Assembly: GCA_052327205.1 (NCBI GenBank)
Contig: CM126202.1
Coordinates: 165,292,001 to 165,356,000 of the forward strand
DNA from: Somniosus microcephalus
Taxonomy: Eukaryota
Reading direction: 5' to 3'
DNA length: 64,000 bases
This document shows positions 1-64,000 of the stretch, piece by piece. Within the stretch, counting starts at the first letter, position 1. Each line of letters starts with the position of its first letter. The notes beneath the pieces were generated by a model. The model was not told where the DNA came from. It saw nothing but the letters and a program-made list of their open reading frames with translations, and ran no database searches. The position numbers and the translations under genes were made by a program.

Positions 1-291
1 GTGGATAACCTTATAAATACAGTTGAGATCACGTTATGTGGGTGTGCATCATGCCCCCTGCACAGCTTGGAGACACGAAACCTGGAAGTCAAAATTAATT
101 GGTACAATTGAGTTGAGATTGCAGAATCTGACCCGCTCAGTTGAATTCCGGGTTTCTCCCATGCAATTCCACCCCACCTTCGCTTGGAAGCCTCCTTCAT
201 ATTAACATCGGGGCCAATGTTTCGAACTGGTTCTTAATACAATGGCAGGACTTTGTCTTTAATTCTGGCATCCACCATTTCAAATTTGCAG

Positions 292-384
292 TCTACAGAC
301 TACTTAATCACTTGGACAGCTTGTTTCAAGCAGAGAGATTTAAAAAGTGGATTCAGTCAAGCACAAAAGAGGATAACTACAGGA
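292..384 (+). other. Candidate host-gene exon (unassigned)
   Basis: tttgcAG acceptor at 290-291, GTGAGT donor at 385, 93 nt, open phase 1-1 frame (xYRLLNHLDSLFQAERFKKWIQSSTKEDNYR); not recognisably TE-derived; no homolog recognised. Confidence 0.25.
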
Positions 385-1349
385 GTGAGTAACACATCCT
401 CACTTGGTTTGTTTGAGGATGTAACTAAATACATATATTACACTAACAATCTCTCTGCAAGAACCACCATATTTCATCCAACCTTCTCCCCTCCTCCCAG
501 GAATGCAGCTGGGTTGATTTTCTATCAGGGCTTCACTGCTACATAACATTTCACAGCTATTAAGTAGTGGCTGCTTCCCTCCTAAATTTCATTCTAATTG
601 TTCTTATCTCTTAAGTGTCTGTTAAATTATGGAGTTTGTAGTTCTGGTTTCAACTAATAGGCGATGGTAGAAGGTAGTGGATACGGCACTGAGTACTAAG
701 ATGAACTTGGTTTTCTAAACATAGAACTGCAGCAGGTACTCGGATGTCAGTTCCAGTGACTAGTTTGGGCTCTTTCTCTGATTATTTTGTTGGTGGTGTA
801 TAATTGACTGGTGTACTTTTCTGGCTATTACATAGGTAATTGTATGTTTAAAGTACAACATGTCCAAAGCAAATGTCAATCTGATATGCACAGAGATACA
901 TGTATTGTAACAAAGTATTATTAAATAGAATCTGCTTCCACTATTAATATCCTTGTCAGTTGTTTAGAAGCAGAGATTATTTTTGCATGTTCATTCTAGG
1001 TATAGAGTTGGTTAGTTTTTATTGTAGTAAGTTGCTTTTTAAATATTTTATATAAATATTTATAATTTTCACATAAAATTTGGAAATTATACTTTTGCAA
1101 AGCTTTTAAAAAAAATATTGTACCTATTGTACCTCCTACATTTAACAAACACTAGTAACTTGTGGAACATGGTGTATCAATCTGCTGTGCTGGAGGTTGG
1201 TTGGACGTGTTAATGTCATGAACCGCCAATATGTCAAGTTTGTGATCTGACCTATATGACAGATCACAAGGGGCAATGCAGGTTCCACAACTGCGTGCTG
1301 CACTGTTAGGGTCCTTCTGGATGCCCCACTGGCCCAAGCACATTTGGAT

Positions 1350-1710
1350 TGTTTACTTCCAGTTTACTCCCCTACTCCCTTGAAGGTGTTGAATCCTTAT
1401 TGGAGTATTGCTCCACCCTACCTGCCGAAGTGGTCAATCTTCATGTGTAAGTCTAGACAGTGAATATTGGTAGGCTATTTAACCACAGGACCATCATAGC
1501 TCTGGAGAATGTACGCACACACTTACTTGCAGAAGAACCCTGGCTGACTTGTTCCCTTGCCTAACTCAGAAGTGCTAGGGCAATTCTAGAAGCTCTACTG
1601 TCATGCTTGTTGAGATCAATAAACTCAGCTCAGGTCAGCAATCAAATCTGGAACCTTCTGATCTGTCTGACTCAACTACTCACTATATTTCTCTGCTGAG
1701 CCATTGGGGA
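1350..1710 (-). mobile_element. Old tRNA-derived SINE-like repeat
   Basis: Minus-strand A-box-like TGGCTCAGCAG near 1700; shares internal motif ttgg(t/c)aggctattt with 51030-51555. Confidence 0.4.
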
Positions 1711-2260
1711 AGACACCTGTGCCATTTTATTTGAACAATTGAATGATTGTTGCCAAATGCATTTTTGGAAGAAAACTTTAGATCAAGTGATTTCTGTACT
1801 CCACACACACTGACATGTTCATACTAAAAGTGGTACAGAGTTTTCAGTATTTTTAGTCAGTATATAGAGCTATTTGTGAATAATGTATTTCAGCACTTGG
1901 GCCTAGAAATTAAGTATAGCCACTTTTGGGGCGGTAAAGTCGGGCGGCCGCTAAAGTTTGCGCCCGGCGCAAAGTCACGCCCCCTTCGCCGATATTCAGT
2001 CGCAACGCCCCAAGAGGTTGCTGCTGCGCTAAAACAGGCGATGCACGACTATCTTTAGGCGCTAAGCCGGCGGTGCTGAGCGATACCACCGAGGCCGGGC
2101 GCAGCGCAGGTGCGGCGAGTTTTTGATTGACGGCAGACACTCTGGCGCCGGTCAGCTCTTAAAGGGGGAGGGTCGATTTGTTTGCCTGCCACGCCCTGCA
2201 CACTGCAGCCATCAACCTAGGCCTGACCACTTCAGCTTCACCTGTGCAACGCCCAGGACT

Positions 2261-4315
2261 ATGGAGAAGGCCAGGGAGAGAGCGCAGCGCTTCAGCGACG
2301 GTGACCTGAGGGTGCTGGTTGGCGGAGTGGAGCGCAGGTGCCATGTTTTGTACCCAGAAGGTGGCAAGAGGCCGCTGCCCAGCGCCTACCGGAAAGCCTG
2401 GAGGGAGGTGTCCAACAGGGTCTCTTCCAACAGCGTGGTTGCCAGGACTGCTGTGCAATGCTGCAAGAAGTTCAATGACCTCACTCGGGTTGTCAGGGTG
2501 AGTACCCTTTCCAGTGTCCTCCTCATCCTTGCATGTGCACCTCACATTATGGGCAAAGGGACCTGAAAGCCCTAATGGCCAGCCCTCATCCAGCAGCTAT
2601 GGGACTGGCATGAAAATCACTTGCACATTCAGCACTTTACACACTGTCCAAGCTATTCGACCATGGGAGGCAGTGCAGACAAGATCAGGGCTACACACTG
2701 TACAAGCTATTCGACCATGGGAGGCAGTGCAGACAAGATCAGGGCTACACACTGTACAAGATATTCGACCATGGGAGGCAGTGCAGACAAGATCAGGGCT
2801 ACACACTGTACTTAGAGGCCGTCCTTTCTCTTGCAGGCCAAGGTTGCGCACAACCGGCGCAACCAAACTGAGACCGGGGGAGGCCGTCCTGACATCAAAG
2901 AGCTCTCCGACCTCGACCAGCGTGTGGAGTGCATTATGGGAGGCCGGCTGATTGGCCCCGTCGCCACTGGAGATGCCGACCCTGTTCTGGGCACCAATGG
3001 TAAGGGCATGACCTTTTGGACCTCTCTCGTTCCACTTGTGCATCAGATCAGCATCCTTTGCCACTGTCCGACCAATGCGGTGAATGGCACCACTCATGCC
3101 TCCCTCGCTGCCGCCCTGTCCTCACTCTAAAGCTACTCTTGTGCCTTCCTGCTTTCAGATGGTGAATCACCAGGTGAGGAGGCGGGCCCTCAAGCTGCCA
3201 CTGTCAGCCCTTCGGAAGACGAGGAGGAGGAAGAGGAAGCCGGCCCATCAGTGCCACCCTCAGCCGCGCCAGCCCATGCCGATGTAGGGGACACGTCTTC
3301 CCTGGAGGGGAGCCGGGGGGAAGGGTCGGAGGAGAGTGAAGCTCCGGGGCCCAGCGGCCTGCAGCAACGCGGGAGGGGTGGGGAAGCTCGGCGGACTTCT
3401 CCCCAGAGGGTGAGTGTGGCCTCCAGTCCTGCGACAGTCAGCGCAGAGGAGGTGCGCCTCCTAGAGGAAATGGCCGTCCAGGCTGAGCGCAGGCACACTG
3501 AGCTCATGGCTGCAGTGGCAAGGATGCCTGACTCCGTAGAGTCACTGGCAAGGAGTGTGCAGGAATTCGGGTCAGCACAGGCCAGGAGTCTGCAACATTT
3601 CAGTGCAGCACAAGCCAGGAGTCTGGAACAATTCAATGCAGCACAGGCCAGGAGTGTGCAGGACATCAATGCAGCACAGGCCAGGAGTCTGGAACAATTC
3701 AATGCAGCACAGGCCAGGAGTCTGCAGGACATCGCGGCAGCACAGGCCACGAGTCTGCAGGACTTCACGGCAGCACAGTCGGCTTCTAGCCAAGTGCTCA
3801 GTCGTGCCGTCCATTCACTGGCTGGTGTATTGCGGACACAGACCAGGGCCACACGGGCACTAACTGCTGCCACCCTCGCTGGATCAGCCAGGCCTCGCCA
3901 GGGCACTCGCCGTGCAGCAGCAGCCCAGCAATCTGTCCTTCAGCTGGTTGCTGCGCATGCTGCACTGCTGGCCCGTGCGAGTGCCAATGTGTCAGGCGAC
4001 CAGCGAGCACCTGCGATCTGCCAGGTTGCCACCATTCCTGCAGCCGACACTGCCACTCCGCCATTGCAGCTGCCACGAGCTGCTGGACAGACTGCTGCCG
4101 CCCAGCCACAGTTGGAGCAGTCAGCAGCCGGCCACTCCAAGGCCAGAGCTGGTGCAGGCCGACCCCCAAGGGCATCTGCCGTCTCGCCAGCTGCCCCTCA
4201 GCAGCCTTCCCCCAGCCTTGCTGCAGCCACTGGGCTCCCATTGAGGAGGAGCAGCAGGGCGGGCAGGGGCCAGGCAAGGATGCGCAAGGCATCGCCCTCG
4301 CAGGGCAAAAAGTAG
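2261..4315 (+). CDS. Harbinger Myb/SANT-like DNA-binding protein, join(2261..2497,2837..2999,3159..4315), 518 aa
   Basis: MEKARERAQRFSDGDL...AWREVS...RTAVQCCKKFNDL trihelix signature; canonical GT-AG junctions (AGG|gtgagt, ttgcag|GCC, G|gtaagg, tttcag|AT) join into one open frame with the ETGGG motif, acidic run and helical repeat. Confidence 0.9.
2638..2811. repeat. 54-bp tandem repeat (~3.2 copies) in Myb intron 1
   Basis: Unit tacacactgt(c/a)caag(c/a)tattcgaccatgggaggcagtgcagacaagatcagggc starting at 2638, 2692, 2746, 2800. Confidence 0.95.
3550..3780 (+). repeat. 33-bp coding tandem repeat (11-aa units, ~7 copies)
   Basis: FxAAQARSLxx units in the Myb protein; nucleotide unit gcagcacaggccaggagtctggaacaattcaat. 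Confidence 0.9.
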
Positions 4316-4374
4316 AGGTATGCACAAATGCCTGGTGCTTGTTGGAAGGCTGACACTTGTGCAGTTGTTTGGGT

Positions 4375-4523
4375 GTAAGGCCGAGACTGGTGTCTATCTT
4401 TATTTGTGTAAGGCCGAGACTGGTGTCTATCTTTATTTGTGTAAGGCCGAGACTGGTGTATATCTTTATTTGTGTAAGGCCGAGACTGGTGTCTTTCTTT
4501 CTTTTTGTAAGGCCGAGACTGGT
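4375..4523. repeat. 33-bp tandem repeat (~4.5 copies) between the convergent genes
   Basis: Unit gtaaggccgagactggtgtctatctttatttgt starting at 4375, 4408, 4441, 4474, 4507. Confidence 0.95.
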
Positions 4524-4588
4524 ATTTTTGTGTTTTTGGAGGGGGCTTCTCCACATGAGCATGTAATGTGGGAAGGGCAGAGGTTTTC

Positions 4589-4594
4589 AATAAA
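4589..4594 (+). terminator. Putative polyadenylation signal of the Myb gene
   Basis: AATAAA followed by GT-rich sequence, ~270 nt after the stop codon. Confidence 0.55.
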
Positions 4595-5426
4595 TTGTTG
4601 TTGTTAAATTGCAGTGTGCATGGTTTTTTGGTTAAGTCCTGGTAGCCCTGCTTGGCGGAGGGCTTGTGGAGCGGCTACATTCATCTGCTGACATTGGCAC
4701 AAGCCAGTCCCTGAGAGGGGGCCTAGAACCGACGTTCAATAAGCCGGCGACGGGCGGCCCTTGCACTTTGTGCCTCCCTCCTGTGCTGGTCCTCCTCCTC
4801 CTCCTCCTCCTCCTCCTCCTCAGGTGGTCCTCCAATCTCTGGTGGCAGTGGCTGAGTCCTGCGGATAGCCAGGTTGTGCAGCATGCAGCAAACGACGATG
4901 AAATGGGAGACTCGCTCTGGCGAATACTGCAGTGCTCCCCCGGAACGATCGAGACAGCGGAACCATTGCTTCAGGACGCCGATTGTTTGTTCGATGATGT
5001 TCCTGGTCAATTGATGGCTCTCGTTGTATCGCTCTTCAGCAGGGGTGCTGGGCGCACAGAGCGGGGTCATCAGCCAGGTACACAAAGGATAGCCTTTGTC
5101 CCCGATAAGCCATCCTCGTGGGTGAGGCTGGGCCTGGAACATGTCTGCCACAGAAGTCTGTCGGAGGATGAAGGCATCGTGGCTGCTGCCTGGAAAGCGG
5201 GCATTGACAGCTAGGATGAGCTGCCTGTGGTCACACACCAGCTGTACGTTCAGCGAATGGTAGCCCTTCCAGTTGCGGTAATCCTCGGCATTCTCCAGAG
5301 GTGCCCGCAAAGCCACATGCGTACAGTCAATGGCGCCCTGCACCATGGGGAAGCCCGCGAATGCTGCAAAGCCCATTGCACGCTGTTGCTGCTTGGCAAG
5401 GGCCACGGAGAAGGAGATGAACTGAC

Positions 5427-5680
5427 TGTTGTGTATGTAACCGTTTACCTTTAAGGGAACTATAGAATGTAACCGTTCGCCTTTAAGAGCACTACTTTAG
5501 GGTGGCACTATTTATTGGCTCATGTATACTGTAATACCGATAGTGACCACACCAGTATATAAGGGTTGGAATACGTTAACTAGGGCAGAAATCGCCCAGA
5601 CCTCTGAATAGTAAAGACCTGTTTTGTTTGTACTTCTAAAGTCTCTGAAGTTATTTACTGCACAACCTACAGACTTTACA
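5427..5680 (+). repeat. 5' LTR of Gypsy A
   Basis: TGTTGTG...TTTACA, repeated at 10162-10415; contains TATATAA and AGTAAA. Confidence 0.96.
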
Positions 5681-5681
5681 G

Positions 5682-5691
5682 TGGCGACGAG
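5682..5691 (+). promoter_or_regulatory. Primer-binding site TGGCGACGAG (tRNA-Ser type)
   Basis: Directly after the 5' LTR; complementary to a tRNA 3' end ...CTCGTCG-CCA, as in vertebrate tRNA-Ser(GCU). Confidence 0.75.
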
Positions 5692-6524
5692 TCCGATCGT
5701 ACCCTGCGGCAAGACTAACCAGTAGCAGAGAGCTTCAAAAAGAAAACACGAGGCTCCGTCTACTAAAAGTATAGTACTTACTGGAAGCTGGAAGATTAAC
5801 AGCAAAGCTGCGGCAGCAACAGGCACAGATTACCCTGCTACCACATCTTGAGCGAGCCAATCAGCCTAAAACAAGGCGGCCGAAGAGACTGTGAGTAGTT
5901 AAAACAAATAAATTAAAAAAAAAAAAAAACGGGGTAGAAGTATTTGGAGGAGAAGGGCAAAGCATTCGGGTCCAACGGCGTCGGGTGACAGCCGGACCGC
6001 GGGCAATGTGAGAAGCCGTGCAGCAACCGCTGCCACGAAGCGCTGAGCCTGCGAGTAGGCGCGGGAGTGTCAGAGCCGAGAGCCGCGCGAGCGGGGGAGC
6101 CAGAGCCGAGCGGGAGGCGTTGCAAGCCAGCGATCGCATCTCCAGATAAGGGCCGAGAGCCGCGAGAGCGATCGGATCTACAGATAAGGGCCGGCAGCCG
6201 CTTCACGATCCAGCGATCGCATTATAGATAAGGGCCGCACTCGGGCTGACAGACGGCGTCGGGGGACCGGGTGAAGACCGCCAAGCGCGGGAAAACCGCC
6301 ATTGAAGTGGGCGGGGAGAGCGCGAAGCGCGGGAAAGCCGCCATTTTTCGGGGAAAACCGCTGAAGAAGAAGGAAGAAGCGGGAAACCGCCATCTTGGAA
6401 ATTATTAAGAATTTCAGAAAAGTAATAAGATTTTTCAGAAAGGCTGGTGTGTTCTCAAGAAGAGAAAAAAAAAAAAAATTAATAATAAGTAAAGAAATAC
6501 TTGTGTTGTTCTCGAGAAGAGAAG

Positions 6525-9500
6525 ATGCCTAAACGAGGTAATATCACCAAATGCTATCGTTGTGGGAAGTCAACACACGACCAAAAGCAATGCTGGGGTA
6601 AAAACCAGGAATGCTGGAAATGTGGCAAGATCGGGCACATAGCTAAAGTGTGCCGGTCAGGAACGACGTGCAACAATAATGAGTCCTCACAAAAATGGGA
6701 CAGAAAGGTACATGACGCAAATAGGAAGAGTCTGAAGGAACAGAAGTCGGACACACACGCCAAAGGCAGAGGACTGGACGGTCTAAGAATTCACAACGTG
6801 AGCAATGAAGCCGACCGTCAAACTATTTGGATAACGCTACCGATTGAAAAGGTCCCAGTAAAAATGGAAGTGGACACCGGATCGGCGTTGACGGTCATGA
6901 ATAAGCATGACTATCAAAAGTTTTTCAAGCATATTCCACTACGGAATGCGGATCTGATACTGAAGACATACACGGGGCAAAAAGTATTCCCCATCGGGAA
7001 GATAGAGGTCAAGGTGAAATACAAAGATAAAGTTCACCACCGGTTGGAGCTGTATGTGTTGTCTGAGGGAGGCCCACCACTTCTGGGACGGGAGTGGATC
7101 CGGAAAATAAAGATGGATTGGCATGCACTAAACACCATGACGGTGGAGCCCGAAAAAGAGGACGTCAAACCTGAACGGTTGGCCAGAATATTAGACGAAG
7201 CTAAAGAGGTATTCCAGCAAGGACTGGGAAAGCTACGAGGTATTAAAGCAAAGGTCAAGATTGCAGAACATGCAAGCCCAAAGTTTTGTAAGGCCAGGTC
7301 GGTACCGTATGCAATACGACCAGCAGTGGAGGCAGAACTAGAAGAACTTGAACGATCAGGGGTTCTGTCAAAAGTAGACCACAGTGAGTGGGCCACGGCC
7401 ATTGTACCTGTCATGAAATCCTCACCAAGTAGTAAGCCAGGGGGACCGGGGAAGGTCCGTATCTGCGGGGATTTCAAGATCACAGTGAACCCGATGCTTC
7501 AGTCGGTACAATACCCGCTGCCAAGGATTGAAGATATTTTCGCTTCGTTGGCTGGAGGAAAACACTTCACGAAGATAGACCTAGCTCAGGCATATTTACA
7601 GATGGAGGTTGAGGAAGAGTCACGCCAATACCTAACTATCAATACCCACAGAGGGTTGTACCGTTATAACAGACTGGTCTTTGGAGTGGCTTCGGCACCA
7701 GCAATTTGGCAGAGGGCCATGGAACAGGTGTTACAAGGAATTCCAAGCACGCAGTGCTATTTGGATGATATCCTAATCACGGGAATGGATGAAGAGGAAC
7801 ACCTCACGAATTTGAAACTGGTACTCACCAGGTTAAAGGAGTATGGCCTTAGGGTTAACCGCAATAAGTGTGAGTTTTTCCAAAAACGAATCTCATACTG
7901 CGGTCATATCATTGACCGCGAGGGACTACATAAATCACCGGAGAAGATAGAAGCAGTCGTGAAGGCTCCCGCTCCAGGGAACGTGTCACAGTTACGATCA
8001 TTCTTGGGGTTAATCAATTACTACCACAAGTTCCTACCAAATTTGTCCACGGTGCTGCATCCACTGAATGAGCTGTTGCGAAAGGAGACACCATGGAAGT
8101 GGAGTGAGGAGTGCAAAAAGGCTTTTCGCAGAAGCAAGGAGTTGATTACCTCTGAAGAAGTGTTGGCTCATTTCAACCCAGCATTACCCCTTCGGCTGGC
8201 GTGTGATGCTTCACCGTACGGAATTGGAGCAGTACTTTCGCACAGGCTACCAAATGGCTCGGAAAGGCCAGTGGCTTTTGCGTCCCGATCTTTGACACCC
8301 GCGGAGCGAAATTACGCCCAGATAGACAGGGAGGCCCTCAGTCTTGTGTGGGGCGTGAAGAAATTCAACCATTACTTGCAATGTAAGAGGTTCACATTGC
8401 TGACAGACCACCAGCCGTTGGTGTCCATATTTAACCCGAACAAGGCTGTGTCCAACATGACAGCACAAAGGCTACAAAGATGGTCAGTCTTACTTGGGGC
8501 ACACCAGTATGATATTGAATACAAACGGTCCAAGCAACATGGAAACGCTGATGGGCTATCACGCTTACCATTGCCAATGGTAGAAGAAGCGAGGACAGTA
8601 GACCCAGTAGAGTTGTTCCACTCATCAATAGTGGAGTGTTTGCCGATCACGAACTCAATGATCGAAAATGAGACAAGGAATGACCCGACTCTTTCACGAG
8701 TCTATGACTTAACGGTGGAGGGATGGCCAGCGCAGTGCGAACCAACACTGCAAGCATTCGCACAGAGGAAAGCACAACTGTCTGTGTGTCGAGGAACCCT
8801 GATGTGTGGGTCTAGAGTGGTGATTCCACCCAAACTCCAAAAGAAAATACTCAAGGAGCTGCACGAAGGACACCTGGGGGGCGTAAAGATGAAGAACCTA
8901 GCTAGGGCGTTTGTGTGGTGGCCAGGCATCGATGGGGACATAGAGGAGATAACGAAGAATTGCCTAGGATGTCAGAGGGTTCAGAACGTGCCACCACAGG
9001 CTCCTCTGCACCCATGGGAGTGGCCCTCATCTCCCTGGCAAAGAGTACACATCGACTTTGCGGGGCCTTTCATGGACTCGATGTTCTTAATAGCGGTAGA
9101 TGCCCACTCCAAGTGGCCGGAAGTAATTAAGATGACCACCACCACGACGGAAAAAACCATTACGGTGCTAAGGACAATGTTTGCGCGGAATGGTCTGCCA
9201 GAACAGGTCTGTTCCGATAATGGGCCGCAATTTGTGTCTGAGGAATTTAAGAAATTTCTAAAAAGCAATGGGGTTAAACATTACACATCAGCCCCATACC
9301 ATCCCGCCTCCAATGGACTGGCTGAAAGATTTGTCCAGACCTTCAAGAAGGCCATAAAGGCCATGAGTAATGAAGACATAAGTTTACAGCATAAGGTGGA
9401 TAGCTTTTTGTTGGCCTATCGAAATGCAACACATGCGGTCACGAATCAAACTCCCGCAATGATGTTTTGCAATAGACGCCTAAGATGCCGGCTGGATTTG

Positions 9501-9950
9501 CTCAAACCAAACGTAAGAAGGGACGTAGAGAACCGGCAATTCCAGGGCATGAATGAAAGGGCCACCAGATCTTTCCAGATGGGGCAACAAGTTTTGGCCC
9601 GGGACTACCGTACGGAGAAATGGCAGCCTGGAACTATTAAAAAAAGGCTAGGACCGTTGATGTACACGGTGGACATTGGGGACAAGGTAATAAGGCGCCA
9701 TGTTGACCAGATCATAGGGTCCGCCACAAATGAGCAGCCGACTTCACCACCTTACCCGAGTAATGTTGAAACTGAAGTACCCAGAACACCTACTTCTGAT
9801 CTAGTAATACTAGAATCAGATAAACCTGACACTGTTGTTCCAGCTGAATCGACTTTACCAGAGACACCTACTGGACCGCTGGGAATGACGACACCACTGC
9901 GGCGTTATCCGGACAGAATCCGGAAACCTCCACAGAGACTGAACCTGTAA
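6525..9950 (+). CDS. Gypsy polyprotein: 2 CCHC knuckles, protease, RT, RNase H, integrase (no capsid)
   Basis: Single open frame from ATG 6525: CYRCGKSTHDQKQC, CWKCGKIGHIAKVC, VDTGS, YLDD, CDASPYG, HEGH...CLGC, HIDFAGP, SDNGPQF, NGLAERFV. Confidence 0.95.
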   Translation: MPKRGNITKCYRCGKSTHDQKQCWGKNQECWKCGKIGHIAKVCRSGTTCNNNESSQKWDRKVHDANRKSLKEQKSDTHAKGRGLDGLRIHNVSNEADRQTIWITLPIEKVPVKMEVDTGSALTVMNKHDYQKFFKHIPLRNADLILKTYTGQKVFPIGKIEVKVKYKDKVHHRLELYVLSEGGPPLLGREWIRKIKMDWHALNTMTVEPEKEDVKPERLARILDEAKEVFQQGLGKLRGIKAKVKIAEHASPKFCKARSVPYAIRPAVEAELEELERSGVLSKVDHSEWATAIVPVMKSSPSSKPGGPGKVRICGDFKITVNPMLQSVQYPLPRIEDIFASLAGGKHFTKIDLAQAYLQMEVEEESRQYLTINTHRGLYRYNRLVFGVASAPAIWQRAMEQVLQGIPSTQCYLDDILITGMDEEEHLTNLKLVLTRLKEYGLRVNRNKCEFFQKRISYCGHIIDREGLHKSPEKIEAVVKAPAPGNVSQLRSFLGLINYYHKFLPNLSTVLHPLNELLRKETPWKWSEECKKAFRRSKELITSEEVLAHFNPALPLRLACDASPYGIGAVLSHRLPNGSERPVAFASRSLTPAERNYAQIDREALSLVWGVKKFNHYLQCKRFTLLTDHQPLVSIFNPNKAVSNMTAQRLQRWSVLLGAHQYDIEYKRSKQHGNADGLSRLPLPMVEEARTVDPVELFHSSIVECLPITNSMIENETRNDPTLSRVYDLTVEGWPAQCEPTLQAFAQRKAQLSVCRGTLMCGSRVVIPPKLQKKILKELHEGHLGGVKMKNLARAFVWWPGIDGDIEEITKNCLGCQRVQNVPPQAPLHPWEWPSSPWQRVHIDFAGPFMDSMFLIAVDAHSKWPEVIKMTTTTTEKTITVLRTMFARNGLPEQVCSDNGPQFVSEEFKKFLKSNGVKHYTSAPYHPASNGLAERFVQTFKKAIKAMSNEDISLQHKVDSFLLAYRNATHAVTNQTPAMMFCNRRLRCRLDLLKPNVRRDVENRQFQGMNERATRSFQMGQQVLARDYRTEKWQPGTIKKRLGPLMYTVDIGDKVIRRHVDQIIGSATNEQPTSPPYPSNVETEVPRTPTSDLVILESDKPDTVVPAESTLPETPTGPLGMTTPLRRYPDRIRKPPQRLNL

Positions 9951-10148
9951 ACTGTTTCCACTAAGAGTATGTTGCAACTGTTCCTACGGAGACTGAATCT
10001 GTGATCTGTTTTGACATGAAGTTATATATGTTATTATGTTATGTTAAACATGAAGTTATATGACGTTGACTCCATCGAGAGTATATCTGCAAACTGTCTA
10101 TATAAGTTGAAGATTGTATGTTTAACGGGATTCTGTAAGTAATAAGCT

Positions 10149-10161
10149 AGAAAGGGAGGAG
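10149..10161 (+). promoter_or_regulatory. Polypurine tract of Gypsy A
   Basis: AGAAAGGGAGGAG immediately before the 3' LTR. Confidence 0.85.
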
Positions 10162-10415
10162 TGTTGTGTATGTAACCGTTTACCTTTAAGGGAACTATAG
10201 AATGTAACCGTTCGCCTTTAAGAGCACTACTTTAGGGTGGCACTATTTATTGGCTCATGTATACTGTAATACCGATAGTGACCACACCAGTATATAAGGG
10301 TTGGAATACGTTAACTAGGGCAGAAATCGCCCAGACCTCTGAATAGTAAAGACCTGTTTTGTTTGTACTTCTAAAGTCTCTGAAGTTATTTACTGCACAA
10401 CCTACAGACTTTACA
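10162..10415 (+). repeat. 3' LTR of Gypsy A
   Basis: Matches 5427-5680; followed by TSD CTGAC. Confidence 0.96.
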
Positions 10416-11014
10416 CTGACGTCTCCTTTTGAAAAGGGCATTGGTCACCTGGCGGATGCAGCAATGCACGGCGAACTGGGAGATGTTGGCAATGTCGCCA
10501 GTAGCAGCTTGGAAGGAGCCGGTGGCATAAAAGTTGAGAGCCACCGTCACCTTCACTGCCACCGACAGAGACGTCCTGCACCTCAGCTGTGGCTGCAGAT
10601 CACCGGCAAGCAGCTGGCAGATCTCTGTGACGACGTCCCTTCTGAATCGCAGCCTCCGAACACACTGCTCCTCAGACATCTGGAGATAGGAGAACTGCTG
10701 GCGGTATACCCTGGGTGGGTAAGGCCTCCTTTGCCGACGCCTGTTGCCCCCTCTCCGTCTAGCCAGGGCTGCCAGTCTCTCATGGCGTCTCTGAGCCCTT
10801 TGGATGTAATTGAGAAAGCCAGCGTTTACACCCATTGCAGCCCCCATAATATGCTGGCAAACAATGAGATGTCAATGAAGGCAAAAACTTTTTGAAATCT
10901 GTGGCCTGAAGCCAGAAGTACCTGTCCGAGTGTTGGGCCAAAGCAGAAAGCTATCTACCTTGGTCTCTCTCCAAAGATCCGTTTCGCAAGAAGGTGTGCT
11001 GCAAAATGGCAGCG

Positions 11015-11021
11015 TTTTATA
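11015..11021 (-). promoter_or_regulatory. Putative TATA box of the transposase gene
   Basis: TATAAAA on the minus strand ~170 bp upstream of the ATG, next to a YY1-like GCCATTTT; CRE TGACGTCA at 11175-11182. Confidence 0.45.
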
Positions 11022-11863
11022 TTGCAGGAGGAGTGCCCTTTAATTTGCGCCCCCCGCGCCCCGCATCGGCTGAGCACCGTTCCACTTCACAGTCGCTAGG
11101 GGCGCCAGGCGCACAATGGGGCGTCGCCACTGAAGTTCCGGTTGGGGGCGCACAAAGGGTGTTGCACGAGGAAATGACGTCATGATCTGCGCGCGCAGTT
11201 GAGCGCGCGCAAAGACTTTGCGCCGCTGCTAAATCTCTACTGAAGTTGGGGCGAGGCGCAGTTCGCGCTTCGCCCGGGCGCAAGCCGCCTCGCGCCCGGA
11301 ATCTACTCCTCCTAAGGCGCTAACGGCTGGCGCAACCAACTGAATTTCTAGGCCTTGGTGCTTGAGCATATTTTTCAGGGGGATTTAAGCAGTGTGCGTG
11401 AACAGCATAAACAGGGCACAAAAAAGTACATTTTGATGTGGAAGTTCCTCCTTAGTAGTACTGTGTTCCATTGAACAGTTACATACTTTGGAAATTTATA
11501 ACAAGGAGATACATTGTCGCCTTTTAGTGTGCTTCACATTTTAAAACTGGTGGTTAAAAGCATCTTGGGAGCAGTGGCAATCTCAAGCTGTGCTCCAGTG
11601 ACATCTTGAATGGGAGCTGTATGCTGTGAGTAGTGTTGGAGCACAACTTCTTAGGAATGAAATTCCTCAGTACACAGACACTGCGATAAATTGAAATTCC
11701 ATTTTTTGCTGAACCTGTAGGTGCAATAAAAGTAACGCATAAGTGGCCACCTGCAACAATGCTGCTAACTAGCTAAAATCTATAAAAAGCACAAATTGGG
11801 CCAATCTGGTGGTGGAAAATTTCTGGGTAGCATCGAGGGAGGATACACAAGGCAAAAACTTAA

Positions 11864-12571
11864 GGGCAATTTTAAATCCTGGGCGGTTGGCCAGCGGAAC
11901 GCCTGTCACCCAGGAGGTGCTGTGAGTGCCCCGCTCCATTTTAATGGCCAGACCTCATTATCAGAGATGCATTGAGCTGCTCTCTTAAAATGGTCATTCA
12001 GAAGGCTCTCACATAAGTTGTCAAGGGGTTTCGGGAAGGTTTCGGGAACATGGAATGGGGGGATGCTCAGGATGACAGTGACAAAAACTTTCTTTGTGGT
12101 GCCTGAAGGAGCATCCAGGTCCCACAAAAATAATTCTTACACACCTGTAAAGACCTCCACTTCTTGCCTGGCAGGTATTGCCTCAGTAGGCTATTAAAAT
12201 AGCTTTGGAGTCCTAAGCACCGTTCCCGCTAAGCTGTGCTATGCACAGCTGTCTGGAGGTCCCGCGCAGCCCAGGACCAGCTTTTCAAATGGGAGATTTT
12301 GCGCATGCACAAAATTTTGAATGGGCTGCGCAGCTCGTTAATGGGATCGCGCACCCCCCAAAAAATAGGGGGAACATTGGTCTAAAGTATATCATAGGAC
12401 CCCAATTTACATGTATTCATGAGGCTTCCTTCTGAGTCTGGCGGGCACCTCAACTGCGCAAAAAAAATGATAAAATGGCCGCAGAGTGGTAAAAGGATGG
12501 TAAGTGCACCGCTTTGATTTTAACTCCTCTTCCGTCGGTTTCCACTGGGTGGAGGGGGTTAAGATTCCCCC
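11864..12571. mobile_element. Degenerate Harbinger-type MITE
   Basis: Imperfect TIRs GGGCAATTTTAA / TTAAGATTCCCC; a ~110-bp part (12410-12520) recurs at 13860-13975. Confidence 0.45.
12218..12379. mobile_element. Small hAT-type MITE
   Basis: Ends CACCGTTCCC / GGGAACATTG, degenerate 8-bp TSD GTCCTAAG/GTCTAAAG; homologous to 30158-30325. Confidence 0.65.
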
Positions 12572-12777
12572 TCCAGATTCAGTGGTGGCAACCTACGACT
12601 GATAAGCTAGATGTGCTGTCCCTACGTAAGGGCGCGGAGAAGAGCTTCGTACAGAGTGCAACCCATTAATATTCAAAAGTTAAAACTGACGGAAAGGGAC
12701 ACACTCCTGCTTTGGACAATTAAAATGATATATCTCATCTATGCAGCTGTATTTCTGCAGATGAGAAGCAATTTTTA

Positions 12778-13018
12778 AAAATTCATTCATGGGATGTGGG
12801 CATTGCTAATTGCGCTTGAGAAGCTGGTGGTGAGCTGCCTTCTTGAACTGTTGCAGTCCATGTGGTGAAGGTACTCCCACAGTGCTGTTAGGTAGGGAGT
12901 TCCAGGATTTTGACCCAGCGACGATGAAGGAACAGCGATATATTTCCAAGTCAGGATGGTGTGTGACTTGGAGCGGAACTTGCAGGTGATGGTGTTCGCA
13001 TGTGCTTGCTGCTCTTGA
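12778..13018 (-). mobile_element. 3' fragment of Zenon-like (CR1-group) LINE
   Basis: Reverse complement of the tail ...gcccacatcccatgaatgaat seen at 25345-25538 and 54000-54279. Confidence 0.75.
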
Positions 13019-14789
13019 ACGTGCCATGAAATGTGTCATGCTTTATCTACACGGCAATAACATGTCTAATCAGGTACAAGTACTTATCATGTGTCCTTTT
13101 CTTCTTACAGATATACCAAAACCCAGGAGCAGAAAGCCAGAGCTTCTCAGCAACAAGCCTCACTACTACAATTAACTTTATCATGACTTGAAGCAGTTGG
13201 CAGCCCAGAGATTCACTACTCACAAATGTGAAGGAGGGCGAAGCAAGGGCTGCAGAAAGGCTAGCTGGAGATGGGTGAAGGCCTAACATCATCATGGTCA
13301 CTGTTGTCACTTTATGATTCTGACCTCACAGGGTTAACAATGAAATGGAAGATGCTCTAGAAGTATGAATGACACTAGTCACTTGCCTCCTTTCACGTCA
13401 TGATGTAATATGGGTTCACTACAATTGCAGCTTGAGCTCTCTGCTTTGCAGACTGTCATAAAAAAGCATGGGCATCTGCACCTTAACTCACACAGGCAGT
13501 GAGCACAGTTCACATATATCTTACAAATACTCTCACTGATGCTGTTGAGGAGGTTGGATCCAAAATCCCAAACAAAACAATGGCACGCTACAATGCACTG
13601 GTGATTTAATCCAGAGAATCCTGAGTAAGGGATTCTAACACCTTGTGGCAGTACAAAGGTTTGTGCTCAAGTAGATCAGTAACTGAAATAAGGAATCAGC
13701 CTCTGGCAGGGGCATGAGGGCATAAAAACAAATATTTATCTCTGAAGTCACTGCCAGTTCTTTCTCTGCACTTGCCTCTGGAGAAATAGCAGGAAAAGCT
13801 GTCCAAGTGAAACTGAGCAGGAAAAGGGGGAGAGATTTGTCTAGAGAGCCCGATTAGCATCTATTCATGAGGCTTCCTTCTGAGTCTGACAGGCACCTCA
13901 AATGCCCAAGAAAACAACGGTGTTAAAATGGCCGCAGAGCAGTAAAAGGGTTGGTAAGTGCACTACTTGGATTTGAATAGTGTGGGCGCGAGGATAGATT
14001 AATATTGTAGAGGTCAGTTTAATTACCTTTGGGGATTAGGGAGTAGACAGAATTTTCCCTCAGGTGATTAAATAAATGGAAAGAGTCCATGGCAGATGGT
14101 ACATGATCTGTGAACAGACAGGGCATGATGGGCATAACAGATTTTTTGCTTAATGCTTTCTTCTGTTCTTATAAATATTTCTTGTTTTTAGTTTAACTTC
14201 TTTTGGATGGATGTACTGAGAAAAGGGGAGGGATGTCCTAGTAAGAGAAAGGATAGAAGGAGTGGAGGGTAGGAGTTCAGACCCAGAGACTGGGTGGATG
14301 AAAGATTGCATTCTCATGAATGAGGAAGGTGGAAAGGTTGAGGAAACCCTGCGGCTGATTTCAGAATATGCTCATGTATATAAGCCAGATTACTGCCGCA
14401 GTTAATCACCATAATCAAGGTTAGCTCCTGCAGTGAAATGATATGACTATCAGTCGTCAAAATACTTCAGAAATTGCTGCTTTTATTATTTGACTTTACC
14501 ATGCATGTACTGCTGACGGATGATGGATGTAAGCTGTAAACATCTCAGGAGCCCAATCTATGACACATGCAAATACACGCACTTTAAATTGACTGACAAC
14601 TTTGAATGTGAGTTAAAAGCAATTTGAAATTTAAATGAGCCTCTTTCTAATACTCTTCATGATGCGGCTGCTATTTTTTTTAGGTATGAATTGAATACAA
14701 GCACTTTCTATTCTTTTTTAGTTCTCTAACTAGAAAAGAAGGTTAATTGGAACATCAACTCCAGGTGCAACGTATCCCAACCAGCCTGT

Positions 14790-15098
14790 ACTGTATCCCA
14801 TGTCAAGTCTCAATCAACTACACCTCTGTCCTCACTGACCTACATTGGCTCCAGAACTCCCCAATGCCACCAATTTACAATTGTCATCCTCATATTAAAA
14901 TCACTTCATAGGCTTCTCCCTCCCTATCCCTGTAACCTCCTCCAGCCCAACAACACTTTTAGAACTCTTCATTCCTCCAACTTTGGCCTCTTGTGCAGCC
15001 CTCCCTACCTTCGCCCTGCCATTGCCGGCCGTGCCTTCAGCTGCCTAGGCCCCACACTCTGAAATTCCTGCCCTAAGTTCCTCCGCCTCTCCACCACT
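14790..15098 (+). mobile_element. L2 LINE 3' ORF2 fragment
   Basis: Decayed (I)TSVLTDLHWL... / GRAFSCLGPTL.NSCPK, typical of the L2 C-terminus; homologous to 57190-57430 (minus). Confidence 0.7.
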
Positions 15099-15099
15099 C

Positions 15100-15188
15100 G
15101 GTTTCACATCTCATCCAAAAGATGCAGCACAACCTCAGTACTTGATGTTCAAGTCCTGGAGTGGGGCTTGAGCCCACAACTTTCTGAT
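15100..15188 (-). mobile_element. Degenerate Deu-domain (SacSINE/AmnSINE-like) SINE fragment
   Basis: ggtttcacatctcatccaaaagat...caagtcctggagtggggcttgagcccacaac resembles the DeuSINE head/core in reverse (from memory of the consensus). Confidence 0.5.
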
Positions 15189-15194
15189 GATTCA

Positions 15195-15428
15195 GCCTAT
15201 CGTACCTGGCTCTTTGTTAAGAATTACCCAATTAGTCCTACTCTCCTGTTCTTTTCCCATAGCCCTGCAAATTTTTCCTTTTTAAATATATATATCCAAT
15301 TCCTTTTTAAAAGTTCCTATTGCATCTGCTTCCACCACCTTTTCAGACAGTGCATTCCAGATCATAACAATTTGCTGTGTAAAAAGAATTCCCCTCATCT
15401 TCCCTCTGGTTCTTTTGCCAATTATATT
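15195..15428 (-). mobile_element. CR1 3' fragment
   Basis: KMRGILFTQQIVMIWNALSEKVVEADAIGTFKKELD. Confidence 0.8.
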
Positions 15429-15764
15429 AAATACTGGGAAGGCGATGAAAGTGAAGGAGGTGGGGTGGGGGGGGCGGACACAATGGGAGCAAGGAGGTGG
15501 GAGAAGCACAAGTAACTGGGGCAAGGAATGAGAAGAGCGTGGCTGAGGGCCATAAACCCCACCACAATTGCAGTCTGCAGTTGTTGCATGGCACCTACTC
15601 TACACAGCACTATGCTGTATCATCTAGCACCTCCCACCCAAAAGGAAAGAAAAAAAATAAAAAGACAGAGAGAGAAGCATAAATAGTTACAGGGGAGGAA
15701 GGAAAAGAAGAGAAAAAGGGACACAACCAGAGGATGAGAGACAAAGAGAAAAACAGCAAAATGA

Positions 15765-16458
15765 AGTAGGCAGGTCTTAGAGGAGAAGAGGGAGGTGGAG
15801 AGGAGGATGACATTTAGGGAGGGATTGCCAGAGCATGGGACCTAGTGGGGTAAAGGAGGGGATGGGTGAACAAGAGGCCAGAATCAGAGGAATGGAGAGT
15901 TTGGGGGGCGGGGGTGTTGGTAGGGTAGGAGAAGGCTACAGAGATGGGGAGGGGTGACCCATGAAGATACATAAACTGAGTTTAACTGCAGGAAATTGTG
16001 GTTCACATGAGACTGGATGTCAGAGGCAGTGGAGGGGTCGAGAAAGGTGATGGAGAGATAGAGCTGGATGTCATCAGTGTACATATGGAAGCTGATGTCA
16101 TGTCTTCGGATGGGCAGCGTCTAGATGAGGAAGAGGAGGGGGCCAAGCATGAAACCACAGAGGACTCCAGAGTTAATAGTGTGGGGATGGGAAGAGAAAC
16201 CATTACCAGAGATACTCTGGCACGATGTCATAGGTAAGAGTGAAACCAACGAGGGCAATCCCAGTCAGCAGGGTACAACAGAGGAGAGGCATTGGAGGAG
16301 GATGGTGTGCTCAACCATGTCAAAGGCTGTGGAGAGGTCAAGGAGGATGCAGAAGGAAAATGAATCACGGTCACAGTCACAGACACAGAGGATGTCATTC
16401 GTGACTTTAATTAGGGTCATTTCAGTGCTCTGGCAGGGAGGGAAACCTGATTGGAGAG
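15765..16458 (-). mobile_element. L2 LINE RT fragments
   Basis: MYTDDIQLYLS (YADD motif) and decayed ALK.TLIKVTNDIL / DLSTAFDMVEH segments. Confidence 0.7.
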
Positions 16459-16717
16459 TTATAATTCATAACAAATCTGATTAAAATATTGTGCCTAGGA
16501 AGCAGGATATTCAAGATCTATATTCACATTATGGAATGTGCCAGCATTAGGCACATATGGTTGTAAAGTCTTGTATGGTACGTAAATGCAGAGCATGGGG
16601 TCGATTTTCAGTGTGCCGTGGAGTCGGGATTGGAGGCATACAGGGGGTTAAATTCCTGAATTTGGGGGTCCCGACACCATCCCGCCCAAAACCCGCCTCC
16701 ATGTAAGTTTCAAAGAA

Positions 16718-19700
16718 ACATAGAAACATAGAAACATAGAGATAGGAACAGGAGTAGGCCATTCGGCCCTTCGAGCCTGCTCCGCCATTCAATGAGATCA
16801 TGGCTGATCTTCGTCTGAGATCATAGCTGATCTTACCAGTTCAGTACCCCGTCCCCGCCTTTTCTCCGTAACCCTTAATCCCCTTAGCCTTCAGAAATAT
16901 ATCCAATTCTCTCTTGAAAATATTTATTGAATTAGCCTTCACAGCCCTCTGTGGCAGGGAATTCCACAGGCTCACCACTCTTTGAGTGAAGAAATTCTTC
17001 CTCATCTCTGTTTTAAATGATTTGCCCACTATTTTTAGACTGTGGCCCCTGGTTCTGTGCTCCCCGGTGATTGGTAACATTCTCTCTGAATTCAGCCTGT
17101 CCAGGCCTGCCATAATTTTATATGTTTCGATGAGATCCCCTCTCAATCTTCTAAACTCCAGTGAGTACAAGCCCAAACTATTTAATCTCTCTTCGTAGGT
17201 CATTCCCGCCATTCCAGGTATCAGCCTGGTGAATCGCCGTTGCACTCTTTCCATGGCAAGAACATCCTTCCGCAGATGGGGCGACCAAAACTGTACACAA
17301 TACTCCAGATGCGGTCTCACCAGCACCTTGTACAGCTGTAGTAAGGTATCCCTATTCCTATACTCGAACCCCCTTGATATGAAGGCCAACATACCATTTG
17401 CCTTCTTAATCGCCTGTTGCACCTGCATGCTCTCCTTCAGTGACTGGTGCACAAGAACACCCAGGTCCCTCTGCACTTCCCCATCTCCCAATCTATTGCC
17501 ATTTAGATAATAATCTACCCTCCTGTTTTTACCCCCAAAGTGGATAACCTCGCATTTATCCACATTATAGTGCATCTGCCACATATCCGCCCATTCCCCC
17601 AACCTGTCCAAATCGCACTGTAGCCTCCTGACATCCTTATCAGAGCCCACCCCTCCTCCTAGTTTAGTGTCGTCAGCGAATTTGGAAATATTGCATCCAA
17701 TTCCCTGATCCAGATCATTTATATATATTGTGAACAGCTGGGGTCCCAGGACAGATCCTTGCGGCACCCCGCTGGTCACTGCCTGCCACTCCGAAAACGA
17801 GCCGTTTATTCCAACTCTCTGTTTTCTATCCGCCAGCCAGTTCTCTATCCACGTTAATACTTTGCCCCCAATCCCATGAGCCTTAATTTTGCATGATAAT
17901 CTTTTGTGTGGAACCTTATCGAAGGCTTTCTGGAAGTCAAGGTACACCACATCCACTGGCTCTCCCCCATCTATTTTACCAGTTACTTCCTCAAAAAATT
18001 CCAGCAGATTAGTCAAACACGATTTACCCTTTGTAAATCCATGTTGACTCTGTCCGATCCTTTCCCCATTTGTCAAGTGCTCCGCTATTTTATCCTTAAT
18101 AATGGACTCTAGCATTTTGCCCACAACCGATGTAAGGCTTACTGGTCTATAATTCCCTGCTTTCTCTCTACCCCCCTTTTTAAATATTGGGGTAACATTA
18201 GCTACCCTCCAATCCACGGGTACTGTTCCCGAGTCAATGGAGTTCCGGAAGATGATCCTTAGAGCATCTGCTATCTCCAGGGCCACCTCCTTAAGTACCC
18301 TAGGATGTAGTTTATCAGGCCCCGGGGATTTGTCGGCCTTCAGTCCCCTCAACTTACCCAACACCATATCCCTAGAGATACTAATTTCTGTCAGCTCCTC
18401 CCTCTCATTAGTCCCTATGTTTGCCGATATTCCTGGGAGGTTATTTGTGTCCTCCTTTGTGAATACAGAACCAAAGTATGAGTTTAATTGGTCTGCCATT
18501 TCCTTATTCTCCATTATATATTCTCCCGAATTGGACTGCAAGGGACCGACTTGGGATTTTACCAGTCTTTTCCTCCTGATATACCGATAAAAGCTTTTGC
18601 AGTCTGTCTTTATGTTTGCTGCAAGTTTACTTTCGTATTCTATTTTCCCCTTCCTGATTAATCCCTTTGTCCTCTTTTGCTGTATCCTGTACTGCCCCCA
18701 ATCTTCCGGTCTGGTGCTTTTTTTTGCCAGTTGATATGCCCTTTTTTTTGATTTTATGCTGTCCCTAATTTCCCTCGTTATCCACGGTTGAGTCACCTTT
18801 TTAGGTTTATTTTTATGCCAAACCGGTATAAACATGTTCTGGAATTCTTCCATTCTATCTTTGAATGCTTGCCATTGTCTATCCACTGTCAATCCCCCCA
18901 GAAACACCACCCAATCAATCTTACCCAATTCCCGTCTCATACCCTCGTAATTCCCTTTATTTAAGTTCTGGACCTTAGTCTCTGATTCAATTTCCTCACT
19001 CTCCATCTCGACTGAGAGCTCGATCATATTATGATCGCTCTGACCCAAGGGGCCTCGTACAAGAAGATTGCTGATAAGTCCCTTCTCATTGCACAATACC
19101 CAGTCTAAAATGGCCTGATCTCGAGTCGGCTCCTCGACATATTGGTCCAGATAACCGTCCCGAAAACATTCCAGGAATTCCTCCTCCTCAGAATTTTTAC
19201 TAATTTGGGTAGTCCAATCAATATGTACATTAAAGTCACCCATGATGACAGCTGTGCTCTTATCGCACGCTTCTCTAATTTCCCTTTTTATGCCTTCCCT
19301 CACCTCCATATTACTATTTGGAGGCCTATATATCACACCCACTAACGTTTTCCTCCCCTTGCTATTTCTCATTTCTACCCATACAGATTCCGTTTCATCC
19401 GAGTTAATATCCTTCCTTTCCATTGCATTAATCCCCTCCTTTACCAGCAATGCTACCCCACCTCCCCTACCTTTTTGCCGATCCTTCCTAAATATTGTAT
19501 ATCCCTGGATGTTAAGTTCCCAGCCTTGCCCACCCTGCAGCCACGTTTCTGTAATCCCAATCAAATCATACTTGTTTACCTCTATTTCCACAACTAATTC
19601 ATCCACCTTGTTCCTAATGCTTCTAGCATTAAGATACAAAGCCTTCAGGCTTGCTTTTTTCACACTCTCATTATGAATTAGTTTGGCCCTTTGTGTTTCT

Positions 19701-19793
19701 CTCCTTTGCTTATTGCTTCTCACCTTTCTACCATCTATTTCTGACTTCATATGACTTCCCTCTTTTCCACTACCTAGGTTCCCATCCCCCTGC
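16718..19793 (-). mobile_element. CR1 LINE, 5'-truncated, young
   Basis: (GAAACATA)n tail; 7-bp TSD CAAAGAA (16711-16717, 19794-19800); intact ORF2. Confidence 0.95.
16841..19750 (-). CDS. CR1 ORF2: APE endonuclease + reverse transcriptase (969 aa)
   Basis: YLNARS, GITETW, GDFN, SDH; [31 protein letters not shown]; no stops or frameshifts. Confidence 0.95.
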   Translation of the reverse strand: MKSEIDGRKVRSNKQRRETQRAKLIHNESVKKASLKALYLNARSIRNKVDELVVEIEVNKYDLIGITETWLQGGQGWELNIQGYTIFRKDRQKGRGGGVALLVKEGINAMERKDINSDETESVWVEMRNSKGRKTLVGVIYRPPNSNMEVREGIKREIREACDKSTAVIMGDFNVHIDWTTQISKNSEEEEFLECFRDGYLDQYVEEPTRDQAILDWVLCNEKGLISNLLVRGPLGQSDHNMIELSVEMESEEIESETKVQNLNKGNYEGMRRELGKIDWVVFLGGLTVDRQWQAFKDRMEEFQNMFIPVWHKNKPKKVTQPWITREIRDSIKSKKRAYQLAKKSTRPEDWGQYRIQQKRTKGLIRKGKIEYESKLAANIKTDCKSFYRYIRRKRLVKSQVGPLQSNSGEYIMENKEMADQLNSYFGSVFTKEDTNNLPGISANIGTNEREELTEISISRDMVLGKLRGLKADKSPGPDKLHPRVLKEVALEIADALRIIFRNSIDSGTVPVDWRVANVTPIFKKGGREKAGNYRPVSLTSVVGKMLESIIKDKIAEHLTNGERIGQSQHGFTKGKSCLTNLLEFFEEVTGKIDGGEPVDVVYLDFQKAFDKVPHKRLSCKIKAHGIGGKVLTWIENWLADRKQRVGINGSFSEWQAVTSGVPQGSVLGPQLFTIYINDLDQGIGCNISKFADDTKLGGGVGSDKDVRRLQCDLDRLGEWADMWQMHYNVDKCEVIHFGGKNRRVDYYLNGNRLGDGEVQRDLGVLVHQSLKESMQVQQAIKKANGMLAFISRGFEYRNRDTLLQLYKVLVRPHLEYCVQFWSPHLRKDVLAMERVQRRFTRLIPGMAGMTYEERLNSLGLYSLEFRRLRGDLIETYKIMAGLDRLNSERMLPITGEHRTRGHSLKIVGKSFKTEMRKNFFTQRVVSLWNSLPQRAVKANSINIFKRELDIFLKAKGIKGYGEKAGTGY

Positions 19794-19855
19794 CAAAGAA
19801 GGCAGGTACCCGCCCCGCACTGGGACCCGCCGACCCAAGGCGGGAAGGGATTAGT

Positions 19856-21436
19856 TGTGGCAGAGCCACCAAGGGACTCTTATATCGATGTACATAATTA
19901 TCTGTAACAGAATGAATCTGTACCTGTATTCGTTTTACTACATGTAAATAGCGCGGTCTCTAAAGGGTTAAGACCAAACACGATGACGTCACCACGTGGG
20001 TCACATGACGTTCCCAATGGCGGGAAACGTGATGACGTCATGACGTCAGAGGGAGGAGCCCTCTCTCTCAGTCCTCATGGAGCCAGCATTGAGCATAGAC
20101 CTATTTGTTAGTTCTCCTGCATTTGATTGTTACTTCTGCAAAACAGTATTAAACTTAGTTTAGTTAACAGACTGACTCGATCTCAGTCTTTTGATTAGGA
20201 ACCTGCCAATTCCTACAGTGGTGACCCCGAACTTTCGCGTACGATCTTCGCGGAGGAAGCGACGTGCAACGAGATGATGGAAGCGAACGCGGTGGCTTTG
20301 AAGCTCCCTCAGTTCTGGGAACAACAGGCGGCCTCCTGGTTCATGCAAGCGGAAGCTCAGTTTTAACTGCGAAACATCGTGGCGGATCAGACCCGTTACC
20401 TCTACGTGGTCTCTGCACTCGACGGCTCCACGGCTTCAAGGATCATCAACCTGCTTGAAAACCCCCCGGTCGACGGCAAGTACGAAATGCTAAAAGCACG
20501 GTTAATTCAGGTTTTCGGCCTCACGAAGGCGGAACGTGCACGCCGTTTACTTACGCTGCCCGGGTTAGGCGACTCCAAGCCATCGGAGTTGATGTGCCAG
20601 ATGCTCACACTCCTTGGCTCCGAACCGCAATGCTTCCTCTTTCGGGAGTTGTTTTTGAGCCAATTGCCCGAGCAGGTGCAGGCAGCCCTTGCAAGATCGG
20701 ATGCTACGGATTGCGTCGTACTTGCCGCTGAGGCGGACACCATTTATGCGGTCACGCAGCAGTACTGCGCCGCCACGAGGCGACCCCCCCTTGCGGATTC
20801 TGCCCCGACGCATCCATCGCCCGGCTTGTGCTTTTACCACGCCCGTTTTGGCGCGAGAGCCAGATGCTGCTGGCATCCCTGCAGTTTCACGCCTCAACCG
20901 AAGAAAAGACACCAGCGCCAAGTCTGGGAAAGGCAGCCCGAGCCTGAGGGATGTCCCACGGCCGCGATGGTGATCAGCGATTCCGGGAATATAGGAGTTG
21001 TTCGAACAGACTTGTCCGACCTCCTCTTCGATTGACTTTCACTGTTAAAGACAATTCTGGGGGGGGGGGGCGCATATGGCAGAGCCACCAAGGGACTCTT
21101 ATATCGATGTACATAATTATCTGTAACAGAATGAATCTGTACCTGTATTTGTTTTACTACATGTAAATAGCGTGGTCTCTAAAGGATTAAGACCAAACGT
21201 GATGACGTCACTACGTGGGTCACGTGACGTTCCCAACGGTGGGAAACATGATGATGTTATGACATCAGAGGGAGGAGCCCTCTCTCTCAGTCCTCGTGGA
21301 GCCAGCATTGAGCATAGACCTGTTTATTAGTTCTCCTGCGTTTGATTGTTACTTCTGCAAAACAGTATTAAACTTAGTTTAGTTAACAGACTGACTCGAT
21401 CTCAGTCTTTTCATTAGGAACCTGACAATTCCTACA
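19856..21436 (+). mobile_element. Non-autonomous gag-only LTR retrotransposon (Gypsy-type gag)
   Basis: 362-bp LTRs 19856-20217 and 21075-21436 (~20 differences by eye); 4-bp TSD TAGT; PBS TGGTGACCCCGA (tRNA-Trp type) at 20219; poly-G PPT; 857-bp internal region. Confidence 0.92.
20274..21035 (+). pseudogene. gag (KLPQFW...WF.Q.EAQF N-domain, CFYH..FG...C...C motif) with one premature stop
   Basis: ATG 20274, in-frame TAA at 20364-20366, frame continues into the 20379-21035 ORF; no protease, RT or integrase follows. Confidence 0.8.
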
Positions 21437-22639
21437 TAGTGTCAATTAACTGCCTGTTAACAGGCAGTTTTTAGCCTAATCCCTATTTTGAAGGTTGTCA
21501 TGTGGGATTCCCGACGGCTCCAAACCACGCCAAGTTAGAGGAGTCGGGCCGTCGGGTTGAAGGACTTGGAGGGGTCGAGATGTCAGTGTTCAGGTGAGTG
21601 ATGGGTGCATGAGTGCAAAGGTAAGTGTGTTTGGTGTGTCTAAAGTGTGTAAAGAAGTTTAAATTACCTGTACTTACCTTTACAGCCTTCCTTCCTCTGG
21701 GTTTCGGGAGTCCATCATTCAGCCGGCACAGAAAGCAGAATGGCTGCGATCTGTCAAAAGTGACAGCCTGCAGCTTTCAGTGCCCTTGAGATTTCTAACT
21801 GAGTCTGCGTAGAAGGACTCACGTTAGAAGTAAGACTGTCAGTGTTTGACTGCTTCAAACAGCTGTGAAACACTGATATTTCATCTGTCAACACGTCTTG
21901 ACAGATGAAATTTCAGTCGGTGACGTCACCTGTTGCCGGGTGGCCCTTAATTGGCCTGCTGAGCCCGCTGGGCGGGCTTAACAAGGTCAATCAAGTTAAA
22001 ATCACGTGGATTGGCCGCACCTCGATGGAGGCGGGACTACAACCCCGAAAGCTGTAGTCCCGCCTCCTTCCCGACTCCTGAATGAAAATCACCCCCCATG
22101 ACTTTCTCTTACTCTGCCCTAATAATGTGCTTCAACACCAACGTCTACTGCACCACTGTGACATTTGTATTTCCCACACCTGATATATATTATCAGACAG
22201 ATGTTCTGCAATATAGCACCAATTAGTGCTGAAACAGGATCAAGTGCCAGGCAATGACTATCTCCAACAAGCGAGAGTCTAAACACCGCCCCTTGACATT
22301 CAACTGCATTACCATCACCGAATCCCCCACCATCGACATCCTGGGGGTCACTATTGACCAGAAACTTAACTGGAGCAGCCACATAAATACTGTGGCAACA
22401 AGAGCAGGTCACAGGCTAGGTATTTTGCGGCGAGTGTCTCACCTCCTGACTCCCCAAAGCCTTTCCACCATCTACAAGGTACAAGTCAGGAGTGTAATGG
22501 AATACTCTCCACTTGCCTGGATCAGTGTAGCTCCAACAACACTCAAGAAGCTCGACACCATCCAGCACAAAGCAGAGCGCTTGATTGGCACCCCATCCAC
22601 CACCTTAAACATTCACTCCCTCCACCACCGGCACCACCA

Positions 22640-23415
22640 GAGGACTAACAAGGCAAGGGAATACACAATGAATGGTAGGACCCTAGGAAGGACAGAGGAT
22701 CAGATGGACCTTGGTGTGCCTGTACATAGATCCCTGAAGGCAGCAGGACAGGTAGATAAGGTGGTTCAAAAGGCATATGGGATACTTGCCTTCATTAGCC
22801 GAGGCATAGAATATAAGAACAGGGAGGTTATGATGGAGCTGTACAAAATGCTAGTTAGGCCACAGCTAGAATACTGTGTGCAGTTCTGGTCGCCACACTA
22901 TAGGAAAGATGTGATTGCATTGGAGAGGGTGCAGAGGAGGTTCACCAGGATGTTACCTGGGCTGGAGCGCTTCAGCTATGAAGAGAGACTGGACATGTTG
23001 GGGTTATTTTCCTTAGGGCAGAGAAGGCTGAGGGGGGACCTGATTGAGGTGTACAAAATTATGAGGGGCATAGATTGGGTAGGTAGAAAGGAACTTTTCC
23101 CCTCAGTAGACGGGTCAATAACCAGGGTGCATAGTTTCAAGGTAAGGGGCAGGAGGTTTAGAGGGGATTTGAGGAAAAACTTTTTCACCCATAGGGTGGT
23201 TGGAATGTGGAATTCAATGCCTGAAAGGGTGGTAGAGGCAGCAACCCTCACAACATTCAAGAAGCATTTAGATGAGCACTTGAAATGCCATAGCATACAA
23301 GGCTATGGACCAAGTGCTGGAATATGGGATTAGAATAGACAGGGCTTGATGGCCGGTGTGGACATGATGGGCCAAAGGGCCTCTTGCTGTGCTGTATAAC
23401 TCTATGACTCTATGA
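22640..23415 (+). mobile_element. CR1 3' fragment (different subfamily)
   Basis: LVRPQLEYCVQFWSP...KNFFTHRVVGMWNS; (TCTATGAC)n tail at 23399-23415. Confidence 0.9.
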
Positions 23416-23598
23416 CCGTGGCTGCAGTGTGTACCATCTACAAGATGCACTGCAGCAACTCGCCAAGGCTTCTTCGGAAGCACCTCCCAAACTCGCGTCC
23501 TCTACCATCTAGAAGGATAAGGGCAGCAGACACATGGGAACACCATCACCTCCAAATTCCCCTGCATGTCACACACCATCCTGACTTGGAAATATATC

Positions 23599-25344
23599 GT
23601 CCGGAATTTTCCGGGGTGTCTGTGGGCGGGATCAGTGCCAAGTCAGGTGGGAAAGTTTTTTTTGACAGCAGGTCAGGAACCCGCTGTCAACCCGCCACAA
23701 CGCGCCTTTCCCAATGTTGGGTCTGTCAGCGCTGAGCAAACCTGACAGGTAGTGGCAGGAGACCCAATTAAGTCATTATAATGTATTTAACAGACCCTTA
23801 ACAGGCTTTTTTTAAATTACTTTTTAACATTACCTTCATGGTCATGGGAAACACACTGTTTGGGGACCACATCTGTCAACTTGAGGCAGGAGTTCAGTGG
23901 CCATTGCTCGAGCTGATTATTTTACACCTTCAAATGTACAGTAAAAGCTCCCACCTGACAGATCATCACTTTCCTCAGCCACAAGCTGTTTCTCAGTCCA
24001 TTTCCAGCACAGATTCTGCAGGCTTTCCACTTTCCACTCTCATCTCATTGGAAGAATTCTCTCACCATTGATAGAATGCTTCTGTCATCTCTACTTCACC
24101 TGCCATCCATTCTACCAACATGGGTGCCCTTTATGCTCTCTCACCTTGGTCCTCAGAATCCCACCACAATCAGCCCCAACACCAGCAGCACCAGGCACAC
24201 CAGCAGCACCAACAACAACACTAACCTTCTCCGCAATCACCTGATGCTGCACAGGACACAGAGAATCAGCACCTGACCACGTTGCTGCCCGGAAAGCCAC
24301 GGATGGCCTCACCGCAGCCAGATTTACTTCACTTGACACTGTACACCCAGGCTACCACATGATCTACTAGGTTGGCACCACCCCACACCAACACCATAAA
24401 GCATCCCTACAATGTCCAAGCCATTCCTTTCACACGGAGGGTACCGTTATGTCTCACCAGTCACTGCAACTCACTAAGCCACTTCCAAAGGTGCACACAC
24501 ATCAGTCCAAGAATGGAAAGTGTTGAAAATAAAGGTTTCAATGTTTGACACCACATTAACAGAAACTTTACATGAACATTGTATAAAACACCCAAGTGGC
24601 TAATCTTGTGTGTGTTGTTAGTTAGTATGATTGGACTAGGGTGAGAGTAAGTGTAAGGGGTGGCTAGTGAGATGGGGAAGTGATAATATAGATAGAGAGG
24701 GATGGGCGTAGGTGCAAAGTAAGTTGGTGTGAGTAAGGATGTGCAGGAGTAGGGTAGGGAAGGCAGAGTGGTGGGGATGTGATGGGTATCACAGCAGGAT
24801 GAGGTTGAGTGTGGCTTTGTGCTAATGTTTTGTAATCTACTGAGATCATTGAAAGGTTTGCGCCACTGCAGCCTGGTCCTTCTGACGATATCCCTGCTTG
24901 TGACCTCCTCTGCAATGTGCAACAAGGCTGTGTCGGTGTCCTGGTAAGGTCTCTTCTGCTCATGGGAAGGGAAGGGGACCTCCCTGCGACTGTGACTCCC
25001 TCCATAAGCATATGGAGGGAACCATGGGAGAGCCTGGGTGCAGCTGTGCACCTCTGTGCAGTGCTTGTCAGTGTTTCCAGCACCTCAATGCTGTAGAATA
25101 CTGACAGCACAAACGTCAAAAGTAAGGTGGCCATGGTCCCTTTAAGGAAATCGGCTGATAACGCTCACGAATGACGTCACCAGACCCGCTTCCCCTAATT
25201 GGCCTGTGAAATGTGCAGGGCAGGCTTAACAAGCTCTAGCAACATAAATTCATTTTAGATAGCTGGATGAAGCTAGCAGTGGGGCCGTGACCCACCACCG
25301 ACATCGCCCGCCCCGGACCCACCGAGGTGAGCAAAATCCCGGCC
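23599..25344 (-). mobile_element. Non-autonomous Harbinger derivative retaining Myb exon 1 (copy 1)
   Basis: Ends GTCCGGAATTTT / AAAATCCCGGCC, ATC/ATG flanks; frameshifted APRLS...REVPFPS...QWRKPFNDLSR at ~24822-25055 (-); Q/H-rich MGA... segment at ~24120 (+). Confidence 0.8.
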
Positions 25345-25662
25345 ATGGCCGTTCCTCCATTGTCGCTGGGTCAAAATCCTGGAACTCCCTCCCTAACAGC
25401 CCTATGGGACTACCTTCACCACACCAACTGCAGCGGTTCAAGAAGACGGCTCACCACCACCTTCTCAAGGGCAATTAGGGATGGGCAATAAATGCTGGCC
25501 TTGCCAGCGACACCCACATCCCAGGAATGAATAAAAAACAATCAATAGATTGCTTCATACCCAATTTACGTGGGATCCTTACAGCCAATAGCTTCACAGT
25601 AACAGCCACAACGTTCATTTTACCATTATAGGCTGTATTTGAACACAGGTCAGTGAGGTATT

Positions 25663-26418
25663 GGGCCAGTAATTCCGGTCCCAACGCGTGAGTACGGACG
25701 GGGTACTCACGCGTGGGCCCATTGGAAGTGCCGGATTTCAGCATGCACAGCGCATGCGTGGGAAACCGACATTTCCTCCAAGGGTTTCAGAGGTCCAACG
25801 CGTGCACGCAGCACTCTGCGCGCACGCGTTGAACTTCCTTCTTTTTGACAGGTTTGCCCGTGTGCAAGGGCCTGAACGTTTTACACATATAAAAAGGAGG
25901 CGTAAGGACTGGATTATTGAAGGTAAGTGGTCTATTATTTAAAATTATTACATTTTTTCCACAGCTTCATTGTTTTTAAGGACTTTACAGTAAGGTAAGT
26001 TTATTTTTAGACCCGATTTATTAAAAAATTATTCTTTTCAAAAATGTTATTAATTGTTTAAAATAGTTTTTAAAAGTTATTTATAGTTTATATAATTATT
26101 GGGATGTTTTTAAAATTTTTATTTAAAGTTAAACTAGTCTTTTGGGTGCCCGTACTTTTCATGAGTTTGACAGTTCTTACTGTCAAACTCATGAATGAAG
26201 TTTCCCCTCCCCTGATTGGCTGCACAGTGCTCACCTGATCCCAGCCGGCACATCGCACTAACTACGCCGCTGGATCAGGCAAGCACATCGCGCCGACATC
26301 TGAACCGGGCCAGTGACAGGAATTCCAAGCCGGCCCAGGCTTCAGATGTCGGCGCGCCGGGTGAGTGCACATCGGGGGCTTGCACGCGCGGCAAGCACCC
26401 GATCCTAATTTCTGGCTC
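25663..26418. mobile_element. Harbinger-type MITE with ACGCGT/GCGCA subterminal motifs
   Basis: TIRs GGGCCAGTAATT / AATTTCTGGCTC; AT-rich centre. Confidence 0.7.
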
Positions 26419-27284
26419 AATATGGCTGTCCAACCCAGTTCCTACTTATATAGCTTCTCGAGATGGCAGCCACGGATGTGAGGTTACCAGCTGTGCAATC
26501 TACAAAGGTGAAAGCAGGGATGATTCCACTAAGCTATGTATAGAATTCCTGGTGTGTTCCCAAATGTCATCATTGACTGCAGTTTGCTACAGGCTGCCTT
26601 TCCCACAGCACCATTCAACGAGCTGCTGATTAAATGAATGAAATGTGTGATTGCAATTCCCACTCTACATTCCATCTTTAGCTCTGAAAACTGCAAGGAC
26701 TAATGTGCACCTCTGACAGCTGCCACATTGTATAGGTATCTATTTACTGGAATCATCACCAGTCCTACGTTATAGTACCCGTCAAAATCATTGTTAGACA
26801 CCAGTTTTTTTTCTAATATCTTTTTTCTAAAATTTCAGTTTCAAGGAAACTGCAAGCTCCAGAGCACATTTCTTTACTGCGAGCTGCAAGATGAAGTTTG
26901 TTGTTCGGTGGGACAATTATTCAATAATTATTTCATTATTTCTAAAAGATAAGTAAACAGTTTTCAAATTCAAGGCAATGGAATAGTCCCTTTAGGTTAC
27001 TAACTCTGAGCGCCCACCATGAACTATTTCAGCTTTGCTTCAGGTTGAAGCTGCAGTGCCCTGGAACGTAAGAGAATAAGAATTTCAAAGAACCGGAAAA
27101 GACATTTCGCCCAGGAAGATCATCCCTTTTTCACAGATTATTCACATCGACCCACCATCTCACCATAGGACTGATCGCACAGTCCTGTGTGCCAGAAGGG
27201 CTGGTGTCCAGCTGGCACAGAGGGAATGCTGAACTGGGAGGTCAGGCCAGGCACCAGTTTCTTTATGGCCTGGAATTTTGCCTT

Positions 27285-28550
27285 ATTTGTTCTTGGGATG
27301 TGGGCAACTCCAGCAAGGCTGGATTTATTGCCCTTCCCTAGTTGCTCTGAGAAGGTTGTGCTTGGCCTTCTCTTTGAACTGCTGCAGTTCTTGTGGTGAT
27401 GGTGCTCTCATCGTAGGGAATTCCAGGATTTTGACCCAGTGACGATAAAGGAATGGCACTATGGGGGGAATTTTGCCAGCCCTGGGGATGCGGGTTTGGA
27501 GATGGGACTGCCGGTAAAATGGCAGAAATGGGGGCAGGTGTTCATCCCGCCCCCAACCTGCCTCCGTGCCATCTTCCCAGGAGGCGGGTCCCCGACCTGC
27601 ACTGGGAGCCGCCTCCCCGAGACGGAAAGGGGATTACAGCCACTTAACTGCCTGTTAACAGGTAGTTAACAGGCGGTTAAGAGGATTATCCCCAGTTTAC
27701 CCTGCAAGTGCAGGCTTCCCGATGTCGGGTAACCCCTCCAGGGTCAGTGAGGCGTGCAGTGGGCCTGCGGGGGTCAGAGGGGTCAAAAAGTGCGCTGTAG
27801 AGGTGAGTGATGGGTGCAAGTGTGGAGAGCTAAGTATGTGAGGTGAGTGTAAAGTGATAGAAAATGTTTACTTATCTTTATTTCTTCCTGCAGGCTTCAA
27901 CAGTTGGGGAACCGGAGACTCCGGCATCTCACCGGCAGAGATGACAGAAGGCTGCTGCATTCTCCGATGCAACAGCCATCTGATTCCTGCTCACAAGAGA
28001 GGTTTGATGAGGTCTTGAATACAAGGATTCCTCAAGCAACAGAGAATGTCAGTGGTTGACAGCTTCACAGAGCTGTCAAACGATGACAATTCATCTGTCA
28101 AAAATTTTTCTCTGTCACTGGCTTTCCCTTAATTGGCCTGCTAAGCCCACCGGGCGGACTTAACAAGGTCAATCAAGGGAAAATAGCGTGGGTTGGCCAG
28201 AAGTCGATGGAGGCGGGACTAAAACCTGACAAGTGGGAATCCCGCCTCCAAAAGCTCCCCATTGGCAAAATCCAGCCCATATGTGTCTAAATCAGAATGG
28301 TGTGTGACTGGGAGGTGATAATGTTCCCATGACATTGCTGTTCTTGTCCAGTGTTTGAAGTTACAGGGCTGGGAGGTGCTGTTGAAGTAGGTATTGGAGA
28401 ATCACTGCAGTGCATTGTGTAGATAGTGCATACTGCAGCCATAGTGCACCAGTGGTGGAGAGGACAGATACTGAGTCCAGTGGCAGGGATGCTGATAATC
28501 AGACTGCTCTGTCCTGGATGATGTTAAGCTTTGTGTGTGTTGTTGCAGCT
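27285..28550 (-). mobile_element. Old Zenon-like LINE 3' fragment split by a MITE
   Basis: gggatgtgggc...ttccaggattttgacccag (27295-27460) resumes after 28279. Confidence 0.65.
27463..28278. mobile_element. Harbinger-type MITE (family M1)
   Basis: TIRs GGGGGGAATTTTGCCA / TGGCAAAATCCAGCCC; colinear with the other M1 copies. Confidence 0.8.
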
Positions 28551-29569
28551 ATTATTGTGAAGCTGCTCTAGGTTTTAGGCCTTTTAAACCAGACTAAAGT
28601 GATCTCACCAAAAATGAACCATCTGAATATTAAAAGGGAAACCTAACACAATTTTTCATCTCTTTGGGACGGGGTTGTACCCATCGGAAATGGGCTTAAA
28701 AGAAGCTCCACAGATAATAGAGCTCTTAAAAGATTCAGAGGCTTTTTAGCCTTTTTTATTTTCCAGTTTTACAGTAAGGTTTTTTAACTTTTTTTTAAAT
28801 TCATTTTTTGTCAACATTTAAAATTTTTTTTTTTAAAGTCCTTCTTTCGTTTCATTTCAAGAAGTTATTCATTCTCTCATCAGTATATAATGTTTATGTA
28901 GAACCAAAAATAGGCAAATTATCTGCTAATTCACCAGAAAGATGACTACAATTAAACTATTTGCAAAATAGGAAGAGCCGAAAAAATGGACATGAAAAGG
29001 ATCTCTCATAAGAGAAACTTCACTGGGAGTGACCAGCCATCGAAGTGAAGAGTCTTATGGTGGTCAGCAAATCAGGTTCAAATGAATAAATGAATGTTGG
29101 GTTGGTTTTGAAATACTACAAATATTTGGCTGAGCTAGCACAAGACGACAGAAGGCATGTCAGGGAGCTCAGCAATTACCAAAGCTGGACTGCCACACTC
29201 CTGCAGGCTCTGACACATCTATCTGGTTGTAGCAAACTGACTCCGCAGGAGTTTCAGGCCAGCATGGAGCCAGTTGAAAATCTGTGTCATCTTCCACAAG
29301 GACATCATAGAGCCAGTACTTTCAGCATTAGTCAGAGTTACCCTCAACCTTTTTGCCCCTGTCTCCTTCCAGGCTAGCATAGAGATCATCTGCAGTATCA
29401 GCCTGCACATATGTCAACTTTGTGACTGATGCATAGATGAGCTTGGCCAGCACTTTCATCTCTTAACCCACTGAAGAGTAACAGCAGCGCAACACAGCAG
29501 TCCCATGTCACCTCCCTGTCACATTTCTGAACTGGGGCCTTAGCTTTTCACCATATATACAAATGAATA

Positions 29570-30638
29570 GAGTTGTATCCAAGTTTGCCAATGACATTAT
29601 GTTAGGAGGCACAGCAAGTTGTGTGGATTGGAGCAGGAAGTCATAAAGGGACATTGACAGACCAAGTGAGTGGGTAAAACTATGGCAGATGGAGTTCAAC
29701 GTGGGGTAGTGTAAGGCCATCCACTTTGGTCCGAGAAAGACAAACTGGAATCTTTTCTTAATGGTTAAAGACTAGGAGCTGTGGAGGATCAAAGGGACTT
29801 GAGTATCCATGTGCACAGATCACTAAAAGCTAATGCACATATACAAAAAGCAAGCAAAAGTCTAATGGACCATTGCCTTTATCTCAAGGGGCTGCAAAAC
29901 AACAGTACTGCGGAAGTGGTGCTTCTGTTGCATAGAGCCTTGGTCAGACTCCATCTAGAGTACTGCATTCAGTTTTGGGGCTCGCACCACAGGAAAGGTA
30001 TATTGGCCTTGGAGGACTTACAGCACAGATTCACCAGACTGATACCATGGCTTAAATTGTTAGATTATGAGGACAGGTTAGTTTGTATTCCCTTGAGCTT
30101 AAAAGGTGATCTAATCAAAGCCTTTAAAATGATAAAGAAATTCATTAGGGTAGTAACCAGTGTTCCCGTTAAGCTGTGTGGCCACGCGCCACACAACTAT
30201 CTGGATCTCCCACAGGTCGCTTGCTGGCTTCTCAATGGAAAAACCGCGCATGCACGGGAATCTGAATGGGCCGCACAGTCCCTTAAAGGGGCCACACGCT
30301 CAAAAAAAAATTAGATGGAATATTGGTAGTAAGAGAGAAACTATTTCCTCTGGAGGGGGAATCCAGAACAAGAGGCACAATCTTAGAATTAGAGCAAGGT
30401 TATTTAGGAGTGAAATCAGGAAGCACTTTTTCCACACAAAGCGTAGTAGAAATCTGAAACTCACCCCCCAAAAGGCTGTGAATACTGGCTCAAATGAAAT
30501 TTTCAAGACTGAGATCGATAATCTTTTGTTGGGTAATGGTATCAAGGGATATGGAGCTAAGGTGGGTAAATGGAGTTGAGGTACAGATCAGCTCAGCTGA
30601 AGAGACTGAATGACCTACTCCAGTTCCTATGTTCCTAT
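29570..30638 (+). mobile_element. Old CR1 3' fragment
   Basis: Decayed SKFAND, ALVRLHLEYCIQFW, RSEIRKHFF; tail ...ttcctatgttcctatg. Confidence 0.85.
30158..30325. mobile_element. Small hAT-type MITE inserted in CR1
   Basis: TIRs CAGTGTTCC / GGAATATTG; 8-bp TSD GTAGTAAC/GTAGTAAG. Confidence 0.8.
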
Positions 30639-31292
30639 GCTCCCAAAGTATTGATGGCAGCCATGTGACTCTCGTGTAGCCCATCCTGTGCATCAGTATT
30701 TAATAATCGTGCAGGTAGGTTGTGTTACACTAACTTTATGCATAGAGCTCTTTAAAGATGTGTGTGCTGAGAACGCAGTTGTAAGTATGTGGGTTCAATA
30801 ATTCTTTTCTAGTTACCATGAAATGAAGGAAGAAATAAATATTACTGTAAAGTATAGTACCAGACTTTTTTTTAAATCATCCCAAAATAGTTCAACACAA
30901 TTGGCGTTTGTGCGCTTAGGCTAGGGAGGGGTGGGGGGAGACCCCCTCATGGTTGCTCCTTCTGATTGCTATCTTGTGGCCTCGGAAAAGGAGCTGTGTG
31001 TGGTCATCATGTGAACCTGGCTTGACTGTGATGTCTTTCACAGTTGAATAGTCAGATCAAATATCCAGGCTCACAGATTTAGAACAGTCATTTGATGAGG
31101 TACTGGAAGGCTGCTAACATCTTTGGAATTATATCCCAACAAGTAAGAAAAAGGAGAATGTTGCAAAAGATATATCGGAGGAACATGTCAAGAGTATTTG
31201 GGCTGGTGATGTAAGCCAGTTTTCTCAGAACAGCAACTAGCTGTTCAATGTAGAAGCCACCATAGTATAATGATTTTAATTTAAAATATTAG

Positions 31293-32025
31293 GGGGGAGA
31301 AACTTTTGAAATCTTGAAAAACTGGCGCCAGGCGCTAATGATTGTGAGCTTCCAGTAAGTTGGCTGTTAGCGCTCTAGGAAGGAAGTGGAGCGCTAAATC
31401 AAGTGCTACCATTTCTCTTGGAGCGCTAAAGCCGGCAAGAGGGGCGGTAGCCGTGCAGCGCTGGCCAATGTCAAGGGCAACGCTGCCGGGAACAGAGGCT
31501 CCATCCCTCCCTTAAAGGGAAGGTCCCTGGCTGCAGGCTCTGCATTGAAACAAGGTCCCTCGTTGCCGACAGCAGCTACAATCTGACGCAATCAGCCCCA
31601 AGCACTCTAACAGATTGCAGGGCTGATCGATCGTGGCCGAAGAAAATGCTGAAAAATGGACCTAAAGCATTAAGAATTTTTTTTTCACGCTACCATCATC
31701 ACCTTTAAATACCGCTCCCCAAGCGCCCGGCCTCCCTGACACTGCCTCCTGCAGCTGTCTGTGTTGTCGCCCGGCAATGCTGCAGGGGACGGAACTGAAT
31801 TTCGGGTCCGGGGTGCTACCAGGGCAATGCGCAGCACGATGATGTCACAATCTCTGGGTGCAGGAGATCGTGGCACCAGGGGTTACCGCTGCTGCAAACC
31901 TCGACGGGAATTTCGCAGGCATCGGTACTCTCGCCGCGCCTGGTCGCAAAGCCGGTAGCGCCCCATTATCGCCCCCCCCCCCGGAGGCGCTAACAGGAGG
32001 CGTAAAGGAAGCGAATTTCTAGCCC
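31293..32025. mobile_element. Harbinger-type MITE (GGCGCTA motif class)
   Basis: Ends GGGGGAGAAACTT / AATTTCTAGCCC; TSD TAG; repeated (T)AGCGC motifs. Confidence 0.8.
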
Positions 32026-32365
32026 TAGGAAAATAATTTGGGATATGTAGCTGAAATAGCAGCAAGGTGAATTATTCCATTTCTCAGAATTCAGTGTTCC
32101 TTCTAAATTCTGGTAAAGTAGTGGGACCTGCTGCAGGCACTAATTAGACTAAATTGCTTTTGACTAATGAAATGTGCATACAAAACATGAGTGGCTGCTT
32201 TACATAGCCAGCTCAGCCTACTCGGGGACATTTATATAACAAACGAAAGTTCTGCTTCCCGCTTAGCTCATTAATATCAGGATTAAATTGATAGCTAGCA
32301 TGGAAAATATTAAACATTTATAGCTAGCCAACACACCGGGAGGTCAAAAATCCACTTAACAAAAT

Positions 32366-33692
32366 TCGACTTCTCCGTCTCCATCTCTGGGGATAGGTTA
32401 TTGACCAATATTCACTACAAGCCCACCGACTCCCACAGTTACCTGGACTACACTTCCTCCCACCCCGCCTCCTGTAAGGACTCTATTCCATTCTCCCAGT
32501 TTCTCCATCTCCTCCGTATCTGCTCCGACGATGCCACCTTCCACACCAGTGCTTCCGATATGTCTTCCTTTTTCCGCAACCAAGGATTCCCCTCTACCGT
32601 GGTTGACACGGCCCTCGACCGTGTCCGTTCTATCTCCCGCACTTCTGCCCTCACCCCTGCCCCTCCCTCCCGGAACCACGATAGGGTTCCCCTTGTCCTC
32701 ACCTTTCACCCCACCAGCCTCCACATTCAACGGATCATCCTCCGCCATTTCCGCTACCTCCAAAGTGATCCCACCACCAGACGCATCTTCCCCTCCCCTT
32801 TCAGCATTCCGTAGGGACCGCTCCCTCTGAGACACCTTAGTCCACTCGTCTATCACCCCCAACAGCCCTTCCCCTTCGCCTGGCACCTTCCCGTGCAAGC
32901 GCAGGAGATGTAACACCTGCCCCTATATCTCCCCCCTTCCCACTGTCCAGGGCCCCAAACACCCCTTCCAGGTGAAACAGCGATTTACTTGTACTTCTTG
33001 CAATCTAGTATACTGTATTCGCTGCTCACGATGCGGTCTCCTCTACATTGGGGAGGCCAAACGCAGATTGGGTGACCGCTTTGCGGAACACCTCCGTTCA
33101 GTCCGTAAGGGTGACCCCGAGCTTCCGGTCGCCTGTCATTTTAATTCACCGCTCCATTCCCACTCGGACCTCACTGTCCTTGGCCTCTTGTACTGTTCCA
33201 CGGAAGCTCAACGTAAACTCGAGGAACAGCACCTCATCTTCCGATTAGGCACTTTGCAGCCTTCCGGACTCAATATCGAGTTCAACAATTTCAGATCAGA
33301 ACCTCGGCCCCTATTACATTTTTACTTATATATTTTTTTCCACCCCTTGTTTTGGGTTTTCCCTCCCCCCCGTTTCCTTTTTTTTTCTCTCTCCCACATG
33401 GCAGCTGTCTCTCATTCTGCCAGTACATTTCACACCTAATCTGAGCCGTCTTTTGTCTCCACTTGTCCTATTACCATCTCGTCTGGTTTTGAATACCTCT
33501 TTATGTCTCTTTACTTCTTTTGTTCTATCGCAGCCCTGCCTTGTGATCTATTTCATTTCCTTTCCAGTTTTGAAAAATGGTTCACCCGAAACGTCGACTC
33601 TAATTTCTCTCCACGGATGTTGCCTGGCCTGCTGAGTTTTTCCAGCATTTTCTGTTGTTATTTCGGATTTCCAGCATCTGCAGTATTTTGCT
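32366..33692 (+). mobile_element. Penelope-like element, 5'-truncated and decayed
   Basis: RT C-terminus TNIHYKPTDSHSYLDYTSSHP...SIPFSQF; GIY-YIG endonuclease LVYCIRCSRCGLLYIGE..RRLGDRF.EH; frameshift/stop near 32800-32830; pLTR-type 3' end. Confidence 0.92.
33562..33602 (+). ncRNA. Degenerate minimal hammerhead ribozyme motif in the Penelope terminal repeat
   Basis: TTGAAAA (for CTGANGA)-short stem-CGAAACGTC layout; core mutated. Confidence 0.45.
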
Positions 33693-33696
33693 ATCG

Positions 33697-34336
33697 TACC
33701 TGTTTAAGGATCCTCTCTGAAAGTGGTCAGAAGCTGAGCACAGCAGGTTTTTCTGGTTCCTCGGCAGCCTAACTAGATGTTTTTAAAGGGGCTGCTGAAC
33801 GTGACCAATAGAAAGGTAAGTTTTTTCTTTTTAACTCACCTTGATGTGGGCCCACAGCGCTACTGCAGGCCGCTGCTGACCTACGCTCGGACCCGACCCC
33901 CCCTCTTGTTCGCCTTTCCCAGGACCCTCCTGCGGGCTGCTGCTGACCTACGCTCGGACCCGACCCCCCCTCTCGTTCGCCTTTCCCAGGACCCTCCTGC
34001 GGGCTGCTGCTGACCTATGCTTGGACCCGATCCCCCCTCTCGTTCGCCTTTCCCAGGACCCTCCTGCGGGCTGCTGCTGACCTACGCTCGGACCCGACCC
34101 CCCTCTCGTTTGCCTTTCCCAGGACCCTCCTGCGGGCTGCTGCCTGCGTCGTTGCCAGCCCAAATTGGTCCAGAGGAAATCAGCGAGCTGCCTCAGGAGA
34201 CCTGATAGGCACCTGCAGTTTGCTGGAACAACTCAGATGAGGCCCAATTTCAGATGAGCCTCCAGCTGCTGGCGTGCGTGGCAAGTGTGTCGATGATAAT
34301 GAGCTAGACAATGGACCAAAACAAATTTCTTCCTCA
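33697..34336. mobile_element. Truncated MITE-like repeat
   Basis: Right end AAATTTCTTCCTC resembles a Harbinger TIR; central AGGTAAGT...ACTCACCT; left end missing. Confidence 0.4.
33872..34143. repeat. 67-bp tandem repeat (4 copies)
   Basis: Unit gctgctgacctacgctcggacccgacccccc...ggaccctcctgcggg at 33872, 33939, 34006, 34073. Confidence 0.95.
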
Positions 34337-35119
34337 TTGGGCTGCATTGGATTATAATAAAATGTTAGGTAAAAGCACAGAAGATACGCACTCAGGACAA
34401 GTTAACAATCAACATTATTACTTGAAGTGTTTGAACATTTTAATACTTACACAATATATGATAGTTGTCATTGCTCTGCTGAACCTTCTTCTCTCCTTCC
34501 TCCTAAATTATTAAAACTTCATCCTATGATCTCTTTGCTCCTTGTGTGGAAATCAAGACTCTTTGCTGCCTCTCTAACGCTGACTCATTCTTTCCCAGTA
34601 CCTCAAAATCATGGAGCTCCTCAGTTCCCTTAGCCTTTCTTCCTCCTAACTTCAATTCCAATTGAATATCTTGTATAACTCAACTATTAGCTGATTTCAA
34701 CTGTTCATTTTTCATTTATCCACGTATGTATCTTTTAGCTCCTTTTTAAAGTTAATCCTTTCCTTCCCTTTATTTTGTCTCCCCATGTCACACATCTTCC
34801 TGGTCAAGAGGTGAGTGTGTGATATTTTGAATTTGGCCACTAGCAGATGCATCAGGATTGGTTGGGGATAACTGCTTCTGGTGTTCTGTCCTTCCCTCTT
34901 GTGTTTACTCAATACATCACTCAGACATGAAGCCAGTGTGTAATAAATCCAAGAAGCAAGTCTACCTCCTTGAAACAGTGTGCAAAGGCTTTAATAATTT
35001 ACTTCACTATATTTTCATATTGTATTTGCTCCATTAGCTGCCATTGTGCTTCTTTCAGCTGGGAAGAGTGAAGCTTCAACCCACAAGCATGCAGAGAGTT
35101 ATCGGCAATGCTTTTCTAT

Positions 35120-35690
35120 GAAATTCTATTCACATTTAAGGGGAGGTTTGAGGCCTACATGAGGGCGAAGGGAATAGAGGGATAATGGAGAGCAGGATGG
35201 GAAGTGGTATTTAGAGTGAGAGGAGGCTTGTGTGGAGAATAAACACCAGCTTAGACCAGATGGACCCAATGGAGGTGGGCGTGTGGGGCCCAGCATTTCC
35301 TACAGAGCCGGGTACAGCAGCACCAAAGTGGTGAGTGGGAGCAGTGCCATGAGAGGAGCTGCCAATAAAGGGGTGAGTGAAACCTGGGGACTTTAATGTG
35401 GGTAAACAGCGAAAGATTGTTTCCACTGGTGGGTGAATGGGGAGCAAGAGGATGGAGACTGAGGATTCTCTTGGGAAGGACCAAGTGGGAGGGAGAAAGA
35501 AAGTTTTTTGCTATTAGACCATGAGGTGCTTCATCACAAGAGACCAGAACATAATTTAAGGGGGACTGGAATAGGCATTTGAAAAGGATATATATAAAGG
35601 GATCTGGGGGAATGGGGTTACAGGAGAGAGGATCAGCTCCAGGGGACAAATGGCTGTCTCCTGTGCTGTAATTGCTATCATTCCATGAAA
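35120..35690 (+). mobile_element. Two old CR1-type 3' end fragments
   Basis: Decayed FKGRFE...KGIEG and 3'UTR-like segments. Confidence 0.5.
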
Positions 35691-36855
35691 ATCTCTTTTT
35701 TTTTAACTGAGTCTGGGCCCAGAGAGTGGTTTCGAAATGTTTGTGCTGAGCTGTGTTTAGGATGATGTGCCCTCTGAGAAGTGCCCCAAACACTGAGCTC
35801 ACTTCCCTTTGTGCAATCTCTCGGTTTGGTTGAGGTCAGTCTGTGCTGGCGGGTTTTAACATGTGAAGTCCAAATACAGATCGGCTCTGACAGGATCCCA
35901 GTTCAGAGTTGTCATCTTCACACAGAACCTGAGTCCAAACCAGAGTCTAAGGAGATGGGAAGAGAGATCAGGCCTGTTAAAAGTGGCATTGGCTGGGGAG
36001 TTTGACTTCACCTTGTGTTGTGCAGGGGATATCTGGCTGTAGTTACAGGATGAATATTAATGAGTTATAGGATTACTACTAGTTACAAGTAAGATATTGG
36101 GGCATTACACCTATTACTATCAATTACATATGGACTATCAGTGAGTTATTAATGTTGGTTATGAGGGTGTTACCAATACTAATATTAGTTATCAGTGTAA
36201 TTTCAGTGAGTTATTATTAGTTACTGGTGGAATCAAAGTTTATCCCACCTCTGGCTTCACCCCTGTGAATCCTTCCCCCACCTTTAGTTTCCCTTCTTCA
36301 CCTGCTCACGGGCAGTCTCCTGGTTCTTGGAACTTCTAGGACAACAACTGCTGGCACCAAGCCATGAGCAAAGATACTCAACTCAACGACAAGGGACCCA
36401 ACCTTTATAAAGTAAATATAATAGCATTTGCAGATGTCATGTGATCAAACCTCAAGAATTGCCTCCAACCAGAGTTAGCAACTGCAGGTCGAGTGCCAAC
36501 AAAACCTAGTCACTGGCGAGAAAATGAATTGAAATATTTGTTGAATGAAAATCAATGTAAGCCCTCAGAATGCTTGTAATGCATTTATATGATAGAACCA
36601 CTTCTTAAAATGGTGCAACTGAGGAAGAGTCACTCTGAGCCACTCGATGTTTTCTGTTTATATAATCTCGTGCAGATTCTAAAGCAGCAGAACAGCCATG
36701 CATACACAAAGATGTCTAACTATGTTTATGGTCACTTTTCACTTCCCCGGTGACTGAGCAAAAACTAGAAGACTGCACCGTCGGCTTGCATAGTGCTTAG
36801 TCCATTGGTGACAAGACAGCATAGCAGCCTCTACCTCTAACTGCAACGAGACATT

Positions 36856-37577
36856 GGCCCAGATTTTGCTGTAAAAATAACAGTGAGGCTAACGGCGCTC
36901 ACTGTTATTTAAGCGTAAATCGGACAGCAACTTCTGCCGAATGGAGACTCACAGTTAAACACAAAAATCCAGAAGTTGGTGTTCGAGATGTGCTGCTCCT
37001 CCGTAAACTGCACGAAAACGCCATTTCACCATCTGGCTCCCGATTCAAATGTATTGAACGGCATGAATTTCCTATACTGACGTCGTAGATACGGACTAAA
37101 CTCATCCATTTCTGTCTAAGTCCCCTTTTAACGGTGTGGTAAGTTTTAATTACTGCCAAATAACCTCTCTGGCACTGAAAATTAACTTTTACAAGTGTGG
37201 AGTCTCATTCCTTCAGCTTTTAATGATTGTATTTAGATTTTAAACATTTTTAATAACTTTTTCTTCCTGTCTCTTTTATCTCTCTCTCTTAATCTGATCT
37301 TTCTTTCCCTGCCCTTATTTTGTTCACTGTGCCTGATTTGACATTGAATTAAGTATTCTAACTGACACTTCCTGGTTTAGACTCTGCGCTGCACATTTAT
37401 CAATCCTTCCATCTGATTGATTAAGGAGAGACACAGTTGCTTGCTTTGTTCACAGGGGTCCCAGACGCCCTGTAAAGGGTGCCGCGCAGTTCAACCGTCC
37501 CCCTGGCAGTAACTTGCCATGCAAAACCCCATGGAAAGACTTGCATTTGCCCATAGACCCGCCATTAATTCTGGCCC
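36856..37577. mobile_element. Harbinger-type MITE
   Basis: TIRs GGCCCAGATTTT / TAATTCTGGCCC; TSD ATT on both sides. Confidence 0.75.
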
Positions 37578-37790
37578 ATTACATCTTGGGGTGTTACAGG
37601 TCTAGAGGAACCTCAGAAACCAGTGCACTGGGTGATTCCCGATACCTCCAGGGATAGCAGTGCTTCCATCCTTCTACACAACACTGCAGAGCCCAGGAGG
37701 CCATTGGGACTTTAAGGTGCTAAACTCAACTCGTCACTCTTTAACAAAAGCAAAATACTACTGGATAGCTTCACTCTTTAATATTACATT

Positions 37791-40700
37791 TGTAGTGTAT
37801 GTGCTTTAAGTCAGAACTACTTTTTACAGCTCCTGTATACTGTAGTACCAGCAGTAACCACACTGGTATATAAGCTGTGCGAATGCCTCTGTACTCCAGT
37901 CCAGAGATGACCTTCCTCCAGTAAAGACCTGTTGTTTGTTTATATACAGCATCCGTGTAATTCTTTATCCACTGAACCACGGATCTAACAGTGGCGACGA
38001 GTGTTGATGCGAATCTACCTGCAACATTAAACAAAAAAATAAATAAATAGTCGAGTCCAGGAACACGGGCGTCGACCGCGAGCAACCGCCCAGCAGTCAG
38101 GCAGAGATCCAACTTCGCTGGGGAGGCTGTGGAGGGTCGGGCTTGGTTCCCCAGCCACAACAAGCAGTAAGAGACCAACGGCAGGTCCAGAGCAGACCCT
38201 TCCCGAGCAGCGGCGGCTGGAGCCGACCAACGGCAGACAGAGAGAGCCGGGCAGCGTCGACGGGATAAGAAAGAGGGTGAAGAGAGCAGGGCGCAGCCGG
38301 GGATTGATCACCGAGCGGCGTCGAGGAAAAATACTGCAAACCGGAGAGAGAGAGGGTAAGAAACAGCCGGGTTCTAGATTGAGCGGCATCGACAAATATC
38401 AAGAGAAGAACGCGCAGAGCACAGCCAGGGATCACGGGCTGATCAGGGTCCGCGGGGTGCAGCAAGGGGAGATGCCATTGAGCCGCGGAGAAGCAGGGAG
38501 AGTGCGGGAGGCGCCATTGAGCCGCGGAGAAGGAGGAAGAGCGCAGGAGATGCCATTTTGCGAAGCCGCAGCGGAGAAGACGGGCGAGCGCGGGAAGGAA
38601 GAAAAGTGCAGGAGACGCCATTTTGTGCCAGCGGAGAAGAAGGGGAAGTGCGGGAGGTGCCATTGGGGATAGTTAACGCACAACCAAGGATGCCGAAGAG
38701 TGGCAGTATCTCTACGTTCGACAATGAAGTCGAAGATTGGGCGACATATGTGGAATGTATTGAGGTGTACTGCAGGGCGAATGAAGTGCCAGATGCTAAT
38801 AAAGCACTGGTTATGTTAAATTACATGGGTGCAAAAAACTTATGGGTTACTGCGAAATCTAATAACCCCAGAGAAGCCGGTAAACAAGGATTTTGGAAGC
38901 ATAGTAGAAATCCTACAGGACCACTTAAGCCCCACACCGCTGCTGATAGCAGAATGATTTAAGTTCCATAAAAGGAACCAACACAAAGACAAAAGCAATG
39001 CTGAGTACCTAACGGAACTGCGCAAGCTATCGAAATACTGCCAGTTTGGAGCGGGACTAGCAGACACGTTAAGGGACAAGTTTGTGTGTGGGCTACAAAG
39101 TGAAGGAACCCAGAAATGGCTTCTATCAGAAAAGGACCTTACGCTGAACAAAGCTTTCAATATGGCAGTATCACACGAAGCAGCCACAAGGGGCGCTGCA
39201 GAGATACAACGGAGACCGCAAGAATACGGCACCAACGAAATGACCTATGGAACAGGGAAGTGCTATCGCTGCGGCAGAACAACACATCACCAGAAAGATT
39301 GTTGGTTCAAGGGCCAAGTGTGCAGACACTGTGGGAAAGCAGGACACATAGCAAGAGTCTGCAGGTCTGGGAAGAAAACCAACAGTAAGAAATCTCCACA
39401 GGAGAAGTACAAAAAGGTACACCAGGTGATGGACAGTGGTTCAGACGAACAGAAGAGTGACACAGACTCCGGAAGCAAGGAGCTGGGTTGTCTGAAACTA
39501 CATAATGTAACCGAAATAGAGGATCACCCGACTATCTGGGTTACACTCAAGATAGACGGAGTCCAAGTGGAAAAGGAATTGGACACGGATCAGCTCTAAC
39601 AGTCATAAATCAAAGAGACTACAAGCGGCTATTTTCACACATACCCTTGAAAGCTACAGAGATTGTCTTGAAGACGCATACGGGGCAAAAAGTCTACCCC
39701 AAAGGAAAAATAAGGGTGAAAGTGACATATAAAGGTCAGGAAATACCTAAAATGGATATATATGTATTGCCAAATGGAGGACCACCACTGCTAGGACGTG
39801 AGTGGATCCGGAAGATACATTTAGCTTGGCATTCCATACAGGCTGAAGGTGGAGGCCAAAAAGGATGACGACGTCACACCTGGACGACTGTCAAAAATGC
39901 TAACTGACGCAAAAGAAGTGTTCCAGGAGGGACTAGGAACACTAAAAGGAATAACAGCAACAATTAAAATAGAGGTTAATGCAAGCCCAAAGTTTCTGAA
40001 GGCCTTATGCGATCAGACCAGCGGTGGAAACAGAGCTGGAAGGGTTGGAATGTTCAGGAGTACTGTCCAAAGTGGACTGGAGCGAGTGGGCTACACCCAT
40101 CATCCCTGTAATGAAGAGGTCGTTGAGTAATACGCCTGGGGAACCAAAGAAGGTCCGCATCTGTGGGGATTTTAAGGTGACAGTGAACCCAGTCCTTCAC
40201 ACGGTGCAATATCCGCTTCCACGAATTGAGGATATTTTCGCCTCGCTATCTGGTGGTAAACGCTTCACCAAAATTGATCTAGCCCAGGTGTACTTGCAAA
40301 TGGAGGTAGAAGAAGCTTCGAAACATTACCTTACGATCAACACCCATAAAGGTCTCTATCAATACAACCGGCTGGTGTTTGGAGTAGCCTCGGCTCCGGC
40401 TATCTGGCAAAGGGCGATGGATCAGGTCCTGCAAGGGATTCCAGGGACCCAGTGTTATTTGGACGACATCTTGCTCACGGGCGAAAATGACGGTGATCAC
40501 CTCGCTAACTTGGAGAAGGTGCTCGCTAGATTAAAGGAATATGGGCTATGAGCTAATCGCCACAGGTGCGAGTTTTTCCAGAAACAGATCTCGTATTGCG
40601 GCCACGTCATTGATGAAGAGGGGTTACATAAGTCCCCTGACAAGATTGAGGCAGTAGTCAAGGCTCCAGCACCGGAAAATGTGTCACAACTGAGGTCATT

Positions 40701-42911
40701 GCTCGGGCTGATAAACTATTTCCACAAGTTCTTACCAAATTTGTCTACGGTGCTACACCAGCTGAACACCCTACTGCAAACAGGGGTACCATGGGAGTGG
40801 GATGAAGAACGTAGATGAGCTTTCCAGAAGTGTAAAGAATTGATCACATCAAAAGAGGTGTTGGCCCATTTCAACCCAGCACTATCAATTCGTTTGGCAT
40901 GTGATGCATCACCCTACGGCATTGGAGCGGTGCTGTCGCACAAATTCCCAGACGGGTTGGAGAGGCCAGTGGCCTTTGCGTCTCGGTCACTAACCTCAGC
41001 CGAGCGCAACTACGCCCAGATTGACAGGGAGACCCTCAGCCTAGTATGGGGAGTAAAAAAATTCAACCATTATCTGCATGGGCAGAAGTTGCCTTGCTGA
41101 CTGACCACCAACCACTTGTCTCCATCTTTAATCCTAAGAAGGGCATGCCAGTAATGACTGCACAGCGGTTACAAAGATGGTCCCTGTTTCTAGGGGCGAA
41201 TCAATATGAAATAGAATATAAAGGCACGAAACAGCATGGGAATGCTGATGGGCTATCGCGCCTGCCACTGCCTACAGTGGAGGAAGCACCAGCAGTGGAA
41301 CCTATCGAGATATTTCATTCATCGATAATTGAACGATTGCCAGTAACAAACGCGGATATAGAGAAGGAGACCCGCAATGATCCGACGCTGCCATGGGTAT
41401 ATGAATTGACGATGAGGGGATGGCCAACACATGGCGACTCACTGTTGCCAGCATTCTCATCCAGAAGAGAACAGCTGTCAGTATGCCAGGGGACAGTGAT
41501 GTGTGGATCCAGAGTGGTGATTCCACCCAAGTTAAGGGAGAGAGTGCTAAAGGAGCTACATGAAGGTCATCTGGGGGGAGTGAAAATGAAAAGCCTTGCT
41601 AGGGCTTATGTGTGGTGGCCGGGAATCGATCAACAAATCGAAGATCTAACTAAGAGCTGCTTAGGATGCCAGAAGTTCCAAAATGCACCACCACATGCTC
41701 CTCTACACCCATGGGAGTGGCTGTCCGCTCCATGGCAACGGGTGCATATTGATTTCGCTGGTCCATTCATGGACTCAATGTTCTTAACAGCAGTGGATGC
41801 TCATTCAAAGTGGCCTGAGGTGATAAAAATGTCTTCAACCACTACAGAGGAAACGATTGCAGTCCAAGGAACCATATTTGCCAAAAATGGTTTGCCAGAG
41901 CAGATTTGCTCTGATAATGGACCAAAGTTTGTGTCCGACGAGTTCCAAAAATTCATGAAAAGGAATGGGGTAAGGCATTACACATCCGCCCCGTATCATC
42001 CAGCCACCAATGGATTGGCTGAGAGGTTCGTACAAACCTTTAAGAAGGCGATAAAGGCCATGTGCAACACGGAAATTCCACTACAGCATAAGATGGACAA
42101 TTTCTTATTAGCCTACCGAAACGCGACACATGCAGTTACCAACCAGACCCCGGCCATGATGTTCTTTAACCGAAGGTTGAGATCTCGTCTGGACTTGCTC
42201 AGACCAAATGTGCGAAGAAATGTTGAGGACAAACAATTCCAGCACATCAACGAGAAGCCGACAAGGAGCTTCAATGTAGGGCAACCAGTCTTGGCCCGTG
42301 ACTATCAAACAGAGAAGTGGCAACCCGGAACGATATGTACAAGGCAGGGGCCATTAATGTACACAGTGGATGTCGGGGAGAACATTGTGAGACACCACGT
42401 CGATCAGATCTTAGCGTCACAGGAAGGCGTCAACCCCATGTCTCGAGTACCTGGGGATGAACCCGACATACCGGTAGCATCTACTTCAGACCCAGTAGCA
42501 GTGGAACCCGATGAACTACCCGATGAAAAGGGGTCAGAATTGCCTCTGCACCAAGAACAAGAACCTCTGGAAAGGCGCTATCCCGAAAGAGTCAGGAAGC
42601 CGCCCCAAAGACTGAATCTGTAAATGGACTTTTTGTTATTGAATGTACATGTAAAAATGTAATTGTTATTTGAATATTAAGGGGGTATTATTAATCTAAA
42701 AAGGGAGGAATTGTAGTGTATGTGCTTTAAGTCAGAACTACTTTTTACAGCTCCTGTATACTGTAGTACCGGCAGTAACCACACCGGTATATAAGCTGTG
42801 CGCATGCCTCTGTACTCCAGTCTAGAGATGACCCTCCTCCAGTAAAGACCTGTTGTTTGTTTATATACAGCATCCGTGTAATTCTTTATCCACTGAACCA
42901 CGGATCTAACA
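37791..42911 (+). mobile_element. Ty3/Gypsy LTR retrotransposon (Mag-like), full structure, decayed (Gypsy B)
   Basis: 200-bp LTRs 37791-37990 and 42712-42911 (5 differences by eye); 5-bp TSD ACATT; PBS TGGCGACGAG 37992-38001; PPT 42698-42710. Confidence 0.96.
38690..42623 (+). pseudogene. gag-pol of Gypsy B (capsid, 2 CCHC, PR, RT, RH, INT) with stops and frameshifts
   Basis: MPKSGSISTFDNEVEDWATYVE..., RDKFVCGL..., DTG, YLDD, HIDFAGP; colinear with 6525-9950; broken into several ORFs. Confidence 0.93.
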
Positions 42912-43686
42912 ACATTAACTTCAGAGGATGCTAGATTGAAAACTGATTTTTTTTGAATCATTAAAAAACCATCATTTATAGCAAGAATTAAATCTTTACA
43001 TAAGTACTGCATTGTATGTTGTGGAACTTAATAAACGCCAGTCATTGGAGATTATCTTTTTCATTTCTTGCAATCTATGAAAAACCAAACAGTAACTTGT
43101 TAGTTTATATCTATTCAAAAAATATTGCTGGAACCATCAAGTATAAAACTGCATTCTCTGTACAATTTAGAAACTTAATATTTTTGATGGCGCATGTAAA
43201 GCTCGATCCCAGAGGCCTTCAAGATTTAGAGATCTGCCCAATTAAGTACAGACCAATTCTATAGTTCAGTATAACCTAAGGTGATTTGTTTTATTCGATG
43301 ACGTTTTTATTCTACCAGCCAAAGGATGCAACTAAACACCAGAAGGAAATCTGGATGTAATCAATAGGGCACATGAATGGTAACTTTATAAGTAATATTA
43401 TTTGTTACTGAGGTTCAATTTTGTTACATGATTTACAACGTAGTAAATACATACATTGTGAAAACAGTAGAACTAGTGCTGGATCCTGTGTTAGAGGGGA
43501 TCAGGGTTAGTCTGTTATTAAAATATCTATTAAGGTTTTTATCAACTTTGTAAGAAGAAAAATTTCCTGATATCAGTCCATATTTTATGGGTTACATAGA
43601 AACATAGAAGATAGGAGCAGGAGTAGGCCATTCGACCCCTCGAGCCTGCTCCGCCATTCAATGAGATCATGGCTGATCATCCAAAC

Positions 43687-46630
43687 TCAGTACCCTGTCC
43701 CTGCTTTCTCCCCATATCTCTTGATCCCTTTAGCCTTAAGAAATATATCTAACTCCTTCTTGAATATATTTAATGAATTGGCCTCAACTGCCTTCTGTGG
43801 GAGAGAATTCCACAGGTTCGCCACTTTCTGGGTGAAGAAATTCCTCCTCATCTCTGTCCTAAATGGTTTACCCCTTATCTTTAGTCTGTGACCCCTGGTT
43901 CTAGACTCCCCCGCCATTGGGAACATCCTTCCTGCATCTAGTCTGTCTAGTCCTGTTAGAATTTTATAAGTTTCAATGAAATCCCCTCTCATTCTTCTAA
44001 ACTCCAGCGAGTATAAGCCCAATCAACCCAATCTCTCCTCATATGTCATTCCTGCCATGCTAGGTATCAGTCTGGTGAATCTTCGCTGCACTCCCTCCAT
44101 GGCAAGAACATCCTTCCTCAGATAAGGCGACCAAAGCTGCACACAATACTCAAGGTGTGGTCTCACCAAGGCCCTGTACAACTGCAGCAAGACATCTTTG
44201 TTCCTGTACTCGAGTCCTCTCGCTGCGAAGGACAACATACCATTTGCCATCTTAACCGCCTGCTGCACCTGCATGCTTACCTTCAGCGACTGGTGCACAA
44301 GGACACCCAGGTCTTGTTGCACTTCCCCTTCTCCCAATCTATTGCCATTCAGATAATAATCTGCCTTCCTGTTTTTGCCACCAAAGTGGATAACCTCGCA
44401 TTTATCCACATTATACTGCATCTGCCATGTATCTGCTCAATCACCCAACCTGTCCAAATCATACTGGGTTTTCTCGGAATCCTCCTCACAGCACACATGC
44501 CCACCCAGCTTTGTGTCGTCTGCAAACTTGGAGATATTACATCTAGTTCCCTCGTCCAGATCATGAATATATATTGTGAATAGCTGGGGTCCTAGCACCG
44601 ATCCCTGTGGTACCCGACTAGTCACTGCCTGCCACTCAGAAAAAGAGCCGTTTATTCCAATTCTTTGCTTCTTGTCTGCCAGCCGGTTCTCTGTCCAAGT
44701 CAGTACCTTGCCCCCAATCCCATGTGCTTTAACTTTACACGCTAATCTCTTATGAGGGACCTTATCAAAAGCCTTCTGAAAGTCCAAATACACCACATCC
44801 ACAAAAAATTCCAGTAGATTAGTTAAGCACGATTTACCTTTTGTAAATCCATGTTGACTTTGTCCGATCCTGTCACTGTTTTCCAAGTGCTCTGCTGTTA
44901 TACCTTTTATAATGGACTCTAGCATTTCCCCCACTACCGATGTCAGGCTTACCGGTCTATTATTCCCCATTTTCTCGCTACCACTTTTTTTGAATAGTGG
45001 GGTAACATTAGCTACCCTCCAATCCATGGGAACTGTTCCAGAATCTATAGAATTTTGTAAGATGACCAGCAATGCATCTTCTATTTCTGGGGCCACTTCC
45101 TTAAGTACCCTAGGATGTAGATTATCAGGCCCTGGGGATTTATCAGCCTTCAATCCCATCAATTTCCTTAACACCATTTCCCTACAAATACTGATTTCAT
45201 TCAGTTCCTCCCTCTCATTAGATCCTATGTTCCCCGACATCTCTGGGAGGTTATTTGTGTCCTCCTTTGTGAAGACAGGACCAAAGTATGTATTTAATTG
45301 GTCCGCCATTTCTTTGTTCCCCATTATAAATTCCCCTGATTCTGACTGCAAGGGACCTACGCTTGACTTCACCAATCTTTTTCTCTTCACATATCTATAG
45401 AAGCTTTTACAGTCAGTTTTTATATTCTCTGCAAGCTTACTCTCATACTCTATTTCCCCCCTCTTAATTAATCCCTTTGTCCTCTTTTGCTGAATCCTAA
45501 ACTGCTCCCAATCCTCAGGTTTACTGCTTTTTCTGGCCAATTTATATGTCCTATCCTTGGATCTTATGCTATCCCTAATTTCCCTTGTTAGCCACGGCTG
45601 TGTCACATTTTTTGTTTCATTTTTATGCCAAACAGGGATGAACAAATTCTGTAGTTCATCCATGCGATCTTTAAATGTTTGCCATTGCCTATCCACCGTC
45701 AACCCTTTAAGTAACATTCCCCAATCCATCCTACCCAACTCGCGCCTCATACCATCGTAGTTTCCTTTATTTAAATTAAGGATCCTAGTCTCTGGTCAAA
45801 TACTTCACTCTCCATCTTAATGAAAAATTCGATCATATTATGATCGCTCCGCCCCAAGGGGCCTCGCACAAAAAGATTGCTAATTAATCCTTTCTCATTA
45901 CATAATACCCAGTCTAAGATGGCCTGATCTCTAGTTGGTTCCTCGACATATTGGTCCAGGAAACCATCCTGTATACACTCCAAGAATTCCTCCTCCACAG
46001 TATTGTTACTAATTTGGTTAGCTCAATTTATATGTAGATTAAAGTCACCCATGATAACTGCGGTGCCCTTATTGCACGCATCTCTAATTTCCCATTTAAT
46101 GCCATCCCCAACCTCGGCATTACTGTTTGGGGGTCTGTATACAACTCCCACTAACGTTTTCTGCCCCTTGGTATTTCTCAGCACTACCCATACAGATTCC
46201 ACATCATCAGAGCTAATATCCTTCCTTACTATTGTGTTAATCTCCTCTTTAACCAGCAATGCTACCCCACCTCCTTTTCCTTTTTGCCTGTCTTTCCTGA
46301 ATATTGAATACCCCTGGATGTTGAATTCCCAGCCTTGGTCACCCTGGAGCCATGTTTCCATAATCCCAATCATATCATATCCATTTACATCTATTTGCAC
46401 AGCTAATTCATCCACCTTATTACGAATGCTCCTCGCATTAAGACACAAAGCCTTCAGGCTTGTTTTTTTTAACACTCTTAGACCTTTTAGAACTATTATT
46501 TACTGTGGCCATGTTTGATTTAAACACTTGTCTTCTCTGCCTGCCACTTTTGCGTTTCTCCTTCCTGTCTTTTGCTTCTATCCCTTTTTCCCCATTCCTC
46601 TGTCGCCCTGCACAGGTTCCCAACCCCCTG
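43687..46630 (-). pseudogene. CR1 ORF2 (APE + RT), disrupted
   Basis: Colinear with 16841-19750; frameshifts, stops and a 12-codon deletion (LLEFF|VDVVYLDF). Confidence 0.92.
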
Positions 46631-46635
46631 CCATT

Positions 46636-47565
46636 TTAGTTTAAACCCTCCCCAACAGCACTAGCAAACACTCCCCCTAGGACTTCGGTCCCAGTCCTGC
46701 CCAGGTACAAACGGTCCAGTTTGTACTGGTCCCACCTCCCCCAGAACCGGTTCCAATGTCCCAGGAATTTGAATCCCTCCCCTTTGCACCATTCCGCTAG
46801 CCACGTATTCATCTGAAATATCCTTCTATTTCTACTCTGACTAGCACGTGGCACTGGTAGCAATCTTGAGATTACTACCTTTGAGGTCGTATTTTTTAAT
46901 TTACCTCCTAACTCCCTACATTCAGCTTTTAGGATCTCGTCCCGGTTTTTACCTATATCGTTGGTACCTATATGCACCACGACAACTGGCTGTTCACTCT
47001 CCCCCTCCAGAATGCTCTGCAGCTGCTCTGAGACATCCTAGACCCTTGCACCAGGGAGGCAACATACCATCCTGGAGTCTCGTTTGCAGCCGCAGAAACA
47101 CCTATCTATTCCCCTTACAATAGAATCCCCTATTACTATAGCTCTCCCACTCTTTTTCCTCCTGTCCTGTGCAGCAGAACCACCCACGGTGCCAGGAAGT
47201 TGGCTGCTGCTGTCTTCCCCCGATAAGCCATTCCCCCCAACAATATCCAAAGCAGTATATCTGTTTGAGAGGGGGTTGGCCACAGGGGACCCCTGCACTA
47301 CCTGCCTGCACCTACTACTCTGCCTGGTGGTCACCCATTCCCTTCCTGCCTGTGCAGCCTTTACCTGCGGTGTGACCAACTCCCTAAACGTGCTATCCAC
47401 GATGTCCTCAGCATCGCGAATGCTCCAGTATGTATCCATTCGCAGCTCCAGCGCCGCAATGCAGTCTGCCAGTAGCTGCAGCTGGATACACTTCCCGCAC
47501 ACATGGTCTTCAGAGACACAGGAAGTGTCCCTGGTTTCCCACATAGTGCAGGAGGAGCATACCAC
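46636..47565 (-). pseudogene. CR1 ORF1: zinc finger/leucine zipper + SGNH esterase, disrupted
   Basis: CSSC...CGKC, IVIGDSIVRG, CLPGARV, HIGTNDIG; break near 47040. Confidence 0.88.
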
Positions 47566-47876
47566 GGCACCGAGCTGTCCTGCCTTGACTTACCCTTCAA
47601 TTAATTTAAATTAACTTAAATCAAATCAATACCACCAATTACACTACAATTAAATGATATACTCAAGGGCCTTTGGTTACTAACACTAGAAACTATAACC
47701 AAAAAAAAATTAAGACCTTCTAAACTTTATAAACTCTGAACCTTAACTGTCAAACTATAGAGTAGTATAAATACTCCCTGGCCACACTCACCCAATCAGC
47801 TGCTCCCTCCTGCCCACATCACGTTTGAATCGTGACGTGGCTCTGGAACGCTGCCGACGCCAGGCTGAGATTGGTA

Positions 47877-48095
47877 AGAAAGCCCACGAAAGTGAGTTTA
47901 AATACTCACTGGGTCTCCGGCCTCACTGCTCCCAACACCAGCCTCTGCAAAGAAAGCCCGCGAAAGTGAGTTTAAATACTCACTGGGTCTCCGGCCTCAC
48001 TGCTCCCAACACCAGCCTCTGCAAAGAAAGCCCGCGAAAGTGAGTTTAAATACTCACTGGGTCTCCGGTCTCACTGCTCCCGACACCAGCCTCTG
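47877..48095. repeat. 74-bp tandem repeat (~3 copies) at the CR1 5' end
   Basis: Unit ...agcccgcgaaagtgagtttaaatactcactgggtctccggcctcactgctcccaacaccagcctctgca at 47881, 47955, 48029. Confidence 0.92.
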
Positions 48096-48209
48096 TTTTC
48101 CAATATTCAGTTGGATGTAACTTCCTCAAAAAAAATCAGGAAGGCTCTTCAGGCGAGATCTCCCCCATTCTAAAGTCATGCAAGAGGGAAGTAAAAAAAG
48201 TGAGGCCAA

Positions 48210-48887
48210 GGGGGAAGAATTTGGTTGCTTTGCGCCTCCCGTTAGCACCCTCTTATGGCACTAACGGGGCACAATGCAACTAGCGCCCGGACGCGGCGCC
48301 GCCAATGCTGCCCACGAAATTCAGAGGGAGGTTAGCGTTGGCGGTAACTGTTAGCACCCCGCAGTGCTGCGCCACCGGTGATGATGTCATTGGTGTGCAC
48401 AGCGCCGCACTCGCACCCCGGCCGCAATCTTTGGTAGCGCCCCGACTTATCGCCGGACGCTATGTCCAAAATGGTCAGGGGGGCCTACCTGCAACCGGGG
48501 CGGCGCTAATTAAAGACGAGGTGCCGGGCTGCCGTTTTTGTTGCTGTCCGCCTGCCAGCATCTGCCCCCGTTGCCGTCCCCGGCCTCCTCTGCAGCCCCC
48601 CTGTGGAGTGCCGGCTGCGCTCCGTGAGCCCGGCACTTCTCTTGTATGCCAGGCTCTTTTGCTGGCACTCCAATCCCTGGTGGCCCAGCTGGGCCCCGGG
48701 TCGCGCTGCGCTAGGCCCCTCCCCTTTAAGAAGGAGAGGAAGACCGGCAGTACCGCGACGCGATGTGCCACAGCGCCACGTAGTGCCGCGATATTCCCTC
48801 GCAGCGGCCCAAGAGGGAGGCGGGGCGATTCTGGTAGCCTAAGGTGAAGTTAGTGCCCCAAAGTGGGCACGACTCAATTTTTCCCCC
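48210..48887. mobile_element. Harbinger-type MITE (GGCGCTA motif class)
   Basis: TIRs GGGGGAAGAATT / AATTTTTCCCCC; TSD CAA. Confidence 0.8.
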
Positions 48888-49646
48888 CAAAACTCTTGGG
48901 GCACCAAAATGCCCCTTGGGCGGCAATTTCCCAGAGAGTTTTTGTCACTGTTGGTGCTTATGTTGGGTCTGCTTTCTTGGGTCAGGCTGCAGGTGAACTG
49001 ACCACCTAGGTCAGGTGTACAAGCTAGCAATGCACTTTCACCAAATCTGTGCAGACATTCTCCCAGCATTGAGGAAGACCCTGGCCAGACTTGCCAAGTG
49101 ATTATGCAATAAATGTGCAGTTACAGGTTGTCAAATATGCCCTGCAATATAAACGGGGCAGAGTTGGCAGCAAGGCAGTTCTGTGATATAAGTGCTGTAT
49201 AATCAACAGAGCTTTGAATCATATTTAAAAGAAAAGTTGGAGATGGTCATGCAAAAGTCTCACACAAGATCCTTACAACCGATTAATGTAGCATTCAATT
49301 ATTGACCACATAGGGAAAATAAAGAGGAGAATAGCAAAGTTGTTTTTCCTGTGGTAACTAATAGAATAGAATTTATATTTTATAATACAATAAATCTAAT
49401 TATTAAGAGTTATTGACAATTTAATGCTTACTCAATCTAAGTATGTAATATATATTTTATGAGCCTGAATTTCAATGCAGTCATCAATAAAGCTGCAACA
49501 TTAGTTATATTATGTACTAAGGTTTATGTCTTGATTTAGCTTTTGACTGAAACTCTTCCCTGTTCTGGATAAACTACAAACTCATCTAATTCCGGTTCAA
49601 TGCAAAGTGTTAAAATTGTTTACAATTGTAAAAATTATTGAATTAA

Positions 49647-50344
49647 GGCCTAGAAATTGAGTGGGCTTAGCGCCCATTTTGCGGCGCTAGAGGGCATTGC
49701 GCTGGACTTACAGCCGGTTTTGAAATTGACTAGGGCCCAACATCGGCGTTACACCGGTAGCGCTGCGCCGGCACCGATGACGTCATCGGTGTGCGCAGCG
49801 TCCCGGTTGCCGTGGTGACGGGCCCCAGCGCCGAAATTCAGTTGTGGCCGCCTCGCCCGTGGCAGCCGCAACTAAGACTCTGGCAACAGAGTCTTGCACG
49901 ACTTTGCGCTGGCGCATAAAGGTGGAGCGGCGGCCGGCCGCTTTCCCGCCGGCCGCCTGCCCGCACCTCCCTCCCCGGACTCCCCCACCGCCCCCCCCGC
50001 GGAACAGATGCTTCTCGGCTGCGAGCCCGGCACTTCCCCGAGGTGCCGGGCTCATTTTTGTGGCGATTTAACCGGCCAGCGGGCGGGTGCAGGCAGCTCC
50101 TCCTTAACTGAAGGAGGAGGCCTGCACTTCCCGAGCCTGCTGCACCGCATCGGGCGCCGCAGCGCCGGAATAGCGCCGCAATGCGGCGCGTAGCGCCAGT
50201 TTTCAGGCGCAAACAGCCTTCAGTAGCGCCGGCAGCCATTTGGGCGCGGCGCTACTGAGTTTTTGGCGCGCACAGCGCGACTTAGCACCGGCGCTAAATT
50301 TCCGGCGTTAAGCCCCGGCGCAGCGCAAACTCAATTTCTAGGCC
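49647..50344. mobile_element. Harbinger MITE with the same TIR core as the autonomous element
   Basis: Perfect 16-bp TIR GGCCTAGAAATTGAGT; TSD TAA; 698 bp; CpG-rich. Confidence 0.93.
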
Positions 50345-51029
50345 TAACTGTTTCATTTGTAATTGCGCCAAACAGCAATTAATCTTTCCTGCCCAACTTA
50401 AAGCCTGTTACGAGCTGAACAAATGAGACTTGTGTTCGCTGGCTGGAAGCTAATAAACCATTATTAACATTTTATTTTTTACTGTAGTGACTACAAATTC
50501 ATATTTTTCTGTTCTTTTCATCTCTAGTGTTACCTTTCCTAAAGGCTCTGTTTCCTTTGCGGTTACAGCCCCTTGCGTTGCTATTACAGTAGCAAGCACT
50601 GCAATTAACCCAGTGCGGTTAAATTACAGAGATCAGATGATAAGTCTAACTTGTTTATTAAAGCTTGCTGGCTTTCAAAAGGGGGCTGACATTCCTCATG
50701 TGTTATACATCAAACTTTCTTAAGACTTACAATAAAATATTCATGATGGAGCATTAAAACGTATTCAATTAGGCGTGACATATTGAGCCTTTACTTCAGC
50801 ATGTGTAATTGCAACCATGACCTTTTCTCAGTCAGGGATCCATATATTTATTTATGAAGACACAACACAAATCATCTTCACTAGTAGTCACTTCAAACTT
50901 TGTGCACTGATTTGTCTTCAGAGATTACAGGTGTTAAATTTCATTTTAAGCATTTAAAAAAAATTGATGCATTATCTCTGCACACAGAATTGGGAAAGGT
51001 TCATCTTTATTATTTTCTTCTTTTTCAAT

Positions 51030-51555
51030 TTTCTCCCCCCTAGTCCTGAAAATGCTGATTCATGCTAGAATATGAATCCACAGGCTCTGACAGCCCTCTG
51101 CTAACTCATCCAAGTGGCTATTCTCAATTGTGTGAGTCTAATGCAGCTTTTATAATGAGCTAAGTAACATACTAATGTTGGCAGCCATAGCGTATCCGTC
51201 CAGTTTATTTTGGGGTAGCCAATGGCTGCAAGTGACCCATGGGCTGAGAGCCAGTGGCACGAGCATGAGTCTTGCACAGTATAAAAACTGCTAAAGGCAG
51301 TTTCAGTTGGCAGGCTATTTGATCACAGGAAGCTGAGCCGGACATCTGTTCTCATTTGATGTTCTGCTTGATGCACAAACCTTCCAGGGAACCCTGGCTA
51401 AACTTTCCTCTCGCTAACCTGGGGACGCTGATTCGACACCTGCACCCCCCTTGCTAGCTGAAATCAAATAGCTCAGCGTTTGAAGCTTGGAATTTACTGG
51501 CCTGTAAGGTTCAATACCGCACCATGTAGTACCATTACCACTGAGCTACCCAGGA
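51030..51555 (-). mobile_element. Old tRNA-derived SINE-like repeat
   Basis: Minus-strand A-box TAGCTCAGTGG at ~51538-51548; similarity to 1350-1710. Confidence 0.45.
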
Positions 51556-51665
51556 TGTTTGGAGTAGTCGCATGTGAAGGAAAAACATGCCTAGCAGGGA
51601 ACTCAAAATATTTTTAACAAAGTGCAAGTAATGTTCACAAAGCACATTTGGCCCTTTCTCAGTTT

Positions 51666-54600
51666 GGGATTTTGCCGGCACTCAGAGGGCGGAATGATTG
51701 ACAGCGGGTTGGGAGCCTGCTCCGAACCTGCCTCCATGTAAGTTTCCAAAGTGTCGGGCTTACGATTACAGAACAGACCCGACACCAAGCGGCAGGGGAG
51801 GCATTTAAGATAATTAAATGCTTGTTAAATGCTTGTTAACTACTATTTTGCCAGCCTATTTCTATTTTACCACATTTTAACGGGGTTCATGTCATTCGGA
51901 GATCATGTCAGGTAAGTAGGTTGGATTCTCTATGTCTCCCCATTGCTGTGAATAGGTGACAGCTGCAAAAGTGGTATGAAAGCTACCATTTCACAGCTGG
52001 TCACTTTCCAATGTCAGAAGCTTGAGCCTTCAGGACTTGGAAGACACTTTTGAGATTTATGCAGTTTGGAAGTGCTTGGAGTAAACTCTCTATCCACTGT
52101 CACCTCCTTGGATCAAGCTCTCTCACCATTGACAGATCGCTTCTGTCATCTCAACCTCAGCTGCCATCTATTCCAGCAACATTGGTGCCCTTCAAAAAAT
52201 CTCACCTTGGTCCTCTGAATCCCTCCACGATCAGCCCTAACACCACCATTACCAGGCACACCAACAACAACACCAACCTTCTCCGCAATCGATGCTGCAC
52301 AGGACACAGGGCATCAGCACCCGATCACATTGCTGTCCAGGAGGCCAGTGATGGCATCACCATGGCCAGATTTACTTCACTTGACGCTGTACACCCTGGC
52401 TGCCACATGATGTGCCAGGTTGACACCATCCCACAACAGCACCATAAAGCATCCTTATAATGTCCAAGCCATTCCTTTCACACTCGTCACAATTGTGGTG
52501 GGGGAATGGAGGTATGTCTCAACATTCACTGGAACTCACAAAGACACTTCTAAAGGTGAGCACAGATCTGTCCAATAAGGCAAAGTGTTGAAAATATAGA
52601 TTTCAATGTTTGACAACACATTAACAGAAACTTCACATAAACATTGGCTAAACCATCCAAGTGCCGACCCTTGTGTGTTGTTAGTTGGTATGCTTGCAAT
52701 AGGCCTACTCCTGAGGTCCCCACCATCACAGAAGCCAGTCTTCAACCAATTCGATTCACTCCACATGATATCAAGAAACTTGATATGGGCCCCGACAACA
52801 TGCCTGCTATAATGCTGAAGACTTGTGCTCCAAAACTACCCGTGCTGCTAGCCAAGCTGTTCCAGTACAGTTACAACACTGGCATCTATCCGACAATGTG
52901 GAAGACTGCCCAGGTATGTCCTGTCCACAAAAAGCAGGACAAATCTAATCCGACCAATTACTGCCCCATCAGTCTACTCTCAATCATCAGCAAAGTGATG
53001 GAAGGTGTCATCGACAGTGCTATCAAGCGGCACTTACTCACCAATAGCCTGCTCACTGATGTCCAGTTTGGGATCCGCCAAGACCACTCGGCTCCCGACC
53101 TCATTACAGCCTTGGTCCAAGCATGGACAAAGGAGCTGAATTCCGAAGGTGAGGTGAGAGTGACTGCCCTTGACATCAAGGCAGCATTTGACTGAGTGTG
53201 GCATCAAGGAGCCCTAGTAAAACTGAAGTCAATGGGAATCGGGGGGAAAACTCTCCACTGGTTGGAGTCATACCTAGCACAAAGGAAGATGGCTGTGGTG
53301 GTTGAAGGTCAATCATCACAGCCCCAGGACATTGCTGCAGGAGTTCATCAGGGCAGTGTCCTAGGCGCAACCATCTTCAGCTGCTTCATCAATGACCTTC
53401 CCTCCATCATAAGGTCAGAAATGGAGATGTTTGCTGATGACTGCACTATGTTCAGCGCCATTTGCAACTCCTCAGATAATAAGTGGCAGGTAACATTTGC
53501 ACCACAGAAGCACCAGGCAATGACTATCTCCAACAAGTGAGAGTCTAATCACCGCCCCATGACATTCAACGGCATTACCATTGCTGAAGCCCCCACCATC
53601 AACATCCTGGCGGTCACCATTGACCAGAACCTTAACTGGACCAGCCACATAAATACTGTGGCAACAAGAGCAGGTCAGAGGCTAGGTATTCTGAGGCGAG
53701 TGTCTCACCTCCTGACTTCGCAAAGCCTTTCCACCATCTACAAGGCACAAGTGAGGAGTGTGATGGAATAATCTCCACTTGCCTGGATGAGTGCAACTCC
53801 AACAACATTCAAGAAGCTCGACACAATCCAGGACAAAGCAGCCCGCTTGATTGGCACCCCATCCACCACCTTAAACATTCACTCCCTCCACCACCGGCAT
53901 ACTGTGGCTGCAGTGTGTACCATCTACAAGATGTACTGCAGCAACTCGCCAAGGCTTCTTCGGCAGCACCTCCCAAACCCGCAACTTCTTCCACCTAGAA
54001 GGACAAGGGGCAGCAGACGCTTGGGAACACCACCACGTCCAAGTTCCCCTCCAAGTCACACACCATCCTGACTTAGAAGTATATCAGCGATCCTTCATCG
54101 TCGCTGGGTCAAAATCCTGGAACTCTCTACCTAACAGCACTGTGGGAGTATCTTCACCATATGGACTGCAACGGTTCAAGAAGGCAGCTCACCACCACCT
54201 TCTCAACGGCAATTAGGGATGAGCAATAAATGCTGGCCTTGCCAGCGATGCCCACATCCCATAAATAAATTTTTAAAAATGGATGAGAGTTAGTGTGAGG
54301 GGTGGCTAGTGAGCTGGGGAAGTGATAATGTAGATAGAGAGGGATGGGTGGAGGTGCAAGGTAAGTTGGTGTGAGTAAAGATGTGCAGGAATATGTTAGG
54401 GAAGACAGAATGATGTAGATGTGATGAGTGGCACAGCAGGATGAGGTTGAGTTTGGCTTGGCAGTAACGTTTCGTGATCTGCTCAGATCATTGAAAGGCT
54501 TGTGCCACTGCAGCCTGGTCCTCCTGATGACATCCCTGCTTTTGCCCTCCTGTGCAATGTGCAACCAGGCTGTGTTGGTCTCCTGGGGAGGTCTCTTCTG

Positions 54601-54985
54601 CCCATGGGAAGGGAAAAGAACCTCCCTGCCCGCTGTGACTCCCTCCATAAGCATATGGAGGGAGTCATGCAAGAGATCAGGTGCAACCGTCCAGCTTTGT
54701 GCAGTGCTTGTTAATGTTTACAGCACCTCAATGCTACAGAACACAGACAGCACAACTGTCAAAATGAATGTGAACATGGCCCCTTTAAGGAAACTGGCTG
54801 ATGACGCATCATCAAATGACGTCATCAGACCGGTTCCTTTTAATTGGCCGGGAAACATGCAGGACGGACTCAACAAGCCCAATCTACGTAAAATCACTTG
54901 GAGAGAGTGAGCTGGAGCCAGGAGCGGGACCGGGACGTGCCAACATCCTCTCCTGTCGCGATCACAGCTCAGATTTTCAGTAGGC
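51666..54985 (-). mobile_element. Harbinger derivative retaining Myb exon 1 (copy 2), interrupted by a LINE
   Basis: GREVLFPSHGQKRPPQETNTAWLHIAQE...RRTRLQWHKPFNDLSRS at ~54462-54695 (-); 52080-52700 colinear with 24040-24640; left end resembles M1. Confidence 0.75.
52704..54279 (+). mobile_element. Zenon-like (CR1-group) LINE, 5'-truncated, decayed RT
   Basis: PISLLSIISKVME, LDIKAAFD*VWHQG, GVHQGSVLG, FADD; tail aataaatgctggccttgccagcgatgcccacatccc. Confidence 0.85.
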
Positions 54986-55359
54986 AGCAAATGAATGGTT
55001 GCAAAACATTCTGGAGGCAGTGCCAAAACTATCAACTTGTCAGTAACCTGAGAGAACCTTCCTAAAGCAGACAGTATATCAGCTTGTGCACATCACACTA
55101 TAGTGTGGTCAATTTGTTGCACAGTATTTGTTTTTTATTGACGTGCAGTGAGTCCCTGCAGCAAAAAGAATTATTATGAAAAGAGATTTTTAGAAGTAAT
55201 ATGAATTGCAGTTCCATTCCTGCTTATCAGCTAAACAAATTGTATAATGATCTCAAAATGCAAAATGTCAGCTAGCAAAATGTTTTACTAAGGCCGCAGT
55301 AATCCAAGCATTTTCATGTTAAAGTATGCATTGATGCAAAAGTGGCAGTGTAACTTGGG

Positions 55360-55490
55360 AATAAAAAGCAATAACGCTGGCAAGCTGCAACAAAAAAACT
55401 GAAAATGCTGGAAGCACCTAGTGGGTCAGTCAGCATCTCTGGAGAGAACAGACAAGGAAAGCTTTGGGGCCCTTCTTCAGAACTGAAAAA
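55360..55490 (-). mobile_element. Penelope terminal-repeat remnant with degenerate hammerhead motif
   Basis: Reverse-complement similarity to 33560-33692; CTGAAGA on minus at 55474-55480. Confidence 0.55.
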
Positions 55491-55799
55491 TCAGCAAACA
55501 TTTTAATAGAATCAGCCAGAAGGAGGAGGAGAGAGAAAAGGAGGAAGTATCAGTTGGATGACCTGTTGCCTGTTTAAATGAAATGCAGGAGATTGTTAGA
55601 TGATGCAGTCATACATTACAACAATGTATTAAAGAAACAAATGATATTTAAAGAAGCAAAGTATAAAAGCAAAAAGACTATAGAAGCTGGGAATGTGAAA
55701 CTAAAACATTTCCCGTAAGGTATTGGAAGGCCTATTTAATGGGTTGTAGTACTGTATTGGGATCATCTTCAACTTCATGAACACTACTTGTTTCCCCCT

Positions 55800-56435
55800 C
55801 ACAGGCTGTTAACGGGCAGTTTTTTGCCTAATCTCTATTTTTAGCCCTGAAGTGTGGGCTGCCGACGGCTCCGAACCATGCCAAGTTAGCGAGGCGGACC
55901 GTCGGTTTGCAGGGGTTGGAGGGGTCGAGATGTCCGTTGTGCAGGTGAGTGATAGGTGGATGTGTGCAGAGGTAAGTGTGTGAGGTAAGTGTAAAGTGTT
56001 TTAATAAGTTTTACTTACCTTTACTTTCTCCTGCAGGCTTCCTTCCTTCAGTTCTCGGGAGTCCCTCAGCTCAGCCCTCGGCACAGAAAGCAGAATGGCC
56101 GCTGAACTGTCAAAAGCTGCAGCCTCTGCTTTCTGGTCTGGAGAGCTCTCTAACTGAGTCTGAGTAGAAGGACTCAAGTTAGAAGACAGATTGTCAGTGA
56201 TTGACAGCTTCACAGAGCAGTCAAATGCTGATTTTTCATCTGTCAAAAGCTCTTGACAGATGAAATGTCAATCGCTGACGTCACCAGTAACAAGGTGTCC
56301 CTTAATTGGCCTGCTGAGCCCGTTGGTCAATCAAAGGAAAATAGCGTGGGTTGGCCACAAGTCGATGGAGGCGGGACTACAACCCAAAAAGTGGGAGTCC
56401 CGCCTCCAAAAGCTCCCCATTGACAAAATCGAGCC
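55800..56435. mobile_element. Harbinger-type MITE (family M1), left end missing
   Basis: Colinear with 21450-22097; right end ...GACAAAATCGAGCC. Confidence 0.8.
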
Positions 56436-57009
56436 TGTAGTATTTGTTAGGCATTTTAACAAATATATATTACTTCTAAAAAACTGTAATATTCTTCCAC
56501 TTTGAAGATAATTATACATCTAGAGAACAACAAAATGAAGAGAAGCTGGCTTGAATACAGACTGTAGCCTCATCTCACAAAGGTATAATAATGAAGTTAA
56601 AGTAGAAGTGTCTCATTTTAAGGTGAAAGAAGAGGCCCTTCATGCACAAACGGAAGTTATTACAAACTGAGGTTGGTTATGAAGATGAAGATGCATCTTT
56701 ATGACCATTCAAGTGGATTCAAGGTAGACGGAAATCCCATTAGTTAAGATTGAAATGCCAAAATGATTTATATACCGCAGAGGGCAATGGATTAAAACAT
56801 AGGAAGAGTTGAGTAAATTGGCCACTATTGTGTGCAGAGGTCTGTAGATAATCAAATGATCATTTGTACCCAATGCTTGTAAGATTGCTTCTTTACATAC
56901 AGTTTTCAAGCATTGGGTTTCTGACAGTGTTTGAGTTGTTTTAATACTGAATATAATTCACTAAACATAAATTTTGATGGGAATGTAAGTATAGCATACA
57001 CAAAAATGA

Positions 57010-58050
57010 CAATTTGCATTTATATAGCGCTTTTACTGTAGGAAAACGTTCCAAGGCACTTCACAGGAATGTAATCAGACAAAAATTGACACTGAGCCAA
57101 AGAAAGAGATATTAGGACAGGAGACTAAAAGCTTACTCAAAGAGGTAAGTTTTAAGGAGGGCCTTAAATGGTAAAGAGAGGTGGGGAGACATAGAGGTTT
57201 AGGGAGGGAATTCCAGAGCTTAGGACCTAGGCATCTGAAGGCACGACGCCAATGGTGAGGCAAAGGGAGTGAGGGATGTACAGGAGTCCAGAGTTGGAGG
57301 AATGCAGATTTCTTGGTGGATTGCAGGGCTGTAGAAAGTTACAGAAATAGGGAAGGGTAAGGCCATGAAGGTATTTGAACACCAGGATGAGAATTTTAAA
57401 ATTGAGGGTTTTGTGAACCAGGAGCCAAAGAACAGGGCAAGCGGGCTTTGATGTGCGTTAAAATATGTTCAGCAGAGTTTTGGGTGAGTTCAAGTTTACA
57501 GAGGGTGGTAGGTGGGAGGCCGGCCAGGAGAACACTGGAATCGTCACGTCTGGAGGTAACAAAAGCACGGGTGAGGGTTTCAGCAGCAGATGGGCTGAGG
57601 CGGGATGGAAATGAGCAATGTTACGGAAGTGGAAGTAGGTGATCTTTGTGATGAAGTGGATATGGGATCAGAATCTCAACTTTGGGTCAAATAAAATGCT
57701 GAGGTTGCAAACAGTCTGGTTCAGTTTGAGACCGTGGCTAGAGAGGGGGATGGAATGAAGTTTGTGACTGGGTAGACTGAAGCCATTCTCTTCAGCACCT
57801 ATGTTTAAATGGAGGAAATTGTGGCTCAAACAGGACTGGCTGTTGGACAACACAGAAGCAGTGGAGAGGCCGAGAGAGGTGGTGGTGAGGTAACGCTGGA
57901 TGTCGTCAGCGTACATGTGGCACCTGACAAGACAGCATTAGATGAGAAATAGGAGGGAGCCTAGGTTAAATCCTTGAGGAACTCCAGAGGTAACAGTATG
58001 GGGTTGAGAAGATTGCATAGGTAAGAGTGGAACCAGGTGAGGGCAATTCG
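57010..58050 (-). mobile_element. L2 LINE 3' part
   Basis: MYADDIQ, RAFRCLGPKLWNSLP, 3' end gcatttatatagcgctttt; resumes at ~60941-61222. Confidence 0.8.
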
Positions 58051-58169
58051 ACTCAGCAGGAAAACAATGGAGAGTGGTGTTTTAAAACAGTCTTCTGTTG
58101 TTCAGTTGAGTAGTAAAGAATTCAGTCTTATGATTATAATCACTTTATTTTTATCCTTTAACATAAAAA

Positions 58170-58731
58170 ACATATTCAAGAAAGGAGGGAGAGAGAAAAC
58201 AAGGATTTACAGGCCAGTTAGTCTAACATCAATCGTTGGGAAAATGCTTAAAACCATTATTAAAGAAGTGGTAGCAGGGCAATTAGAAAATCATAATATG
58301 ATTAGGCAGAGTCAACATGGTTTTATGAATGGTAAATCGTGCTTAACAAATTTATTAGAGTTTTTTGAGGATGTAACTTGCAGGGTAGATAAAGGGGAAC
58401 CAGTGGAAGTAGTATATTTGGATTTCCAAAAGGCATTTGATAAGGGGCTACATAAAAGATTGCTACGCAAGCTAAGGGCTCATGGGGATGGTGGTAATAT
58501 ATTAGCTAGGATAGAGGATTGGTTAATGGATAGAAAACAGAGAGTAGGGATAAATGGTTCATTTTCCATTTGGCAGGCTATAACTAGTGGGGTTGCGCAA
58601 GGATCAGTGCTTGGGCCTCAGCTATTTACAATCTATATTAATGAATTAGATGAAGGAACTGAGTGTATTGTATTCAAGTTTTCTGACGATACAAAGCTAG
58701 GCGGGAAAGTAAGCTGTGAGGAGGACACAAA
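58170..58731 (+). mobile_element. CR1 internal RT fragment
   Basis: IFKKGGREK...YLDFQKAFD...QGSVLGP...FSDDTKLGG; ends abruptly at the next element. Confidence 0.9.
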
Positions 58732-60940
58732 GACCTCGATTTTACGAACCTCGGCGGGTCCATGGCGGGCGATGTCGGTGGCGGGTTCCAACCCCGCTGC
58801 TGGCTCCATCCCGGCCTCTGAAATGAATTTCCCTTGACTGGCCTTGTTAAGCCCGCCCAGCACGTTTCCCGGTCAATTAGAGGAAGCGGATCTGGTGACG
58901 TCATTTAATGATGCGTCATCAGCCGGTTTGACATTTGTGCTGTCAGTGTTCTACAGTATTGAGGTGCTGCAAACACTGACAAGCACTGCACAGAGGGGCA
59001 TGGCTGCACCCAGGCCCTCCCATGATTCCCTCCATATGCATATGCAGGGAGTCACAGCACGCAAGGAGGTTCTCTTCCCTTCCCATGGGCGGAAGAGACG
59101 TAACTAGGAGATCAACACAGCCTGGTTGCACATTGCACAGGAGGGCACAAGCAGGGATGTGGTCAGGAGGACCTGAGTGCAGTGCCGCAAACCTTTCAAT
59201 GATCTCAGTAGATCGTGAAATGTTAGTACAAAGCCACACTCAGCCTCATCCTGCTGTGCCTCCCATCACACCCCCATCTCTCTGCCTTCCCTACCCTACT
59301 CCTGCACATCCTTACTCACACCAACTTACCTTGCACCTCCACACATCCCTCTCTCTCTCTCTATCTATATTATCACATCCCCATCTCACTAGCCACCCCT
59401 CACACTCACCCTCATCCTAGTCCAATCATATCAACTAAAAACACACAAGGGTAGGCACTTGGGTGTTTTAGCCAATGTTCATGTAAAGTTTCTGTTAATG
59501 TGGTGTCAAACATTGAAACCTTTATTTTCAACACTTTGCGTTCTTGGACAGATTTGTATGTACCTTTGGAAGTGACTTAGTGAGTTGTAGTGAATGGTGA
59601 GGCATAATGGTACCCCCCGCAATGCTGATGTGTGTGAAAGGAATGGTTTGGGCATTGTAGAGATGCTTTATGGTGTTGGCGTGGGGTGGTGCCAACCTGG
59701 CGCATCATGTGGCAGCCAAGGTGTACAGCATCAAGTGAAGTAAATCTGCCCATGGTGAGGCCATCCCTGGCCTCCCGGGCAGCAATGTGGTCGGCTGCTG
59801 ATGCCCTCTGTCCTGTGTAGCATCAGGTCATTGCGGAGAAGGTTGGTGGTGTTGTTGTTGGTGTTGCTGGTGTGCCTGGTGCTGCTGGTGTTGGGGCTGA
59901 TCATGGTGGGATTCTGAGGACCAAGGTGAGAGAGTATAAAGGGCACTGATGTTCATGGAATAGATGGCAGGTGAAGTAGAGATGACAGAAGCTGTCAATG
60001 GTGGGAGAGGTAATGAGGTCAGACTGGATGGAGACTTGTGTAAAGACTTGCAGCATGGTGAATGTTGTGGAAATGCAGTGAGGAAGAGCTTGTGGCTGAG
60101 GGAAGATATCTCTGTAAGGTGGAAGCTTTTACTGTACATTTGAAGCTGTCAACTCAACAGCTGATTCAATGGCCACTGAACTACCGACTCAGCTTGACAG
60201 ACGTGGTCCATGACCAGCATGGACCCCGTGGGCACTAATTATATGTCCCCTGCTGTGAACCCGCCGCTGTTTGTCGGGTCTGTTCAGCGCTGATTGCGGA
60301 GTAGGTTGGTGTTGTTGTTGGTGCTGCTGCTGTGCCTGGTGCTGCTCGTGTTGGGGCTCATTGTGGTCCAATTCTGAGGACCAAGGTGAGGCAGTATAAG
60401 TGGCACCCATGTTGATGGAATAGATGGCAGGTGAAGTAGAGATGACAGAAGCATTCTGTCAATGGTGAGAGAGTTCTTCCAATGAGGTGAAACTGGATGG
60501 AGACTTTGCTGGAAAGACTTGCAGCCTGCAGAATCTGTACTAGAAATGGACTGAGCAACAGCTTCTGACTAAGGAAAGTGATGATCTTTCAGATGGGAGC
60601 TTTTACTGTAAATTTGATGCTGTTAAATAATCAGCTGGATCAATGACAATTGAACTCCCTCCTCAGGTTGACAGATGTGGTTCCGGAGCAGTGGGGTTCT
60701 GGTGAAATTTAAAAAGTAAGTTAAAAACGACTGTTAAGGGTCTGACAACTAGTTGTTAATCATCTCAATTGGGTCACCCACCTCTGCCGGTCGGGTCGGG
60801 TCCGCGCTGACAGGTGCGCCTGGGGGAAAGGCACGTGGGAGCGAGATGACAGCAGGTTCCTCACCCGCTGTCAAAAATAACAACTTTCCCACCTGACCCA
60901 TCACCGATCGAGCCTGCTACCACCCCGGGAAATTCTAGCC
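58732..60940 (+). mobile_element. Harbinger derivative retaining Myb exon 1 (copy 3) with an internal duplication
   Basis: Inverted homolog of 23599-25344; ATG 59000 MAAPRPSHDSL...KEVLFPSHGRKR; right end GAAATTCTAGCC; 59820-60210 repeated at 60295-60680. Confidence 0.8.
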
Positions 60941-61222
60941 AATGATTTTGATTAGGGCTGTTTCAGTGCTGTGGTAGGCATTGAAACCTGATTGGGAAGG
61001 TTCAAGCATGCAGTTGTGGGAAAGATGGGAATGGAGTTGGGAAGTGACAACACATCCAAGGACTATGGAGAGGAAAGGGAATTTGGAGATGGGGTGGTAA
61101 TTTGCAAGGACAGAGGGGTCAAGGGTGGGTTTTTTGAGGAGGGGCTGATGACATAAGAGTTGATAGGGAGGGAGATAATACCTGAGGAGAGGGAACCTTT
61201 AACAATATCAGCTAGCATGGTA
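60941..61222 (-). mobile_element. L2 LINE RT fragment
   Basis: Decayed NY.PISKFPFLSIVL / STETALIKI; continues the L2 at 57010-58050. Confidence 0.65.
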
Positions 61223-61900
61223 GACACAACTTCCAGGCCTAACAAAATGTAAAACAAGTTCTGCATATTTTCCATATATTCCAGAAGAAACAAATGTGTA
61301 CAAATCTTTGGAAATCTCAGGGAGACTATAGTCCTTTGATGTATTCTGATGTCATTTTAATAGCATCCTGTGAGGATCAGTGTAATCTCTGTATATCTTC
61401 TGCTGCTCTAGCAGTTGACTTCAACTCCCGAGAATATGAGCTGCTTTTCCAGGTAATTAGATGAATGCCAATAGCAAATAGAGCTGAATCTGTTACAAAA
61501 GCAATATTAATGATTGTGTTGTTGGGCCAATTTGAAAATGGAATCTCTGGATTTATTTAAGCAAACCAACTGCAGTTGTTTGCAAGCTACCCAGGGAAGC
61601 AATGTGGCTAGTTTTTGTGTTTAGTGATTCTTTGGACTGGGATCACGATTGCATTTAGCCAACTTTCCTAATGGGGATAATAAGGGAGCAGGAACACAAC
61701 AGGTGACAAAAAGTTGAAATAATAAAGCACAGACAATGATGAATAACCATAATGCTGGTGCTCGGCCCTCTTCTGATTTAATGCTGTTGTTCACAACAAT
61801 TAATGGATTTCATGATATTTCCTCAGAGCATTGAATCTCAGCAGCAACTTACTTGTAATGGTAAGTATTACAGATTAATTTTTTACTTTGAAAACATTAT

Positions 61901-62599
61901 GGCCTAGAAATTCAGTTGGCGCCGCGCCAGGGCTTTAGCGCCGGAAATTTAGCGCCGGCGCTAAGTCCCCCTGCGCGCGCCAAAAATTCAGTAGCGCCAC
62001 GCCCAAACGGCTGCCGGCGCTACAGGAGGGTGTCAGCGCCTCGAAATGGGCGCTGACTGCCGCATTGCGGCGCAATTCCGGCGCTGCGGCACCCGATGCG
62101 GTGCGGCAGGCTGGGGAAGTGCAGGCCTCCTCCTTCAGTTAAGGAGGAGCTGCCTGCATCCGCCCGCTGGCCGTTGAAATCTTGAAAAAAATGAGCCCGG
62201 CACCTCAGAGAAGTGCCGGGCTCGCAGGCCAGACGCATCTGTTCCGCGGGGGGGGGGTGGAGGAGTCCGGGGAGGGAGGTGCGGGCAGGCGGCCGGCGGG
62301 AAAGCGGCCGGCCGCCGCGCGACCTTAATGCGCCGGCGCTAACTCGCGTAGGACTCTGCTGAAACATCGTTAGTTGCGGCTGCCACGGGTGAGGCGGCCG
62401 CAACTCAATTTTGGCGTTGGGGCCCGTCACCACGGCAACCGGGACGCTGCGCACACCGATGACGTCATCGGTGCCGGCGCAGCGCAACCGGTCTAACGCC
62501 GATGGCAGGGCCCCACTGAATTTACAAACCGGCCATAACTCCGGTGCTAGGCCCTCTAGCGCCTCAAATGGGGCGCTAACCCTACTGAATTTTCAGCCC
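61901..62599. mobile_element. Harbinger MITE, inverted sister of 49647-50344
   Basis: TIRs GGCCTAGAAATTCAGT / ACTGAATTTTCAGCCC; TSD TAT; first 19 nt equal the reverse complement of the autonomous right end. Confidence 0.92.
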
Positions 62600-62612
62600 T
62601 ATATTTGGTTCT

Positions 62613-63565
62613 AAATAATAATAATAATCAACCTTATTGTCATTGTTAGTGCACAAGTGCAATACAGCATAATGTAGGCTTGCGGCTCCCGAGAGTGTAC
62701 ATTTTGATTAAGACATTTAACATTCAACATTCATTTGGCTTGTAATACATAAACATAAACATAATAAAGTGCATTGGCAGATGTGCAGGCTTTAGAGTTT
62801 ATTTGTAGAGTTCAGTAGGATGACAGCCCTGGGAAAGAAGCTGTTCCTAAATCTGGTCGTTCGGGTGCGAATGCATCTGTAGCGTCTCCCAGATGGCAGG
62901 GGGGCGAACAAACTGTGGCTGGGGTGGGTAGGGTCTTTGATGATGGTCAGTGACCTCCGTAAACAGCGTTTCTGGTAGATGTTCTCTATGGTCGGTAGCC
63001 GGGTGCCGGTAATGCGTTGGGCAGTTTTGACTACCCGCTGCAGGGCTTTTTGGTCATAGGAGCTACAGCTGCCATACCACACTGTGATACAGTTCGTCAG
63101 GATGCTCTCTATTGTGCAGCGGTAAAAGTTAGAGAGGATCAGGGGTGACAGGTTACATCCCTTCAGCCTCCTTAGGAAATATAGGTGCTGCTGGGCCTTC
63201 TTCACCAAAGAGGAGGTATTGAGGGACCAGGAGAGGTCTTCCGTGATGTGGACTCCGAGGAACTTAAAGCTGTCCACCCTTTCCACCACAGCCCCATGGA
63301 TGTGGATGGGGGTGTGACTTCCGCCTTTAGACTTCCTGAAGTCCACAATGATTTCCTTGGTTTTCTTGATGTTAAGGGCCAGGTTGTTATCGGCGCACCA
63401 CTTCACGAGATGCTGGACCTCCTCCCTGTAGGCTGACTCATCGTTGTTGGTGATCTGGCCTACTACCGTGGTATCATCGTAAACTTGATGATGGTGTTGG
63501 AACCATGAACAGCCACACAGTCGTGGGTGAAGAGGAGGGGGCTCAGCACACAACCTTGTGGGGCC
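62613..63565 (-). mobile_element. Rex1/Babar LINE 3' fragment
   Basis: DDTTVVGQITNNDESAYREEV...KTKEIIVDFRK...FYRCTIESILT...SFFPRA; (ATT)n tail at 62613-62628. Confidence 0.88.
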
Positions 63566-63744
63566 GCTGTAGAGTTAAAGAGTAAAATATAGTCTGAAGG
63601 TTCCACTGATGTGCATGACTTGTGCTTTCAATTTATGGAATCATCAGAAACCCTATATTAAAATGAAGCCTTGTAACTTTCTAATCAGTATACATTTTTC
63701 TATATATTATGTTCAAGGAACTATAAAAATAACTAATAATTAGT

Positions 63745-63870
63745 CATTTCGCTCGATGGTTTACTGGCTATAAGGACCACCCAGTGTGATACTGAATAAT
63801 AACGACTGGGAAGGTCCCATATTCAATCCATAGGGCGGCTTGGGTTTGGCTGTGATTCACTTCAGGTTTG
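63745..63870 (+). mobile_element. tRNA-derived SINE head, decayed
   Basis: A-box-like TGGTTTACTGG and B-box-like ATTCAATCC. Confidence 0.35.
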
Positions 63871-64000
63871 AAGAGTTTTATGAACCTCGGGACGAGTTTC
63901 CATGGGAGTCCACCTGCTTGTCAGCAGCAACTTCACTGGATGAGCCACAGAAATAGTTTTTCTGGGATTCTTGCAGCTCTCCTGCCAAAATTACCGCTGA

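Follow-up and report, generated by a model that had tools for sequence, protein, structure and literature searches.

Most non-autonomous LTR retrotransposons drop their enzymes. The Ty3/Gypsy element described here, located at positions 5427-10415 (+ strand) of the window, the 64,000-nt stretch of the Somniosus microcephalus genome that we analysed, drops only its shell and keeps nucleocapsid (NC) and Pol in frame. The locus therefore raises the question of whether such an element is a damaged copy or a member of a family that spreads without a capsid of its own and, in the latter case, of how it does so. A capsid-less NC-Pol element provides a natural test case for asking which functions of LTR retrotransposons work in cis, and domain-based annotation would score elements of this kind as intact.

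A recent insertion with an intact pol

The element has all the hallmarks of Ty3/Gypsy elements: LTRs bounded by TG and CA, a target site duplication (TSD), a PBS, a PPT and the pol order PR-RT-RH-INT. Its two 254-nt LTRs (5' LTR 5427-5680, with a TATA-like box at 5556 and AGTAAA at 5610; 3' LTR 10162-10415; both on the + strand) are identical at 254 of 254 nt, which sets a 95% upper bound of 1.2% on their divergence, and they are flanked by the 5-bp TSD CTGAC (5422-5426 and 10416-10420). The PBS, TGGCGACGAG (5682-5691, +), is of a type that we take to be tRNA-Ser; the 64-kb window contains no tRNA gene with which to compare it. It is followed by a long non-coding leader (5692-6524, +), likely to contain a packaging signal, in which the only upstream ATG opens a frame of 1 codon and no + strand stop-free stretch exceeds 80 codons. 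The 13-nt PPT (10149-10161, +) lies directly before the 3' LTR. LTR identity and the intact PBS, PPT and TSD had already been reported in the first-pass annotation and are borne out here.

Between leader and PPT, a single ORF (6525-9950, +) encodes 1141 amino acids. It opens with the native gag start MPKRGNI (6525-6545), seven codons that form the left edge of the capsid deletion, and continues from the right edge of the deletion into the nucleocapsid (6546-6653), which has two CCHC knuckles (aa 10-23 and 30-43). Only 27 nt separate the ATG from the first Cys codon, confirming the earlier reading of MPKRGNIT running straight into KCYRC. The aspartic protease (6837-7103, DTGS at aa 117), the reverse transcriptase (7446-7913, YLDD at aa 412), the RNase H region (8100-8495, defined by Pfam) and the integrase zinc finger and core (8823-9305, likewise) follow on the + strand, and the frame stops at 9950. 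Pfam recognises zf-CCHC (weakly, E 0.0024), protease, RVT_1, RNase H, integrase H2C2 and rve in this ORF, and finds no match to any gag family. All catalytic motifs (DTGS, YLDD, DAS, HH-CC and D-D-E) are present, and knuckles and enzymes are open, as the first inspection had suggested.

Two details of this region deserve mention in their own right. In the second knuckle, the residue after the first Cys (6615-6617) is Trp, where most relatives from the run sequences have Arg; among 24 double-knuckle proteins, Trp occupies this position in one, that of the element itself. In retroviral NC, aromatic residues at this position stack against bases of the RNA. In addition, codons 4-6 contain a splice-donor-like AG/GTAATA (6535-6542), and the joints listed for the RNA run X13 include none there.

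The insertion interrupts a Harbinger-type DDE transposase gene on the - strand (4723-10847, in two parts, 4723-5426 and 10416-10847; DDE_Tnp_4, E 1.4e-37). When the empty site is rebuilt by taking out the element and one TSD copy, the 376-codon transposase frame is open, which argues both that the insertion is recent and that the element boundaries are right. LTR identity, TSD and intact empty site together show a recent integrase-type insertion. The transposase of the surrounding Harbinger-type transposon (3470-4315 and 4723-10847) is otherwise intact; a convergent ORF nearby, with 11-residue repeats and no Pfam match, may be the second gene of this transposon.

What the missing segment encodes

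No capsid remnant was detected in the element: tblastn searches with six capsid-bearing N-termini were significant only at another Gypsy element of the window (element B, below), and a capsid profile of 175 positions, made from 11 of the homologues, had a coverage of 0. A capsid hidden in the leader or in another frame was rejected, tblastn, profile and frame checks all being empty. The element does not encode the two-domain capsid that characterizes autonomous Ty3/Gypsy elements.

The homologues indicate what is gone. The best full-length ones, K02A2.6-like single-ORF Gypsy elements of fishes and invertebrates, share 59-61% identity with the whole ORF, and skate homologues share 59-66%. The first knuckle begins at residue 194-225 in 13 whole-length homologues (those that passed a length and pattern filter out of 45 matches). 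Among 162 homologues, 141 bear knuckles and 126 of these 141 cover at least 140 of the 175 positions of the capsid profile; the other 15 mostly begin within the capsid or the linker, and two have partial internal gaps. In none of the 141 is a native start fused to NC. A knuckle lies within 45 residues of the start in 31 of 138 representatives, which appear to be fragments, come without genomic context and are therefore uninformative.

The N-terminal segment of the homologues matches Retrotrans_gag clusters (score 0.97, with the family on 37% of the members) and has a predicted all-helical fold (pLDDT 89). The structures most similar to this fold are without exception capsids, namely those of dArc1, PNMA2, Arc, MLV, Copia, HIV and Ty3, at a best Foldseek E of 0.002 and with none at E <= 0.001. 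Compared by sequence with solved structures, the capsid profile gives weak matches only (dArc1, E 0.07). Judging from these comparisons, the lost segment is in all probability the whole capsid, about 185 codons, removed in frame. The in-frame loss proposed in the first-pass annotation thus agrees with an open ORF of 1141 residues from which the capsid of ~185 residues seen in relatives is absent. The junction falls after codon 7 (at 6545/6546, to within a few bases), where relatives' reads and contigs diverge from the window; the deletion ends two residues before the first knuckle, and none of the enzymes is truncated.

Element B (37791-42911, +) belongs to a related but decayed Gypsy family with a capsid, and its LTRs differ at 5 of ~200 places. 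Its start peptide resembles MPKRGNI, and the earlier description of its gag at 38690, with 571 nt from the start to the first Cys and a capsid in between, stands; this gag is nevertheless frameshifted and has stops. Since its similarity to the capsid-less element is no more than 71% internally and 69% over 184 nt spanning the LTR, element B is best regarded as a cousin from a different family. It was rejected as parent or helper because of its different LTR and broken ORF.

Two further retroelements were noted in the window. A gag-only LTR element of 1.6 kb (19856-21436) has 360-nt LTRs that are 94% alike over 300 nt, a 4-bp TSD (TAGT) and the PBS TGGTGACCCCG; its gag is DUF7041-like with an early stop, giving a TR-GAG-like structure whose LTR is unlike that of the capsid-less element. 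On the minus strand, an open 969-aa ORF (16841-19750), presumably of CR1 type, reads like a LINE endonuclease-RT and has decayed relatives elsewhere in the window.

A multi-copy family rather than a local accident

Of 14 sequencing runs listed, four were compared with the element (X1, X2, X4 and X13, leaving aside X3, X5-X12 and X14). X1 (organism A) and X2 (organism B) are DNA runs from one study, X4 (organism C) comes from another study and X13 is RNA. The junction is present in both runs of the first study. The X1 contig (6520-6598, depth 2,178.6) is identical to the window and extends 26-29 letters to the left of the junction, below the 31-letter threshold. The X2 contig (6507-6630, depth 1,082.2) has no substitution and a 3-nt insertion in the leader, and exceeds this threshold with at least 39 letters to the left and more than 80 to the right.

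These depths are close to those of the window alleles at 6818, 6841 and 6856 (2,208 in X1 and 1,148.5 in X2); from the depth ratios, the junction accounts for 99% (X1) and 94% (X2) of the window-type NC-PR block. By contrast, the flank allele of the window at 5406 reaches a depth of 78 in X1 and is absent from X2 (depth 0); the 7494 allele stands at 966 in X1 versus 35 in X2. Junction depth is thus ~28-31 times that of the rarest alleles (5406 in X1, 7494 in X2). If these alleles are taken to represent one locus, there would be about 28-31 junction copies, a rough figure since depth is not copy number and single-copy depth is uncalibrated; the lowest depths listed (13-16) would, as a single-locus measure, allow severalfold more. 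The capsid-less junction is multi-copy and shared by many copies, as measured by contig depth rather than by separate loci. Multi-copy depth in two DNA runs, with the junction also read in other samples, excludes both an assembly error and a deletion confined to this one copy, and so the two outcomes that the first-pass annotation had set against its own reading, a unique junction and an assembly collapse, did not materialize.

The depths of the 5406 allele also disfavour amplification within the Harbinger flank, and with it passive spread inside that transposon. The 7494 allele depths and the 3-nt leader indel distinguish sub-lineages between X1 and X2, which suggests repeated, serial copying after the deletion. 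X4 shows pol alleles of the window type at depths of 66-87 and nothing listed at 6526-6545, and its contigs diverge from the window where the ORF starts. This run is also without window alleles at 8 other listed sites present in X1, holes being common in this run; either a filtered record or a capsid-complete sister is possible. Our verdict is that the element represents a real, multi-copy, recently mobile family.

The region 6500-6900 may be a mosaic. Upstream of 6507, the contig that spans the junction in X2 departs from the window sequence, and the leader end in X4 is identical to the window and then gives way to other sequence, a pattern that suggests recombination with co-packaged relatives.

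Relatives, likely helpers and the origin of the deletion

Each of the four runs contains contigs or reads that match the leader end and then diverge from the window at the ATG, and in X1, X2 and X13 other sequences join the window just before the first knuckle. The extra stretch that these relatives have between start and NC is most likely the capsid, of which the ends are seen and the remainder is deduced from the homologues. Sequences that share the leader and diverge at the start codon may come from a capsid-bearing partner with common cis sequences, and are seen here as partial matches. At the leader start, depths reach 5,773 in X1 (contig 5689-5898) and 3,212 in X2 (5708-5881), so depth over the initial 210 nt of the leader is 2.6-3 times that at the junction. 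This means that sister elements share these 210 nt exactly; they are common to about 1.6-2 times as much further sister-element sequence.

Both the capsid-less form and its relatives are transcribed. In the portion of X13 compared (24% of the run), ~6 reads lie over 6526-6545, counted by coverage and not by per-read bridging; without exception they have the orientation that in most stranded libraries denotes sense RNA. In the same run, 29 reads exit the window at the start codon, and another 312 come in from different sequence ahead of NC, which suggests that likely capsid donors are transcribed more than the capsid-less form.

How the capsid was lost can be narrowed down. The possibility raised earlier that the deletion ends match GT-AG did not hold up: at both junction edges, the relatives read neither GT nor AG, and the deleted stretch is therefore no canonical intron. 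On this basis, an origin by retrocopying of spliced RNA was rejected, the true parent not being among the sequences seen, and a template switch during reverse transcription appears likelier than splicing.

Selection on pol

Among the 36 best-supported differences between the ORF and its relatives (641 others exist besides), 21 are synonymous versus 22.6% expected by chance, in counts that mix all branches and are not specific to the capsid-less one. In the NC stretch, 10 of the 28 listed differences are synonymous, and those listed at the knuckle Cys/His codons are silent. This synonymous excess fits selection inside the capsid-less clade, and does not show it. Should pol selection persist in that clade, Pol or NC would be cis-acting and the capsid a shared good, and Pol would have to enter particles without CA-CA contact. 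Vertebrate LTR elements are known to be under strong purifying selection, and cis-preference is not established for them (PMC7070016, PMC13558583).

How a capsid-less element might spread

Ty1 and Ty3 reverse-transcribe inside Gag particles (PMC4974528), so a capsid-less element would need the shell of another, a need that this analogy makes well supported. On balance, we consider it probable that the element belongs to a multi-copy Ty3/Gypsy subfamily that lost its capsid in frame and spreads in the capsids of relatives, helped by its own NC-Pol. The shared leader would act as the packaging signal read by the helper Gag, and the element RNA would be translated to NC-PR-RT-RH-IN. Devoid of CA, this NC-Pol could not join the lattice via CA-CA contact; it may instead enter the particle bound to its own RNA through NC, much like foamy-virus Pol on its genome. 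Such cis help by its own NC-Pol would explain why the deletion that was amplified preserves the frame and ends just before the first knuckle. The combination of own NC-Pol and borrowed capsids, first put forward from the bare sequence, gains support from the multi-copy junction and from likely capsid-bearing relatives that share the leader end and are transcribed.

A single-ORF helper makes one Pol per capsid and could therefore supply everything. The element might then be a pure passenger that borrows capsid, RT and integrase alike, its ORF being intact through a recent burst, recombination with co-packaged helper RNA or avoidance of nonsense-mediated decay. We regard this as a serious but distinctly less likely explanation. 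It is consistent with the identical LTRs and the nearly invariant contigs of the subfamily, and yeast Ty1 and Ty3 elements without most of their internal sequence (mini-Ty) are described as moving wholly in trans (PMC4974528). Moreover, window-identical RT pieces in X2 are deeper (1,819-1,981) than the junction (1,082); pol is thus partly shared with other elements, and these deeper contigs could mean its renewal by recombination. Against a passenger speak the retention of all catalytic motifs over 1141 codons, the synonymous nature of the changes listed at knuckle Cys/His codons, and a deletion that takes the capsid and spares NC. The junction copies also occur under two organism labels and in separate sub-lineages, which makes the family older than one burst.

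The capsid-less element might alternatively give NC-Pol while gag-only, pol-less families of the same genome give most of the particle. In X1, NC-like sequence is far deeper than the leader end (summed depths of about 330,000 and 25,000), which speaks for such an arrangement, and in Papaver, GAG-PROT-only, GAG-less and complete Retand sublineages are reported side by side (PMC12582370). Nevertheless, sequence comparisons of the LTR, the leader, the NC-PR DNA and the gag of element B with other annotated windows gave no look-alike. Related pol is abundant and transcribed, so that there are probably complete helpers able to supply either half, and we think the arrangement improbable. The broader idea of a retrotransposon split into cooperating halves, capsid-less NC-Pol and gag-only shells, which would amount to a naturally occurring vertebrate LTR element of two components, is to our mind only slightly less doubtful.

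A one-off event, whether a post-insertion deletion at the locus, an assembly error or the passive duplication of one dead copy, is very unlikely: the run contigs reveal no second TSD or insertion site and the listed X4 contigs lack the junction, but elsewhere the depth of the junction exceeds that of rare alleles as described above and equals that of the whole window-type block, and the junction is present in a sample without the 5406 flank allele. Finally, replication independent of any capsid, with NC-Pol alone organising reverse transcription and integration, is scarcely credible even for an element with all enzymes and NC intact, given the Gag particles of Ty1 and Ty3, the presence and expression of likely capsid donors and the retention of the capsid in most homologues.

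Comparison with known systems

The borrowed-shell design that we favour can be set against several known elements. The K02A2.6-like single-ORF Gypsy elements have the same double knuckle and domain order as the shark element but about 185-215 extra N-terminal capsid residues. We take them to be Mag-like, which would place the shark element in the Mag lineage. Mag elements are described as having short LTRs, a 5-bp TSD, a tRNA-Ser or Leu PBS and one or two ORFs, and the LTR length, TSD and single ORF of the shark element fit the corresponding table, in a comparison by description and not by tree (PMC3286476); the presumed PBS type would fit as well.

Foamy viruses offer a model for the entry of capsid-free Pol, as their Pol is packaged via genomic RNA (PMC7828637). 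The likeness is a working analogy only, since foamy viruses have Gag on the same genome and express Pol from a spliced RNA, unlike the shark element. In mouse IAP 1-delta-1, an in-frame internal deletion also created a fusion protein, which acts in cis in an element that is non-autonomous and yet successful (PMC6466679). However, both gag and pol are partly deleted in IAP 1-delta-1 and have to be provided in trans, whereas the shark element lost the capsid only and keeps all of pol.

Two plant systems come closer. GAG-less Retand elements of Papaver, also Ty3/Gypsy, form Group II sublineages with a physically shorter 5' region and have GAG-only sister groups (PMC12582370). GAG is also missing in 7 of 63 recently active Retand clusters, such as Alopecurus myosuroides 7, with 13-180 copies (PMC11963269). 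Such elements share with ours the Gypsy affiliation, multiple copies, recent activity and the absence of GAG with PR, RH and INT kept; they are, however, a plant lineage, and the available descriptions do not state a kept NC or an in-frame start fusion. BARE-2, a Copia element of barley, has its RNA packaged in BARE-1 particles (PMC4350172, PMC3735527). Like the shark element, it makes no capsid, keeps pol and is transcribed, and it moves with the Gag of a relative; an intact pol and the production of RNA are seen here in the open ORF and the few X13 reads over the junction stretch. In BARE-2, a deletion of 8 bp removed the start codon of gag, and translation begins at a later ATG, whereas the shark element keeps its native start. 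In the latter, ~185 codons were excised and the start was fused to a kept nucleocapsid, in an animal Gypsy rather than a plant Copia element. Membership in BARE-2 proper was rejected in view of the Gypsy order and the retained gag start codon; by analogy, the shark element probably works like BARE-2 without being a member.

The literature searched, mostly open-access and with Repbase outside its scope, contained no animal case of a gag-less, pol-keeping LTR family and, within the same incomplete coverage, no precedent for NC fused to a native start; nor did a direct precedent appear in PMC5738225, PMC13570524, PMC13270711, PMC3315495 and bioRxiv 2024.09.13.612906. The claim that the element reverses the usual non-autonomous design therefore holds for the element itself, but the reversal is not unprecedented, as BARE-2 and GAG-less Retand attest in plants. 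The gag-less, pol-keeping design is known from plants; what is different here is the animal host and the clean excision of the capsid alone, with NC kept.
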